Below are positions 1-64,000 of a DNA stretch of 64,000 nt, in pieces (position 1 is the stretch's first letter; each line of letters opens with the position of its first letter). The stretch comes from an uncultured Gemmatimonadales bacterium. GTDB lineage: Bacteria > Gemmatimonadota > Gemmatimonadetes > Gemmatimonadales > GWC2-71-9. Where the stretch lies: the NCBI GenBank assembly GCA_963828735.1, contig CAWHFW010000005.1, positions 160,001 to 224,000 of the forward strand, read 5' to 3'. The position numbers and the translations under genes are program-made. The notes beneath the pieces are model-generated. The model saw only the letters and a list, made by a program, of their open reading frames with translations, was not told the DNA's origin and made no database searches.

Positions 1-480
1 ACGACCGATCGAGCCATTGAACAGCACGTCGCCGCCGAACACGCGGTCGTGCCCGACGAAGCTCACGCTGCCCGGCGAATGGCCGGGCGTGTACCGCACG
101 TCGAAGGCGAAGCGACCGACCCGCACCGCCGTGCCCGGCTCGAGGTCCACGTCGGGCGGGGGCGGTGGCTCCAGCTGCATGCCCACCCACGCGCCGAACT
201 GAGGCAGGGCATCGTAGATCCCGCGGTCGAGCGGATGCAGGTGGATAGGAACGCCGGTGGCTTCCCGGATCGCGCCGACGCCCAGAATGTGGTCCACGTG
301 CGCGTGCGTCAGCCAGATCGCCCGGAGATGCCAGGCGCGAGTATCGAGCTCGGCGAGAAACATCGCGGGCTCTTCACCCGGATCGATGATGACCGCCTCT
401 CGGGTTTTGCGGTCGGCCACGAGATAGCAGTTTTCGGCGAACTGCCCGTTGGCAAGCGACACCACCTCCAGCTCAGACAC
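1..480 (-). CDS. MBL-fold metallo-hydrolase (glyoxalase II/YcbL-like), 3' end runs off window
   Basis: Manual translation from GTG at 480 (overlaps trxB stop): SELEVVSLANGQFAENCYL...WLTHAHVDHILG (HxHxDH)...YTPGHSPG...VFGGDVLFNGSIGR. Not in the ORF track because it has no stop in the window. Confidence 0.9.
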   Translation of the reverse strand, partial: MSELEVVSLANGQFAENCYLVADRKTREAVIIDPGEEPAMFLAELDTRAWHLRAIWLTHAHVDHILGVGAIREATGVPIHLHPLDRGIYDALPQFGAWVGMQLEPPPPPDVDLEPGTAVRVGRFAFDVRYTPGHSPGSVSFVGHDRVFGGDVLFNGSIGR

Positions 481-1438
481 CGACCTGCGCCCCCACCGCG
501 CCCGTCCGCCGGTCCTTGAGGAATTTCTCGACCGCGATCGCCGCCGTGGTGGCGTCGCCGACGGCGGTGGTGACCTGCCGGGTCAGCTGGACGCGGAGGT
601 CACCCGCCGCGAACAGGCCGGGAATGGACGTCATCATGCGGTCGTCCGTGACCAGGTAGCCGCTAGCATCGTGGGTGACGTGCTGGGTCACCAGGCCGGA
701 GTTGGGGCGGAAGCCGATGAACACGAAGCAGCCGGTCGCCCGGAGGGACTGGCGCTCGCCCGTGACGGTGTCTTCCGTCTCGATGGACTGCAGACCGGCC
801 GGTCCGCCCTTGAGCTCGAGCACGCGCCGGTTCCAGATCACCTCGATCTTGGGATTCGCGAACAACCGCTCCTGCAGGATCCTGGACGCGCGGAATTCGT
901 CGCGGCGGTGGATCACGTACACCTTGGCCGCGTAGCGCGTCAGATACTCGGCTTCCTCGACCGCCGCGTCGCCGCCGCCCACCACCGCGATCGTCTCGCC
1001 CTTGAAGAAGGCGCCGTCGCACACCGCGCAGTAGGACACGCCCCGACCCGCATACTCGAGCTCGCCGGGCACCTCGAGCTTGGTGGGCGTGCCGCCCGCC
1101 GTGAGAATCACAGCCGGGGCCTCATACACGGTGCCGTTCGTGGTGCTGACCTCGAAGATGCCGTCCTCGCGCCGGCTGATCGTCTCCACATTCTCCTGCC
1201 GGATGTCGGCGCCGAACACCTTGGCGTGAGCCGCCATCTTGTGCGCGAGCTCGCGGCCGAGGACGTGCTCGAAGCCCGGGTAGTCGTCGATCCATTCCGT
1301 ATTGTTGAGCTCGCCGCCGGGCAGGCCGCGCTCGAGCAGGACCGCCTTGAGCATGCCGCGCCCCGCGTACATGGCGGCACAGAGGCCCGCCGGGCCTCCG
1401 CCCACGATGATCAGCTCGAACTCCTCGGTACGACTCAT
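473..1438 (-). CDS. trxB: Thioredoxin-disulfide reductase
   Basis: GGGPAG FAD motif, GRGVSYCAVCDG redox CxxC, VVGGGDAAVEEA NADPH motif, TSIPGLFAAGD. Start taken at ATG 1438 (MSRTEEF) inside ORF 473..2164. Confidence 0.95.
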   Translation of the reverse strand: MSRTEEFELIIVGGGPAGLCAAMYAGRGMLKAVLLERGLPGGELNNTEWIDDYPGFEHVLGRELAHKMAAHAKVFGADIRQENVETISRREDGIFEVSTTNGTVYEAPAVILTAGGTPTKLEVPGELEYAGRGVSYCAVCDGAFFKGETIAVVGGGDAAVEEAEYLTRYAAKVYVIHRRDEFRASRILQERLFANPKIEVIWNRRVLELKGGPAGLQSIETEDTVTGERQSLRATGCFVFIGFRPNSGLVTQHVTHDASGYLVTDDRMMTSIPGLFAAGDLRVQLTRQVTTAVGDATTAAIAVEKFLKDRRTGAVGAQVGV

Positions 1439-1599
1439 CGCATCCCCGTCGTGTGGTTGGACAAATATAGAACGCTCAGGGGTTCCCGCACCCGCGTGTC
1501 GCGGCGGCGGCCGCGCACGCCGCCAGGCGCCGAGCACCCGATCGGAACGCCCACCAAGGCCGGCACGCGTACGCTCGTATGCCCTGCGTGGGCAACGTC

Positions 1600-2376
1600 T
1601 TACGAATGGGCCGCCGAGGAGACCGGCGGCCCAAGGTGCAGCAGGCTGGCCGCGCCGTGGCAGGAGGAGATCGTCCCCACGAGCACGTCGGTGGGCTCCA
1701 CCGCAGCGCCGGCCCGCGCCACGACCGTGTCCCCCTCGAGCACGGTCGAGACGTCGAACATGCCCACCCCGTACACGCGGTGACGGCAGGTGAACAGGAC
1801 CGGCCCGGCGGTGGGGGTGTTTCGATTGAGCCGTCGAACGAGCTCCTCCATCGCCTCGGCCATCTCCCAGGTCCGCGGAGCGCGGATCACGGGACAGGTC
1901 GCCGGCTCGATGCAATGGGTGGGACACAGCCAATCGGCGAACGACACATAGCGCGTGCCGTCGGGCGCCCGCACGTCGTACGGCGTGCCGGGGCCCATGG
2001 CGACCGGGTGCGGCTCGACGACGCGCCCGGGCCAGCGCGCGCGTGCGCGCCGGACCAGCCAGTCGTACATCAGATGAGGCATGAGGGGCGACGGTACGAT
2101 GGCGTCCGGAGGGCCCGAGCGATCCACGGCCGCGGCGAGGTAGCGATCGAAGAACGCGCCCCACTCTTCGACGACGATGTCGATGCCGGGCGCGGCGCCG
2201 AGCTCGACCGCCGCCCTGCAGCGGGGATCACGGTCCACCACCAGCAGGCGCTTCCACTCCGCCGCGCCACGCTCGCGGGCCTTGAGAAGCTGGCCCGCGT
2301 AGAAGCGGCCGTAGCAGCCGCCCCCGACGATCACGACGTCGCCGAGCGCGACGCTATCGGATGAGACGGCCGCCAT
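1600..2376 (-). CDS. Uncharacterised protein: N-terminal Rossmann-like motif plus Cys/His-rich C-terminus
   Basis: VVIVGGGCYG dinucleotide-binding-like motif; WLCPTHCIEPATCP, TCRH and SSCHG motifs; high-GC3 coding pattern. Start uncertain. Confidence 0.75.
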   Translation of the reverse strand: MAAVSSDSVALGDVVIVGGGCYGRFYAGQLLKARERGAAEWKRLLVVDRDPRCRAAVELGAAPGIDIVVEEWGAFFDRYLAAAVDRSGPPDAIVPSPLMPHLMYDWLVRRARARWPGRVVEPHPVAMGPGTPYDVRAPDGTRYVSFADWLCPTHCIEPATCPVIRAPRTWEMAEAMEELVRRLNRNTPTAGPVLFTCRHRVYGVGMFDVSTVLEGDTVVARAGAAVEPTDVLVGTISSCHGAASLLHLGPPVSSAAHS

Positions 2377-3085
2377 CCACTACCAACACCTCCCCCGTCA
2401 CATAATCGCCGCCCTCGAGCAGGTAGAGCAATGCGGCGGTCGCATCGGCAGGTGTGCCCAGCCGTTCGAGCGGCGTCGTGCGCGCGAGGCGCTCGCGCTC
2501 GTCCGCGTCGTACTCCTCCGGCACCAGCACGGCGCCCGGCGCGATGGCGTTCACCGTGACCTCGGGGGCGAGCGCACGGGCGAGCACGCGCGTCAGCATC
2601 ACCACCCCGGCCTTGCTGACCGAATGCGCGGCGAAGCCGGGCCAGGCCTCGAGGCCGCTCAGATCCGCCAGGTTGACCACCTTGCCGCGAGCCGCCCGCA
2701 GGGCCGGCGCCGCGCCCTGGGTGCAGAAGAAGACCGACCGGAGGTTCAGGCTCAACACCGCATCGTACAGCGCGGGGGTCGTGTCCTCGAACGAGACCCG
2801 GTGCATCACCGCCGCCGAGTTGACGAGCACGTCGAGGCCGCCCAGCTCCGCCACCACGCGACGAGGGAGCTCGGCCGCGGCGGCCGCATCGGTGAGGTCC
2901 GCCGCGAAGCAAGCGGCACGACCGCCCGCGGCGGTGATCTCGTCGCGGAGCGCCGTCGCGCCTGCGCCCGAGCGGTGATGATGGATGGCCACGGTCATGC
3001 CGCGCGAGGCGAGGGCGCGTGCCATCGCCTGACCCAGCCGGCGACCGGCGCCGGTCACCAGCGCGATCCGGCCCGGAAGCTCCAT
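2354..3085 (-). CDS. SDR oxidoreductase, pteridine reductase (FolM/PTR1)-like
   Basis: TGAGRRLG (Arg typical of pteridine reductases), VLVNSAA, HSVSK at the YxxxK position, VNAIAPG, VDGG. Confidence 0.85.
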   Translation of the reverse strand: MELPGRIALVTGAGRRLGQAMARALASRGMTVAIHHHRSGAGATALRDEITAAGGRAACFAADLTDAAAAAELPRRVVAELGGLDVLVNSAAVMHRVSFEDTTPALYDAVLSLNLRSVFFCTQGAAPALRAARGKVVNLADLSGLEAWPGFAAHSVSKAGVVMLTRVLARALAPEVTVNAIAPGAVLVPEEYDADERERLARTTPLERLGTPADATAALLYLLEGGDYVTGEVLVVDGGRLIR

Positions 3086-3816
3086 CAGCCGGCGGCGCGC
3101 GGAGCGATCGGCCGGATCTCCCCGGTGGGCGCGGAGGGACCGGACACCGCGAGCGCCAAGACGCCGTTCGTCAGGTCGTCCATCTCGACGTACGCCGCGC
3201 CTTCCCCCGCGGAGGCGACGTTGTCGCCGGTCCGGGCCATGCCGGGGGCGACGGCGTTGACGCGGATCTGCCGATCGGCCAGCTCGAGGGCCAGGCTGCG
3301 CGTGAAGCCCGCGACCGCCGCCTTGGCGGCGGAGTAGACGGCCATCGGGCTCTGCGGATCGAAGTAGGCGATGGACGCGAAGTTGATGATGCAGCCGCGC
3401 GTGGCGGTCAGCGCGGGTATGGCGGCCTGGGACACGAGCACCGCGGTCTTGAGATTGATCGCCAGCTCGCGGTCGAGGTCCTGCGCCGTGAGCTGCTCGA
3501 TCGGTCCGTAGGTGGTGAGCCCGCCCGCGACGTTCACCACCACGTCCAGCCGGCCGAAATGGCGGAGGGCGATCTCGACGGCGAGGGCCGCGAGGTCAGG
3601 CTGAGTCAGGTCGCCGGCGCAGGGCCTGGCGTCGACGCCAAGCGCCGCGAACTCGCGGACCCGCTCGGCCACGCCCACGGCATTGACGTCGCACGCCACG
3701 ATCCGGGCGCCAGCATGGCCGAACGCCAGCGCCACCGCGTTGCCGATCTGCCCCGGCCGGCCCACGCCGGTCACGAGCGCCACCTTGCCGCTGAAGTCGA
3801 ACGCCGGTGCCGTCAT
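3085..3816 (-). CDS. SDR family oxidoreductase
   Basis: TGVGRPGQIG, NVAGG, YSAAK, VNAVAPG; stop overlaps next start (TGATG). Confidence 0.9.
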   Translation of the reverse strand: MTAPAFDFSGKVALVTGVGRPGQIGNAVALAFGHAGARIVACDVNAVGVAERVREFAALGVDARPCAGDLTQPDLAALAVEIALRHFGRLDVVVNVAGGLTTYGPIEQLTAQDLDRELAINLKTAVLVSQAAIPALTATRGCIINFASIAYFDPQSPMAVYSAAKAAVAGFTRSLALELADRQIRVNAVAPGMARTGDNVASAGEGAAYVEMDDLTNGVLALAVSGPSAPTGEIRPIAPRAAG

Positions 3817-3819
3817 GTC

Positions 3820-4257
3820 TCACCTCAGTGCTGCGAGCACGATCTCCGCGCCGGGGGCACCCGCCTGGCTGTAGGCCACCCTCCCGTCCTCGTCGATCAC
3901 GACCACCGAGCGCGCGATGGACGCTCCATCGGGCCGGAGCGCGCCGTAGGCCCCGGCGATGGCGAGCCCAGGATCCGACAGGAGCGGAAACGGCAACCGG
4001 AGCCGAGCGGCGTAGCCCGCGTGACTCTCCGGGGACGCGGGGTTCACGCCGAAGGGATGAACCCGCTTGTGCTCGTAGAGGGGCAGGTCGTCGCGCACGG
4101 CGGACAGTTGCCGATTTCAGCCGGGCGTGTCGTTGCCCGGATAGAACGCCAGCAGCACCCGGTGACGGGCGAGCAGGTCGTGCAGCACGTATGTCCGCCC
4201 GTCCGACGCCTGCGCGGAGAATGCCGGCGCGATGGTGCCCACCGCGACGAGGCTCAC
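3820..4257 (-). CDS. Peroxiredoxin (AhpC/TSA, BCP-like), putative selenoprotein with Sec at the peroxidatic position
   Basis: ORFs 4117..4311 and 3820..4098 are the same frame separated only by TGA at 4117-4119: LLAFYPGNDTPG-[TGA]-NRQLSAVRDD matches PxxxTxxC. PFPLLSD and catalytic Arg (IARSVVVID) follow. GTG start at 4257 overlaps the PHP stop (GTGA). 145 aa with read-through. Confidence 0.88.
4082..4116 (-). promoter_or_regulatory. Candidate bacterial SECIS hairpin directly 3' of the UGA
   Basis: mRNA UGA-AAUC-GGCA-ACU-GUC-C-GC-[CGUGC]-GC-GAC-GACC-UGCC: lower stem GGCA/UGCC, upper stem GUC(C)GC/GCGAC, apical loop begins 17 nt after the UGA with G at loop position 2. Folded by eye. Confidence 0.55.
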
Positions 4258-5105
4258 GAGACGACCGGTGCGGCGCGCCCGGCCCGCAGCTCTTCCAGGC
4301 GCTCCAGCCACTCGAGCGGCACGTCCTGCGACCCCAATGCGCCGTGGGTCTCGCCCGGCTCGGGATCGCCGTGCCAGTCGCTGCCGCCGGTGCGGAGGAG
4401 GCCGAGCTTCAGGGCGATGCCGGTGAGGCGCGACCGGAGATCGGCGTCGTGACTGGGATGCCGGACCTCGACCGCATCGAGACCCTCGCGCTTGAGCCGC
4501 TCGAGAAACGCCCGGGTGCCGCGCTCCTTGGGATGGGCGAGCGACACCATGCCGCGAACCGAGTGCACCACGTCGGCCACGTCGCGGAACCCGGGCAGGA
4601 TCTTGTCCACGAAGGCCGGGCGGCCGCGGCCGATGTAGCGGTCGAACGCGTCGGAGATGTCGATGGCGCTGCCCTGGCTGACGATCGCTCGGGCGACGTG
4701 GGGCCGGCCCACCGCCCCGCCCTTCGACTGGAGCAGCACGTCGTCGAACTCGAGATGCACGCCCAGATGCTGCAGGCGGCTCACCATCTCGCGGCCGCGC
4801 CGCACCCGGTCGGCGCGGCGCCGCTCCAGAAACGCCTCGAGCTCAAGGGATTCGGACGGCAGGAAGTAGCCGAGCACGTGCATCTCGCCCCAGGGCGCGG
4901 CGCAGCTGAACTCGCAGCCACCGACCACGCGGAGCCCCACGCGGTCGCCGGCAGCGGTGGCCGCGGCCACGCCCGCGACGGTATCGTGATCGGTGAGGGC
5001 CATGGCCGAAAGGCCCGCCGCGTGCGCCCGCCCCACCACGGCTTCCGGCGGAAGGCTTCCGTCGGACGCCGTGGAGTGCACGTGGAGATCGACCACGCCG
5101 GCCAC
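4254..5105 (-). CDS. PHP-domain phosphoesterase (YciV/TrpH-like)
   Basis: DLHVHSTASDG, ALTDHDT, GRPHVARA, LAHP, TGGSDWHG motifs. Confidence 0.92.
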   Translation of the reverse strand: MAGVVDLHVHSTASDGSLPPEAVVGRAHAAGLSAMALTDHDTVAGVAAATAAGDRVGLRVVGGCEFSCAAPWGEMHVLGYFLPSESLELEAFLERRRADRVRRGREMVSRLQHLGVHLEFDDVLLQSKGGAVGRPHVARAIVSQGSAIDISDAFDRYIGRGRPAFVDKILPGFRDVADVVHSVRGMVSLAHPKERGTRAFLERLKREGLDAVEVRHPSHDADLRSRLTGIALKLGLLRTGGSDWHGDPEPGETHGALGSQDVPLEWLERLEELRAGRAAPVVS

Positions 5106-5122
5106 CAGCGCGCCGGTGGCGG

Positions 5123-5389
5123 TCAGCGGCGGTACCCCATCTCGGGCGCGGTCCAGGACGGTTGCGAGTGCGCCAGCAGATCCCTGAGCTCCTGCTCGCT
5201 CAGCTGGCTCAGCGACAGTTCACGACTCTTGGCGCCGAGCGGGGTGTAGCGCACCACGCGCTGCTCCCGGTTCGGGCCGGTGCCTTTGCTGAAGACCAGG
5301 CCGAACTCGTCCTTCGTGTACTGGGTGACCCGACCGCTGACGGCGACCTCCCACGGCTCCCCGTCCACCTCGATGATACGTCTCGGCAT
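5123..5389 (-). CDS. Small hypothetical protein (88 aa)
   Basis: ATG at 5389 overlaps upstream TAA (TAATG) with GAGGAG SD; MPRRIIEVDG...WTAPEMGYRR. Confidence 0.75.
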   Translation of the reverse strand: MPRRIIEVDGEPWEVAVSGRVTQYTKDEFGLVFSKGTGPNREQRVVRYTPLGAKSRELSLSQLSEQELRDLLAHSQPSWTAPEMGYRR

Positions 5390-5691
5390 TACGCGTCGCT
5401 CCTCACTTCTTCCCACAGGTCCCAGGCGCCGGAATCGTAGTCGGCGACGGCGCGGATCGTGGCTTCCAGCCGCCGCTCATCCTCCGGCGGCGCCGCCACC
5501 GCCCGGTGCGTGACCTCGTCGCGGCTCTCGCTGCACTCGAGAAACTGGTCCGCCCGTCCCGCGCGGCGGAATACCCAGAGATGCCGCCCGCGCGCCTCGT
5601 GCAGCGCGGCCAGCGCGCGCACCGCCGCCAGGTATTCGTCCTCCCGCCCCGCACGCACCCTCACCCGCGACACGGTGAGCGTGCGGGGCAC
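5389..5691 (-). CDS. Small hypothetical protein, possible ABM-like dimeric alpha/beta fold
   Basis: Abuts E2 stop; VSRVRVRAGREDEYLAA...HLWVF...QFLECSE pattern resembles antibiotic-biosynthesis-monooxygenase-like folds (inference). Confidence 0.7.
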   Translation of the reverse strand: MPRTLTVSRVRVRAGREDEYLAAVRALAALHEARGRHLWVFRRAGRADQFLECSESRDEVTHRAVAAPPEDERRLEATIRAVADYDSGAWDLWEEVRSDA

Positions 5692-7113
5692 TCAGACCGC
5701 GCCTTCCGGGAACTCCTGCAGGGAACGCTTGACTTCGGCCATGAACCGGTCGGCGTCGGCCCCGTCCACGATCCGGTGGTCGAAGGCGAGGGACAGCATG
5801 CCCTTGGTCCGGATCGCCAGGGTGTCGCTCCCATCCACGGTGATCACCGCCGGCTGCTTTTCGATTGTACCGACGCAGAGGATGGCCGCCTGGGGCTGGT
5901 TGATGATCGGGGTGCCGATCACCGAGCCGAACACGCCCGGGTTGGTGATGGTGAAGGTGCCTCGCTGTACGTCGTCCGGGCTCAGCTTCTTGGTGCGGGC
6001 GCGCTCGCCGAGGTCGTTGATGGCCCGGGCGATCCCGATCAGGGACAGCTCGTCGGCGTGCTTGATGACGGGGACGATGAGTCCCCAGTCGAGCGCCACG
6101 GCGATGCCGAGGTTGATGTCGCGCCGAAAGACGGTGCTCTCGCCGCTCACGGCGGAATTGACGCTGGGGTGCTTCCGCAGCGAGTCCGCCACGGCCTTCG
6201 CGATGAACGCCAGGTACGTGAGGCTCACGCCGCGATCGGCGTATTCCTTCTTCGCCTTGGCGCGGATCTGGGCCACCCGCGTGTAGTCGATCTCGAAGAT
6301 GGTGTTCACGTGCGGCGACACTCGCCGCGACATCACCATGTGTTCGGCCGTGAGCTTCCGGATCCGCGACCACGGCTCGACCCGGTCGCCGGGCCACGCC
6401 TCGACAGCGGGCGCGGCGGCGGGCACGGATGTGGAGGGCGCTGCGGCCGCGGGCCGGGGCGCGCTCGCCGGCGCGACGGCGGGCGCGGCCGAGGGGGCCG
6501 TGCCCGGGCCTCCTTCGATGTAGCTCAGGATGTCGTTCTTGGTGACCCGGCCGGCGAGACCGGACCCGGGAATGGCGCTCAGATCGAGATTGTGCTCGGC
6601 CGCGATCTTCCGAACGAGCGGCGTCGACTTCCGCCGAAGGCGCTCCTCCGCGCTCTCCACGCCGTTGCCGGCGGCGGCATCGCCCGGCGCACGTCCGGTG
6701 GCCTCGGCGGCCGCCCGTGTCGCCGGCGCGGGAGCGGCCGGCACCGGGGTCGGCCTCGGGGGCGCCGAGGCGGCCGGAGTCGGGGTGGCCGCAGTCGGGG
6801 CGGAGGCCGCGGCAGGCGGAGCTGGTGACGCGCTCGGCGCGGGGGCCGACGGCGTCGTAGCCGGCGCGGCCGCCTCGGTCTCGATCGTCGCGACGACCGT
6901 TTGCACCGCGACGGTCTGTCCCTCGGTCACGAGGATCTCGGACAGCACGCCGGCCACCGGCGAGGGAATCTCCGCGTCCACCTTGTCGGTCGAGATCTCG
7001 AAGATCGGCTCGTCGCGTTTGACGGGCTCGCCCACCTTCTTGATCCAGCGCGAGAGGGTGCCTTCGGCGATGGACTCGCCCATCTGCGGCATGATCACTT
7101 CAATCTTGGCCAT
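5692..7113 (-). CDS. 2-oxoacid dehydrogenase E2, dihydrolipoamide acyltransferase
   Basis: Lipoyl domain EISTDKVDAEIP, Ala/Pro linker, E3-binding domain (TPLVRKIA...GSGLAGRVTKND), catalytic GTFTITN and FDHRIVDG. Confidence 0.95.
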   Translation of the reverse strand: MAKIEVIMPQMGESIAEGTLSRWIKKVGEPVKRDEPIFEISTDKVDAEIPSPVAGVLSEILVTEGQTVAVQTVVATIETEAAAPATTPSAPAPSASPAPPAAASAPTAATPTPAASAPPRPTPVPAAPAPATRAAAEATGRAPGDAAAGNGVESAEERLRRKSTPLVRKIAAEHNLDLSAIPGSGLAGRVTKNDILSYIEGGPGTAPSAAPAVAPASAPRPAAAAPSTSVPAAAPAVEAWPGDRVEPWSRIRKLTAEHMVMSRRVSPHVNTIFEIDYTRVAQIRAKAKKEYADRGVSLTYLAFIAKAVADSLRKHPSVNSAVSGESTVFRRDINLGIAVALDWGLIVPVIKHADELSLIGIARAINDLGERARTKKLSPDDVQRGTFTITNPGVFGSVIGTPIINQPQAAILCVGTIEKQPAVITVDGSDTLAIRTKGMLSLAFDHRIVDGADADRFMAEVKRSLQEFPEGAV

Positions 7114-7126
7114 GGTCGGTCTCCAG

Positions 7127-8104
7127 CTAGTACGCCGCGAGCCAGCGCGCGGCCCGCACGATGTCCGGGGTCTGCGGCAGCACGAAGTCCTCGAGCTGCG
7201 GCGCGTACGGAAGCGGCACGTCGTGCGCGGCCACGCGCCGCACCGGCGCGTCCAGCCACTCGAAGGCCTGCTCGTTGATGCGGGCGGTGATCTCGCCGGC
7301 GATCCCGCCGGTCGCCGTATCCTCGTGGACGATGAGCACGCGATTGGTCTTCTTCACGGTGGCGAGGATCGCCTCGTCATCCATCGGCAGCAACGAGCGC
7401 AGATCGAGGACCTCCACGGAGAGGCCGTCTTCCCGCTCGAGCTGCTCGGCGGCCTCGAGCGCCTTCCACACGGTCGCCGCGTAGGTGATGATGCTGAGGT
7501 CGCGCCCCTCGCGGGCCAGCCTCGCCTTGCCGATGGGCACCACGTGATCGCCCTGGGGCAGCTCTTCCTTGATGCGGCGGTACAGGTACTTGTGCTCGAA
7601 GAACAGCACGCAGTCGTCGTCGCGGATGGCGCTCTTGATCAGGCCCTTGGCGTCGCTCGCCGTCGCGGGATAGACGATCTTGAGCCCGGGCGTGTGCAGG
7701 AAGGCGGCCTCGGGGTTCTGCGAGTGGAACGGTCCGCCGCGCACGTACCCGCCGCTCGGACCGCGCACGACCATGGGGCACGGGAGGAAGGCGCGATAGC
7801 GCGCCGTCGCCACATAATTGGTCAGGATGCTGTACGCGCACGAGACGAAGTCGATGAACTGCATCTCGCACACCGGGCGCATCCCCATGTGCGCCGCCCC
7901 CGCGGCCGCCCCGACGAAGCCGGTCTCGCTGATGGGCGTGTCGACCACCCGCTCGGCGCCGAACCGGTCGAGCAGTCCCTCGGTGACCTTGAACGCGCCG
8001 CCGTACGCGCCGATGTCCTCGCCCAGGCAGAAGACGCTCGGATCCCGCTCCATCTCCTCGAACAGGCCCTGCCGGATCGCCTCGAGAAAGGTCGCCTCAG
8101 CCAT
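7127..8104 (-). CDS. 2-oxoacid dehydrogenase E1 beta subunit (branched-chain type likely)
   Basis: Start ATG 8104 MAEATFLEAIRQG; GEDIGAYGGAFKVT, DTPISE, EMQFIDF, GPFHSQ. Confidence 0.95.
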   Translation of the reverse strand: MAEATFLEAIRQGLFEEMERDPSVFCLGEDIGAYGGAFKVTEGLLDRFGAERVVDTPISETGFVGAAAGAAHMGMRPVCEMQFIDFVSCAYSILTNYVATARYRAFLPCPMVVRGPSGGYVRGGPFHSQNPEAAFLHTPGLKIVYPATASDAKGLIKSAIRDDDCVLFFEHKYLYRRIKEELPQGDHVVPIGKARLAREGRDLSIITYAATVWKALEAAEQLEREDGLSVEVLDLRSLLPMDDEAILATVKKTNRVLIVHEDTATGGIAGEITARINEQAFEWLDAPVRRVAAHDVPLPYAPQLEDFVLPQTPDIVRAARWLAAY

Positions 8105-9200
8105 CGTGCGTCCCCCAGCTCGCCGGGCGCTCGTGCCGGTCCACGGCGGCCCGGATCCCCGCGCGATACCACAGCGCCGGAGCCTCGGGCGGGTCGGCAT
8201 AGATGCCGACCAGGCAGTCTCGCGGCTCGGGCGGCGGCGACCGCTCGGCGAGGTCGGTCGCGTCGTCGATCTCCGTCTGCACCCGCGCATCGATCGCCGC
8301 CAGCTCCTCGGTGCCGATCGCCTCGGTCGTCGTGAGCCGCTGGGCGTAGCGGTGGAGCGGGTCGTTCTCGCGGGCCCACCGGTCGATCTCGCCGCCGGGA
8401 ACGTACGACTGGTTGTCGTGCTCGGCGTGTCCCTTCCGGCGGTAGGTCATGAGCTCGATCAGCGTGACGCCCTCGCCGCGCCGCGCGCGGGCCACCGCGT
8501 CCCGGGTCACCTGGTAGGCCGCGATCACGTCGTTCCCGTCGGCGCGCACGCCGGGAATGCCGTAGCCCGCCGCTTTGTCGGCCAGCCGCTCGGCGGCGCA
8601 CTGCTTCGACGTGGGCGTGGAGTAGGCGTAGCGATTGTTCTCGATGATGACCACCAGCGGGCAGCGCTGGACCGCGGCCAGGTTGATCCCCTCGTGGAAG
8701 GCGCCGGTGGAGGTGGCGCCGTCGCCCACGTAGACGAGACCGACGCGCGGCTGCTTCCGCATCTTGAAGGAGAGCGTGACTCCGGCCATGACCGGCACCA
8801 TGTCGCCCAGATGGGAGATCTGGCCGATGAAGTTCCGCTCCTCCACGTCGCCGAAATGGATGTTGAGCTCGCGGCCCCGGGTCGGGGAGTCGCCCTTGGC
8901 CATGTACTGCCGCAGCACCTCGAGCGGCGCGGCGCCCTTGACCAGCATCGAGCCGAGGTTCCGGATCAGCGGGGACAGGACGTCCTCGCGTCCCAGCGCG
9001 TACGCGGTCCCGACCGCGCAGGCCTCCTGCCCCAGCGAGCGGAACAGTCCGCCGACGACCTTGGTCTGACGGTAGAGGTTGACCAGCCGCTCTTCGAGCG
9101 ACCGGGTCAGGCGCATCCAATAGTAGAGTTCGAGGAGTTGTTCCCGCGACAACCCCGCCCGGGCGGCCGGATCGGAGGCGAGAGTGCTGGTGACGGCCAT
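8097..9200 (-). CDS. 2-oxoacid dehydrogenase E1 alpha subunit (TPP-dependent)
   Basis: TPP motif GDGATSTGAFHEGIN...ENNRYAYS, TYRRKGH. Start ATG 9200. Confidence 0.93.
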   Translation of the reverse strand: MAVTSTLASDPAARAGLSREQLLELYYWMRLTRSLEERLVNLYRQTKVVGGLFRSLGQEACAVGTAYALGREDVLSPLIRNLGSMLVKGAAPLEVLRQYMAKGDSPTRGRELNIHFGDVEERNFIGQISHLGDMVPVMAGVTLSFKMRKQPRVGLVYVGDGATSTGAFHEGINLAAVQRCPLVVIIENNRYAYSTPTSKQCAAERLADKAAGYGIPGVRADGNDVIAAYQVTRDAVARARRGEGVTLIELMTYRRKGHAEHDNQSYVPGGEIDRWARENDPLHRYAQRLTTTEAIGTEELAAIDARVQTEIDDATDLAERSPPPEPRDCLVGIYADPPEAPALWYRAGIRAAVDRHERPASWGTHDG

Positions 9201-9365
9201 GCAAGTCCCGGTTGGAGGAGGCGTATTCCGGGCTGGAAAATCCACACCCGCAGGAGGAGAGTCAAGCGAGCGGCGCGCGCTGCCACGGACCGTCCGACTG
9301 CATAGTTATCTGGTCGCCTGCATATGCCGAACGGCCGCGCGAACGCCCGGTGCTCGGAGCCGCCG

Positions 9366-11018
9366 TCAGGCGAGCGACGGGAGGAACTGCGGCGCCTTCC
9401 GGTGGGTGGTGATCTGCTCGAACGCGAACGCCAGCCCGATGAGCACGGGCTCGCTCCAGACCGGGCCGATGAAGGAGAGATTCACCGGCAGGCCCCAGGC
9501 GTACCCCATCGGCACGCTGACGCTGGGGTAGCGCGCGACCGCCGCGGGCGTCGAGCTGGAGCCGGTGAAGTGGTCGCCGTTCACGAGATCGGTCGGCCAG
9601 GCCGGGTTCCCGGTCGGTGCGACCAGCGCGTCGAGGCGATGCTTCGCGATGACCACATCGAGTCCCTGCGCTCGCGCGAGCCGGCCGCACGTGGCCAGCG
9701 CCTTCTTGTAGCCCGCCTCGCTCAAGGGGCCTTTCGCCTCGGCCTGCACGAACAGCTCCTGCCCGAAATACGGCATCTCGCGCTCGCGCTCCCGCTCGTT
9801 GAACGCGATGACGTCGGCCAGCGAGCGCACCGGCGCCTTCGGGCCCAGGGCCGTGAGGTAGGCGTTGAGGTTGGCCTTGAGCTCGTAGAGCAGCACCTCC
9901 AGCTCGGCCGCGTCGTACTCGCCGGCGTGTGGAATGTCGGCCGGGTCGATCACGACCGCCCCTTCCCGTCGAAGAACCTCGATGGCCGCCTCGGCCAGGC
10001 GGTCGGTGACGTCGCTGTACCCGAAGAACTTCGCGCGCGCGACGCCGATGCGCGCGCCGCGCAGACCATCCTTCTTGAGGAACGCCGTGTAGTCCGCCTC
10101 GACGTGCCCGGTGGCGGCCGAGGTGGACGTGTCGCGCGGGTCGGCGCCGGCGAGCGCACTCAGCAGCGCCGCGGCATCGCTCACCGTCCGGCAGAGCGGA
10201 CCGGCCGTATCCTGCGTGTGGGAGATCGGGATGATTCCGGCGCGGCTCACGAGCCCGACGGTGGGCTTGATGCCGACCACGCCGTTGGCGGACGCGGGGC
10301 ATACGATCGAGCCGTCGGTCTCCGTCCCCACCGCCACCGCGCCGAAGTTGGCCGACACCGCCGCCGCCGAGCCGGAGCTCGAGCCGCAGGGATTGCGATC
10401 GAGCACGAACGGGTTGCGGCACTGGCCGCCGCGCGCGCTCCAGCCGCTCGACGATCGGTTGGACCGGATGTTGGCCCACTCGCTCATGTTCGCTTTGGCG
10501 AGGAGGACCGCGCCGGCCGCGCGGAGGCGCTCGGCCACGTGCGAGTCCTGGGTCGCGATCGAGCCCTCGAGGGCGAGGGACCCGGCCGTCGTCGTCATCC
10601 GGTCAGAGGTGTCGATGTTGTCCTTGAGGAGCACCGGAATACCGTGGAGCGGCCCCCGCGGCCCCTTCGCCGCCCGTTCCTCGTCCAGCTGCCTGGCCAG
10701 CTCGATCGCGTCCGGGTTGGTCTCGATGACGGCCTGGACCGACGGTCCGGTCCGGTCCATCGCGGCGATACGGGCGAGATACTGCTCCACGACGCCCCGC
10801 GCCGTGTAGCGACCCGAGGCCATGCCCGCCTGCAACTCGGCGACGGTGACCTCCTCGAGCTCGAACGGCGGCGCCGCCGGAGGTGAGTACGGAGGCGGCG
10901 CCGCCTCGGCGTTCGCGCGCGCGTCGGGTACTCCGATGCCGCCGGCCGCCGCCGCGCCGAGGACGGCCACGTGATTCAGGAACGCACGGCGGGCGAGCGG
11001 CTCGCGCGGATCGGGCAT
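9366..11018 (-). CDS. Amidase-signature family enzyme with Tat signal peptide
   Basis: ARRAFL twin-arginine motif after ATG 11018 (GGAG SD); LLKDNID, CGSSSGS, GTETDGSIVCP (Ser-cisSer-Lys triad). Confidence 0.92.
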   Translation of the reverse strand: MPDPREPLARRAFLNHVAVLGAAAAGGIGVPDARANAEAAPPPYSPPAAPPFELEEVTVAELQAGMASGRYTARGVVEQYLARIAAMDRTGPSVQAVIETNPDAIELARQLDEERAAKGPRGPLHGIPVLLKDNIDTSDRMTTTAGSLALEGSIATQDSHVAERLRAAGAVLLAKANMSEWANIRSNRSSSGWSARGGQCRNPFVLDRNPCGSSSGSAAAVSANFGAVAVGTETDGSIVCPASANGVVGIKPTVGLVSRAGIIPISHTQDTAGPLCRTVSDAAALLSALAGADPRDTSTSAATGHVEADYTAFLKKDGLRGARIGVARAKFFGYSDVTDRLAEAAIEVLRREGAVVIDPADIPHAGEYDAAELEVLLYELKANLNAYLTALGPKAPVRSLADVIAFNEREREREMPYFGQELFVQAEAKGPLSEAGYKKALATCGRLARAQGLDVVIAKHRLDALVAPTGNPAWPTDLVNGDHFTGSSSTPAAVARYPSVSVPMGYAWGLPVNLSFIGPVWSEPVLIGLAFAFEQITTHRKAPQFLPSLA

Positions 11019-11073
11019 CGGAGTCTCCTGGTGGGGCCGGCTCACGGGGGTGATGCTCCAAGATACACGTCGC

Positions 11074-11122
11074 AACGGAACGAAGGGGATGCGCCCGACG
11101 GGCACACCCCCTTCACTCCGTT
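11074..11122. terminator. Long GC hairpin between hppA and the amidase gene
   Basis: AACGGA.CGAAGGGG...GCCC GAC GGGC...CCCCTTC.CTCCGTT imperfect inverted repeat; no clear U-tract. Confidence 0.45.
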
Positions 11123-11159
11123 CACGCTGGCGCCGCGGATAGCGCGGCGCGTCCCGCCG

Positions 11160-13695
<2,536 letters not shown>

Positions 13696-13739
13696 CGGGT
13701 AACGCCTCCTGAGAAAGTGCGGTCGTGCGGGTACGGAAA

Positions 13740-14031
13740 TCAGTAGGCACCGATCGGACGGTGCGTCGGCTCTGCCATCGTGTGCACCACGGTCAGAAAG
13801 CGCTTGGCCAGCTTGTCGGCCTCGCTCTCCCCCACCTGGTTGGTCTCCACCGTCACGAGCAGGTAGTGGCCGCCATCGGCCTGGGCGGTGACGGCCGACC
13901 TGGCCGATGGTGCCGGTGAAGCGCCGGCGCCGGGCCTGCTCCTCGACCGGCGCCAGCCGCGCCCCGAAGAACTCGGTTGCGCGCGCCAGCACGGCGTCGG
14001 TGGAGAGGTGCGTGCGGTGGAAGTATTTCAC
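13740..14031 (-). CDS. Small hypothetical protein (about 96 aa, one apparent frameshift)
   Basis: AGGAG SD plus GTG 14031 MKYFHRTHLSTD...GTIGQV, continuing after one extra base near 13895 as AVTAQADGGHYLLVTVETNQVGESEADKLAKRFL...GAY*. Span is 3n+1. Confidence 0.7.
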
Positions 14032-14051
14032 GGTGCTCCTCGACCCGAGGC

Positions 14052-15382
14052 TCACGCCTCCTGGTAGTACTCGATGCCCAGGTGCGTGATCTGCTCCTCG
14101 CCCATCATGAATCGGAGCGTGTTCTTGAGCTTGGTCTGCTGGATGAAGAGGTCGTGCTCGGGGTACAGCCCGGGCGCCACCTGCGGGCTCTTGAAGTAGA
14201 AGGAGAGCCATTCCTGGATCCCGCTCAGGCCCGCGCGCTGCGCCAGGTCGAAGAACAGGGCCAGGTCGAGCACCAGCGGCGCGGCGAGAATGGAGTCGCG
14301 GCAGAGGAAATCGACCTTGATCTGCATCGGGTAGCCCAGCCACCCGAAGATGTCGATGTTGTCCCAGCCTTCCTTGTTGTCGCCGCGGGGCGGATAGTAG
14401 TTGATCCGCACCTTGTGGTACATCTCGCCGTAGAGCTCCGGGATACAGCTGCGGCTGCAGGATGTACTCGAGCACGCCGAGCTTGCGACTCTTCCTTGGT
14501 CTTGAAGCTCTCGGGATCGTCGAGCACCTCGCCGTCGCGGTTGCCCAGGATGTTGGTGGAGTACCATCCGGACACGCCCAGCATCCGCGCCTTGAACATC
14601 GGCGCGAGGACGGTCTTGATCATGGTCTGGCCGGTCTTGAAGTCCTTGCCGCCGATCGCGACGCCCTTCGACTTGGCCAGCCCTTCCATGGCGGGGAAGT
14701 CGCAGGTGAGGTTGGGCGCGCCATTGGCGAACGGGATGCCCTCCTGGATCGCGGCGTAGGCGTAGAGCATGGACGGGGCGATGGTCGTGTCGTTCGCGTC
14801 CATCGCCTTCTCGAACGCCTCGAGCGTCCAGTGGGCGGGTCCCGGGCTGATGAAGATCTCGGTGGACGCGCACCACACCATGACCAGCCGGTCGCAGCCC
14901 TGCTTGGCCTTGAAGTCGCGGATGTCCTTCCGCAGGGCCTCGGCCAGCTCGCGCTTGGTCTTGCCGGTCTTGACGTTCTTGCCCTCCAGCCGCTTCACGT
15001 AGTTCTGGTCGAACACCGCTGGCATCGGCTTGATGGCCTTGAGGAAGTCGGCGATCGGGTCGAGGTGCTCGTGGCGGTCCAGCACGCCCGCGTGGCGGGC
15101 GGCGGCGTACGCGTCGTCCGGCACCGGGTCCCAGGCGCCGAAGACGAGGTCCTTGAGATCCGCGAGGGGAACGAAGTCGCGGATGAGCGGCGCGCGGCCT
15201 TCGGTCCGCTTGCCGAGCCGGATGGTCCCCATCTGGGTGAGCGATCCGAACGGCTTCGCCGCTCCGCGCCGGATGTTCTCGACGCCGGCGATGAACGTCG
15301 TCGCCACGGCGCCCAGTCCGACGCAGAGCACTCCGAGCTTCCCCTTGGCCGGCGTGATGCGCCGGGCCGTCTGGTCAGGCAC
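14052..15382 (-). CDS. ino1: myo-inositol-1(3)-phosphate synthase (two apparent frameshifts)
   Basis: GLGAVATT, VWCASTE, GKDFKTGQT, WYSTNILGNRDG, GDNKEGWD, CRDSILAAPLVLDL. Extra bases near 14485 and 14440; span is 3n+2. Confidence 0.93.
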
Positions 15383-15385
15383 TGG

Positions 15386-16063
15386 CTAGCGTCCTTTCGC
15401 GAGAGTATCAAGCGGCACCCCGGCATCCCGCGTAGGGGACGGCACCTGGGGCGCGTCGGCGTTCCGGTAGACGTATACGAATCGCTGCACGACGGTGATC
15501 ACGGATGCCGCCGCGAGCAGGGCCACGATGCCCTCGAGCACCAGCGCGTGCGGGCCGGCGCCCACTGCCAGCGAGAACAGCCCGACCAGCAGGATCCGTT
15601 CGGCCCGCTGCGCGATGCCCACCTTGCAGTCGATGCCGAGCCCTTCGGCGCGCGCCCGGGCGTAGCTCACGAGCAGCGAGCTCAGAATGGCGACCATGCA
15701 CGCGATGGCGGCAGGAACCCGGTAGGCGACGTCCGGCGCGGTGAGGAAGAAGGCGCCGATCCCGATGAACGTGGCGCCGTCGCCCACCCGGTCGAGCGTC
15801 GAGTCGTAGAAGGCCCCGAACTTCGTGACCATCGCGCCGCCGCGCGCCACCTGGCCATCCAGCGTGTCCGCGATGCCGCTCACGAGCAGCAGCAATCCCC
15901 CGAGGCGGACGTGGCCGAGCCCAAAGGCCAACGCCGACACGAGCACGAGGCCGGTGCCGATGGTCGTAATCGTGTTCGGCCGCACGCCGGACCGGATCAG
16001 CCACGCCACGAGCGGATTCACCGTCGCGTAGAACGGCCTCTCCAGCGCACCCAGCAGCTTCAC
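15386..16063 (-). CDS. CDP-alcohol phosphatidyltransferase (PIP synthase-like)
   Basis: PNTIT, DTLDGQVAR...FGAFYDSTLDR signature, VSYARARAE, QRAER; 3 nt from the ino1 start. Confidence 0.9.
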   Translation of the reverse strand: MKLLGALERPFYATVNPLVAWLIRSGVRPNTITTIGTGLVLVSALAFGLGHVRLGGLLLLVSGIADTLDGQVARGGAMVTKFGAFYDSTLDRVGDGATFIGIGAFFLTAPDVAYRVPAAIACMVAILSSLLVSYARARAEGLGIDCKVGIAQRAERILLVGLFSLAVGAGPHALVLEGIVALLAAASVITVVQRFVYVYRNADAPQVPSPTRDAGVPLDTLAKGR

Positions 16064-16186
16064 GTCGTTGCGTCCCCCGGAGAGCGTGATTCCGGCCGGA
16101 CCCCGGGTGGGCGGCCGGGCGAAAGGATAACCGTGAGAACCGCTTAGGGCAATCGGACGATGGGCGACGATGCAGGTGGGTCGCGA

Positions 16187-17422
16187 TCACTCCGGATAGA
16201 TCAGAAACGGACGCCGCCGATCGACGAACCGGCGGAGTTCCGGCGCCCAGCTCGCGACGATCGAAGCGGGCGGCGCTCCCTCCTCGATCTGCTTCCTGAG
16301 CGTCGGTCCACCGGCCAGCCGATCGAAATGCACGGGAATCCAGGCGAACCGTGCGCCGCTCACGCCATACACGGCCGCGAGCAGGTGAACGGCGGTGGCC
16401 GTGGGATCGTAGCGCTCACGGTCCGTGACCGCGAGCCGGATACCGACGACGGCCGTGTCGGCGTACTTCCCGTCGCCTGGCCCGCTCGGCGTGAAGGTGA
16501 CGCCCTCGAATCGGACGCCGGGGAGTCCGTCACTTCGCACACGCGCGAGCACCGCGGCCGTGTCGAGCCACGGCGCCCCGATCTGCTGGAACGGCGCCTC
16601 GCTGCCCCGCCCCACGCTCAGGTTCGTGCCCTCGAAGAGGCAGAGACCGGGATAGTGGTAGAGCGCCTCGACCGCGCGGAGGTTCGGACTCGGCGGGATG
16701 AAGGGCAGCCCGGTGGCGTCGAGCGGCACCGCGCGCCGCCAGCCGGCGACCGGCACGACGCGGAGATCCGTCGTGAGCCCGAGGTCGGACCGGGCGAGAC
16801 GGGCGAGCTCTCCCAGCGTCATGCCGTAGCGCATCGGCACCGCGAGCTGGCCGACCGGCGTTCGATACGCGGTGTCCAGCACGTTGCCCTGGACCGCGCC
16901 GCCGATCGGGTCCGGACGGTCGAGGACCACCACGGCGACGCCACGGGCAGCGGCCGCGCGCATGACCTCGATGGTCGTGAACAGGTAGGTGTAGTAGCGC
17001 GCGCCGGCATCGGGCAGATCCACCAGCAGAATCTCGAGGCCCGCGAGCATCGTGTCGGTGGGGGCGGACGTTCGGCCGTAAAGACTGTAGATTGGAAGAC
17101 CGGTGGCCGAATCGATGGACGAGGCAACCGCGGCGCCCGGATCGGCCGCGCCTCGAAACCCGTGCTCGGGGCTGAACAGGGCCACGAGCCGCACCCCGGC
17201 CGCCTGTAGTCGCGCCACGTCGCTCACCCCTCGGGCATCCACACCCGCCTGGTTGGTCACGAGACCGATCCGGCGGCCGCGCACGACCGCGAGGCTGTCG
17301 CTCAGCAGGACGTCGATGCCCGGGCGCACCGCTCCGGACGCCGACGCCTGGGCCGCGGGGGCGTGCGTGCCGCAGCCGAGCGACCATCCGCAGAGTCCCA
17401 GCACCACGAGAGATCTGTGCAC
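16187..17422 (-). CDS. namZ: Exo-beta-N-acetylmuramidase (DUF1343/NamZ family), lipoprotein
   Basis: RIGLVTNQAG, LFSPEHGFRG, IYSLYG, GARYYTY, VLDRPDP, MRYGMTLGELA, PPSPNL, FEGTNLSVGRG. GTG 17422 with GAGGT SD; signal ending SLGC. Confidence 0.88.
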   Translation of the reverse strand: MHRSLVVLGLCGWSLGCGTHAPAAQASASGAVRPGIDVLLSDSLAVVRGRRIGLVTNQAGVDARGVSDVARLQAAGVRLVALFSPEHGFRGAADPGAAVASSIDSATGLPIYSLYGRTSAPTDTMLAGLEILLVDLPDAGARYYTYLFTTIEVMRAAAARGVAVVVLDRPDPIGGAVQGNVLDTAYRTPVGQLAVPMRYGMTLGELARLARSDLGLTTDLRVVPVAGWRRAVPLDATGLPFIPPSPNLRAVEALYHYPGLCLFEGTNLSVGRGSEAPFQQIGAPWLDTAAVLARVRSDGLPGVRFEGVTFTPSGPGDGKYADTAVVGIRLAVTDRERYDPTATAVHLLAAVYGVSGARFAWIPVHFDRLAGGPTLRKQIEEGAPPASIVASWAPELRRFVDRRRPFLIYPE

Positions 17423-19162
17423 TCCAAGTACCTCGCCCTGGTAGTGATCCTGCTTGGCGCCTGCGGGCAGCCGTCCGGCGTGGCCACGCCGTCGCCGATT
17501 CCAACGGCGGCGGAGGTCGGTCCCAAGACCGACGTCTCGACGCTGCTTGGCGAGCTGTCGGTGCGCGACAAGATCGCGCAGCTGGTGATCCCGTGGATTC
17601 CCGGCACCTACGCCGCCTACGACGACGGCGGGTTCGAGCGCGCCGAAGCCTGGGTGGACTCGCTGCACATCGGCGGCGTCATCGTCTCGATCGGCTCGCC
17701 GCTCGACGTGGCGGCCAAGCTCAATCGGCTTCAGCAGCGCTCCGCGTTGCCGCTGCTCGTCGCCTCCGACTTCGAGGGTGGCACCAGCCTTCGTCTCAAC
17801 GGCGGCACGCTCTTCCCTCCCAATATGGGCGTGGGCGCCACCGGGAGCGACAGCGCGGCGTACGACATCGGCCGGATCACGGCGCTCGAGGGCCGCGCGG
17901 TGGGAGTGCACCTCGCCTTCGCGCCGGTGGCGGACGTCAACAACAATCCGGCGAACCCGATCATCAATACGCGCGCCTTCGGCGAGGATCCGGTCCAGGT
18001 CGGCCGCATGGTCGCGGCGGAGGTGCGCGGCCTGCAGGACTTCGGCATGCTCGCGACGGCCAAGCACTTCCCCGGGCACGGCGACACCGGCACCGACTCG
18101 CATCTCGCCCTGCCCGTGATCTTCTCGTCGTGGGCGCGGCTCGACTCGGTCGAGCTGGTGCCGTTCCGGGCGGCCATCGCGGCGGGCGTGGACGTCGTGA
18201 TGTCGGCGCACATCGCGCTCCCGGGCCTCGACTCCGGCCTGGTGCGCCCTGGCACGGTGGCCCCCAACATCCTGACGGGCCTCTTGCGCGACTCGCTCGG
18301 CTTCCGGGGCATGATCGTGACCGACGCCCTCAACATGGCCGGCGTCGCCGATGCCTACGGGGCGGAGGCGGGGGTCCGCGCCTTCCTCGCGGGCGCCGAC
18401 CTGCTGCTGCAGCCCGCCGACCCGCGCGCCGCCATCGACGCGATGGAGCGGGCCGTAGCCCGCGGTGAGATCACGTCCGAGCGGCTCGACCGGTCGGTCC
18501 GGAAGCTCCTCGAGGCCAAGCGCGGCCTTGGCCTCTTCGTCCGGCGCACCGTGCCGCTCGACAGCATCCCCGCGGTCGTGGGCAGCGCGGCGTTCCAGGC
18601 GGACGCGGCGGCCATTGCCGCGCGCTCGATCGTGATGGTCAAGGATTCGGCCGGCGTCATCTACGGCCTTCGCGGCGCGCGGCCGCCCCTGACGCTCGTG
18701 ACCTACGCGGAGGAGGAGAACCGCACGGTCGGGTCGGCGCTCGCGGCCGAGCTCCGGGCGCAAGGCTTTCCCGTCTCGGTGGCACGGATCTGGCCCGCCA
18801 GCGGTGCCGCCAGTTACGATTCGGCCGCCGCCGCCCTCGGCCGGACGGCGGTGGCCGTGTTTGCGACGGCCGACCGACCCATCGCGGGACGCGGCACGAT
18901 CGGCTTGCCGGCGGCGCTCACCGATCTCATCGCCAGGACGGCCCGCGCGCGGCCGGCGGTGCTCGTATCGCTCGGCAACCCTTATCTGATCAGCGGCCTG
19001 CCCGAGGTGGGCTCGTACCTGATCGGCTGGCGCTCCAACGCGGTGACCGAGCAGGCTGTGGCTCGCGCGCTCGCCGGAGCGGCGCCGATCACCGGCCGTC
19101 TCCCGATCGCCCTTCCACCCGCCTATGCGCGTGGCTGGGGTCTGCAGCGCCACGTGCCGTAG
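17417..19162 (+). CDS. nagZ: GH3 beta-N-acetylglucosaminidase, lipoprotein
   Basis: KHFPGHGDTGTDSH (NagZ signature), ASDFEGG, FAPVADV, IVTDAL, C-terminal GH3 domain. GTG 17417 then MHSKYLALVVILLGAC lipobox. Confidence 0.92.
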   Translation: MHSKYLALVVILLGACGQPSGVATPSPIPTAAEVGPKTDVSTLLGELSVRDKIAQLVIPWIPGTYAAYDDGGFERAEAWVDSLHIGGVIVSIGSPLDVAAKLNRLQQRSALPLLVASDFEGGTSLRLNGGTLFPPNMGVGATGSDSAAYDIGRITALEGRAVGVHLAFAPVADVNNNPANPIINTRAFGEDPVQVGRMVAAEVRGLQDFGMLATAKHFPGHGDTGTDSHLALPVIFSSWARLDSVELVPFRAAIAAGVDVVMSAHIALPGLDSGLVRPGTVAPNILTGLLRDSLGFRGMIVTDALNMAGVADAYGAEAGVRAFLAGADLLLQPADPRAAIDAMERAVARGEITSERLDRSVRKLLEAKRGLGLFVRRTVPLDSIPAVVGSAAFQADAAAIAARSIVMVKDSAGVIYGLRGARPPLTLVTYAEEENRTVGSALAAELRAQGFPVSVARIWPASGAASYDSAAAALGRTAVAVFATADRPIAGRGTIGLPAALTDLIARTARARPAVLVSLGNPYLISGLPEVGSYLIGWRSNAVTEQAVARALAGAAPITGRLPIALPPAYARGWGLQRHVP

Positions 19163-19260
19163 CGGTCGCGACGCAGCTTCGAACCGAGCCACCTGGGTGT
19201 CGAGCCGGCACTCGCCGCCCAGGGTGAATCGAGCGGAATCCCTCACACCCGGGACCTCAG

Positions 19261-21060
19261 ATGCATCTCGTCTTCTCCGACTGGCTGATCATCGCGCTCT
19301 ACTTCGTGGTATCCGCTGCGATCGGCCTTGCCTACACGCGGAAGGCCGGCCAGTCGCTGGCGGACTACTTCGTTTCGGGAAGGTCCTTGCCGTGGTGGCT
19401 CGCCGGCACGTCCATGGTGGCCACCACCTTCGCTGCGGACACGCCGCTGGCGGTGGCGGGCCTCGTGGCGAAGTACGGCGTGGCCGGCAACTGGCTCTGG
19501 TGGAACGGCGCGGTGTCGGGCGTGCTGACGGTGTTCTTCTTCTCGCGCCTCTGGCGGCGCGCTGGCGTACTGACCGACGTGGAGTTCGCCGAGCTGCGGT
19601 ACGGCGGGCGACCGGCCGCAGTGCTTCGGGGATTCCGGGCGCTCTATCTCGCGTTGCCCATCAACCTCATCATCATGGGCTGGGTGACGCGCGCCATGGT
19701 CACCATCCTCCAGATCAGCCTCAACATCGATCCGTGGAAGGCCGCGCTCTTTCTCTTCGGAGTGACGGCGGTGTACAGCGTGTTCGCCGGACTGTGGGGC
19801 GTCATCGTCACCGACCTGTTCCAGTTCATCTTCGCCATGGGCGGCTCGATCCTGCTGGCGGTGCTTGCCGTCCGATCGGAAGGCGGCCTCGACGTGCTTA
19901 CGGCCAAGACCGCCGCACACTTCGGCTCGCCCGAGGCCGCGTTCGGCGTGATTCCACCGCTCGACGCCCCGTGGCTCCCGATCACGACCCTGATCGTCTG
20001 GCTCGGCGTCCAGTGGTGGGCGGCATGGTATCCGGGCCAGGAGCCTGGAGGTGGTGGGTACGTCGTGCAGCGAATTCTCTCCGCCAAGGATGAGCGCCAC
20101 GGCCTGCTCGCCACCCTGTGGTTCACGATCGCGCACTATGCACTGCGGCCGTGGCCGTGGATCCTCGTCGGGTTCGTGGGCCTGATCCGGTATCCGGGCC
20201 TCGCCAACCCCGAGGAAGGCTACGTACGGGTGATGGTCGACATCCTTCCGTCGCCCTTCAAGGGCTTGCTGCTAGCCGCCTTCGCCGCGGCGTACATGAG
20301 CACCATCAGCACGCACCTCAATTGGGGAGCGTCCTACCTCGTGAACGATGTCTACATCCGGTTCCTCAAGCCGGACGCGAGCCCTCGGGCCCAGGTGAGG
20401 GCCTCGCGCGCGGCGACGGCGCTGCTCATGGTGTCCTCGCTGATCGTGATGGGATTCCTCGGCAGCGTCGAGCAGGGCTGGAAGCTCCTCATCAGCCTCG
20501 GCGCCGGCACCGGCCTCGTCTTCATTCTCCGCTGGTACTGGTGGCGGGTGAACGCCTGGTCCGAGATCAGCGCGATGGTGGCGTCGTTCGTGACGTCGAT
20601 CGCGCTGACCCGCTTCGGGCACTCCATGGGCGACCCCGGCTCCCGCGACTACGCGTTCACGATGGTGACCACCGTCGGCATCACCACCGCCGTCTGGCTG
20701 GCGGTCACACTGCTGACCTCCCCCGAGGCCGACGAGACGCTGGACCGGTTCTATCGGCGGGTCCGCCCCGGGGGCCCCGGCTGGCGCCGCGTGGCCGAGC
20801 GGCTGGGATACGGGCAGGACCGGATTCCGGGCGGGGCCCTGTCCTGGGTCAACTGGCTGGCGGGGATTGTGGCGGTCTACACGGCGGTATTCGCCGGCGG
20901 TGCATTCGTGACCGGCGAGCCGCGTCGGGGCGTGGTGTACGGCCTGGTGGCGATAGGGGCTTTCTTGTTGATCCAGCGTAACTTGCGTGCTGATGAGGGC
21001 CTGGCGGCCAGCGTTGACACAGCCCTCGACCCCCGGTTACGTTTGGAGCCAGGAGAATGA
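19261..21060 (+). CDS. Sodium:solute symporter (SSS) family transporter
   Basis: DYFVSGRSLPWW, SMVATTFAADT, VQRILSAKDERH, AAYMST; about 14 hydrophobic segments. Confidence 0.92.
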   Translation: MHLVFSDWLIIALYFVVSAAIGLAYTRKAGQSLADYFVSGRSLPWWLAGTSMVATTFAADTPLAVAGLVAKYGVAGNWLWWNGAVSGVLTVFFFSRLWRRAGVLTDVEFAELRYGGRPAAVLRGFRALYLALPINLIIMGWVTRAMVTILQISLNIDPWKAALFLFGVTAVYSVFAGLWGVIVTDLFQFIFAMGGSILLAVLAVRSEGGLDVLTAKTAAHFGSPEAAFGVIPPLDAPWLPITTLIVWLGVQWWAAWYPGQEPGGGGYVVQRILSAKDERHGLLATLWFTIAHYALRPWPWILVGFVGLIRYPGLANPEEGYVRVMVDILPSPFKGLLLAAFAAAYMSTISTHLNWGASYLVNDVYIRFLKPDASPRAQVRASRAATALLMVSSLIVMGFLGSVEQGWKLLISLGAGTGLVFILRWYWWRVNAWSEISAMVASFVTSIALTRFGHSMGDPGSRDYAFTMVTTVGITTAVWLAVTLLTSPEADETLDRFYRRVRPGGPGWRRVAERLGYGQDRIPGGALSWVNWLAGIVAVYTAVFAGGAFVTGEPRRGVVYGLVAIGAFLLIQRNLRADEGLAASVDTALDPRLRLEPGE

Positions 21061-21098
21061 CGTCCACCAGCGCCCGTTTTGTACGGAAGGAGCACCGC

Positions 21099-21464
21099 AT
21101 GAGCATCGAACAGCAGGCCCCGGCGGGGGGCTTCGCCATGACCCTCACCGAACGGGCGGCTGAAGAGGTGCAGAAGTTCATCGCCTCGGAGCAGGTCCCG
21201 GTCGAGACTGCGGGCTTGCGGGTGAGCGTGCTGCCGGGCGGCTGCTCGGGATTCAAATACAGCCTCAACATCGAGGAGCGCGCGCTCGACGACGACCTGG
21301 TCCAGGAAGTCAACGGCATCCGCGTCTTCATCGACGGCTTCAGCGCCCAGTATCTGGCCGGCATCACCATCGACTACGTCAGCTCCATGCAGGGCGCGGG
21401 GTTCACCTTCAACAACCCCAATTCGACGGGCGGCTGCGGGTGCGGCAGCAGCTTCACCGCCTGA
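21099..21464 (+). CDS. A-type Fe-S carrier (IscA/ErpA/HesB family)
   Basis: GGCSGFKY, FTFNNPN, CGCGSSF; AAGGAG SD before ATG 21099. Confidence 0.95.
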   Translation: MSIEQQAPAGGFAMTLTERAAEEVQKFIASEQVPVETAGLRVSVLPGGCSGFKYSLNIEERALDDDLVQEVNGIRVFIDGFSAQYLAGITIDYVSSMQGAGFTFNNPNSTGGCGCGSSFTA

Positions 21465-21485
21465 GCACGATCCTCCGCTGACATT

Positions 21486-21528
21486 CGGGGCCCACCGCCG
21501 AGAGGCGCGTGGGCCCCGTTTTTCTTTC
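21486..21528 (+). terminator. Rho-independent terminator after the IscA-like gene
   Basis: CGGGGCCCAC...GTGGGCCCCG stem followed by TTTTTCTTT. Confidence 0.8.
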
Positions 21529-21545
21529 CATCCCGTGAGGCCGGC

Positions 21546-23045
21546 CTGCATCGTCTCGACCTGATCGTCGTCGGGCTCTACTTCGTCTTCACGCTCGGCG
21601 TCGGCCTCTGGGTCTCGCGCCACCAGCGGAGTGCGTCGGACTATTTCCTCGGCGCGCGCGACCTGCCGGCGTGGGCCATCCTGCTGTCCATCGTCGCCAC
21701 CGAGACGTCGGCGCTCACGGTCATCTCGGTCCCCGGCATCGGCGCCCGCGGCGACCTGACCTTCCTCCAGCTCACCTTCGGCTACCTGCTCGGCCGGATC
21801 GGCGTGGCCCGCTGGCTCCTGCCCGGCTATTTCCGCGGCGATCAGGAGACGGCCTATGCGCGGCTCGAATCGCGCTTCGGTGTCGGCACGCGGCGGCTCA
21901 CCTCGCTCATCTTCCTTGTCTCGCGCTTCCTCGGCGACGGGGTGCGCGTCTTCGCGAGTGCCATTCCGCTGGCCCTGGTCACGGGCTGGAGCGTGCCGAC
22001 GGCCATTGTCGTGATGGGCGTCGTCACGATGATCTACACCTGGTTCGGCGGCTTCAAGGCCGTCGTCTGGACCGATGTGCTTCAGCTCTCCGTCTATCTG
22101 GCGGGCGGGGTGGGCGCCCTGCTCATCGCGTGGCACCTTGGCGGCGGTGGACACGCCGCGCTGGCGCGGGCCCACGATGCCGGGAAGCTTCGGCTGATCG
22201 ATCTCGAGCCGAGCCTCACGCACACGTACACCTTCCTGAGCGGGATCGTCGGCGGCGCGCTGCTGTCGGCGGCGTCGCACGGGACCGACCATCTCATCGT
22301 GCAGCGCCTCCTCGCCACCCGTTCGCTCCGCGACGCGCGGGTTGCGCTCGTGGGGTCCGGTATCATGGTCGTGTTTCAGTTCACGCTCTTCCTGCTCGTC
22401 GGCTCCGCGATCTGGGCCGCGGGCCTCGCTCCGGCGGAGACGCCGAGCGATCAGCTCTTCCCGGCATTCGTGGTGCAGCACCTGCCGGCCGGCCTCGCGG
22501 GGCTCGTGATCGCCGGCATTCTCGCGGCCGCCATGGGCACGCACAGCTCGGCGATCAACTCGCTGGCCTCGTCGGCGACCCACGATCTCTACGCCTCGTG
22601 GACAGGCCGGCGCGATCCCGCGCACCTCCTCCGCGTCGGGCGCATGATCTCGGCGGGGTGGGCGCTCGGGCTCATCGCGGGGGCCCTGTTCTTTCACGGG
22701 TTGGCCGGCGGTGGACAGACTCCTGTCGTGGTGCTGGCCCTTTCCATCGCGTCGGTGACCTACGGGCCGCTCCTCGGCACCTATGTCCTCGCCGGCCGCT
22801 GGCCCCGGGCCCGCGGGCGTGACGTCGTCGGCGCCGTCGCATTCACGGTCGTCGTGATGCTGGCGGTGATTTTCGCCAAGCGACTGTCCGCGACGCTCGG
22901 CCTCGAATGGTTGGAGCCGGTGGGACGGCTCGCGTGGCCGTGGTACGTGCCGCTGGGCACGCTACTCGCGGTCGGCAGTGGCGTCGTGCTGAGCTATCTT
23001 CCGGGTCGAGATGCCCTCACTTCTGCGAGCGTGAGTCAACCGTGA
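21546..23045 (+). CDS. Second SSS family transporter (start non-canonical or mis-sequenced)
   Basis: Reading frame is open and SSS-like from CTG 21546: LHRLDLIVVGLYF...DYFLGARDLPAWAILLSIVATETS; later HGTDHLIVQRLL, SSAINSLA. The ORF track start at 21804 truncates two TM helices. Confidence 0.88.
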   Translation: MHRLDLIVVGLYFVFTLGVGLWVSRHQRSASDYFLGARDLPAWAILLSIVATETSALTVISVPGIGARGDLTFLQLTFGYLLGRIGVARWLLPGYFRGDQETAYARLESRFGVGTRRLTSLIFLVSRFLGDGVRVFASAIPLALVTGWSVPTAIVVMGVVTMIYTWFGGFKAVVWTDVLQLSVYLAGGVGALLIAWHLGGGGHAALARAHDAGKLRLIDLEPSLTHTYTFLSGIVGGALLSAASHGTDHLIVQRLLATRSLRDARVALVGSGIMVVFQFTLFLLVGSAIWAAGLAPAETPSDQLFPAFVVQHLPAGLAGLVIAGILAAAMGTHSSAINSLASSATHDLYASWTGRRDPAHLLRVGRMISAGWALGLIAGALFFHGLAGGGQTPVVVLALSIASVTYGPLLGTYVLAGRWPRARGRDVVGAVAFTVVVMLAVIFAKRLSATLGLEWLEPVGRLAWPWYVPLGTLLAVGSGVVLSYLPGRDALTSASVSQP

Positions 23046-23942
23046 CCCGCATCCTCATCGGCGCCGACGTCGGCGGCAGCAAGACCGCGGTCGGTGTCTC
23101 CGACGGCAGCGGGATCATCGCGCGAGCCGACGGCGCGGGCGCCGCGGTGCGCCCGGGACGCGCGCTGGTGTCCTCGGCGGTCATCGCGGAGGTCGTTCGG
23201 CAGGCGCTCGCCAAGGCAGGACGGCTGAGCGGCGACGTGCTCTACGTCGGCGCGGCCGGCGCGGGTCGCGAGCCGGAGCGCGACGAGCTGCGCAAGGCGC
23301 TTCGCGGCGAGAACCTCGCGACGACCGTGGTGGTGTCCACCGACATCGAGATCGCGCTGGCCGCGGCCTTCGACGAAGGCCCGGGCATCGTGGTGAGCGC
23401 CGGCACTGGCAGCGTGGCGGTGGGACGTGACCGAGCCGGCAAGCACCACCGGATCGGCGGCTACGGCTGGCAGATGGGCGACGAGGGAAGCGGCTATGCC
23501 ATCGGGCGGGCCGCCCTCGGCGCCGTGAGTCGCGCGGCCGACGGTCGGAGCCCGCGCACCGCGTTGAGCGAGCGCGTGCTGTCGGTTTCCCGGAGCGAGA
23601 ACTTCGACGCGCTGGTGCGATGGGCGGCCGGGGCGTCGCCCGCGGAGGTGGCCTCGCTCGCGCCGCACGTGTTCGACGTGGCGGCGCACGGCGACCCGCT
23701 GGCCCAGGGCATTCTCGACTACGCCGCCCGCGAGCTGAGCCAGCTCGCCGTCTGCCTGATTCCGGCGATGGACCTCGAGCCGCCGGTCGGCGTCGCGCTG
23801 ACGGGCGGACTCCTCACCGCGGAGGGACCGCTGCGCCGAAGCGTGCTCGCCCGGATCCGCGAGAGACCCCGGCCTCACGCCGGTCGAGGCCCGGGTGGAC
23901 GCCGTCGAGGGCGCGATTCTGCTGGCGGGGAAGACGAACTAA
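23042..23942 (+). CDS. BadF/BadG/BcrA/BcrD-family sugar kinase (GlcNAc/MurNAc kinase, MurK-like), frameshift near 3' end
   Basis: GTG 23042 overlaps SSS stop; IGADVGGSKT, SAGTGS, IGGYGWQMGDEGSG, LTGG. Natural end ...VDAVEGAILLAGKTN* (TAA 23940-23942) after a shift near 23865. Confidence 0.85.
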
Positions 23943-24068
23943 AGGAGAGGGATGGAGAGCGATTCGAAGACAGCGTGACCCGACAACTTTCCCCGAGCCA
24001 CGCCCGGGCCCCAAGCCCGTTAGGCAGATGCCCGCGTCGCTCGGGACGACCGCCTCACCGCTCGACGA

Positions 24069-25625
24069 TCATCTCCCGGCGGCCGACACGGCTTGCGCCT
24101 TCCTCGCCAGCCGGCTGTTCCTGACCCCGTACGTGAAATAGATCCCCAGCCCGAGCAGCAGCCACAGGCCGAACCGGATCCAGGTCAGCCGCGGCAGCTG
24201 CAACATCAGATACAGACACGTCAGAATCGAGATGATGGGCGTGATCGGGACCAGCGGCGCGCGGAACGGCCGCGGCCGGTCCGGCTCCAGCCTCCGCAGC
24301 ACGATCACCCCCGCCGAGACCAGCACGAACGCGAACAGCGTCCCGATGTTCGTCAGGTCCACGACCTCGGCGATGTTGGCGAAGGCCGCGAACGTCGCGA
24401 CGAACAGGCCGGTGATGATCGTGCCGATGTAGGGCGTCTTGAACCGCGGATGGACCCGCGCCAGGAACGGCGGCAACAGGCCGTCCCGGGACATCGACAT
24501 GAAGATCCGCGGTTGGCCCAGCTGGAAGACGAGCAGCACGCTGCTCATCGCGATGACCGCGCCGAGCGAGACGATCAAGCGCGACATCGTGAGCAGGCGC
24601 GGCGATCCGTCGGCCAGCGCGAGCGCCGTGATCATCGGCTCCGCGGTGCCGAGCTTCTGCCACGGCGCCATCCCGGTCATGACCAGCGCCAGCACGATGT
24701 AGAGCACCGTGCACACGACGAGGCTCATAATGATGCCGAACGGCATGTCGCGCGCGGGGTCGCGGGCCTCCTCGGCGGCCGTGCTGGTCGCGTCGAATCC
24801 GATGTAGCTGAAGAAGATGATCGCCGCGCCCGCGCTGATGCCGGCGAAGCCGTTGGGGGCGAAGCCGCCCATCGCCGGATCGTTCCAGTTGCCCGGCTTG
24901 ACCAGCGTCACGCCCACCGCGCAGAAGAACAGGATGATGCCGATCTTGAGCAGCACCATCGCGTTGTTCGAGTTGGCGCTCTCGCGAATGCCGATCACCA
25001 GGATCACGGTGATGAGGGCGACGATGAGGAACGCAGGCAGGTTGGCGATGACGGGGAAGCCGAACAGGTGGGGCGCCGTGCTGAGCGCGGAGGCGAGATA
25101 CTGATTCGTCGCGTCCGTCGCGCCGCCGGCGACCGCCTCCGCGGCCATGTGCGCCGACCGGAAGTCGGTCGCGAGCCAGGCGGGCATCGCGACCCCGAAA
25201 TGGCTCAGCAGCTCGCGGAAGTATCCCGACCAGCCGATCGCGACGCCGATGTTCCCCACCGCGTATTCGATAATCAGGTCCCACCCGATGATCCACGCCA
25301 CCAGCTCGCCCAGCGACGCGTAGGCGTAGGTGTACGCCGAACCCGAGATCGGCACCATCGCCGCGAACTCGGCATAGCAGAGGGCCGCGAATCCGCACGT
25401 CAGCGCGGTGAGCAGGAACGAGAGGACGATCGCCGGCCCCGCCCCGGGCCGCAGCGAATCGCCGACGATCGCGGTGCCGGTCGTCGCGAAGATTCCCGCA
25501 CCAATCGTGGCGCCGACGCCGAGCGCGGTCAGGTGCCACTTGCCGAGCGAGCGCTTGAGCCCGCCGCGCTCGAGGATGTCGTCTTCGCAGTCCTGCACGG
25601 TCTTCCGGAGTAAAAGCCGGCTCAT
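24069..25625 (-). CDS. APC-family amino acid permease (CAT-like)
   Basis: GATIGAGIF, CYAEFAAMVPISGSAYTY, FFSYIGFD, MSRDGLLP, HPRFKTP. Confidence 0.95.
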   Translation of the reverse strand: MSRLLLRKTVQDCEDDILERGGLKRSLGKWHLTALGVGATIGAGIFATTGTAIVGDSLRPGAGPAIVLSFLLTALTCGFAALCYAEFAAMVPISGSAYTYAYASLGELVAWIIGWDLIIEYAVGNIGVAIGWSGYFRELLSHFGVAMPAWLATDFRSAHMAAEAVAGGATDATNQYLASALSTAPHLFGFPVIANLPAFLIVALITVILVIGIRESANSNNAMVLLKIGIILFFCAVGVTLVKPGNWNDPAMGGFAPNGFAGISAGAAIIFFSYIGFDATSTAAEEARDPARDMPFGIIMSLVVCTVLYIVLALVMTGMAPWQKLGTAEPMITALALADGSPRLLTMSRLIVSLGAVIAMSSVLLVFQLGQPRIFMSMSRDGLLPPFLARVHPRFKTPYIGTIITGLFVATFAAFANIAEVVDLTNIGTLFAFVLVSAGVIVLRRLEPDRPRPFRAPLVPITPIISILTCLYLMLQLPRLTWIRFGLWLLLGLGIYFTYGVRNSRLARKAQAVSAAGR

Positions 25626-25728
25626 TGCGATCCTCAGAAGGGACGGAGTCGTGCGGGGTCCCGGGTCGTGAGCTGCCGCTTGGCGATCGTCGCTCGCGAC
25701 TCACCACCCAGGACCACGACTACTCGGA

Positions 25729-26571
25729 TCAGGAGCTGCGTTTGCCGGGGAGCGTGAACGTCACTGTGGTCGTCCCGGCCACCGTCCGGCCGTCGGGCGT
25801 GCGGGCCGGGGTAAAGCGGAATGCGCGGATCACTTCGTCGAACTTCCTGGCGTAGTCGCCGTCCGCGATGGCGGGGTCGACCTCGTAGCGGTCCACTCGA
25901 CCATCCACCCGGACCCAGAACGTCACGGCGAGCGAGGCGCCGCGGAGCTCCTTCGGCGGTGTGTCGAACGGGAAGGCGAGGTCGCGGAGCTCGGGCGGCC
26001 GAATCGCTCCGCCTGCCCCACCGCCGCCAGTGCCGGGGCCGGTGCCTGGTCCGTCGCCGGGCCCGATACCCTGCCCGGCACCGCCGCCGGCTCCTCCACC
26101 GGCGCCCGGCCCGGTGCCCGGACCCGTCGCGCTCGCGGGGCCCGGCGCGCTCGCCGCGGCGGCGGGTGGGACCGAATCCGTGGGCGGCGGCGCTGGATCG
26201 GGGACCTCGGCCGCAGGCTTGGGCGGGGGCGGTGTCGGGATCGGCTTCGGCTCGACGCGCGGCCGCACCACCGGCGCCGTGATCGTCGTCTGCCGAGGCG
26301 CCACCGGCTCGGGGATCGGCGGCAGGGTAATATAGGCCACCCGTGGGCCACCGCCACCGCCGCCACCACCACCGCCCGGCGCCAGTGCCGGGTCCCCTGG
26401 CGCGAGCGTCCGGGACCACACCCGTTCGCCGCTCCGCACCAGCAGCAGGATGAGCGCGCCGTGCACCGCCAGCGACACCAGGAGTCCGCCGTAGCGGCGG
26501 CGGGAGGTGGGGAGGGTGAGGCGGGGTAAGGCTGGCGCGCGCGTGGGGCCCCCGGAATGGATCGCGTGCAT
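25729..26571 (-). CDS. TonB-like protein: single TM, Pro/Gly-rich linker, TonB_C-like C-terminus
   Basis: VSLAVHGALILLL (SxxxH TM motif), long P/G-rich stretch, VTFWVRVDGRV...FRFTPARTPDGRTV. Start uncertain. Confidence 0.65.
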   Translation of the reverse strand: MHAIHSGGPTRAPALPRLTLPTSRRRYGGLLVSLAVHGALILLLVRSGERVWSRTLAPGDPALAPGGGGGGGGGGPRVAYITLPPIPEPVAPRQTTITAPVVRPRVEPKPIPTPPPPKPAAEVPDPAPPPTDSVPPAAAASAPGPASATGPGTGPGAGGGAGGGAGQGIGPGDGPGTGPGTGGGGAGGAIRPPELRDLAFPFDTPPKELRGASLAVTFWVRVDGRVDRYEVDPAIADGDYARKFDEVIRAFRFTPARTPDGRTVAGTTTVTFTLPGKRSS

Positions 26572-26694
26572 CAAGGGCGAAAGATAACGGGCGGGACGGC
26601 ACCGCCCCTGCCCGAGAGACGTGCCGCCAACCCCCGAACGCACGCGCGGGGACCAAGCTTCGGCCCCCGCGCGGCGTACGGTCGGCGATCCGCT

Positions 26695-27116
26695 CTACTT
26701 CGAGGCGTTCGCCTCTTGCGGCGTGAAGCCGATGATCTGTACCCCGGCTCCGCGCGCGACGTCCATCGCCTCGACGATGTCCTGGTAGATCCGGTTCGGC
26801 CCGGCCTTGATGAACAGCAGCTTCGCCGGACGTTGATCGTAGATCGCGTGGATCTGCGTATCCAGCTGGTCCTTGGGGACCGGCTGCCCGTTGATCGAGT
26901 AGCTGCCGTCGTCCGCCAGCTCGAGCACGATCTGGTTGGGCGGCGGCGTGTTGGTCTTGGTCTCGTCCGGCGGCGGCACCTGCACGTCCATCGCCATCCG
27001 GCTGAGCGGCTGCGTGATCATGAAGATGATCAGCAGCACGAGGAGCACGTCGATCATCGGCGTCACGTTGATATCGGACTGGACGCCCCCACTGGATGCC
27101 CCGGCGGTCATGGCCA

Positions 27117-27117
<1 letters not shown>
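26695..27117 (-). CDS. exbD: Biopolymer transport protein ExbD/TolR
   Basis: DINVTPMIDVLLVLLIIFMI signature. Confidence 0.93.
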
Positions 27118-27558
<441 letters not shown>

Positions 27559-27578
<20 letters not shown>

Positions 27579-28308
27579 TGCCGGTCACCGCTTTCTGGGC
27601 CTGGAATTCCTTCGTGAAGATCGAACGCCCGAACTCGCTCCCCACGCTCTTGATCAGGTAGTCGATCAATTCCTTCGAGGTGTAGGTCATCTCGACGGTC
27701 AGGTTCTCGATCTTCGTGGTGAAGTAGTTGTACGCCCACACCGCCGGAATCGCGACCATCAGACCGAACGCCGTCGTGATCAGCGCCTCGGCGATACCGG
27801 CCGAGATGCCCGCGAGGCCGCCCGACGCACCCTGCGCCGCCATGCCCACGAACGCGTTCACGATACCCATCGTGGTGCCGAGGAGGCCGACGAACGGCGC
27901 CGTCGAGCCCACCGTGCCGAGCACGCCCAGGCCGCGCTTGAACTCTGACAGCACGATCAGCATCTGGCGCTCCACCGCCCGCTCGGCCGAGTTGATGTCG
28001 GCGGCGGTGATGGTGGCGCGGTCACGCAGCAGCGGCTTCACTTCGGCCAGCGCCTCGCCCAGCACGCGGGAGACGTGACTCTTCTTGTTCTTCTCGGCCA
28101 GCGAGATGGCCTGGTCCAGGTTCTCCTCCTGGATCGCCCGCGAGAACTGGGGCGCGAACTTCCGCGTCTCCGACTCGCTCCGCTTGAGCTGGATGAGCTT
28201 GGTGAAGACGATCGTGAGCGAGTAGATGGACATGATCGCCAAGATGAAAACGATGCCCTTGGCGAACGCGCCCATCTGGGCCCACAGTTGAAGCAGATCG
28301 AGACTCAT
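27559..28308 (-). CDS. exbB: MotA/TolQ/ExbB proton channel
   Basis: STAPFVGLLGT, GIAEALITTAFGLMVAIPA. Confidence 0.93.
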
Positions 28309-28338
28309 GTTGCCGTGCCTCCTGGGCAGGGTAATGGC

Positions 28339-29040
28339 CTACTGGCCGACCTTGAACGAAATGCGCTGCTGGACCAACTGGCGAACGGGCTGGCCCTTGA
28401 ACTTGGCCGGCTTGAACACGCCCTTCCGGATCGCTTCCTGGGCCGGTTCGACGAATGCCGGGTGCGTCGTCTTGAGCACCTTGAACGAGTTCGGCTCCGC
28501 GTGGCCCGTCGTATCGACGACGTACTGCAGGTCGACGGCGCCGGCGATCCCGGCGCTCTGCAGCACCGGCGGATAACGCGGCGTCGGGATGGAGATCGGC
28601 TGGACCGGATCGTCCAGCTGCGCCTCCAGGAACACCTCACCGCTCACCGGGCCGGTCCCGCCCACGACGCCGGTGGAGATGCCGCCCTCGACGCCCTTGC
28701 CCGTGAAATCCTTCGGATCGAACGGCTTCTCGTTCAGATCGATCGGAGGGATGTCTTTCGGGATGTCGGTCGGCGCCACGACCGTCTGAAACCCCTTGGG
28801 CGGGGGGTTCGCGGAGACGATGACGTCCGGTGGCGGCTGATCGGGTGGCGGCGGGGGAGGCGGCGGCGGCTTGAGGAACACCATCGTGGTGTCGACCGGG
28901 CGATTCTTGATCGTCTCGGCCACACCCTGGGTCGCTTTGACGGCGCCGAAGATGATGGCGCCGTGGACGAGAAAGGACAGGATCGTCTGTCCGATCGTCC
29001 GCTGACCCTTCTGCTTGGACTCGATCAGGTTTTCGAACAC
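28339..29040 (-). CDS. tonB: Energy transducer TonB
   Basis: GTG 29040 with GGAGGT SD; SFLVHG TM motif, poly-Pro, PRYPP...G.V.LQYVVDTTG...FKPA TonB_C. Confidence 0.9.
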   Translation of the reverse strand: MFENLIESKQKGQRTIGQTILSFLVHGAIIFGAVKATQGVAETIKNRPVDTTMVFLKPPPPPPPPPDQPPPDVIVSANPPPKGFQTVVAPTDIPKDIPPIDLNEKPFDPKDFTGKGVEGGISTGVVGGTGPVSGEVFLEAQLDDPVQPISIPTPRYPPVLQSAGIAGAVDLQYVVDTTGHAEPNSFKVLKTTHPAFVEPAQEAIRKGVFKPAKFKGQPVRQLVQQRISFKVGQ

Positions 29041-29119
29041 GCAACTACCTCCGTCAGGGGAGGAATGATCGTGCCGCGAGAAGCTACAACTCCCCTCATG
29101 GCTCGTCAGTAGCCCGAAC

Positions 29120-29137
29120 ATGACAATTCGATGACAA
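29120..29137 (-). promoter_or_regulatory. PhoB/OmpR-type tandem direct repeat upstream of tonB
   Basis: Minus strand reads TTGTCAT-CGAA-TTGTCAT: exact 7-mer with 11-bp period, 80 nt upstream of the tonB start. Confidence 0.55.
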
Positions 29138-29213
29138 GCGAATTAGCCGTTTCGTAATGATGGCGGGATGTTCGGGATGGCGTTCAGGCTCGAAACGGGC
29201 GTGCGGCGACGCG

Positions 29214-30672
29214 TCAACTCTGGACCGGCAACGTTCCGTTCCGGGGCAGTCGAACGGTGAAGATCGTGCCCCGGCCCGGGCCGGCTCTGCACGGTGATGG
29301 CGCCACCGTGTGCCTCGGCAATCCACTTGGTGATCGCGAGACCGAGGCCGGTCCCTGGCCGATCGCCCGTGCGCGAGCGCGCGGGGTCGGCCCGCCAGAA
29401 GCGGTCGAAAATGTGAGGCAGATCACCAGGGGCGATGCCGATGCCCGTATCGCGCACGGTGATGCTGACCGCCTCCTCGTGGTCCGCGAGGGAGAGGTCG
29501 ATCGTCCCGCCCTGCGGCGTGTACTTGATCGCGTTGGTGACGAGGTTGAGGAGCATCTCCCGGATCCGCTGCCGATCCACCGCCAGCCGGACGGGATGCC
29601 GGGGCATCATGCTCGTAACGCTGACGCCGGAGCCTTCGCCCAGCATGCCGGCCGTTTCAACCACGTCGCCGAGGAGGTCCCGCAGGTCCGATTCCTCGAC
29701 GGCGAGCGGCGCCCGGCCCTCGTCCGCGCGAGCGAGCGTCAACAGGCTTTCCACCAGCTCGGTCATCTCGTTGATCTGCGCGAGCGTCTCGTCGAGCGAT
29801 TGCATGATCTCGGCGGGCACGCCAGGGTGCACCAGCGCGCGCTCGACGCCGGCCCGGAGCACCATCAGCGGGGTCTTGAGCTCGTGGCTCGCGTCCGCGG
29901 TGAACCGATGCAGGCTCGCGAAGCTCTGCTCCAGCCGGGCGAGCATGCCGTTCACCGTCAGGGTGAGCCGGCTCATCTCGTCGCCGGACATCGGCACCGC
30001 GAGCCGCCGGTGCAGGCTCCGCCCGTCGGAGATCGCCTTGATCTCGTCCATGATGCCCTGGACCGGACGGAGGAATGTCCCCGCCAGCCAGTAGCCCACC
30101 AGGGCCGAGGCGAGCAGGATGACCGGCGCAATGATCAGCATGGACCGGAGCAGATCGCCCGGGCCGAACGCGATCTGGCTGATCGGCGTCGCGACCATGA
30201 GACCGCCGATCTCGGGCCCCGCGGCCTCGACGCGCACGGCGAGCCAGCGCAGCGAGCCCGCGTCGGCGCCCAGGTTGATCGTGCCCGCACGCTTGGGCAG
30301 GCGGAGGGAGTCGAGCGGAGCGGTGAGACGCTGGAGCGCGTCGGCGCTGAGCGAGCGCGACGCCTCCGAGAGCGCCAGAACGTTGCCGTTGGTGTCGCTG
30401 ACGACGACGTAGTCGCGCACCGCCTCGAGGTAGGCGCTGATGCCAGGATCGAGCGACGGACTGGTGCCGGCGGTCGTGACGATGCGGCCCAGCACGTTGT
30501 AGGACTCGCTCAGCCAGCGATTCGCGAGGTCCGCCTCGAGGCCGAGGCGCTGATCGAGCTCACGGACGCTGGACTGACGCCGCTCCAGGTACAGCAAGGT
30601 CCCGAAGGCCGCGATCGTGATCCCGAGCGCGACCGTGTACCAGATGGTCAGCCGCTGCCGGATCGTCCGCAC
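29214..30672 (-). CDS. Membrane sensor histidine kinase (HAMP-HisKA-HATPase), frameshift near 3' end
   Basis: Two TMs, DASHELKTPL, NLVTNAIKY, DTGIGI, GTGLGL. C-terminus QSRPGRGTIFTVRLP...QS* lies in another frame after about 29278. Confidence 0.92.
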
Positions 30673-30673
30673 G

Positions 30674-31342
30674 TCAGGCCTTCACGACGTATCCGACGCC
30701 GCGCACGGTATGCACCAGCTTCTGCGCGTGACCCGAGTCCACCTTCTTGCGAAGCCGGTTGATCACCACGTCGACGATGTTGGTGCCGGGGTCGAAGTGA
30801 TAGTCCCAGGCGTACTCGGTGATGAGCGTGCGCGACATGACCCGGCCGGCGTGCCGCAGGAGATACTCCAGCACCGTGTACTCCTTGGGCGTGAGGTCGA
30901 TACGCTCGCCCGACCGCCGGACTTCGCGGGTGGCCGTGTCGAGCTCGAGGTCGCCGACGCGCAGCACCGGATCTTGGATCGCCTGGGGGCGGCGCCCCAG
31001 CGCCTCCACCCGCGCCAGCAGCTCCTCGAACGCGAAGGGCTTGGTCACGTAGTCGTCGGCGCCCGAGCGCAGCGCCTGGACCTTGAAGTCCACCGCGTCC
31101 TGCGCGGTGAGCACCAGGATTGGCGTGGTGAGTCCGCGGTCGCGCAACGTGCGCAGGACCTCGAGGCCATTCATGCCGGGCAACCGGAGGTCGAGCACCA
31201 CCAGATCGTACCGCCCGCCCGACGCCAGCCGCAGCCCTTCCATGCCCTCGTCCACCAGGTCCGCCTGAAAATGGTGCTCCTCGAGGCCGCGCTTCACGTA
31301 TTGGCCCACCGTGCGATCGTCCTCGATGACCAGGATCTTCAT
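30674..31342 (-). CDS. OmpR/PhoB-family response regulator (CusR-like)
   Basis: MKILVIEDD, VVLDLRLP, GADDYVTKPF, LTPKEY, NIVDVVINRLRKK, HTVRGVGY; ATGA overlap with the upstream kinase. Confidence 0.95.
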   Translation of the reverse strand: MKILVIEDDRTVGQYVKRGLEEHHFQADLVDEGMEGLRLASGGRYDLVVLDLRLPGMNGLEVLRTLRDRGLTTPILVLTAQDAVDFKVQALRSGADDYVTKPFAFEELLARVEALGRRPQAIQDPVLRVGDLELDTATREVRRSGERIDLTPKEYTVLEYLLRHAGRVMSRTLITEYAWDYHFDPGTNIVDVVINRLRKKVDSGHAQKLVHTVRGVGYVVKA

Positions 31343-32832
31343 GCGGCCACCGGCAGGAAGACCCGGAAGGTCGCGCCGCGCCCGGGAGCGCTGTCCACCT
31401 CGATGCGTCCGCGGTGGTCGGCGACGATGCCGTAGCAGATGGACAAGCCGAGGCCGGTCCCCCGCCCCGGCGGCTTCGTCGTGTAGAACGGCTCGAAGAT
31501 CTTGCCGTGCTCGGCGGCGGGAATGCCCATGCCGGTATCCTCCACTTCGACGACGACCTCGTCGGACCGGTGGGGGCTGAGTCTCGTGCGCACGGTGAGC
31601 TGGCCACCCTGCTCCATCGCGTCGAGGGCGTTCAGCATGAGCGCCATGAGCGCCTGGATCAGCTGCTCGGCACTCCCGGTCGTCTCGGGGAGTCCGGGCG
31701 CCAGGGCCCGTACCACCTGGAGCCGCTTGAAACGCTGGTGATGCTTGAGCAGAAACAGCGTCTCGTCCACCAGGGTGTTGAGGGCGACCGGGCGCCGCGG
31801 CGTGGCCTTGGGCCGGCTGAAATCGAGCAGCCCGTCCACGATCCGGCTGCAGCGATCGACCTCCCGGTCGATCGTCTGCAGGTACTCCTCGGCCCGCGTG
31901 GTCTCCGGCCCCGCCGGCAGGCGCCCCTCGATCGCGGCGACGCACGCGCTGATCGTGGCCAGCGGGTTGTTGATCTCGTGCATGACGCCGGCGGCGAGCT
32001 GGCCGATCGCGGCGAGCTTCTCGCTCTGGAGGATCTGGCGCTGCACGCGGGTGTACTCGGTCACGTCCTCGCCGATCGTGATGACGTGGGTGATCTCGTC
32101 GCCGTCCAGGCGCATGGGGATCTTGCTGAGACGGAAGCGCCGGGTCTCGCCACCGGCCGTCACCTCCTGCTCCGTCTGCTGGATCTCGCCGGTCTCGAAC
32201 ACCCGGTCGAACTCCGCGCGCAGCTGCGCCGCCGGCTGCCGCGTGAGGACATCGAAGACGGGCCGTCCCACCACCTCGTCGCGCCGAAGCCCCTGCGTGC
32301 CGGTCTCGCGCTTCCGGTTCCAGCTCTGGATGCGGTAGCTCCGGTCCACGACGTACAGTCCCACCGGCAAGCTGTCGACGATGAGGCTGGTGAACCGGCG
32401 GTGCTCCTCGATCTCACGCGACTGGGCCGCCACCTCCCCGGCGAGGTCGGCCGACAGCTCGACCGCCGCCAGATAGGGCGCCAGGAAATCGGCGACGATC
32501 GGAAGCACGCCCGCCTCGGCGACGGCGTCCCCCAGGCGCGCCTCGAGCAGTCCCAGCCGGACGCCTTCGTGCTCGAGCACGTACCGGCGCCAGCCGGCTC
32601 GCAGAGAAACCAGGTCGAGCGACCGTACAGGTGCCGGGCCGTCCGGCGTCGGTGGTGCCTCGACGGACCGAAACGCGGGCGTCCCATGTTCGCGATGCCA
32701 GATCGTCACCCCTTCCGCGGGCAGGCCCCGCCGAAGGGTTTCGGCGACCGCCGCGATCGTCGCCTCGGTGCCAAGCTCCTCGTTGAGCAGCTTGGCGACG
32801 GAGGCCACGAGCGCGAGCTCAGCGCTCGGCAC
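31339..32832 (-). CDS. Cytoplasmic PAS-domain histidine kinase (NtrB-like HisKA)
   Basis: GAF-like N-terminus, PAS (IVDSLPVGLYVVD...WN), LAAGVMHEINNPL, EPFYTTKPPGRGTGLGL; no TM segment. Confidence 0.9.
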   Translation of the reverse strand: MPSAELALVASVAKLLNEELGTEATIAAVAETLRRGLPAEGVTIWHREHGTPAFRSVEAPPTPDGPAPVRSLDLVSLRAGWRRYVLEHEGVRLGLLEARLGDAVAEAGVLPIVADFLAPYLAAVELSADLAGEVAAQSREIEEHRRFTSLIVDSLPVGLYVVDRSYRIQSWNRKRETGTQGLRRDEVVGRPVFDVLTRQPAAQLRAEFDRVFETGEIQQTEQEVTAGGETRRFRLSKIPMRLDGDEITHVITIGEDVTEYTRVQRQILQSEKLAAIGQLAAGVMHEINNPLATISACVAAIEGRLPAGPETTRAEEYLQTIDREVDRCSRIVDGLLDFSRPKATPRRPVALNTLVDETLFLLKHHQRFKRLQVVRALAPGLPETTGSAEQLIQALMALMLNALDAMEQGGQLTVRTRLSPHRSDEVVVEVEDTGMGIPAAEHGKIFEPFYTTKPPGRGTGLGLSICYGIVADHRGRIEVDSAPGRGATFRVFLPVAA

Positions 32833-33331
32833 GGGTGTCTCCGCGGCGCGACGGCGTGGCGGCGAGGCTCAGGATGCGCCACTGGTCGTTGAGGCGCCGG
32901 AGCACCATGTGCTCGATCCACTCTCGATCCGTCACCGATCCCGCGACGGGAAGCACGCGACGCGTCACCAGCCACACGCCGGCCAGGTCCCCCTCCTGGC
33001 GATAGTCCGCCCGGAGCACGCGGATGTCGAACCGCTTCGCGTCCAGCCCCTCCAACCGTCGCGCGAGCAGGCCGAGCGCGAGATCGATCGACACGGCCTG
33101 ATGGGCGTCGTTGTCCATGGGGAGCATCGGTCCCGAGTAGGTCGCGTCCGGCCAGAACAGCGCCCGCGCCGCGCTCCAGTCGCGATCCGACAGTGTTCGG
33201 GCGTAGCGCGTCACGATCGCCTGCACGGCCTCCTCGTCCCGGCGGCTTCCGGTCGGCGTGTGATCCTCGATCCGGCAGGACGCGGCGGCGAGGAGGCCGA
33301 GGCAGAGCAGCATCCGGTGCATGCGGGTCAT
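32819..33331 (-). CDS. Putative lipoprotein with NTF2/SnoaL-like domain
   Basis: LLAAASC lipobox; VQAIVTRYARTLSDRDWSAARALF...LRRLNDQWRI pattern. Confidence 0.7.
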   Translation of the reverse strand: MTRMHRMLLCLGLLAAASCRIEDHTPTGSRRDEEAVQAIVTRYARTLSDRDWSAARALFWPDATYSGPMLPMDNDAHQAVSIDLALGLLARRLEGLDAKRFDIRVLRADYRQEGDLAGVWLVTRRVLPVAGSVTDREWIEHMVLRRLNDQWRILSLAATPSRRGDTRAER

Positions 33332-33418
33332 CGAAATCCTTGGTGGGGTGAGGAAGCGTACACCGACTGTGGCATTCAGTAAACACGCTCGCGCGGCGGT
33401 CGGACCACGGCCGGAAGG

Positions 33419-35767
33419 CTACCCTCGCACGTGGAATCGCACCTCGTGCCGGTCGTGCGTCTCGAAGCGCACACGCGGTGCGGAGAGGGGGACCTCGTCC
33501 ACTTCGGTGGACTCGACCTCCACGCCACGCAGGCCGACCGTCAGCACCAGGCGAGGCCCGAACAGGTGCCCGACCCGCAGCACGACAGACTGCGGCCGGC
33601 GCCGGACCTCGAGGTCGAGAAGGCTCCTTCCGACCCGGAGCCGCCGGAGCGCGAAGCCGTTCCATCCCGATGGAAGCGCCGGGGTCACGCTCAGAGCGGC
33701 GGCCGGTGCGTCGGGCTCGAGTCCCCAGAGCGCGGCGACCGACTCGAGCAAGGCAGGTGCGGCGCCCGTCCCGTGCAGCGCGCCCGGCGCCCGGCGCAGC
33801 GCCGCGGCCGCCGCCTCGACGATGGCGTGCGGCTCGATCCGGTCCCCGGCCCGCGCCGCGAGGGCTCTTGGCCGGAGTGCCGCGATGGCCGCCGAGCCGG
33901 CACGACCGGCCACGTTCTCGAGCGCGTCGAGCACCCGCTCGCTTGGCCCCGTTCCCACGACTTCCGCGAGGAAGGCGAGGGCCTGGGTGATCGACTCGCC
34001 CAGCCGGCGAACGCCGTCCTCGTCGCCCGCCCAGGCCAGGAGACGTTCGGCGAGCTCGAGGAAGGCCCGCGTGCCCTCCGGGCTCGGCGAGGACGCGAGA
34101 CCTCCGAACGGATACGAGGCCGGAATGCCGCCGCCCGGGTGCTGCGCCTGGGCCAGGAACTTGAGCAGCTCGCGCGCCGGATCCCGGGCGCCCGCGACGA
34201 GGAGTGCCGCGGCTGCAGTGCAGGCGCGGGTTCCGAAGCACCAGGCGTCGACGGGAGCCCGCGGACAAGCGGTGAGCATCGACCGCCCGACGCCTGGCAC
34301 TCCGATCAGCGCCTCGTCCCCGCGCTGTCTCGCCCAGTCGAACCCACGCGCAAGCAGCTCGTCCGGCGCCTCGAAGGCTGTCCCGTAGCGTTGGAGCTGC
34401 GCCGCCCTTCGCGCCCTAGCCGCGGCCACCTCGCGAACGCCGTCGCGCTCGAGGACCCGGACGGCCCGCTCGAGCTCCGGGGGATCCACCCCCGCGACCG
34501 CCACGATCCGGAGCGGCGTGACACCCCGGCACGAGATCTGGACCGCCGCGCGGCCGGGGATAGCGACCGCCTCGAGCCGACCTCCACGGACCGCGAACAT
34601 CACGCGCGGTCCGCCCGCGGACGCGGTGCGGAGGCTGAGCCCATCGGACGACGACGCGACATCGAGGTCGCCATAGGCGCCTTCGGGGTACGGCCAGGAG
34701 CGACGGAGGTCGACTTCCCATTCGGCGACGAGCTCGATGCCTTCGGGACCTCCGATGTCCCACACCACGAGCGGTACATCGGCGGCCGCGACCCAACGCT
34801 CCAGCAGTCGATGCCCACCGATCGCAAGCCCGCCCGCTACCTCGTCCGCAGCCAAGTGGCCGGGGGCGCATGGAATCCCGCCACGCACCGTCGCGTCCCG
34901 CATCACGCGGAAGGGCGGCGCCCAGACGTCCCGGTACCCGCCGGCCGGTCGGGCGCTTACGAGCATGCGGCGACCGGCGTGCATCCAGGCCGACGCCGGC
35001 GTGAGATCGAGCAGCGGAAGCGAGGTGCCGGGCCACGCGTCGGCTGGCGCGGTCAAGCGATGGGCTTCCTCCATCCTGACGACTGCGCACCGGCCCGGCG
35101 GCGGCCACAGGATGACGGGACCGGCCCGATCGTGATGCGGAATGGCGTCACCCAGGAGCGCATTGGCCAAGACCACCTCGGCCTCTCGCCGGCCGCCGTC
35201 GCCCCGCAAGGCGGGGTCGAACGCCAGACACAGCACCCCTCCGGCGCCCACCGCGAGCTCCCACGCGAGCACGGTGGACGCGTGGACGTCGAGTCCGCGC
35301 CGCTCGACCGCCACGACGCCCGCAATGTCCGGCCGCCGACCGTTCGTGTAGCAGTACATCGATTCGGATGCGCGCGTGTTCCAGGGCGCGAGCGAGGCGC
35401 CGTCACGCAACCCGGTAAACAGCGGGTGAGAGCCAAAGCCGGCGAGGCCGAACCCGGCCGGGGCCGGATCGGGAAAGGGCAGCTCGACCGGCGATGCCGG
35501 CTCGAGGCCGAGGCTGGAGAGGATCGTCGCCCCGTCGTGCGTGGCGAGGAGCCGGCCACCGCGGTGAAGCCAGGCCTCGAGTCCGGAGTCGACCCCCGCG
35601 GAGGTCCGCAGCCACACGACGTCGGTCTGGTCGAGGCGCGCGTCGGCCACGCGCTCGACGCGCGTGAGGGCGCCGATCGGCAGCCTCCGCAGCCAGGCCG
35701 AAGTCTCGTCGAGGATACGCTCGCCCGGCCGGTCACGCGGCGGATCGATCAGCGCTATCCGCCGCAT
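33419..35767 (-). CDS. Large hypothetical, degenerate glycoside-hydrolase-like (amylo-alpha-1,6-glucosidase-like) protein
   Basis: N-terminal GATase/ThuA-like segment (WLHRGGRLL), FEAPDELLARGFDWA, AWCFGTR, LKFLAQAQHPGGGIP, C-terminal LWGLEPD...PALPSGW...LRVG beta-sandwich. Family call is inference. Confidence 0.55.
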   Translation of the reverse strand: MRRIALIDPPRDRPGERILDETSAWLRRLPIGALTRVERVADARLDQTDVVWLRTSAGVDSGLEAWLHRGGRLLATHDGATILSSLGLEPASPVELPFPDPAPAGFGLAGFGSHPLFTGLRDGASLAPWNTRASESMYCYTNGRRPDIAGVVAVERRGLDVHASTVLAWELAVGAGGVLCLAFDPALRGDGGRREAEVVLANALLGDAIPHHDRAGPVILWPPPGRCAVVRMEEAHRLTAPADAWPGTSLPLLDLTPASAWMHAGRRMLVSARPAGGYRDVWAPPFRVMRDATVRGGIPCAPGHLAADEVAGGLAIGGHRLLERWVAAADVPLVVWDIGGPEGIELVAEWEVDLRRSWPYPEGAYGDLDVASSSDGLSLRTASAGGPRVMFAVRGGRLEAVAIPGRAAVQISCRGVTPLRIVAVAGVDPPELERAVRVLERDGVREVAAARARRAAQLQRYGTAFEAPDELLARGFDWARQRGDEALIGVPGVGRSMLTACPRAPVDAWCFGTRACTAAAALLVAGARDPARELLKFLAQAQHPGGGIPASYPFGGLASSPSPEGTRAFLELAERLLAWAGDEDGVRRLGESITQALAFLAEVVGTGPSERVLDALENVAGRAGSAAIAALRPRALAARAGDRIEPHAIVEAAAAALRRAPGALHGTGAAPALLESVAALWGLEPDAPAAALSVTPALPSGWNGFALRRLRVGRSLLDLEVRRRPQSVVLRVGHLFGPRLVLTVGLRGVEVESTEVDEVPLSAPRVRFETHDRHEVRFHVRG

Positions 35768-35792
35768 GCGGGCGGGCTTCTCCGCGTCGCGG

Positions 35793-36278
35793 CTACGTGA
35801 GCGTGCGCAGCTGCGCCAGCAGCTCCGCGTTCTCTCGGCGCGTGCTCGGCGTCTTCTCGGCGTACGTCCAGCGGACGATGCCGTTCCGATCGATCAGGAC
35901 GTAGGCCCGGTTGGAGAAGAATCGCTCTTCGATGAGGGCGCCGTATCGGCGGCTCACCTCGCGCCTGAAGTCGCTCAGGAGGTCGATCGTGAGTCGTTCC
36001 TTGGCCTTGAATTCCTTGAGCGTCGGCACGGAGTCCACGCTGATCGGCAACACGACGGCGTCGGCACCCTGGAACTCCGCGTAGTCCTCCGTGAACGCGG
36101 ACATCTCGTTGGTGCACGTCTTGGTGAACGCCAGCGGGAAGAACGCGAGCAGCACCTTCTTCCCGCGGAGCTGCGAGAGTGTGATGTCGATGTCGGCCGT
36201 GGACGGCAGCGTGAAGTCCGGCGCCGTCGATCCCACGGCGGGGAGCGCATGCCCGGTCGCCAGCGTCGGAGACGCCAT
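35793..36278 (-). CDS. Peroxiredoxin, AhpE-like (single Cys)
   Basis: APDFTL, FFPLAFTKTCTNE, LLSDF, NRAYVLID. Confidence 0.92.
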   Translation of the reverse strand: MASPTLATGHALPAVGSTAPDFTLPSTADIDITLSQLRGKKVLLAFFPLAFTKTCTNEMSAFTEDYAEFQGADAVVLPISVDSVPTLKEFKAKERLTIDLLSDFRREVSRRYGALIEERFFSNRAYVLIDRNGIVRWTYAEKTPSTRRENAELLAQLRTLT

Positions 36279-36282
36279 GCGC

Positions 36283-36900
36283 TCAGGCCCCCTTCGCGCG
36301 GTCGTACCGGCGCGCGACGTCGGTCCAGTTGACCACGTTCCACCACGCGGCGACGTAGTCGGGGCGGCGATTCTGGTACTTGAGGTAGTAGGCGTGCTCC
36401 CACACGTCGCAGCCCAGGATGGGCTTCTTCCCGCTCATGAGCGGCGTGTCCTGATTCGGCGTGCTGTCGATGATGACGCCGCCGCTGCGGTCGGCGATGA
36501 GCCACCCCCAGCCGCTGCCGAACCGGCCCACGCACGCCTTCTGGAACTGCTCCTTGAACTGCGCGACGCCACCGAATGCCTTGGCAATGGCGTCCGCCAG
36601 CGCGCCCGAGGGCTCCTTGGCTCCGCCGGGGGCCATCATCTCCCAGAACATCGTGTGGTTGACGTGCCCGCCGCCGTTATTCCGGACGGGGGCGCGGATG
36701 CCTTCGGGCAGAGCGTCGATATTGGCGATGAGCTCCTCGACCGACTTCTTCTGAAGGTCCGCGTGCGGTTCCAGTGCGGCGTTGAGGTTGTTCACGTACG
36801 CCGCGTGATGCTTGTCGTGATGGATCCGCATCGTCTGCTCGTCGATGTGCGGCTCCAGGGCGTTGTAGTCATACGGCAGGGGGGGAAGGGTGAAGGCCAT
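36283..36900 (-). CDS. sodA: Mn/Fe superoxide dismutase (Mn-type signature)
   Basis: [34 protein letters not shown]. Confidence 0.95.
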
Positions 36901-37031
36901 GGCCGGCTCCTCGAGGGTAGAACAAGCTGAAATAACGACTTACCGTCTCAGACTGCGAAATATGCTGGTGCCCCCTGCGGAGGGTCAACGCGGGCTTTCC
37001 GCCGCGAGCGAACGCCGCGACATTTCCGCCC

Positions 37032-37883
37032 GTGACTGCCTCCGCCACGCTCCGGCCGCTCGAGCCCGTGCTCGTGCTCGACCGCCTCGCACCACTCCAC
37101 GCCCAGCTCATCGCGCTGCTGCGCGGTCTCACCGTCGAAGACTGGGGCCGTCCCACCGCGTGCGCGCTCTGGTCGGTACGCGACATCGCGGCGCACCTCC
37201 TCGACGACGACCTCCGCCGTCTGTCCTTCCATCGCGATGGACACGCGGCGCCCGCAGGCGGTCCGGCGAGCGCACAGGACCTCGTGGCCTTCGTCAACCG
37301 CATGAACGCGGAGTGGGTGGCGGTCGCGCGCCGGATGAGCCCTCGAGTGATCGTGGACCTCCTGGAGGTCACCGGGCCGTGGGTCGTGGACCTCTTCGGA
37401 GCCACGGATCCGTTCGCGCCGGCACACTGGTCGGTCACCTGGGCGGGCGAGGAGTCGTCAGCGCACTGGTTCGACGTGGGCCGCGACTACACGGAGCGCT
37501 GGCTGCACCAGCAGCAGATACGCGACGCCGTCGGGGCGCAGCCGCTCACCGGGCGCGAGTGGCTCCATCCCGTGCTCGATCTGTTCGTTCGGGCGCTGCC
37601 GGTCGCGTATCGGGAAACCGCCGCCGCCGAGGGAAGCACGGTGCGGTTCGCCATCGACGGTACGGCAGGAGACATCTGGACGCTTCGGCGCGAGCGCACC
37701 GGATGGCGCCTCTTCGCCGGCGCGGACCCTGACCCATCGGCGACCGTCACCCTGAGCGACGACACCGCCTGGCGCCTGTTCTCCAAGGGACTCAAGGGCG
37801 AGGCGGTCCGGGCGCGAGTCGGGATCGAGGGCGATCAGGCCCTCGGCGCGGTGGCCCTGGGGACGCTCGCGGTGCTGGCCTGA
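37032..37883 (+). CDS. Maleylpyruvate isomerase (MDMPI/DinB superfamily) protein
   Basis: WGRPTACALWSVRDIAAHL, ERWLHQQQIRDA, SCP2-like C-terminus. Confidence 0.85.
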   Translation: MTASATLRPLEPVLVLDRLAPLHAQLIALLRGLTVEDWGRPTACALWSVRDIAAHLLDDDLRRLSFHRDGHAAPAGGPASAQDLVAFVNRMNAEWVAVARRMSPRVIVDLLEVTGPWVVDLFGATDPFAPAHWSVTWAGEESSAHWFDVGRDYTERWLHQQQIRDAVGAQPLTGREWLHPVLDLFVRALPVAYRETAAAEGSTVRFAIDGTAGDIWTLRRERTGWRLFAGADPDPSATVTLSDDTAWRLFSKGLKGEAVRARVGIEGDQALGAVALGTLAVLA

Positions 37884-39088
37884 ACGAAGCTGAGTCGGCC
37901 GCAGCCCGTGACGAGCGCCGCCACCGCGAGTACGGTGTAGACCACCTCAGCGCGAAGGCCCGCGTCGATGGCGAAGAGTGCGCCGACGCCCCCCAGCAGG
38001 GCGGCCGTGGCTTCGAGCGCGCGTCGGGCAGCGGCACTCGCCGGTGAGATCCTGATCCAGAGCTCCAGCAGGAGCGCGGCCACGATCAGCAGCGCGGCTC
38101 CCAGCTGACCGGGCGGTTCACCCGACATCAGGCCGACCCAGGCGAGCGCCACGGCCACCCCGTCGCGGCGATCCGTCGCCACCGCGTGCCACAGGCCGAC
38201 CACCACCACCGGCATCGCCAGGGCCCGCCAATGCGCCAGGCCATCGGGCACCGCCGGAACCACGACCCGAAGGACGAGGAGCGCACCGGCGAGCGCGGTG
38301 AGCGCCGCGGGTTCCTCACGGTGCAGTGGCCAGAGCCCGCTGGCTGCCCATGACGCCACGATGAGGACGAGCCCGAGCAGGCGTTCGGCGGCCGGACTCC
38401 AGGGCAGGTCGGGCAGCGAAACGACTGCCAACCCCTCTGGTCCGGCGATCGTGGACATGAGCCACCACGCGGGAATCACCAACGACGCCAGCAACGGCGC
38501 GATCGGGAGCGGGCGGTCTCCCTCCGCCCAGCGCACGCGCCACCCAGCGAATGCGACGAGGAGGGTGCCGAGGAATACGTGGCCGGCGGCGGGGCCCACC
38601 GCGGCGAGCAACGTCCCGAGCGCGATCGCGACGACGGAGATGCGGGGCCCGGGACGGCGCTCGTTCGCCACGAGCGACCGCGGGGTGAGCCGTGCGGCTG
38701 CGCACAGCAGATACCCCATGCCGGCGAGCGCGACCAGCGCGGCAACCAGGCCGCCGATCGAGGCGCGGACCACCCATGTCGCTGCCTGGAGGGCGAGCAG
38801 TACCCCTCCCACGCTCGCGACAGCCGAACCAGCCACGTTCGCCGGCGATCGTTCGCGTCGCAGCGTCACGAACGCACTGCCCATGGCTAGCGTCGCGCCC
38901 AGGGTCAGGAGCGCCGCTTCGACGGCGACGAACCCCGCCGGCAATGATTCGGCGGGCGCCGGACCGGCCCCAAGTCCCGCCAGCGCGAGGCCGGATGCAA
39001 CCGTTGCGAGCGCCGCCAGCACCCGGCCGCGTCCGTCCGAAAGCAGGGCGGCGCCGAGGAGAACAAGCAGAAATCCGGGATGGATCAT
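37835..39088 (-). CDS. Polytopic membrane protein of unknown function
   Basis: About 12-13 hydrophobic segments; GLWPLH motif; converges on the MDMPI gene with a 49-nt 3' overlap. Confidence 0.65.
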   Translation of the reverse strand: MIHPGFLLVLLGAALLSDGRGRVLAALATVASGLALAGLGAGPAPAESLPAGFVAVEAALLTLGATLAMGSAFVTLRRERSPANVAGSAVASVGGVLLALQAATWVVRASIGGLVAALVALAGMGYLLCAAARLTPRSLVANERRPGPRISVVAIALGTLLAAVGPAAGHVFLGTLLVAFAGWRVRWAEGDRPLPIAPLLASLVIPAWWLMSTIAGPEGLAVVSLPDLPWSPAAERLLGLVLIVASWAASGLWPLHREEPAALTALAGALLVLRVVVPAVPDGLAHWRALAMPVVVVGLWHAVATDRRDGVAVALAWVGLMSGEPPGQLGAALLIVAALLLELWIRISPASAAARRALEATAALLGGVGALFAIDAGLRAEVVYTVLAVAALVTGCGRLSFVQASTASVPRATAPRA

Positions 39089-39298
39089 ATTTTGCACTGC
39101 CGCATACGCCGAACGGAGTTCCATCCGGACCGTTCAGCGCTGTTCCCTCGGAAAATCGCCGATGAGACGCGCACGTATAGCGATGCCGTCGTGTGAGATG
39201 AACGGGTAGAACGCAACCCGTGCAGGTTATCTGCAAGGTACCCGCCGTTCGTCCAGCCGGACTGCCGCACCACCCGTTGACGAAGGGATCGAGACCCC

Positions 39299-40402
39299 GT
39301 GACCGTTGCGATTGAAACCACCACGACCCCCTCTCCGAGCTCGCACGTTGACGGCGGAGACGATCGCCGGCGTCAGATGCCCAAGCGTCGCGCATGGCGT
39401 CCGGCTACCGAGCTCGCCGTGGACCTCGGCACCGCCAACACGCTCGTGTTGGTGAAAGGTGAAGGGGTGGTGCTGAACGAGCCCTCGGTCGCCGCGGTGG
39501 ATCAGGCGACCGGGAACATCATGGGGATCGGGCTCGAGGCCAAGCGGATGCTCGGCCGGACACCGGACGGGATCCTCGCGGTGCGACCGATGAAGGATGG
39601 GGTCATCGCCAACTTCGATGTCGCGGAGAAGATGCTCCGCCACTTCCTCCGGCTGGTGATCGACCGGACCATCTTCAAGGTCAAGCCGACGGTCATCGTC
39701 TGCGTCCCGTCGGGAATCACCGAGGTCGAGCGCCGCGCCGTGCGCGACTCGGCGCGGTCCGCGGGCGTCAAACGCCTGCTCATGGTCGCGGAGCCGATGG
39801 CGGCGGCGATCGGCGTGGGCCTGCCGGTGGATACCCCGGTCGGCAGCATGGTCATCGACATCGGCGGCGGCACCACCAACATCGCGGTCATCGCCCTCGG
39901 CGGCATCGTGTGCGACGCGTCGATCCGCACTGGCGGCGACGAGCTGGACCAGGCCATCGTCCAGTTCATGCGCAAGAACTACAGCCTCCTCATCGGCGAG
40001 CCCACCGCCGAGCGGATCAAGATCCGCCTCGGCTCGGCGGTCCCGCTCGAGCGCGAGGAGGAGATGGATGTGAAGGGTCGCGATCTCGTGTCCGGCCTGC
40101 CCAAGACGGTCCGGGTGGACTCTTCCGGAGTGCGGGACGCCATTCAGGAACCGGTGAGCCGGATCGTAAATGCCGTGCGCCGGGCCCTCGAGATGACGCC
40201 TCCCGAGCTGGCGAGCGACATCCTCGAGCGCGGCATCGTTCTCACGGGCGGCGGCTCCCTCATCCGCGGGCTCGACGCCCTGCTGATGGACGAGACCGGC
40301 CTGCCTGTACGGGTGGATGACGACCCGCTCACGTCGGTCGTCCGCGGCACCGGTCGCATCCTCGATGACTTCACCAGGTACAGCAACGTCCTGACGACCT
40401 GA
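39299..40402 (+). CDS. mreB: Rod shape-determining actin MreB (stand-alone paralog)
   Basis: AVDLGTANT, LNEPSV, RPMKDGVIA, EPMAAAIG, DIGGGTT, LTGGG. The start may be ATG 39377. Confidence 0.95.
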   Translation: MTVAIETTTTPSPSSHVDGGDDRRRQMPKRRAWRPATELAVDLGTANTLVLVKGEGVVLNEPSVAAVDQATGNIMGIGLEAKRMLGRTPDGILAVRPMKDGVIANFDVAEKMLRHFLRLVIDRTIFKVKPTVIVCVPSGITEVERRAVRDSARSAGVKRLLMVAEPMAAAIGVGLPVDTPVGSMVIDIGGGTTNIAVIALGGIVCDASIRTGGDELDQAIVQFMRKNYSLLIGEPTAERIKIRLGSAVPLEREEEMDVKGRDLVSGLPKTVRVDSSGVRDAIQEPVSRIVNAVRRALEMTPPELASDILERGIVLTGGGSLIRGLDALLMDETGLPVRVDDDPLTSVVRGTGRILDDFTRYSNVLTT

Positions 40403-40440
40403 GACTTCCGGGCGGCCGAGAGGCCGCTCGGGCCCCAGCC

Positions 40441-40493
40441 CCACACGCCGGTGGTCCCGCCCGAGGGCGAGGTCACCGGCGTGTGGTCTTTCT
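40441..40493 (+). terminator. Terminator-like hairpin after mreB
   Basis: Perfect 13-bp arms CCACACGCCGGTG / CACCGGCGTGTGG followed by TCTTTCT; a smaller GAGA-loop hairpin precedes it at about 40410-40430. Confidence 0.7.
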
Positions 40494-40853
40494 GTGGGCT
40501 CTCCCCAACAACTCCGGGCCGCATCGCCCCCTCACCACGCACTGCAATCCCTGGCCTCGGTGCATCGAGAGCCTACAGTTGGAACGGGTAAGCGCGGCCT
40601 TCCACGCCGGTTACCCCGATTGTCACGGGATCGTGCAGCGGCCCCGGCCGTTTGGCATGCCTATTCCTTAACAAGGAAACGCGCGCCTCTACCGTGGATC
40701 TCGAGGCGCACGTCCCGATCCCGGAGGTCTCGTGCAGTCGTCCCAGCTCTTTACGGTGACGCTCGGCGCACTCTCGCTCGCCGGTTCGCCTCCCGTCGCG
40801 GCTTCCCCGGCGGCGCTGCCGGCGCCGTCTCATCCCACTACGGGCAGGTGACT

Positions 40854-41270
40854 ATGACACCCTCGACCGAGGTGCTGCTGATCGAAGACGAGGCCGCCGA
40901 CCGCATGCTGGTGCAGGAGCTGGTGGCCCACAAGGGGCGCGGGCGCATTCGCGTGACCGAGGCGCCCGACCTGGCGACCGGCCTGGCCTTGCTGAGCTCC
41001 CGGGCCTTCGATCTGGTGTTATTGGATACGAAGCTGCGCGACGTGTCGGCGCTGTCCGCACTCCGCGCCGTGGGAGAGTGCGCGCCCGATACGCCGATTC
41101 TGGCCCACCCCACGTTCCTCACGATCGAGACGCGCCAGGCGGCGCGGAACCGTGGACCATGGGACGTCGTCGAGCGGGGCGGGCTCAACCCGATGTGGGC
41201 GGCCATGACCAACCTGCTCGCGCCGACACCCGACGAGCGTATCGCGGACAACCGCCTGCTGACGAACTGA
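40854..41270 (+). CDS. Single-domain atypical response regulator receiver
   Basis: VLLIEDE, FDLVLLD; conserved Thr/Ser and Lys positions not recognisable (ILAHP, DVVER). Confidence 0.7.
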   Translation: MTPSTEVLLIEDEAADRMLVQELVAHKGRGRIRVTEAPDLATGLALLSSRAFDLVLLDTKLRDVSALSALRAVGECAPDTPILAHPTFLTIETRQAARNRGPWDVVERGGLNPMWAAMTNLLAPTPDERIADNRLLTN

Positions 41271-41317
41271 TCGCTCATGACCTGCGCGGCCGGCGCTCGG
41301 TACGGCCGATCGTCCAG

Positions 41318-41791
41318 TCAGATCTCGTAGCGTCCCGACGGGCGACGAACGGACCGGGGTCTCCCAGGCGTCCCCGGCGTCATCGCCGGCGGCCCGAGCA
41401 GGTCGCGCAGGCGCGCGTACAGCTCGGCGAATCCAACCGGCTTGCGGAGCACCGGCAGGTCGCGATACCCCGTGAGCAGCTCCCGATGGTCGGCGTCCAC
41501 GGCCGCGGCCATGAGCGCCACCCGCACACCCGGATCGAGATCCCGCGCGCGCTCCACCAATTCCCCACCATCCATGCGCGGCATGTCGAGGTCGGCCAGC
41601 AGAAGCTTGACCTCTCTGGGATGGGCTTCGAGGTAGTGAAGCGCCGCCCGCCCCCCGTCACAGCTCTGCACCCGGTAGCCCAGCCCGCGGACCATCCGGC
41701 ACACGGCCGATCGCGCGGCCGACTCGTCATCCACCACCAGCACCAGCGGGCCGATCCCCGCAGCCGAGCCGGCATCTACATCGTCGAGCAT
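41318..41791 (-). CDS. Single-domain response regulator receiver
   Basis: VLVVDDE, LLLADLDMPRMDG, LRKP. Confidence 0.88.
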   Translation of the reverse strand: MLDDVDAGSAAGIGPLVLVVDDESAARSAVCRMVRGLGYRVQSCDGGRAALHYLEAHPREVKLLLADLDMPRMDGGELVERARDLDPGVRVALMAAAVDADHRELLTGYRDLPVLRKPVGFAELYARLRDLLGPPAMTPGTPGRPRSVRRPSGRYEI

Positions 41792-41869
41792 GAGGCCTCC
41801 GTGCGGCCTGGGGGCCGCCGTTGGCCCTCCCCACGAAGAGGGCGCTCGGTCCGTCTTGTCTGCTTCCCG

Positions 41870-42136
41870 TCAGGCACGGGGCTGTCGGAAGTCGCTGAGG
41901 CGCGAGGGGCGGCCCGCGAACCCGGCGGGGCGCTCCCCACCGCCACGGAACTCGAAATGCCTGTCGTCCAACGGCCGGTCGAGCAGCAGCTCGCCGGACC
42001 GCCGACCGCCCCTGAGCCGGGCCGCGGCGACGCAATCGAGCAGCTCCCCGATCGGCCTCCACTCGTTGGCCGGCACGCCGGGATAGAGACCGGCGAACTC
42101 CTGCCGCAGTCTGGCCTGACGTCGTCCTGTCTGCAT
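41870..42136 (-). CDS. Small hypothetical protein
   Basis: MQTGRRQARLRQEFAGLYPGVPANEW...LDDRHFEFRGG; coding-like and co-oriented with neighbours. Confidence 0.6.
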   Translation of the reverse strand: MQTGRRQARLRQEFAGLYPGVPANEWRPIGELLDCVAAARLRGGRRSGELLLDRPLDDRHFEFRGGGERPAGFAGRPSRLSDFRQPRA

Positions 42137-42309
42137 GGACAGCCTGCTTGCCGATGACCTTTTCAAGATATCATCGGCCCGGGAGACCTGCTGTGAGGCG
42201 CTTCATCGAACCGGGGTGACTTCGGAGGTGCGCACGACAGACGGAGGCCACTCGGCTGCGACACGATCGCGCCGCGAGGCCTGTCTCGCGGCGCGGTGTC
42301 AGCCGTACC

Positions 42310-43287
42310 TCAGAACTTGACCTGGGCTTGTGCGATGAGCATGCCGTGGCGGACGCCTGGCGTCCCGATCTTGCGGGACACGTAGTTCCCCAGCAGTCTG
42401 ACCTTGCCGCCACCGAATTCCACGTTCACGCCGCCCGTCGTTCCCAGGTTGCGAACCGCCTCGCTGATCGCCGAGCGCCGGAAATCCTCCTGCTTGAGCA
42501 CGAACTGAACCCAGGGGAGCACGCGATAGGTGCCCTGCGCGTACCAACCCTTGTCATCGAGCCCACCGCCATCGCGATGCTGGCCGATATACTCGCCCTT
42601 GAGGGCGGCGCCTTGGTACTCGAGGCTCAGGTCGACGCCATAGCGCGTGCTGTCCGAGCCGTATTGTGCGAAGTTCCCGCCGAGCGTCAGGTACGCGACC
42701 GGGCGCACCGTCGCCCGACCGACCCAGAGGAGCGACGAGTCCGCGTTCGCCGTGACGTTCTGTCCCTCCCCGTTGAACACTCCCAGGATGAGCGTCGCGC
42801 TCGGGCCGATCGCGTAGTCCGCCATGATGCCGATGTCCCGCTTGGGGGCGATCGAGTCCACCACCGTCGATCGGTCGGCGGTCTCGACGTCGGCCAGTGA
42901 GGTGATGAACTCTCGAGTGAACGGGGTCTTGTACTGCCCCGCCTGAATGCCGAAGTTGCCGGTCCTGTACCGGATGTAGGCGTCCTGGAGCGACACGCTC
43001 GCCTTGCCCGTCCCGACCGCACCGGTTCTGAACTCGCCTTGCACGCGCCAGGTGACGTCTCTCGCGAGACCGCCGTACGCCGTGAGTCGGGCCCGGTTGA
43101 TGGATCCGGTAAGTCCGACCTCGTCGCGGTATGCTTCCCGGGCCTGCAGATAGCCGGTGAAACGCACGCTGGGGGCGGATGGTGGCGCGGGTGCGGGTGC
43201 CGGCGCGGGGCCCTGAGCGGCGGCTCGAGTCGCAGAATCGAAGGAGAGAAAGAGAGGTAGAGCAGGCAGACGGCGGACCCGAGACAC
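42310..43287 (-). CDS. Outer-membrane porin, phosphate-selective porin (OprO/OprP)-like
   Basis: SINRARL, LQDAYI, IQAGQYKTPFTRE, RDIG, GVFNGEG, amphipathic beta strands, C-terminal Phe. True start may be ATG 43298 with an indel in the signal peptide. Confidence 0.8.
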   Translation of the reverse strand: MSRVRRLPALPLFLSFDSATRAAAQGPAPAPAPAPPSAPSVRFTGYLQAREAYRDEVGLTGSINRARLTAYGGLARDVTWRVQGEFRTGAVGTGKASVSLQDAYIRYRTGNFGIQAGQYKTPFTREFITSLADVETADRSTVVDSIAPKRDIGIMADYAIGPSATLILGVFNGEGQNVTANADSSLLWVGRATVRPVAYLTLGGNFAQYGSDSTRYGVDLSLEYQGAALKGEYIGQHRDGGGLDDKGWYAQGTYRVLPWVQFVLKQEDFRRSAISEAVRNLGTTGGVNVEFGGGKVRLLGNYVSRKIGTPGVRHGMLIAQAQVKF

Positions 43288-43366
43288 GGAACGCGCATGG
43301 GCTGTCCGGGATGGAGGTGTTGAAGTCGCTTGAGGGTAAATTAGGGTGCGTTAGAGCCAATTTTGG

Positions 43367-43394
43367 TTGCCCATGTCAGTTTATCAAGTATTAT
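43367..43394 (+). promoter_or_regulatory. Sigma70-type promoter for the mod operon
   Basis: TTGCCC-16 nt-TATTAT in an AT-rich island, 10 nt before ATG 43405. Confidence 0.55.
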
Positions 43395-43404
43395 AGGGAT
43401 CAAC

Positions 43405-43800
43405 ATGGGACTCTTGAGCGCTGATCAGGCGGCCTCCTATCTCCACCTGAACGTCAAGCGCGTTCAGGCGCTGGCTCGGGCGGGCAAGCTCCCCGGTCGC
43501 CGAGTCGGACGGAAATGGCTGTTCGACGAGCGCGACCTCGACGCGGCGCTCGGGCGCGGTGCCCGGGCCGAGGTCGGCGGTCTCGACCTGAGCGCCCGGA
43601 ACCAGCTTCACGGCCGCGTGCTCGGGCTCGCCGTCGATGGACTGATGGCGGAGGTTCGCATCGGCATCGGCGATCAGGAGCTGGTGGCCATCATCACCCG
43701 GAGCTCGGCCGAACGGCTTCGCCTCAAGGTCGGCGAATCGGTGTTCGCCGTCGTGAAGTCCACCGAGGTCATGATCGCGAAAGGCACCGCCCCGTCATGA
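43405..43800 (+). CDS. Excisionase-like HTH plus TOBE domain protein (putative molybdate-responsive regulator)
   Basis: LLSADQAASYL...LPGRRVGRKWLF (HTH_17/Xis-like) fused to LSARNQL...AIITRSS...KSTEV (TOBE/Mop). Confidence 0.88.
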   Translation: MGLLSADQAASYLHLNVKRVQALARAGKLPGRRVGRKWLFDERDLDAALGRGARAEVGGLDLSARNQLHGRVLGLAVDGLMAEVRIGIGDQELVAIITRSSAERLRLKVGESVFAVVKSTEVMIAKGTAPS

Positions 43801-44613
43801 ACATCGTGATTCGTCTCGCCCTGGCCGCCCTCGGCGTTCCGCTCCTGGCCAGCCGCCCGGTCGAGCCCGCACCGTCGACGCTCAACGTGTTCGCGGCGGC
43901 CTCGCTCACCGAGGCGTTCACCGACCTGGGTCACACCCTCGAGCAGCGGAACCCCGGCCTCACGGTCCAGTTCAACTTCGCGGGGTCCCAGCAGCTGGCA
44001 CTCCAGATCGAACAGGGCGCGCCGGCCGACGTGTTCGCCTCCGCCGACCAGCGCTGGATGGACTACGCGAAGGGAAAGGGAGAGGTGGAAGGCGAGGCAC
44101 CGACGTTCGCGCGGAATCGTCTCATCGTCATCGTGCCCAAGACGAATCCCGCACGCATCGGCGCGCTGCCCGACCTGGCCCGCCGCGGAACCAAGATCGT
44201 CATGGCCGCCGAAGCGGTACCGGTCGGGAAGTACAGCCGCGAGGCGCTGCAGAAGCTGGCCGGCGCCCAAGGCTATCCGGAGGGGTACGACCGAAAGGTG
44301 CTCGCCAACGTGGTGTCGCAGGAAGAGAACGTGAAGAGCGTGGTCAGCAAGGTCCAGCTCGGCGAGGCCGACGCCGGGATCGTCTACCGCTCGGACGTCA
44401 CGCCGGCCGCGTGCGCGCTACGTCCGGGAGTTCGCGATCCCCGACGAATACAACGTGATCGCGGACTATCCGATCGCGGTGCTCAAGTCCGCCAGGAATC
44501 CCGAAGCGGCCCGCCTGTTCGTGGAGCTCGTGCGGAGCGAGGACGGGCAGAAGGTCCTGGAGCAGCATGGCCTGCTCCGCGCCATGGCCGCCGAGCCGGT
44601 GCCCCACCCCTGA
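43797..44613 (+). CDS. modA: Molybdate ABC transporter substrate-binding protein (one apparent frameshift)
   Basis: VFAAASL, FAGSQQL, DVFASAD, VPVGKY, GEADAGIVYRSD; extra base near 44411, then ...DYPIAVL...VLEQHG...*. Confidence 0.92.
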
Positions 44614-45465
44614 CGCTGTCGCAGCGGATCGCCCCGCGGCCCGCCCCTCTGGCGACGTTCGCGCTCCGCGCGACGGGGGCGGTGCTCGCCGGTCTGTTGC
44701 TGGTGCTGCTGGGCCTCCCGCTGGTGAGCCTGCTGGTCCGCCTGTCTCCCGGCGCGCTCGCTCGAGCGCCTGCGCGAGCCGTTGGTGCTCCAGGCGCTCC
44801 GGCTCAGCCTCGTCACCAGTCTTTCCGCCACCCTCGTCGTCATCGCGCTCGGGCTGCCCGTGGCGTACCTGCTCGCGATGCGCGAGTTTCGCGGGAAGCG
44901 CGTCCTCGAGGCGTTCATCGACCTCCCGATGGTGTTGCCGCCGACGGTGGCCGGCGTCGCGCTGCTCACGGCCTTCGGCCGAAACGGGCTCGCAGGCCAC
45001 GCCCTCGGCGCCCTGGGCATCACGCTGCCCTTCACGACGCTGGGAGTCGTGGTCGCCCAGGCGTTCGTCGCGGCGCCGTTCTTCATCGGCGCCGCCCGGG
45101 CCGGCTTCACGGAAGTGGATCGCAAATACCTCGACGCCGCCGCGACCCTGCGCGCGTCCCCGGCGCGTGCCTTTCTCTCGGTGCTCGTCCCGCTGGCCGC
45201 ACCTGGCCTGCTGGCCGGCGCCGCGACGGGCTGGGCCCGGGCGCTCGGCGAGTTCGGCGCGACCATCACCTTCGCCGGCAACATGCCGGGGATCACACAG
45301 ACGATGCCGCTCGCCGTGTATCTCGCACTGCAGAGCGATCTGGAGGCCGCCATCGCGCTCTCGGTCCTGCTGCTCCTCTTCTCGTTGACGGTCCTGCTCG
45401 CCATCCGGCTCAGCCCTTCGAGCCTCACCGTGCTGGTCGCACGTGCTCGACGCACGGCTCGTTAA
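44610..45465 (+). CDS. modB: Molybdate ABC transporter permease (frameshift near 44760, start uncertain)
   Basis: LPMVLPPTVAG, AAATLRAS, WARALGEFGATITFAGN, TMPLAVY; first TM (LLGLPLVSLL) in an upstream frame. Confidence 0.9.
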
Positions 45466-46516
45466 GCACCGCTCCGCATTCACGCTCGACGTCGCGTTCC
45501 AGGCACCCTCCGGCAGCACCACGGTGCTGGTGGGCGAGAGCGGCGCGGGCAAGACCTCCGTGCTCCGCCTGCTCACGGGTCTCGACCGCCTGGACGACGG
45601 CTTGGTCACCCTGGGCGCGGAACGCTACGCCGACGCATCTCTCGGCCTGCACCGTGACCCGTGGCAGCGCGAGATCGGCTATGTCGCGCAGGACTACGCG
45701 TTGTTTCCGCACCTGTCCGTGTTCGACAATGTGGCCTTTGGTCTCCGCGCCGCCGGCGTCGAGCGCCGCAGAATCCGCTCCATGGTCGAGGAGGCACTCG
45801 GCCTGCTCGGCATTGACGCGCTCGAGGCTCGCGCCTCGCTCCAGCTCTCGGGAGGTCAGCAGCAGCGCGTCGCGCTGGCGCGGGCACTCGTGCTGAGCCC
45901 GCGTCTGCTCCTGCTCGACGAGCCCCTGTCCTCGCTCGACCTTCAGACCCGGCGCGCGGTTCGCGGCGAGCTCCGCGCCCTGCTCCAGCGGCTGGACTGC
46001 GTGACGGTGTACGTCACCCACAGTCCGGTCGAAGCGCTCGTGTTCGGCGATCAGATCGTGGTGCTCGAGCAGGGGCACGTGGCGCAGGCGGGGACACGCG
46101 AGGACCTGCTTCGGCGACCCAGGTCCTCGTTCGTGGCGGAGCTGGTCGGGACCAATCTGTTCGTGGGGCGGCCGAGGGAGGGCGGGCCGCTCTTCTTGCC
46201 GACCATTCGGACCGCGGAGGGCGAGTTCTTGGTGGAGGATGCGCCCGGTCCGGGCACCGTGTTCCTGACCGTAAGCCCGCGAGAGATCACCCTCTCTCCC
46301 CGCATCCCTGAAACCAGCGCGCAGAACGTCTTCCTCAGCACGATTCGCGAGATCATTCCCGAGGCACCTGCGGGCGACCGGGTCCGCGTGGTGCTCGACG
46401 CACGCCCCACCCTGGTCGCCGAGGTCACCCGCGAGGCGGTCGCCACGCTCGACCTTCAGGTCGGCATGCGGATCCACGCCACGTTCAAGGCGACCGGCGT
46501 GCACGTGTACGCCTAA
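45443..46516 (+). CDS. modC: Molybdate ABC transporter ATPase with TOBE domain
   Basis: GESGAGKT, LFPHL, LSGGQQQRV, LLLDEP, VTH, SAQN...FKAT. Confidence 0.92.
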   Translation: MLDARLVKHRSAFTLDVAFQAPSGSTTVLVGESGAGKTSVLRLLTGLDRLDDGLVTLGAERYADASLGLHRDPWQREIGYVAQDYALFPHLSVFDNVAFGLRAAGVERRRIRSMVEEALGLLGIDALEARASLQLSGGQQQRVALARALVLSPRLLLLDEPLSSLDLQTRRAVRGELRALLQRLDCVTVYVTHSPVEALVFGDQIVVLEQGHVAQAGTREDLLRRPRSSFVAELVGTNLFVGRPREGGPLFLPTIRTAEGEFLVEDAPGPGTVFLTVSPREITLSPRIPETSAQNVFLSTIREIIPEAPAGDRVRVVLDARPTLVAEVTREAVATLDLQVGMRIHATFKATGVHVYA

Positions 46517-46753
46517 GCGCCGGTGCCCCCACCGCAGCACGACCGTTGAAACATACGTTACAACATGCGTTGTGCGGTGGTTTTCGCTAAAACAATCCAA
46601 GCCTGCTTCGCCTGTGCAAGACCTCCATGGCCTCGGCCTGCTAGCGTGCCAAGCAACCCGGTCCTGGCGAGCGCCAAGTCCTCGACCCTCCCAACCACAT
46701 TCCGGTCGCCCGGTGGGCGGCCCTCAAGCTCGAATTCCTCAGGAGGTCTCCAT

Positions 46754-47272
46754 ATGGAAAGTGTCCGCCTTTTCAAGATCGCTGTCGGCGCCCTGCTCCC
46801 AGTGGTTGCTGCCTGCAGTGACGACAACGCGCCGGCAGCTCCAGCGACGAGCTTCACGGCTACGCTGTCGGGGGCCAACGAGGTTCCGGCAGTGACGACC
46901 CCCGCGACGGGGACCGCGACGCTGACGGTGAGCGGCTCGGTCATTCAATACACGGTGAACGTGACCGATCTGCAAAACGCAGTCGTGGCGCACATTCACA
47001 TCGCGCCGACTGGCCAGAACGGCCCCGTGCGCCTCAACCTATGCGGCACCGGTGACCCGCTGCCTGCGTGCACGAGCGGCACCGGGGTCCTGGCCACGGG
47101 CAGCAACGGGACGACCGTTGGCGATCCGGCGATCACGTTCGACTCCTTGCTCTCGGCGATGCGCACGGGGGGAGCGTACGTCAACGTGCACACGAGCGCA
47201 GCCGACTGCACGCCTGGCAGCCCGGGCTGCAACCCGGGGGGTGAGATTCGCGGGCAGGTCACCAGCAACTGA
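46754..47272 (+). CDS. CHRD-domain lipoprotein
   Basis: AGGAGG SD; VAAC lipobox; LSGANEVP, AHIH, YVNVHT, GEIRGQ. Confidence 0.9.
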   Translation: MESVRLFKIAVGALLPVVAACSDDNAPAAPATSFTATLSGANEVPAVTTPATGTATLTVSGSVIQYTVNVTDLQNAVVAHIHIAPTGQNGPVRLNLCGTGDPLPACTSGTGVLATGSNGTTVGDPAITFDSLLSAMRTGGAYVNVHTSAADCTPGSPGCNPGGEIRGQVTSN

Positions 47273-47289
47273 AGAGGAGGCTTGCCGCC

Positions 47290-47316
47290 ACCGGCGACGC
47301 GCTGGGCGTCGCCGGT
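47290..47316. terminator. Hairpin between convergent CHRD and cytochrome genes
   Basis: 11-bp arms ACCGGCGACGC / GCGTCGCCGGT with a 5-nt loop. Confidence 0.65.
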
Positions 47317-47328
47317 TTAGTTGCCGGT

Positions 47329-48546
47329 CTAGAGGGACTTGAGGTATTCCACCAGGTCGGCCTTCTGCTGCGCCGTCAGATTGAGGCCCTGCCTCGTGTC
47401 GTAGCGCTCCACTACCGCCTCGAGCGTCGATGCAATCCCGTTGTGGAAGTACGGCGGGTGCAGCTGGAGCGCCCGCAGTGGGGTTGTGCGGTACAGCTTC
47501 GTCGCGCTTCGCGCGGCCGCGCTCGGCGCACCGTTCGGCTCTGGCTCGCTCACGACCTCAGAGGGTGAATGCAGCCGGGTGTTCGCGTCCGTGAGCAGGG
47601 TCCCCATGTGGCAGGTCGAGCATTTGCCGGCCCCGGTGAAGACCGCCCGCCCGCGGCTCGCCGCGGCCGCGTCGAAGCTTCCGGCGGCCGGCTTCGGCGC
47701 GTTGATGCTCAGTTGGTATGCTTGCAGTGCGGCAAGCTTGTCCGAGATCAGGTCGGGCGGATTCTGGACGTTGATGCCGAGCCGGGGCTCCGCAAATGAT
47801 CCGTGGCCGTGCATCTGCGTGACGCCCACGTATCGGTTCCAGTATTCAATGTCCTGGCCGTCCCCCGTGAACGTGATGCTGTTGACGCCCCGAAGGCCGT
47901 ACGCCGGCGGGATGAGCACGGGTCCGTTCAGGCCGTCGAAGTTGATGCGAGGATCGAAGCGTCCCGGCCCCCACGAATTGTAGATCGCCTTCTGCTCAGG
48001 GGTGAGCACCGGTGAAAGCGCCACGATCGCGCCCGGATTGAGCTCGAGATTGGGCCAGCCATCGAGCCGCGAGCCGATCCCCTTCGCGATCCGGTCATCG
48101 ACCGTCGAGTGGCACAAGGCGCAGGTGGTACCGAGCTGCGTGATCTGGTTGTTCGTGTCCACGGTAGCCCGCAGGCCCACCACCGCCCCGAGCTTGAGCA
48201 GCGTGACCGTCGTCGCCGGGTCGTTCAGGTCCACTTGCCCGGCCTGAATGGCTTGCAGCACCTCCGGGGGCAGTGTATCCGCATCCACCTTGAGGCCGAC
48301 CGCGAGCGCCGTGGTGGGTGGGACGTGCTGCACGATCTCGTGCAGGCGCAGCGTGTCGGTCCAGAACGTCTCGTCGCCGAACGTCTCGAAACGGAAGATC
48401 TGCTGGCCCTCGTCTATCACCGGCCCGGACGGTGCGGTCGGCTCGGAATCGTGGCTGCAGGAGATCGCGATGAGCACGCTCGCGGCCACGCCGAGCAGCG
48501 GCAGCCATCGCATCCCTCGCACCGACATCGCTGACATATTTGCCAT
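47329..48546 (-). CDS. Di-haem c-type cytochrome lipoprotein (distant cytochrome c peroxidase/MauG-like)
   Basis: Two CxxCH (CALCH, CSTCH), AISC lipobox, YRTTPLR...PPYFHNG...LEAVV...L.EYLKSL C-terminal pattern; AAGGAGG SD. Confidence 0.85.
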   Translation of the reverse strand: MANMSAMSVRGMRWLPLLGVAASVLIAISCSHDSEPTAPSGPVIDEGQQIFRFETFGDETFWTDTLRLHEIVQHVPPTTALAVGLKVDADTLPPEVLQAIQAGQVDLNDPATTVTLLKLGAVVGLRATVDTNNQITQLGTTCALCHSTVDDRIAKGIGSRLDGWPNLELNPGAIVALSPVLTPEQKAIYNSWGPGRFDPRINFDGLNGPVLIPPAYGLRGVNSITFTGDGQDIEYWNRYVGVTQMHGHGSFAEPRLGINVQNPPDLISDKLAALQAYQLSINAPKPAAGSFDAAAASRGRAVFTGAGKCSTCHMGTLLTDANTRLHSPSEVVSEPEPNGAPSAAARSATKLYRTTPLRALQLHPPYFHNGIASTLEAVVERYDTRQGLNLTAQQKADLVEYLKSL

Positions 48547-48603
48547 GTTCTCCTCCTTGCCGCGCGTCGGTTGCGTCCCGCACGCATCATCACACAGGGT
48601 CAG

Positions 48604-48969
48604 TTATCGAACGATCAGCTTACCCAGCATGGTGGGGTGCAACTCGCAGAAATAGGAATTCTCGCCGCGGTGGTTCGCGACGTAGTGCCCGCTCACGCCT
48701 TGAGGCATCGGACCCGTGTTCCATCCGCCTTTCCGCTTGGCCGTCGCGGTGTGCGGGACGATGTCCCGATTGATCCAGACGACGGTGTCCCCGCGCTGCA
48801 CCTCCAGCACTTCCGGGTGAAACGCCATTCCTCGGATCTCGATGAGCTGGCGGTGGGGAGCGGGATCGCTCGGTCGCGGGGAAACGGCGGCGGCGGTGAG
48901 GACCAGGACTCCGGCCACCGCCAGCGCGGCGACCGGAATTCCAGCGGCCCAGGGCCTCACACTCGTCAC
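48604..48969 (-). CDS. Type-1 copper cupredoxin (amicyanin/plastocyanin-like)
   Basis: Signal peptide, F.P..L.V..GDTV.W.N.D..PHT, ligand loop YFCELHPTM (C-x2-H-x2-M). Confidence 0.9.
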   Translation of the reverse strand: MTSVRPWAAGIPVAALAVAGVLVLTAAAVSPRPSDPAPHRQLIEIRGMAFHPEVLEVQRGDTVVWINRDIVPHTATAKRKGGWNTGPMPQGVSGHYVANHRGENSYFCELHPTMLGKLIVR

Positions 48970-49511
48970 TTGCTGGCGACCAGCACGCCCTGGAGCTTCT
49001 TCGCGTGCTCGAGATGCGTCGCGATGGCCGGCCGCACGTCAACGAGAAGCTGCTTGAGCTCGGCGTTCTCGGTCGTGGGGATCAGAAGCTTGTCCAGCGC
49101 ATCGAGCACGGCCTGGTGATACGCCACTTCCCGGTCGATGTAGGCCTTGTCGAACGCCTTGCCCTTGAGCGGCTCGATCGTGGCGCGAGCCTCGGCCGCC
49201 CCCTTCAGGAGCGACTGGCTGACGTCGTTGTCCTTCGGGGTGACGCCGAGCTTGGCAGCGAGCGCCGACGCCTGCGCGTTCACGGCGCTGTGGTCGGTGA
49301 CCATGGTCTTCGCGAACTGCTTCACGTCATGATTGGCCGTGCGCGACTGCGCCAGCTTGGCCAAGTCGATGTCGATGCTGTTGGCGGTCACCGCCACGTG
49401 GGCGACCTCGGAGTCCGACAGGTCTGGGCTGGCTGCCTGGGCGTGCAAGCCGGTGGAGAGGGCGAAGCTGAGGAACAGCGAGAGCACCGGGTAACTGGAA
49501 GGTCGTGACAT
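48966..49511 (-). CDS. DUF4142 (ferritin-like) exported protein
   Basis: Signal peptide; VKQFAKTMVTDHSAVN, FDKAYIDREVAYH, HLEHA. Confidence 0.88.
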   Translation of the reverse strand: MSRPSSYPVLSLFLSFALSTGLHAQAASPDLSDSEVAHVAVTANSIDIDLAKLAQSRTANHDVKQFAKTMVTDHSAVNAQASALAAKLGVTPKDNDVSQSLLKGAAEARATIEPLKGKAFDKAYIDREVAYHQAVLDALDKLLIPTTENAELKQLLVDVRPAIATHLEHAKKLQGVLVASK

Positions 49512-49552
49512 GGGGCGGCTCCGTGGCGATGGGTTAGATGTTGACCAACGCC

Positions 49553-49627
49553 ACGTTAGCTGGCTTATACTAGTTTGTCAATAGATTGATATGATAACTT
49601 GACTAACTCGCGGCCGCACAATATGTT
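49553..49627. promoter_or_regulatory. Back-to-back divergent sigma70 promoters with inverted-repeat operator
   Basis: Plus: TTGACT (49599-49604)-17-TATGTT. Minus: TTGACA (49581-49576)-17-TAACGT. Arms AGTTTGTCAA / TTGACTAACT form a 9/10 inverted repeat. Confidence 0.75.
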
Positions 49628-49651
49628 CATTCACTCCTAACAGGCTGGAGC

Positions 49652-50317
49652 ATGACAAACTGGGTGGAGCAACTCACCGGCGAGACGAGGGCGAAGCTGC
49701 TCACCCTCCTTCGCCGATCGCGTCGGACGATCACCGCACTCGCGGATGCGTTGCACGTGACGGACAACGCGGTTCGCACGCACGTGGCCGCCCTGGAGCG
49801 AGACGGGCTCGTCGAACAGGTGGGCACGCAGCGGGACACCGGCGGCAAGCCGGCCCGCGTGTATGCGATGACCGCCGAGGGTGAGGAGCTGTTCCCCAAG
49901 GCCTACGCGCTCGTGCTCGGCGAGCTGGTGGCGGAGATTGCGCGTGAGGATGGCTGGGAGCGTGCCACGGCGCTGTTGAGCGCCGTGGGCCGGCGGGCCG
50001 CCTCAGGGGCGGCCGCACCAGCGGATCGGGACGGTCGAGTCGCCGTCGCCGCTGCCGCGCTGCGCAGCCTGGGTGGAGATGTCGAGATCCAGCGCACGGA
50101 GCAAGGGTATACGCTGCAGGGATACGCCTGCCCGCTCTCGGCCGTGACCGGGAAGCATCCCCAGGTCTGTGCCCTGGCCCGGGCGCTCGTTGAGGAGATT
50201 ACGGGACCGTCGGTCACGGAGTGTTGCGAGCGAGGGGACCGGCCACAGTGCAGGTTCCGCATCGATTGCGAGCCAGAGTCCCAGCGTGCGGTGGAGCGCG
50301 TCCTTCCACGCAACTAA
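49652..50317 (+). CDS. ArsR-type HTH regulator, SufR-like with C-terminal Cys cluster
   Basis: TITALADALHVTDNAVRTHVAALERDGLV, GGKPARVY, LFPKAY, CP...HPQVC...CC...C. Confidence 0.88.
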   Translation: MTNWVEQLTGETRAKLLTLLRRSRRTITALADALHVTDNAVRTHVAALERDGLVEQVGTQRDTGGKPARVYAMTAEGEELFPKAYALVLGELVAEIAREDGWERATALLSAVGRRAASGAAAPADRDGRVAVAAAALRSLGGDVEIQRTEQGYTLQGYACPLSAVTGKHPQVCALARALVEEITGPSVTECCERGDRPQCRFRIDCEPESQRAVERVLPRN

Positions 50318-50577
50318 GGAGCTGGTGCTGAAAAACGTTTCCTAGGGAGCGTACCGGCATCGAACCGGTGGCGAGCGGCGCGGTGCCCGAGTCCAGCGCC
50401 CCGGACCGGCGGAAGGCCTCCGCTGCCCGGCGCCACCCGGTCGTCCACCGCACAGCCTTCGGCCCGCAAGCCCGCCAGCACCCGATCAAAATCGTAACGG
50501 ACTCGTCGATCAGGCACAGTCGCGGTAGACGCTGCGACTGAGCGCTAGGTACACCTTTTGAGTCGCCAGGTCGGAAA

Positions 50578-53277
50578 TCAACGATCGTGCGACACGAGAC
50601 GCCGGAAGCGCGGCTCGGTGCGAATCGGATCGAACGTCGGATCCACCCGCAGCCACTCGGGCGACAAATAGAACGGCATCCGGAGCAGCGGCTCCAGCTG
50701 GTCCAGCGCCAGCTCCGGCTCGCCGATCAGCAGATAGATCCGCACGAGCTGGAGCTGCACGTAGGGACCTAGGAAGGCGTCGCGACTGATCGGGAGCAGC
50801 TCAACCCCGCGCCGCCCTTCGCGGATGGCTTCCGCCTTCCGGCCCAGGTAGGCCAGCGCCAGTCCCAGGAGCACGTGGCGCTGCCCGTCCTCGGGAGCGG
50901 CCCGGCTCTGCCCTTCCAGGGCGAGCCGCGCCGAGTCGGCGTAGATGATGGCGCGGCGCGCGTCGTGGCGCAGATGATGGATCTCGGCGCGGACGATGCC
51001 CCATGCGCCGCGGTCCTGGTCGAACGCGTCCGGGGTGAGCTCTAGCGCCCGCGACTGCTGGGCGTCGTCGAGCACCCAGTAGAGATCCTGGTACGTGACG
51101 AGGAAGGCGAGGAGGGTCGTGTCGTCGATCCGCCCGGCCGCCGCCCGAACCGCGCTGCGTGCCCCCGCGAGATCACCCCGCCCGAGCGCCACCATCACCT
51201 TGAGCAGCACCATCTGCGGGTTCGTCGGCGCGAGGGCGATGGCCCGGTCGACGGCCGAATCGGCCCGGTCGTACTGCCGCAGGAAGATGTAGGCGGTCGC
51301 CAGCCGGCGGGCAGCCGTCGAGGAGCGCGGATCGAGCTGCATGGCGCGCTGCAGCCGCGGGAGGATGCCGTCCCACTGCTGGAGCCGGGCCCCGTTGATG
51401 GCCACGGCGCTGAGCAGCTCCACATCGTCGGGGGCGATGCGCAGCCCGCGTTCGTACTCGGCCACCGCGCGGGCGTTGTCGATCGGGTTGACGCTACTGA
51501 AGTAGTCGCCGGATGCGAGGTAGACCAGCGGATCGTCGGGCCGGAGCGCCTGGGCACGCTCGGCCGCCGCCCGCCCCGCCTCGGCCAGGGCCTGATCGGG
51601 GACGCCGTTCGAGTAGAGCGAGGTGCGGGCCCGCGAGAGCTGGGCCCACGCCTGCGCGAACGTCGAATCGAGCAGGACCGCGCGCTCGTAGCGACCGATT
51701 GCCCGCCGCAGGTTCGCCTGGTCGGCCTTCATTTCCTGCGCTGCCTGCTCGCCCTGCAGGAATGCGTCCCACGCGGCCAGGTTGGCGGTCGGCTGCGCCG
51801 CCAGTCCGCGCCGGGCGCTGTCGGCGATCGCCACGCCGAGCGCGTCCGCCACCTTCTCGGCGATGTCGGCCTGGACTTGGAAGACGTCGGTGAGGCTGGC
51901 GTCGAACTGCTGGGCCCAGCGCGCGTGCGCCGCGCCCCCCGCGCGTGCATCCACCAGCTCGGGCGTCACCCGCACCCGGCTCCCGCCCGCCGCCTTCTCC
52001 CAGCGCACGGTGCCGGTGAGCAGATAGTCGGCGCCGAGCTCGCGGGCGACGGCAGTCGGCCGGCCGCGCGAGCCCCGATACTCGAGCGAGCTCCCACGCG
52101 CGATCACCTCGAGCCCCGCCACCTGGGCCAGCTTGGTGCGGATCTCGTCGGCGACGCCGTCGGCGAAGTAGGCGTCGGCCGAGTCGCCCAGATTGTCGAA
52201 GGGCAGCACCGCGACGACCCGCACACCGCGGTCGGGCCGCGCGGGCGGCGACTGGGTCCGGCGCCAGGCGAAGAGCGCAAGGCCGGCGAGCAGCACGGCG
52301 GCCACTACGATCAGCGGTGCTCGTGACCCACCGGGCCGCGACACCACCGGGCTTGCATCGGCAGGCGGTGGCGAGGCCAGGGATGGCGCCGGCACGGTCG
52401 CTACCGATGCCGGCCCTGGCCCCGGCGCCACCAGCGCCTGCGCGAACTCCGTGACCGTCGCGAACCGGTCCTCCGGCGCCCGCGCCATCGCCTTCCGGAT
52501 CGCCGCGTCCACCGGCGGCGGGACCGTGTCGCGGAGGAACCGGGCGCTCGGCGTCGGGTTGGTGAGCCGCTTCGCCACCACGGCCTCGAGCGTCCGCCCC
52601 GCGAACGGCGGCTCGCCGGTCAGCATCTCGAACAGCACCGCGGCCAGCGCGTACTGGTCGGTCCGCCCGTCCAGCTCGGCGTCATTGGTCTGCTCGGGAC
52701 TCATATAGAAGGGCGAGCCGAGCTGGGTGTTGGTCCGCGTCAGCCGCCGCTCGTCGTCGGCGCCGAGCCCGCGTGCGATGCCGAAGTCGCCGACCAGGGT
52801 TGTGCCGTCGCGGGTGAGCAGGATGTTCTCGGGCTTCACGTCGCGGTGGACCACCCCCTGCTGGTGCGCGTACGCCAGCGCGCGGGCGGCCTCGGTCGCG
52901 ATCCGGATCGCGTCGTCGAGAGGGAGGCGGCGCTCGCGGTTGAGCCGGTCGTAGACCGATTCGCCGTCCACGAACGGCATGGTGTACCAGAGCTGCTCGG
53001 CGCCCGCGTCGCCGGCCATGCCGGAATCCAGGACGGTCAGGATGTGCGGATGCTGGAGGCGGGCGGCCAGGAGGATTTCGCGCTGAAACCGCTCGGGCCC
53101 GGAGCGCAACGCGAGGCCGGGGAGCAGAATCTTGAGGGCGACGGGCCGGTCGTGCCGGATGTCGCGCGCAAGGTAGACGACACCCATGCCGCCGCGACCG
53201 AGCTCGCGCTCGATGGCATAGCGGCCCGCCAGCGAGGCGCGGAGCCGTTCGGGAAGGTCGATGCGGGGGGAGGTCAC
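50578..53277 (-). CDS. Hanks-type Ser/Thr kinase with TM, TolB-N-like and TPR domains
   Basis: LGRGGMG, VALK, HRDVKPEN, DFG, YMSPE; VAVLPFDNL...YFADG; TPR repeats; LRVDPTFDPIR..PRF terminus. Confidence 0.93.
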   Translation of the reverse strand: MTSPRIDLPERLRASLAGRYAIERELGRGGMGVVYLARDIRHDRPVALKILLPGLALRSGPERFQREILLAARLQHPHILTVLDSGMAGDAGAEQLWYTMPFVDGESVYDRLNRERRLPLDDAIRIATEAARALAYAHQQGVVHRDVKPENILLTRDGTTLVGDFGIARGLGADDERRLTRTNTQLGSPFYMSPEQTNDAELDGRTDQYALAAVLFEMLTGEPPFAGRTLEAVVAKRLTNPTPSARFLRDTVPPPVDAAIRKAMARAPEDRFATVTEFAQALVAPGPGPASVATVPAPSLASPPPADASPVVSRPGGSRAPLIVVAAVLLAGLALFAWRRTQSPPARPDRGVRVVAVLPFDNLGDSADAYFADGVADEIRTKLAQVAGLEVIARGSSLEYRGSRGRPTAVARELGADYLLTGTVRWEKAAGGSRVRVTPELVDARAGGAAHARWAQQFDASLTDVFQVQADIAEKVADALGVAIADSARRGLAAQPTANLAAWDAFLQGEQAAQEMKADQANLRRAIGRYERAVLLDSTFAQAWAQLSRARTSLYSNGVPDQALAEAGRAAAERAQALRPDDPLVYLASGDYFSSVNPIDNARAVAEYERGLRIAPDDVELLSAVAINGARLQQWDGILPRLQRAMQLDPRSSTAARRLATAYIFLRQYDRADSAVDRAIALAPTNPQMVLLKVMVALGRGDLAGARSAVRAAAGRIDDTTLLAFLVTYQDLYWVLDDAQQSRALELTPDAFDQDRGAWGIVRAEIHHLRHDARRAIIYADSARLALEGQSRAAPEDGQRHVLLGLALAYLGRKAEAIREGRRGVELLPISRDAFLGPYVQLQLVRIYLLIGEPELALDQLEPLLRMPFYLSPEWLRVDPTFDPIRTEPRFRRLVSHDR

Positions 53278-53500
53278 GGCGAACCGTAAGTAAGCGGCGG
53301 GCCTCGACCCACGCCAGCCGGTGCCGTCGCCGAATCGCAAGGGGCGGCCCAGGCTACATGCCGGAACCGCTCAAGAAGACAACAGCGCACCTGACTGAGG
53401 GATAGCCAGCCGCTGTCGCCTGGGCTCGGGTCAGAGAGTGTTGCGCCTAACTAGGAGCTCGAATCATAGACCGCTCGCCTACCCCAAAAATTCAATGACT

Positions 53501-56500
53501 TCAGTCGCGGCCCAAGGGGCTTCCGACCAGCTTCGCCAGTTCCGCACGTATGGTGTCGACTGCCGGCCGCAGCGCCGGCTCCGGGTCCGACCGCAGCGCC
53601 AGGTAGTGCCGGTAGGCCCTGACCGCGCCCGCGCTGTCCCTGGTCATGGCGGCCAGCCGGCCCTCCTCGCGCAGGTGCGCGGCCAGGTAATCGGTGAGGT
53701 GGTAGGCGTACGCTCGCCTCCGGACCGCGGCGAGCGCAGCCTGAAGGTCGCCCTGGCGCTCGCGCAGGTGAGCCACCTCCAGGTTGGCGAAGTCTTCGAA
53801 CCCGACGGGGCTGATCCCAACGGTGGACCGGACGTACGCCGGGCTCAGGGTGAACGCGACCGGCGGGCCGTTCCGCGCTCCGCCGGGCCCGCTCCGCATG
53901 AGGGTGTCCAGGCGATCCAGCGCCTCCGGCGCCGCGCCCGCGGCGCCTAAGGCGGCCGCAAGCTTGGCCTCGAGCAATACCGCGCACACCGTGGCGGTGG
54001 TGAGCGACGCGGGCGAGTCGCCGGGCGCGCGCGACCGGAGACGCATGATGGCCTGATCCGCGCCGCCGAGCTCGCCATGACCCAGCCGCCAGAGCGTGAC
54101 GACGCACAGGTCCGTCTGGCCGACCGCTCGCGCGTCGCTTCCTCCCGAGGCCGGCCTCGCGACGAGCTGGGCCAGCTCCCGCGCCCCCTGGCTGCCGTTC
54201 ACGCTGTCCCCGTCGCCGTACATCGCGTCGAGCACTCGCTCATACAGCGCCGTGTGCGGCGCGTACTCGTCTTCACCCGCACGCGCCGTGTCCCCCAGCG
54301 CCTTCGCCGGATGGCCCCGGTTGATCTCGAAGGCGTGCAGATACGTCTTGCTGCGCTGCCAATCGGAGCTCCGCCCCGCCGTGGCCCGGATCGCGACGGC
54401 GGCCGACTCGGCGTCCTCCAGGCGGCGGCCGTCGAGCACCGCGTAGTTCATGATCCGCCACAGACTCGGCAGCCGCATCTGCCGATACTGCGCGCGCAGC
54501 GCGGTGAGCGCCGGCTCGTCGTGCAGCCCCTCGCCGATGCGCCAGCGATAGAAACCCAGCAGCTCGCCGCTCGAGTCGCGGGCCAGGTACAGGGGGGCCA
54601 TGCGTCGCACTGTCGCGCTGTCGTCCTCAAGCAGCGCGATCTCGAGCAGGTGTCCCAACGGCGCGCTGGCCGAATCCAGCGCCACCGACCGGCGGAAAGC
54701 CTCCGCCGCCCGCCGCCGGGTGGACTCGATCTGCAGGTAGGGCCCTTCGTGAAAGTACTCATCGCCCAGCTCGTACCACCGCTCCGGCTGGTCGGGGGCG
54801 AGATCCACGGCGCGCTCCCACCAGGCCAGATGCTTCGTCAGCGGGGAGACGGCCGGATAATCCGGACCCACTCCGGCCAGGAGCAGTGCCTGGTCGGGCG
54901 GGCTCAGCCGGTCGCGACTGCCCCACGCTCGCTCCAGCCCGCGCCGGCCGGCTCCGGGTGCCGTGGTCCAGCCGGCGGCGCTTGCGAGCCTGAGGCCGGC
55001 GATCGCGAACGTCGAATCCAGATCGAGGGCCTGACTGAGTCGGGCGACCGCGTCGGGGTAGTTGGCGCGCCGATACGCCGCCTGAGCCTCGAGATAGAGC
55101 CGGAGCGCGGGCAGGGGACGATTGACCAAGCCGGCCAGCCCGCGCGGCGCGCCGGCCTCCTCGGTGATGAGCTGGGCGATCAGCCGGTCCACCAGCTGGG
55201 GCAGGCTGTCCGCCACCCCTTCGACCTTCGCCTCTGCCCGCGGCCGTCCGCCTGCGACCGGCACCAGCGAGGCGTTGATGGTCAGGTGATCCATCGTACC
55301 CACGACGCCGCCGAGCAGGAGCTGACCGGCGCCGAGCCGGCGGGCCAGCCCGAGCGCGTCGCGCTCCGGCAGATCGTCCGCCTGGGGGCCCGCGGCGCGG
55401 CGCCAGGCGGCCATGACGGAGCCCGGGTCGGTCGCCCGCGCCCCGCCCTCGCCGGTCAGCCGCGCGGCCACCAGGTCGATCATGCCTTCGCGCAGGTAGC
55501 CGAGCGCCGGCACGGCACCCTTGACGCGAAACGGGAGGACGGCGACCAGGTTCGGGTCGAGCGCGGCGTTCGGCCTCGGCCACCAGAGGTAGCCCGCAAC
55601 GGCGAGCGTGAGCCCCGCGGCCGCGAGGGCAATCATGCGGCGCCCGCGGTAGAGGAGTGATGGCAGCGGGGACGCGACGGCCGTCTCGCGAGGCGTCGCC
55701 AGCGCCCCGGCAAACTCGGCGGCCGTGCGGAAGCGGTCGGCCGGTACCTTGGCGAGCGCGCGCAGCACGGTGTGCTCCACGCTCTCCGGCACGGTGGCGC
55801 GCACGGTTCGAAGCGGCGGCACCGCATCCATCGCGTGGCGCGCCAGCAGCTGCTGGGCGGTGACCCCCACGAACGGCGGCTGGCCCGCGAGCATCTCGTA
55901 CACCACGCAGCCGAGCGCGTACAGGTCGCTCCGTCCGTCCAGCTCTCGGCTGCCGCCGGCCTGCTCCGGGCTCATGTAGGAGGGCGTGCCGAGCGCGAGG
56001 CCGGTCTCGGTCAGCCGGTCCTCACCCGCGGCAGAGATGGCGCGCGCGACCCCGAAGTCCGCCACGACCGCCTCGTCGCCTTCCAGCAGGATGTTTTCCG
56101 GCTTGATATCGCGATGGATGACGCCCTGCGCATGGGCGTAGCCCAGGGCGCTCAGCACCTGGGTGGCGACCCGCACGGCCTGATCGAGTGGCAGCTGGCC
56201 CTCGCGCAGCATCCGCTGTCGGAGGGATCCGCCATCCACGTAGGGCATCGTGTACCACAGGCGGCCCGCGGCCTCGCCCGAGTCGTGCACGGCGAGGATG
56301 TGCGGATGCTGCAGGCGAGCCGCGATCCTGATCTCCCGAAGGAATCGCTCCGGGCCGAGCGAGGCGGCGAGCTCGGGGCGCAGGACCTTGAGGGCGACCG
56401 GCCGATCGTGCCGGAGATCGTGAGCGAGATAGACGGTGGCCATGCCGCCGCGTCCGAGCTCGCGCTCGACGCGATAGCGATCGGCCAGGGCGGCCGCGAG

Positions 56501-56521
56501 GAGGTCGGACGTCTCGGGCAA
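53501..56521 (-). CDS. Hanks-type Ser/Thr kinase with TM, TolB-N-like and TPR-like domains
   Basis: LGRGGMA, HRDIKPEN, DFG, GTPSYMSPE, VAVLPF, helical repeats. Start (TTG 56521) approximate. Confidence 0.92.
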   Translation of the reverse strand: MPETSDLLAAALADRYRVERELGRGGMATVYLAHDLRHDRPVALKVLRPELAASLGPERFLREIRIAARLQHPHILAVHDSGEAAGRLWYTMPYVDGGSLRQRMLREGQLPLDQAVRVATQVLSALGYAHAQGVIHRDIKPENILLEGDEAVVADFGVARAISAAGEDRLTETGLALGTPSYMSPEQAGGSRELDGRSDLYALGCVVYEMLAGQPPFVGVTAQQLLARHAMDAVPPLRTVRATVPESVEHTVLRALAKVPADRFRTAAEFAGALATPRETAVASPLPSLLYRGRRMIALAAAGLTLAVAGYLWWPRPNAALDPNLVAVLPFRVKGAVPALGYLREGMIDLVAARLTGEGGARATDPGSVMAAWRRAAGPQADDLPERDALGLARRLGAGQLLLGGVVGTMDHLTINASLVPVAGGRPRAEAKVEGVADSLPQLVDRLIAQLITEEAGAPRGLAGLVNRPLPALRLYLEAQAAYRRANYPDAVARLSQALDLDSTFAIAGLRLASAAGWTTAPGAGRRGLERAWGSRDRLSPPDQALLLAGVGPDYPAVSPLTKHLAWWERAVDLAPDQPERWYELGDEYFHEGPYLQIESTRRRAAEAFRRSVALDSASAPLGHLLEIALLEDDSATVRRMAPLYLARDSSGELLGFYRWRIGEGLHDEPALTALRAQYRQMRLPSLWRIMNYAVLDGRRLEDAESAAVAIRATAGRSSDWQRSKTYLHAFEINRGHPAKALGDTARAGEDEYAPHTALYERVLDAMYGDGDSVNGSQGARELAQLVARPASGGSDARAVGQTDLCVVTLWRLGHGELGGADQAIMRLRSRAPGDSPASLTTATVCAVLLEAKLAAALGAAGAAPEALDRLDTLMRSGPGGARNGPPVAFTLSPAYVRSTVGISPVGFEDFANLEVAHLRERQGDLQAALAAVRRRAYAYHLTDYLAAHLREEGRLAAMTRDSAGAVRAYRHYLALRSDPEPALRPAVDTIRAELAKLVGSPLGRD

Positions 56522-56831
56522 CGAGGGAACCGTCGGATGCCGTATTGTGTGAGGATGGGCTATTGAGCGAACGGGCTGACTGACAGCGCAAGATGCCGCG
56601 TACGGTGGTTTTCTGCCAGGCTGGTTCGGGGCACCGTGGCCGCGGTGTTCTCGGGCATTCTGTCCCGTGCGGACGTTCGCGCGGCGACGGAAGCCCACGC
56701 TCTGGCGTGGCGTCCGTCCGACCGTGGTATCTGAGTCACAGCCCCGCCAGCAATCTGCATCCTAGTATGTCTGGCGGCCGTGCTGGTTCACCAGGTCCGC
56801 CTGACCCTCGCGCGGTTCCACGCCTGTGCTC

Positions 56832-58286
56832 ATGTCCCACTCCATCCGTCAGTTCGGGATCCTCGTTCTTCCGACCGCCGCCTGCCTCGCGATCGCCTGT
56901 GGCGGGGACGGGGGTGACATACAGGCGCCACCGACCGCAGTGGTAACGGTCGTCGTGCAGGCACCGGAGTCAACGCTCGCCGCGGGCCAGTCGGTTCAAC
57001 TCGCCGCGACCGCACGGGACGCCCAGGGCAATTCTGTCGCCGGCCAGACCTTCACCTGGACGACCACCAATGCGACCATCGCCACGGTGTCCGAGACCGG
57101 GCTCGTGACCGGAGTGACCGCGGGACAGACCGAGATCACGGCCACGTCGGATACGGCCCATGGCGGGCTCATGATCACCGTGACCGCGGATACCACGTCA
57201 CCTCCTGCACCCCCGACCGCCCCGGGTGTGCCAGGATTGCAGGAGATCGCCAGCGGACTGGATATCCCCGTCTTTCTGACGTCGCCTCCGAATGACGACC
57301 GCCTCTTCATCGTCGAGAAGGCCGGGACGATCCGCGTAGTGGAAGGCGGAGCGATGCTGCCGACGCCATTCCTCGACATCCACGACCGCGTGTCCGGCAG
57401 GACGGAGCAGGGACTGCTCGGCCTGGCGTTTGCGCCCGACTATGCGACCACCGGGCGGTTTTACGTGTACTACACCGACGTGCAGGGCGACACCCGGGTA
57501 TCCTCGTTCCTGGTCTCGAGCGACCGAAACCACGCCGACGCCTCCACCGAAGCCGTGCTTTTGACCCAGAGCCAGCCGGGGGTGAGCCACAAGGGTGGCG
57601 ATCTCGCGTTCGGCCCCGACGGCATGCTCTACATCTCACTGGGCGACGGCGGTTCGCATGACGGGATGGATGACGGCCACGGCCAGTCGCTCGACGATCT
57701 GCTCGGCGCGATGCTGAGGATCGACGTGTCGTCCGGCACGGGCTACGTCGTGCCGCCCGACAATCCTTTCGTCAGTACGCCGGGTGCTCGGCCGGAGATC
57801 TGGAGCTACGGGTTCCGCAATCCGTGGCGCTACAGCTTCGATCGCGCGACCGGCGACCTCTACATCGCCGATGTCGGCGAGCTGCGCTGGGAGGAAGTGA
57901 ATCGCGCGAGGGCCACGGAGGGCGACGGGCGCGGCCTCAACTACGGCTGGAGCCTGATGGAAGGCGACGTCTGCGAGCAGCCGGGCTGCGATACGACCGG
58001 GCTGACGCTCCCGACGTTCGAGTACGGCCACGACCAGGGGTGCGCGATCGTGGGCGGGTACGTCTACCGTGGCAGCGCTCTCCCCGCGCTTGCCGGTCAA
58101 TACATCTTCGGCGACTACTGCGAGGGGTGGGTCCGGAGCTTCCCCGCGGACGGCGACCCGGGGCAGCCGACGGACTGGCCGGCCCTGAGCCCCGGGCGCG
58201 GCATCACAGCTTTCGGCCAGGACGCGGCCGGCGAGCTGTACGTGATCGCGGAATCGGGGTCCGTGTTCAAGATGGTGCCGCGCTAG
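56832..58286 (+). CDS. PQQ-dependent sugar dehydrogenase (GSDH family) lipoprotein with Ig-like domain
   Basis: AIAC lipobox, Big_2-like TW.TTN..IATV..TGLVT, EQGLLGLAF, H.GG.LAFGPDG.LYISLGDGG, YGFRNPWR, FGQD..GELY. Confidence 0.9.
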   Translation: MSHSIRQFGILVLPTAACLAIACGGDGGDIQAPPTAVVTVVVQAPESTLAAGQSVQLAATARDAQGNSVAGQTFTWTTTNATIATVSETGLVTGVTAGQTEITATSDTAHGGLMITVTADTTSPPAPPTAPGVPGLQEIASGLDIPVFLTSPPNDDRLFIVEKAGTIRVVEGGAMLPTPFLDIHDRVSGRTEQGLLGLAFAPDYATTGRFYVYYTDVQGDTRVSSFLVSSDRNHADASTEAVLLTQSQPGVSHKGGDLAFGPDGMLYISLGDGGSHDGMDDGHGQSLDDLLGAMLRIDVSSGTGYVVPPDNPFVSTPGARPEIWSYGFRNPWRYSFDRATGDLYIADVGELRWEEVNRARATEGDGRGLNYGWSLMEGDVCEQPGCDTTGLTLPTFEYGHDQGCAIVGGYVYRGSALPALAGQYIFGDYCEGWVRSFPADGDPGQPTDWPALSPGRGITAFGQDAAGELYVIAESGSVFKMVPR

Positions 58287-58318
58287 CGAGGCGATCCTCA
58301 CCGCTCACCGCTCACCGC

Positions 58319-58840
58319 TTACTTGCAAGTCACCGTGAGATGATCCCGCACCACCGTGAGAGTGCCGTTCGCGTTCACAGTGACGTGGAAGTTCTCGTGG
58401 AGCAGGAAGTTGTTGCCGGGCCCGGGGCCGATGATCTTGAAGTTGTTGATGAAGGTCTCGGTGCTTCCGACGACGCCGCTCGTGGAGATATCCTGCGTGA
58501 CCCCGGTCGCGCGATAGACGTCGCCGGTCGTCTCGCCCACGCCCGAGACGCCCTGCGGCTGGTCATGAGTTTTGAGAACGAACCGGTTTCCGTTGATCGT
58601 CAGGTGAAAGAGGTCATGCAGCGTGCCGCTCAGGTCGACGACCTCGCCCGCACCCCCGGCGGCGCAGGAGATGAACACGGCGAGATCGAAGGGTATTTTC
58701 TGGCTGATCGTCGTTGTGATCGCTCGAACGAAGGGCGACGAGTCCTGCACCGGCGAGGCATCGGCGGAGGTCTCGGTCGGCGCGGCCTCACAGCCTGCCA
58801 GGCCAGCGGTGAGAACGAGAACGGCGAGGGTGGCACGCAC
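58319..58840 (-). CDS. Hypothetical beta-rich lipoprotein
   Basis: GGAGGT SD, LAGC lipobox, alternating beta-strand pattern, two further Cys. Confidence 0.75.
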   Translation of the reverse strand: MRATLAVLVLTAGLAGCEAAPTETSADASPVQDSSPFVRAITTTISQKIPFDLAVFISCAAGGAGEVVDLSGTLHDLFHLTINGNRFVLKTHDQPQGVSGVGETTGDVYRATGVTQDISTSGVVGSTETFINNFKIIGPGPGNNFLLHENFHVTVNANGTLTVVRDHLTVTCK

Positions 58841-59093
58841 GGGGACCTCCCGAGACGGGGAATAAGAGGGTAGATGCGTACGTTATTCCCTCACACTCGG
58901 TCGGCCCCACAGGGGAAGTCAATTGGATCTTGGTGTGACCTGCCGCCTCGGGGAACTCGGTCGACCCCTCGAGACGCGCGCCCACCTGCCTGCCCTTCAC
59001 CCAGACCAGATCCCTCGTGAGCCAGCGCGGGGCGCCGGGCGCTCTGAGCAGCGTCTCAATGGTCGCCGCCGCTCCTGCTGGCGTTTACTGGAC

Positions 59094-59867
59094 TCAACCC
59101 CGCTCTGACCCAAACACATACCTCGGATACCCATTCTTCCCTGCCGCCTGGCTGGCCAGGTCGATGTCCACTGTGACCCAAGGCGTCTCAGGGTTGGTCC
59201 GCGCCAGCACCGCTCCCTCCGGCCCGATGATCCACCCGCCGCCGCCGCAGGCCCCGGTCGGGTCCACCCGGTTGGACGAGAGACTGAATGCCCCCGACCG
59301 CACCGCTGCCACCACTCCCGCCGCGAACCACTTGGCCATCGTCGTCGCCGCCGTGGCCCTGGGCGACAGGATCACCTGCACGCCCAGCGCAGCGTACGCC
59401 GCGTAGGTCTCCAGCGCCCACAGCTCGGTGCAGATGTTGAGCCCGAACCGGAGGCCGCGCGACCGGTAGGCCGGGAACCCCGCGTCCCCCCGGTCGATCC
59501 ATGCCGCCTCCCACCCCCCCGGCTCGGACGGCAGGAAATACTTTCGACGGAGCGGCGCCAGGCCGGCGTCTTGCGACCAGAGAAATCCCTCGTTGAACCG
59601 CCGGCCCTGCTCAGAGGTCGGCCTCGTCCCTACGACCCGCTCGGCCTCTAACTTGTGGAGCTGCTCGAGAAGTGTGTCGGCCTGCGCCAGGGCCTCCGCC
59701 CAGCGCCCGGCATCGAACCGCTCCGCCTCCCACACCGCGTCCACCATCGCGAACTCCGGCAACAGCACCAGCTCCGACTCGTGCCGCGACACGTGCCGGC
59801 ACAACTCGGTCCATGCCGCCGCGAGCGCCGACGGCTCTTGGGGAAGCTCACAGACAGTGACCCGCAT
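59094..59867 (-). CDS. Carbon-nitrogen hydrolase (nitrilase superfamily)
   Basis: Glu-Lys-Cys triad: LVLLPEF, RRKYFLP, LNICTE. Confidence 0.9.
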   Translation of the reverse strand: MRVTVCELPQEPSALAAAWTELCRHVSRHESELVLLPEFAMVDAVWEAERFDAGRWAEALAQADTLLEQLHKLEAERVVGTRPTSEQGRRFNEGFLWSQDAGLAPLRRKYFLPSEPGGWEAAWIDRGDAGFPAYRSRGLRFGLNICTELWALETYAAYAALGVQVILSPRATAATTMAKWFAAGVVAAVRSGAFSLSSNRVDPTGACGGGGWIIGPEGAVLARTNPETPWVTVDIDLASQAAGKNGYPRYVFGSERG

Positions 59868-59878
59868 TTTGTCAGGCG

Positions 59879-61951
59879 TTACCAGACTCGCACCCGAGCC
59901 GCCGGCGCGAGATACAGCTGGTCCCCCGGCCGCACATCGAAGGCATCGTACCAGGCATCGAGGTTTCGCACGGTGGCGATGCGGTACAGCTCCGGCGCGT
60001 GGTCGTTGCTGACGAGCTGGGTGCGGAGCGCGCTCTCGCTGATCCTGCTCCGCCAGCTCCTGGCGAAGCCTAGGAAGAACTCCCGGTCTTGCCGCCGCAC
60101 GTAGGCGGTGTCGCTGGCCCGGGCGCCAAGGGTGTGGCGGTAGGCGTCAAAGGCAGCGGAGAGGCCCCCGAGGTCGGCGACGTTCTCCGGCAGAGTGAGC
60201 TTCCCGTTGACGCCCAAATCCGGGAACGGGTGATACCCCGAAAACTGCCGGGCCAACCCGTCCGCCGCCCCCTGAAACTCCGCGCTGTCCTCCGGCGTCC
60301 ACCAGCGCCTCACTCGGCCGTCGGCCTCGTACTCCGCCCCTAGCGGGTCGATGAAATGGCTCGCCTCGTGGCCTATGATGGCGCCGATCGCCCCGTAATT
60401 CGCGGCGTCCGACGCCGCAGGATCATACTTGGGGGCCTGCAGCAGCGCCGCGGCAAAGGTGAGCGCATTCTGCTGGAAGACGAGCACTGCGCCGACCGTC
60501 TGCGGCGCGATCCACCACTCCGTCATGTCCACCGGCTGCCCCAGCCGGGCCAGCGCATGGCGGTAATTCCGGTCCGCCACCCGCCGGAGATTCCCCACCG
60601 CGTCCATCGGGTCCACTGTCAGGTCGGAGTAGTCCTCCCACCGCTCCGGGTAGCCAATGCCGACGTAGAGTGTGCTGAGCTTGGCCAGCGCCACTCGCTT
60701 GGTGTCCGCCGACATCCACGTCACCGTCTCGACACGGTGACGCAGCGCCTCGATGACATTGGCCCCGATCGCCTGCACCCGGGCCTTCTGCTCGGCCGGG
60801 AAATAGCGCTCGGCGTACATCTGTCCGAGGGCCCCGCTCATCGCCACCACCGTCGCCGCCAGCGCCCGCTGGGACGCGGTCGAGTCAGGGAGGCCGGCCA
60901 CGGCGGCGCCATGCAGCGCCCGAGCCTCCTCGGCATAGCCGCGCGGCAGCACCTCGGCGTACTCGTCCAACAAGTGGAAACGCAAGTAGTCCTTCCACGC
61001 CTCGAGCGGCGCCGACCCGACCTCGGCCGCCAGCCCCGTCGCCGCGGACGGCTGCCACACCACGAACGACTCCTGCCTGGCCAGCCCCGCCTCCTTGAAG
61101 AACGCCGACCAGTCCATCCCCGGCGCCCGCCGCGCGAAATCGCCTCGCGTCCACGTGCTGTCGGCGTTCTGGTCGTGGGCCGATACCTCCTTCGTGGCCT
61201 GCGATCGGGCGAGGGCCGTTTCGAGCGTCATCACCGCCGCCGCCCGCCCCTCGGCCCGATCGAGCCCCGCCAGGGCGAGGAACCGGCCGATGTACCTCTG
61301 GTACCTTGCCCGGAGCGCCTGCATGCCGGGCTCGGTGCTGACGTACGGCTCGCGGTCCGGCAGGCCCAGGCCCCCCTGCAGCAGAAAAGCGACGTAGGTC
61401 TTTTCGCCATGGAGCGAGGGCTCCACCGACAGCCCCAGCAGGCGCGAGGATCGATAGACCGCCCAGTTGAGCGGGTCGACATCGGCTGCGAGCGCCCGGC
61501 CCAGGAGCTTGGTCAGCGACGCCTTGTCGCGCACCCGGTCGATGCTGTCGAAGATCGGCTTGAGTGGCGCGATCCCTTGCCTCTCGATCGCGGCCTCATT
61601 CAGATAGGCCGCCCGGACGTCGGCGACCTTCCTGGCGAGGGATCCTGCTGGCGCCACACCGGCGTCGTCGAGCAGGTGCGCGATCTGCTGGCGGGTCACC
61701 TCCCCGATTTCGGTCCGCGCGTTCCACCGCTCCTTGCCCGCTGGAATCACCGTAGCCTTGAGCCAGGCGCCGTTCGCGTAGGAGAAGAAGTCGTCCCCCG
61801 GCGTGATGCTCGGGTCCGCCCCGTGCTCGAGCGCCGTCTGGTCGCCACGGGACTGCGCCCGGAGCGCCGATCCCGGCCACCCCACGAGCGCCAGGCCGAG
61901 GAGTACCGCTGCCCACGCGACCGTCCGGATGGCATCGTCCGGCACTCTCAT
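59879..61951 (-). CDS. M13 family metallo-endopeptidase (PepO/neprilysin-like), secreted
   Basis: PGDDFFSYANG, GLGLPDR, NYGAIGAIIGHEASH, ENVADLGG, HAP..YR...VRNLDAWY. Confidence 0.93.
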   Translation of the reverse strand: MRVPDDAIRTVAWAAVLLGLALVGWPGSALRAQSRGDQTALEHGADPSITPGDDFFSYANGAWLKATVIPAGKERWNARTEIGEVTRQQIAHLLDDAGVAPAGSLARKVADVRAAYLNEAAIERQGIAPLKPIFDSIDRVRDKASLTKLLGRALAADVDPLNWAVYRSSRLLGLSVEPSLHGEKTYVAFLLQGGLGLPDREPYVSTEPGMQALRARYQRYIGRFLALAGLDRAEGRAAAVMTLETALARSQATKEVSAHDQNADSTWTRGDFARRAPGMDWSAFFKEAGLARQESFVVWQPSAATGLAAEVGSAPLEAWKDYLRFHLLDEYAEVLPRGYAEEARALHGAAVAGLPDSTASQRALAATVVAMSGALGQMYAERYFPAEQKARVQAIGANVIEALRHRVETVTWMSADTKRVALAKLSTLYVGIGYPERWEDYSDLTVDPMDAVGNLRRVADRNYRHALARLGQPVDMTEWWIAPQTVGAVLVFQQNALTFAAALLQAPKYDPAASDAANYGAIGAIIGHEASHFIDPLGAEYEADGRVRRWWTPEDSAEFQGAADGLARQFSGYHPFPDLGVNGKLTLPENVADLGGLSAAFDAYRHTLGARASDTAYVRRQDREFFLGFARSWRSRISESALRTQLVSNDHAPELYRIATVRNLDAWYDAFDVRPGDQLYLAPAARVRVW

Positions 61952-62183
61952 TGGGGTGCTGCCGCGGCGCGAGTCTCGAGCATGGGCGGGGCCTCTCGAA
62001 CGAACGGTGGTGATCGTAGATCGGAACCGCGCATCCGCGGGTGGTCACAAAGCTATGAGACGGGCCTCTCGCCGTCGCCGCCCAAGGCCGACAGGTTTGG
62101 TGCATTTTCGGACATCTACCCTTCCCCTCATTCCGCCGATCCCCTCTATGCTGTATCCTTGGACCTCATCCTCATGTCCTGAA

Positions 62184-63245
62184 ATGATCGCACGCGCGCA
62201 GATGATCGATTTGCTGTTCGTCATCGCCCCCCACTCGCTGCTGCTCGACATCGCGGGGCCGGCGGAGGCATTTCGCCTCGCCAACCTGCATCGCCGGGGC
62301 CAGGGACTGCCGCCCCGTTTCCGCCTCGGCTACGCCGGCCCGACGGCAACGGTGCCGACCTCTGTCGGGCTCGGGTTGGTCGACCTCGATCCGCTCCCCG
62401 ACCGCCTGCGAGTCCCGACGTGGGTGGTGCTGGTCGGTCAGCCAACCGCGCAACTCGCGCATGTCACCCCGGCGATCGCCGCCACCGCGAAGTGGCTCAC
62501 CGATCGGCTCGGCCGAGCGCTCCTCGCTGAGGATACGCCGCACCGCCTGCTCGCGATCTGCTCCGGCGCGCTCCTCGCCGCGCGGGCTGGCCTCCTCGGC
62601 CATCGCCGGTGCACGACGCACCACGAATTGCTGTCCGCGCTCCGGGCCCTGGCGCCCGAGGCCGAGGTGATCGACAACCGCGTCTACGTGGTGGATGGTC
62701 CGGTTGCGACCAGCGCCGGCATCACCGCCGGGATCGATCTGGCGTTGCATCTGATTGCAGAGGAGTGCGGAGAGGCGCTCGCGGGGAGTGTCGCGGAGGA
62801 CATGGTCGTCTATCTCAGGCGCTCGCCCCGCGACCCGGAGCTCTCCCCCTACCTGCAGCATCGGCGCCATCTGCACCCCGCCGTGCACCGGGTGCAGGAC
62901 GCGATCATCACGCGGCCCGACCGGGAATGGGACATGGCCGCGCTGGCGGCGGTGGGGCATGCCACGGACCGCCACCTGCTCAGGCTCTTCATCGACCACG
63001 CCGGCGTGTCGCCGCTCCAGTACCTGCGCTCCATCCGACTCGAGCGCGCCCGACAGTCGCTGGAAAACGGCGCGACGGTCACCGGCGCGGCCGAGGTAGC
63101 GGGCTTCCGCTCGGCGCTGCAGCTCCGCCGTGCCTGGAGGAACCAGTGGGGTGGATCGCCGCGCGACGTGGCGCGCGCGGTGGATCATCGGCGTGCTCCT
63201 CACGGTGCCCCAGCGGTCTATGCTGCACCCCACCGGCGCGGGTGA
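62184..63245 (+). CDS. GlxA-family transcriptional regulator (DJ-1/PfpI plus AraC HTH)
   Basis: LLDIAGPAEAF, AICSGA, TTHH, TSAGITAGIDL, AraC tail (SPLQYL...AGF...LRRAW). Start ATG 62184 or 62202. Confidence 0.92.
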   Translation: MIARAQMIDLLFVIAPHSLLLDIAGPAEAFRLANLHRRGQGLPPRFRLGYAGPTATVPTSVGLGLVDLDPLPDRLRVPTWVVLVGQPTAQLAHVTPAIAATAKWLTDRLGRALLAEDTPHRLLAICSGALLAARAGLLGHRRCTTHHELLSALRALAPEAEVIDNRVYVVDGPVATSAGITAGIDLALHLIAEECGEALAGSVAEDMVVYLRRSPRDPELSPYLQHRRHLHPAVHRVQDAIITRPDREWDMAALAAVGHATDRHLLRLFIDHAGVSPLQYLRSIRLERARQSLENGATVTGAAEVAGFRSALQLRRAWRNQWGGSPRDVARAVDHRRAPHGAPAVYAAPHRRG

Positions 63246-63433
63246 GTCCGCGCGAGCTCAAGTGGCAGACGCTCGAGACCGTCGACTCGGTGGATTTCTT
63301 TCCCGACCGCCGTTCGTTCTTCGTCTGCGAGACTGAGCACGGCAAGGCCAGCTGCTACCGAAGTCCCATGGACAAGCTCGTGCTCGAGCCGGTCACTCCA
63401 GACAGCGTGGGAGGCGGACGGCAGTGCCGGTAG
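63242..63433 (+). CDS. Possible small ORF or gene remnant (63 aa)
   Basis: GTG overlaps the regulator stop (GTGA); MSPRELKWQTLETVDSVDFFPDRRSFFVCETEHGKASCYRSP...; coding-like GC3, no recognised motif. Confidence 0.3.
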   Translation: MSPRELKWQTLETVDSVDFFPDRRSFFVCETEHGKASCYRSPMDKLVLEPVTPDSVGGGRQCR

Positions 63434-63543
63434 CACCGCGGCCGAAAGGGGCGCCGGCGTGCGCGAGCCTGTCGGTTCCGAGATTGTCCGAAGATTCCTG
63501 CCCTGATCCCGCGGCCTCAGGTCGCCTCCAACCCCGGACTCCC

Positions 63544-64000
63544 ATGCGCCATCTCCAGCGCTGCACGCTTGTCGTATTGGTGGGCGCCGCTTCTACCGCT
63601 GCCGCCCAACAGCCGACGCTGACCAGTGGCGCCGACACCGTACCGACCATCGCCGAGCGCACGAGAGGTGTCGATCGGCTCGACGGGTTCGTGCCCGCGT
63701 ATGTTGAGCGCGGCAGCGGCGCCCTGTGGCTCGAGCTCCCGAAGGGCGGGACTCGGCTGCTACAATGCGTCTCGCTCGCGACCGGCCTCGGCTCCAATCC
63801 CATCGGGCTCGACCGCGGTGCCGACCGAGGCTGCAGCGTGGCCCGGCTGGAGCCGGTAGGGAGACGTCAGCTCATAGTGCTGGAGAACTGGAACTATCGA
63901 AGCACGTTCACCGAGAACCCGGCACATGCGCGATCCGTGGCCGAGTCGTTCGCGCCCAGCACGGTGGCGGCACTGCCAGTGATTGCGGCCGAGGGCGATC
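63544..64000 (+). CDS. Secreted zinc-dependent metalloprotease family protein (DUF5117-type N-terminus), partial
   Basis: Manual translation: signal MRHLQRCTLVVLVGAASTAAAQ, then DGFVPAY...LWLE...SLATGLGSNPIGLDRG...NWNYR...SVAESFA; runs off the window. Confidence 0.75.
   Translation, partial: MRHLQRCTLVVLVGAASTAAAQQPTLTSGADTVPTIAERTRGVDRLDGFVPAYVERGSGALWLELPKGGTRLLQCVSLATGLGSNPIGLDRGADRGCSVARLEPVGRRQLIVLENWNYRSTFTENPAHARSVAESFAPSTVAALPVIAAEGD

Follow-up and report, generated by a model that had tools for sequence, protein, structure and literature searches.

The window, i.e. the whole stretch of 64,000 nt that was analysed, carries a co-oriented run of genes that includes one for a small peroxiredoxin (Table 1). 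The minus-strand translation of 3820-4257 contains a single internal stop at residue 47, in the context FYPGNDTPG*NRQ. A gene caller sees two ORF fragments at this site (4117-4311 and 3820-4098). The first-pass annotation had read them as one frame broken by nothing other than this TGA, which the translation confirms. It had further placed the TGA at the peroxidatic position of a PxxxTxxC motif, in a protein that keeps the catalytic Arg and has no Cys. Translation and alignment agree on all of these points, the read-through product containing zero Cys residues. The overlap with the upstream gene as GTGA and the gap of 3 nt on the downstream side were likewise found as described.

Among related loci with enough flanking sequence, the upstream PHP-domain gene is present in 62 of 74, and a match to the short-chain dehydrogenase (SDR) gene directly downstream was found in 67 of 75. 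The thioredoxin-reductase-like gene is located 2.4 kb downstream of the peroxiredoxin in the same orientation and within the co-oriented run. It occurs in all seven loci that offer at least 2.5 kb of downstream flank. Two more genes of the cluster on the minus strand (5123-5395 and 1600-2376) are conserved and have no Pfam match; the one of 90 aa was matched at 70 of 76 related loci. Positions 1-9500 yielded no sigma-70 promoter, nor did any terminator-like site turn up from the PHP gene to the thioredoxin-reductase-like gene, whereby the counts match those of shuffled sequences and an operon is not claimed on this basis.

Table 1. Features of the peroxiredoxin locus and related genes. Positions refer to the window; those with the contig label C5 refer to the genome that holds the window (G000).
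Feature	Position	Strand	Details
Sec-peroxiredoxin gene (predicted)	3820..4257	minus	GTG start, 145 aa with U47, TGA stop, BCP/PrxQ-like fold
In-frame TGA, peroxidatic position, predicted selenocysteine	4117..4119	minus	TGA in 71/76 distinct orthologous CDS, TGC in 5
PxxxTxxU active-site motif (P40, T44, U47)	4117..4140	minus	P40 and T44 in 71/71 TGA genes
Catalytic Arg116	3910..3912	minus	invariant in alignment; in 71/71 TGA genes
SECIS-like hairpin within codons 51-57	4087..4105	minus	apical loop about 4095-4099, 17 nt past UGA
PHP-domain gene, upstream	4254..5105	minus	stop overlaps peroxiredoxin start as GTGA
Short-chain dehydrogenase (SDR) gene, directly downstream	3085..3816	minus	3-nt gap
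Thioredoxin-reductase-like gene	473..1444	minus	Pyr_redox_2 match, CxxC in translation
Distant 1-Cys peroxiredoxin	35793..36278	minus	~30% identical to Sec-Prx, long separate branch in tree
Second Sec-peroxiredoxin (L079, predicted)	G000:C5:2109877-2110266	minus	signal-peptide-like N-terminus, SxxU-type motif, own conserved hairpin
SelW/Rdx, 75 aa, CxxU (L125)	G000:C5:2254921-2255145	plus	TGA in 55/55 matches among 61 genomes
Fdh-like genes (L124, L126)	C5:23127-24401 and C5:2563615	minus	in-frame TGA and strong hairpin

The Pfam AhpC-TSA match (PF00578) spans the TGA, covering residues 6-129 (E 1.8e-28, 99.4 bits vs. a cut-off of 26). An AlphaFold model built with an alignment reaches a pLDDT of 95.7 and places residue 47 on a helix formed by residues 45-56; the single-sequence model was discarded (pLDDT 38.5). 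Foldseek hits are peroxiredoxins, with Bcp1 (3drn) as the best (E 3e-15) and TM scores of 0.84-0.91 to Bcp1 and AhpE. The same structure, 3drn, is the best sequence match among solved structures (E 6.6e-18). The sequence and fold features of a peroxiredoxin, namely PF00578 above cut-off, the PxxxT/SxxC(U) motif together with the catalytic Arg, and a thioredoxin fold (in the predicted model), are all found.

Three named families were rejected. PrxU identity (NF040737, a 233-position model) scored 33.8 bits vs. a cut-off of 270, the BCP equivalog (NF006960) 58.6 vs. 140 bits and PrxQ (NF053650) 56.2 vs. 260 bits. Since the scores stay below the BCP and PrxQ equivalog cut-offs, we file the protein as BCP/PrxQ-like and not as BCP. 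It shares a short form without C-terminal extension with BCP/PrxQ (3drn Bcp1, 5enu) and the 1-Cys AhpE (1xvw, 4x0x), whereas the Cys of these proteins is replaced by a predicted Sec. From the 2-Cys BCP of the same genome the Sec-peroxiredoxin family is separated by a long branch in a quick tree.

Sec peroxiredoxins and UGA recoding are already established, and the gene is a predicted member of a known selenoprotein family. The bacterial Sec-Prx family (PF00578, TxxU / PxxxTxxU) is listed in Table 1 of PMC13188914, Table 3 of PMC5029168 counts 91 proteins in 78 organisms, and earlier counts are given in PMC1794560. An experimentally verified member, PrxU of Eubacterium acidaminophilum, is cited in PMC13188914. 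Common to this family and our gene are PF00578, PxxxTxxU, one (here predicted) Sec, a UGA with a downstream bSECIS-like hairpin and a host with selA, selB, selC and selD. Our gene differs in lineage, Gemmatimonadota being unmentioned in the main texts of PMC13188914 and PMC5029168, in its hosts, which are mostly aerobic soil bacteria, and in that 45 of the 71 TGA members described below have no Cys at all. With PrxU (NF040737) it shares the Sec, predicted in our gene, at the peroxidatic position; in contrast, the Gemmatimonadales protein comprises 145 aa and the host of PrxU is a strict anaerobe. A literature search by titles and abstract openings returned no paper on selenoproteins of Gemmatimonadota, which supplements may list. 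The terms 'selen' and 'peroxiredoxin' are absent from the main texts of PMC10581226 and PMC9426454, and 'Gemmatimonad' is absent from PMC12013277. In the 2016 supplement of PMC5029168 the single Gemmatimonas row gives Gemmatimonas aurantiaca as negative for all Se traits.

Logan contigs spanning 4117-4119 with unchanged codon come from two DNA runs (X1 and X5) and from one RNA-library run (X15). The X1 contig covers 3275-4386 with one differing letter elsewhere (3818), the X5 contig 4079-4721 and the X15 contig 3901-4580, while contigs of X17, one of five RNA runs with small shares (X16-X20), do not reach the TGA. Such contigs show neither strand nor expression level, and X15 is possibly DNA carry-over, so that they attest the sequence and not its transcription. 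The labelled runs containing the sequence are soil and rhizosphere metagenomes. The question whether reads would carry TGC or TGT instead is thus answered by independent contigs from three runs, all with TGA.

The nearest named relatives are Gemmatimonadales MAGs. In 61 genomes (the genome holding the window, G000, and 60 relatives) a match at E ≤ 1e-20 was found in 38, and all 39 matches carry exactly one TGA. Hence the TGA is not there by chance. A draw of 201 genomes from the phylum, including three flagged as unpublished (G106, G198 and G221), yielded 58 matches, 53 with TGA and five without. We compared codon 47 in 76 distinct orthologous coding sequences of Gemmatimonadota, derived from 83 loci analysed with five distant loci (L036-L040) left out. 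It is TGA in 71 and TGC in five. The best 120 hits in protein databases comprise 88 short forms, which cover 63-66% of the query and mostly start at codon 54, and 32 full-length proteins, 31 of which have Cys at the catalytic position and one Arg. Relatives therefore share the TGA, other orthologs have TGC, and the UGA is aligned to a redox Cys at both the codon and the protein level, as the first-pass annotation had assumed. Its expectation that gene callers would split or miss the gene is borne out by the short forms. The full-length homolog with Arg (P0028) has an Arg codon one base from TGA and is possibly an error or an inactive allele. The underlying tree is a quick version with long-branch warnings, and no order of Sec/Cys events is claimed from it.

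Pooled NG86 dN/dS over 39 distinct TGA genes amounts to 0.275 for residues 3-46 and 0.294 for residues 59-145, at a dS of ~1.1 which is near saturation. Purifying selection downstream of the TGA is thus the same as upstream, and relaxed selection on the downstream half, which was to be checked, is not seen. Codons 48-51, between the TGA and an internal GTG, keep N-R-Q-L and vary synonymously. This pattern indicates that they are translated and speaks against a split gene with a restart at GTG 54.

The SECIS-like hairpin predicted downstream of the UGA has an energy of -11.8 kcal/mol in this gene and a loop of 3-5 nt with G in second position followed by U. In an RNAalifold run on 25 sequences the consensus structure was a hairpin of six pairs whose 5-nt loop begins 17 nt past the UGA. 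The bSECIS model described in PMC13188914 asks for a loop of 3-9 nt, a G in the first two loop positions, a distance of 16-37 nt from the UGA and an MFE of ≤ -7.5, and the hairpin of this gene conforms to it. The 12-nt hairpin core is identical in 69 of the 71 TGA genes and in none of the five TGC genes. All six consensus pairs and the loop G are retained in 69 of the 71, and the energy of -7.5 kcal/mol is reached by only 38 of the 71. Codons 52-55 are frozen: their majority codon stands at 0.99-1.0, compared with 0.46-0.80 for 17 conserved degenerate codons elsewhere. In the TGA genes, pair 15:33 occurs as C-G 54 times and as G-C 16 times and is unpaired once, and the covariation score was matched by 0 of 500 shuffles. 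Most occurrences of the compensatory swap fall in one clade, and it may be a single event. Folding of a 45-nt window points to a weak hairpin (z -1.83), and longer windows of 60 and 80 nt gave no significance (z 0.70 and -1.14). A distant member (L113, in G066) keeps the TGA with a different sequence at the site of the hairpin core and may use another SECIS form.

A search for the Sec machinery, as suggested by the first-pass annotation, found tRNA-Sec (selC), selA, selB and selD in the genome holding the window, whereby selA and selB are frame-broken in the assembly. The tRNA-Sec looks intact (65.2 bits vs. a cut-off of 47), and selD is intact and of the Cys type. Among the 61 genomes selD is present in 55 and selA in 54; across the phylum selA is found in 159 of 201 genomes. 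A selA match occurs in 50 of the 53 TGA-bearing genomes, the exceptions being G040, G221 and G224. As selA is common anyway (79% base rate), this co-occurrence lends modest support. From the five carriers of the Cys form, three have selA and selB and two do not. Three genomes without selA and selD (G049, G057 and G059) have no match to this peroxiredoxin. The SelD protein of relatives is a Sec form with one TGA in many and a Cys form in others, including the genome studied here, and both forms are mixed within one genus.

Four further genes of this genome have a TGA at the catalytic site, namely a second peroxiredoxin, SelW/Rdx and two Fdh-like genes. The second peroxiredoxin has the TGA in 30 of 35 matches and SelW/Rdx in 55 of 55 matches among the 61 genomes, whose three members without selA and selD carry no TGA in the second peroxiredoxin and gave no match to SelW/Rdx. 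Both provide a sharper control than the co-occurrence with selA. The second Sec-peroxiredoxin (C5:2110131) is probably exported. A genome-wide scan considered 68,557 TGA junctions, of which 323 passed and 61 were left after a motif filter; these candidates were judged by eye only, most others being adjacent genes. The scan recovered the two peroxiredoxins, SelW/Rdx and one Fdh-like gene, and the second Fdh-like gene came from a separate search. The five genes with TGA at the active site are a lower bound and not a census. A search of the genome for GrdB (PF07355) gave no match, with the control likewise silent.

The first-pass annotation had also pointed to a Cys paralog in the same window. 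This gene exists and contains one Cys, but at ~30% identity it is only a distant family member and not the Cys counterpart, and true Cys orthologs of the Sec-peroxiredoxin occur in other genomes. Overall the genome has 11 PF00578 matches, including one 2-Cys BCP, three 1-Cys peroxiredoxins and two Sec forms, which amounts to a large, redundant peroxide-defence set. Two full COX1 genes are also present, in line with the aerobic lifestyle that PMC10581226 describes for the phylum.

Taken together, we are highly confident that the locus represents an intact and conserved gene whose product, a small peroxiredoxin of BCP/PrxQ-like type, has a catalytic selenocysteine, as predicted from sequence comparison. 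The apparent stop in the middle of the gene almost certainly encodes this residue and leaves the gene intact. A sequencing or assembly error for TGC or TGT would be conceivable in an assembly that has indel errors, but the TGA recurs in three independent runs and in 70 other distinct orthologs, so that the chance of such an error is negligible. It is also extremely improbable that a split gene or pseudogene stops at the TGA and yields a 92-aa C-terminal part from the GTG of codon 54. Neither half would contain the catalytic residue, codons 48-51 behave as coding, and selection is equal on both halves. Moreover, each Cys ortholog is one undivided gene as long as the TGA genes, and the stop at codon 47 is always TGA (71/71), never TAA or TAG. 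Databases do annotate such fragments (88 of the best 120 protein hits) and GTG 54 is kept in 70 of the 71 genes; however, codons 52, 53 and 55 beside it are frozen too. UGA could further be read as Cys or Trp, either by a genome-wide code change or by a dedicated suppressor tRNA. UGA-to-Cys tRNAs have been reported in some bacteria, and with Cys the enzyme would also be active. Such decoding is hardly credible here, given that 59 of the 71 genes end in TGA as their ordinary stop, that ARAGORN at default stringency finds a UCA anticodon only in the 98-nt tRNA-Sec while tRNA-Trp has CCA, and that selection on the SECIS-like hairpin is confined to the TGA forms.

The frame breaks in the machinery raise a further explanation, namely that the Sec trait is decaying in this strain by real frameshifts in selA, selB and Fdh, and that the UGA now terminates. 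In the assembly selA lies in three pieces (C2:304860-305910) with two breaks in its Pfam match, selB in two pieces with one break (C2:158130), and the second Fdh-like gene also has a frame break upstream of its Sec codon. Three breaks in selA and selB exceed the ~0.1-0.2 expected from the background rate in orthologs (6 breaks in 206 kb or 0.03 per kb; 0.058 per kb on contig C2). However, the essential rpoB is frame-broken in the same assembly (C2:623130-623400), and the peroxiredoxin gene itself shows no decay. Moreover, a 96%-identical contig (L156) encodes an intact SelA of 452 aa, from which the genome studied here differs by three single-base insertions; this comparison with an independent contig covered selA only. 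Owing to the intact selA in this contig, the breaks in selA, selB and rpoB are probably consensus errors of the assembly, and we regard a decaying Sec trait as unlikely. A hexamer frame-switch detector, tried as a measure of assembly error density, was rejected because ordinary junctions between genes overwhelmed it (17-44 calls per 100 kb).

With selenocysteine at residue 47, SelB carrying Sec-tRNA would bind the hairpin that lies 17 nt beyond UGA 47, whereupon Sec would be inserted. Such a SelB-dependent insertion is suggested by the comparative evidence in combination with the established bacterial pathway. Sec47 would be located at the start of the active-site helix, together with Pro40, Thr44 and Arg116, and, judging from the family, would reduce H2O2 or organic hydroperoxides, being converted to a selenenic acid. 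As the protein has no Cys, it would act as a 1-Sec enzyme and depend on an outside thiol for resolution. Among 1-Cys peroxiredoxins this role falls to a small thiol or to a Cys of another protein, and a resolving Cys is missing from about one third of PrxQ (PMC4749874). Its absence is hence common in PrxQ, and a 1-Sec cycle with an outside thiol would be the default. The proposal of a 1-Sec peroxiredoxin without resolving residue is supported, with no Cys in the protein and the TGA conserved in relatives. Cys119 was rejected as an essential resolving residue; it is present in only 22 of the 71 members and most are without it. The reducing partner is the least certain step. The thioredoxin system would be the most likely one, with the reductase-like gene in the same conserved cluster as a candidate electron source from its position only. 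This link may be incidental, since genes of central metabolism lie in the run as well. Alternative reductants could be a small-molecule thiol or the SelW/Rdx selenoprotein of the genome.

The gene family corrects a systematic annotation error, as the active site is missing from 88 of the best 120 public hits, which are fragments. Sec/Cys exchange and the constraint on SECIS elements can also be examined in a natural set of 71 TGA genes that have a frozen, covarying hairpin and five Cys genes without it. A small Cys-free 1-Sec peroxiredoxin would moreover be a model for the resolution of a selenenic acid without internal thiol. For the phylum as a whole, the use of selenium appears to be common in a major and mostly aerobic group of soil bacteria on which the surveys cited above are silent or, from one genome, negative; this bears on the selenium demand of soils.

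A bolder reading, which we consider rather doubtful, is that Gemmatimonadota, which are abundant and mostly aerobic in soils, are overlooked selenium users whose defence against O2 stress relies on Cys-free 1-Sec peroxiredoxins recycled without an internal thiol. Recycling might then proceed via an Se-N (selenenylamide) state or via the co-occurring SelW/Rdx selenoprotein. The basis is selA in 159 of 201 genomes and at least five TGA-at-active-site genes in the genome studied here. According to PMC13188914 aerobic bacteria rarely retain selenoproteins. If true, the bolder reading would contradict this statement and add a recycling route that we did not find described for peroxiredoxins in the sources cited here.
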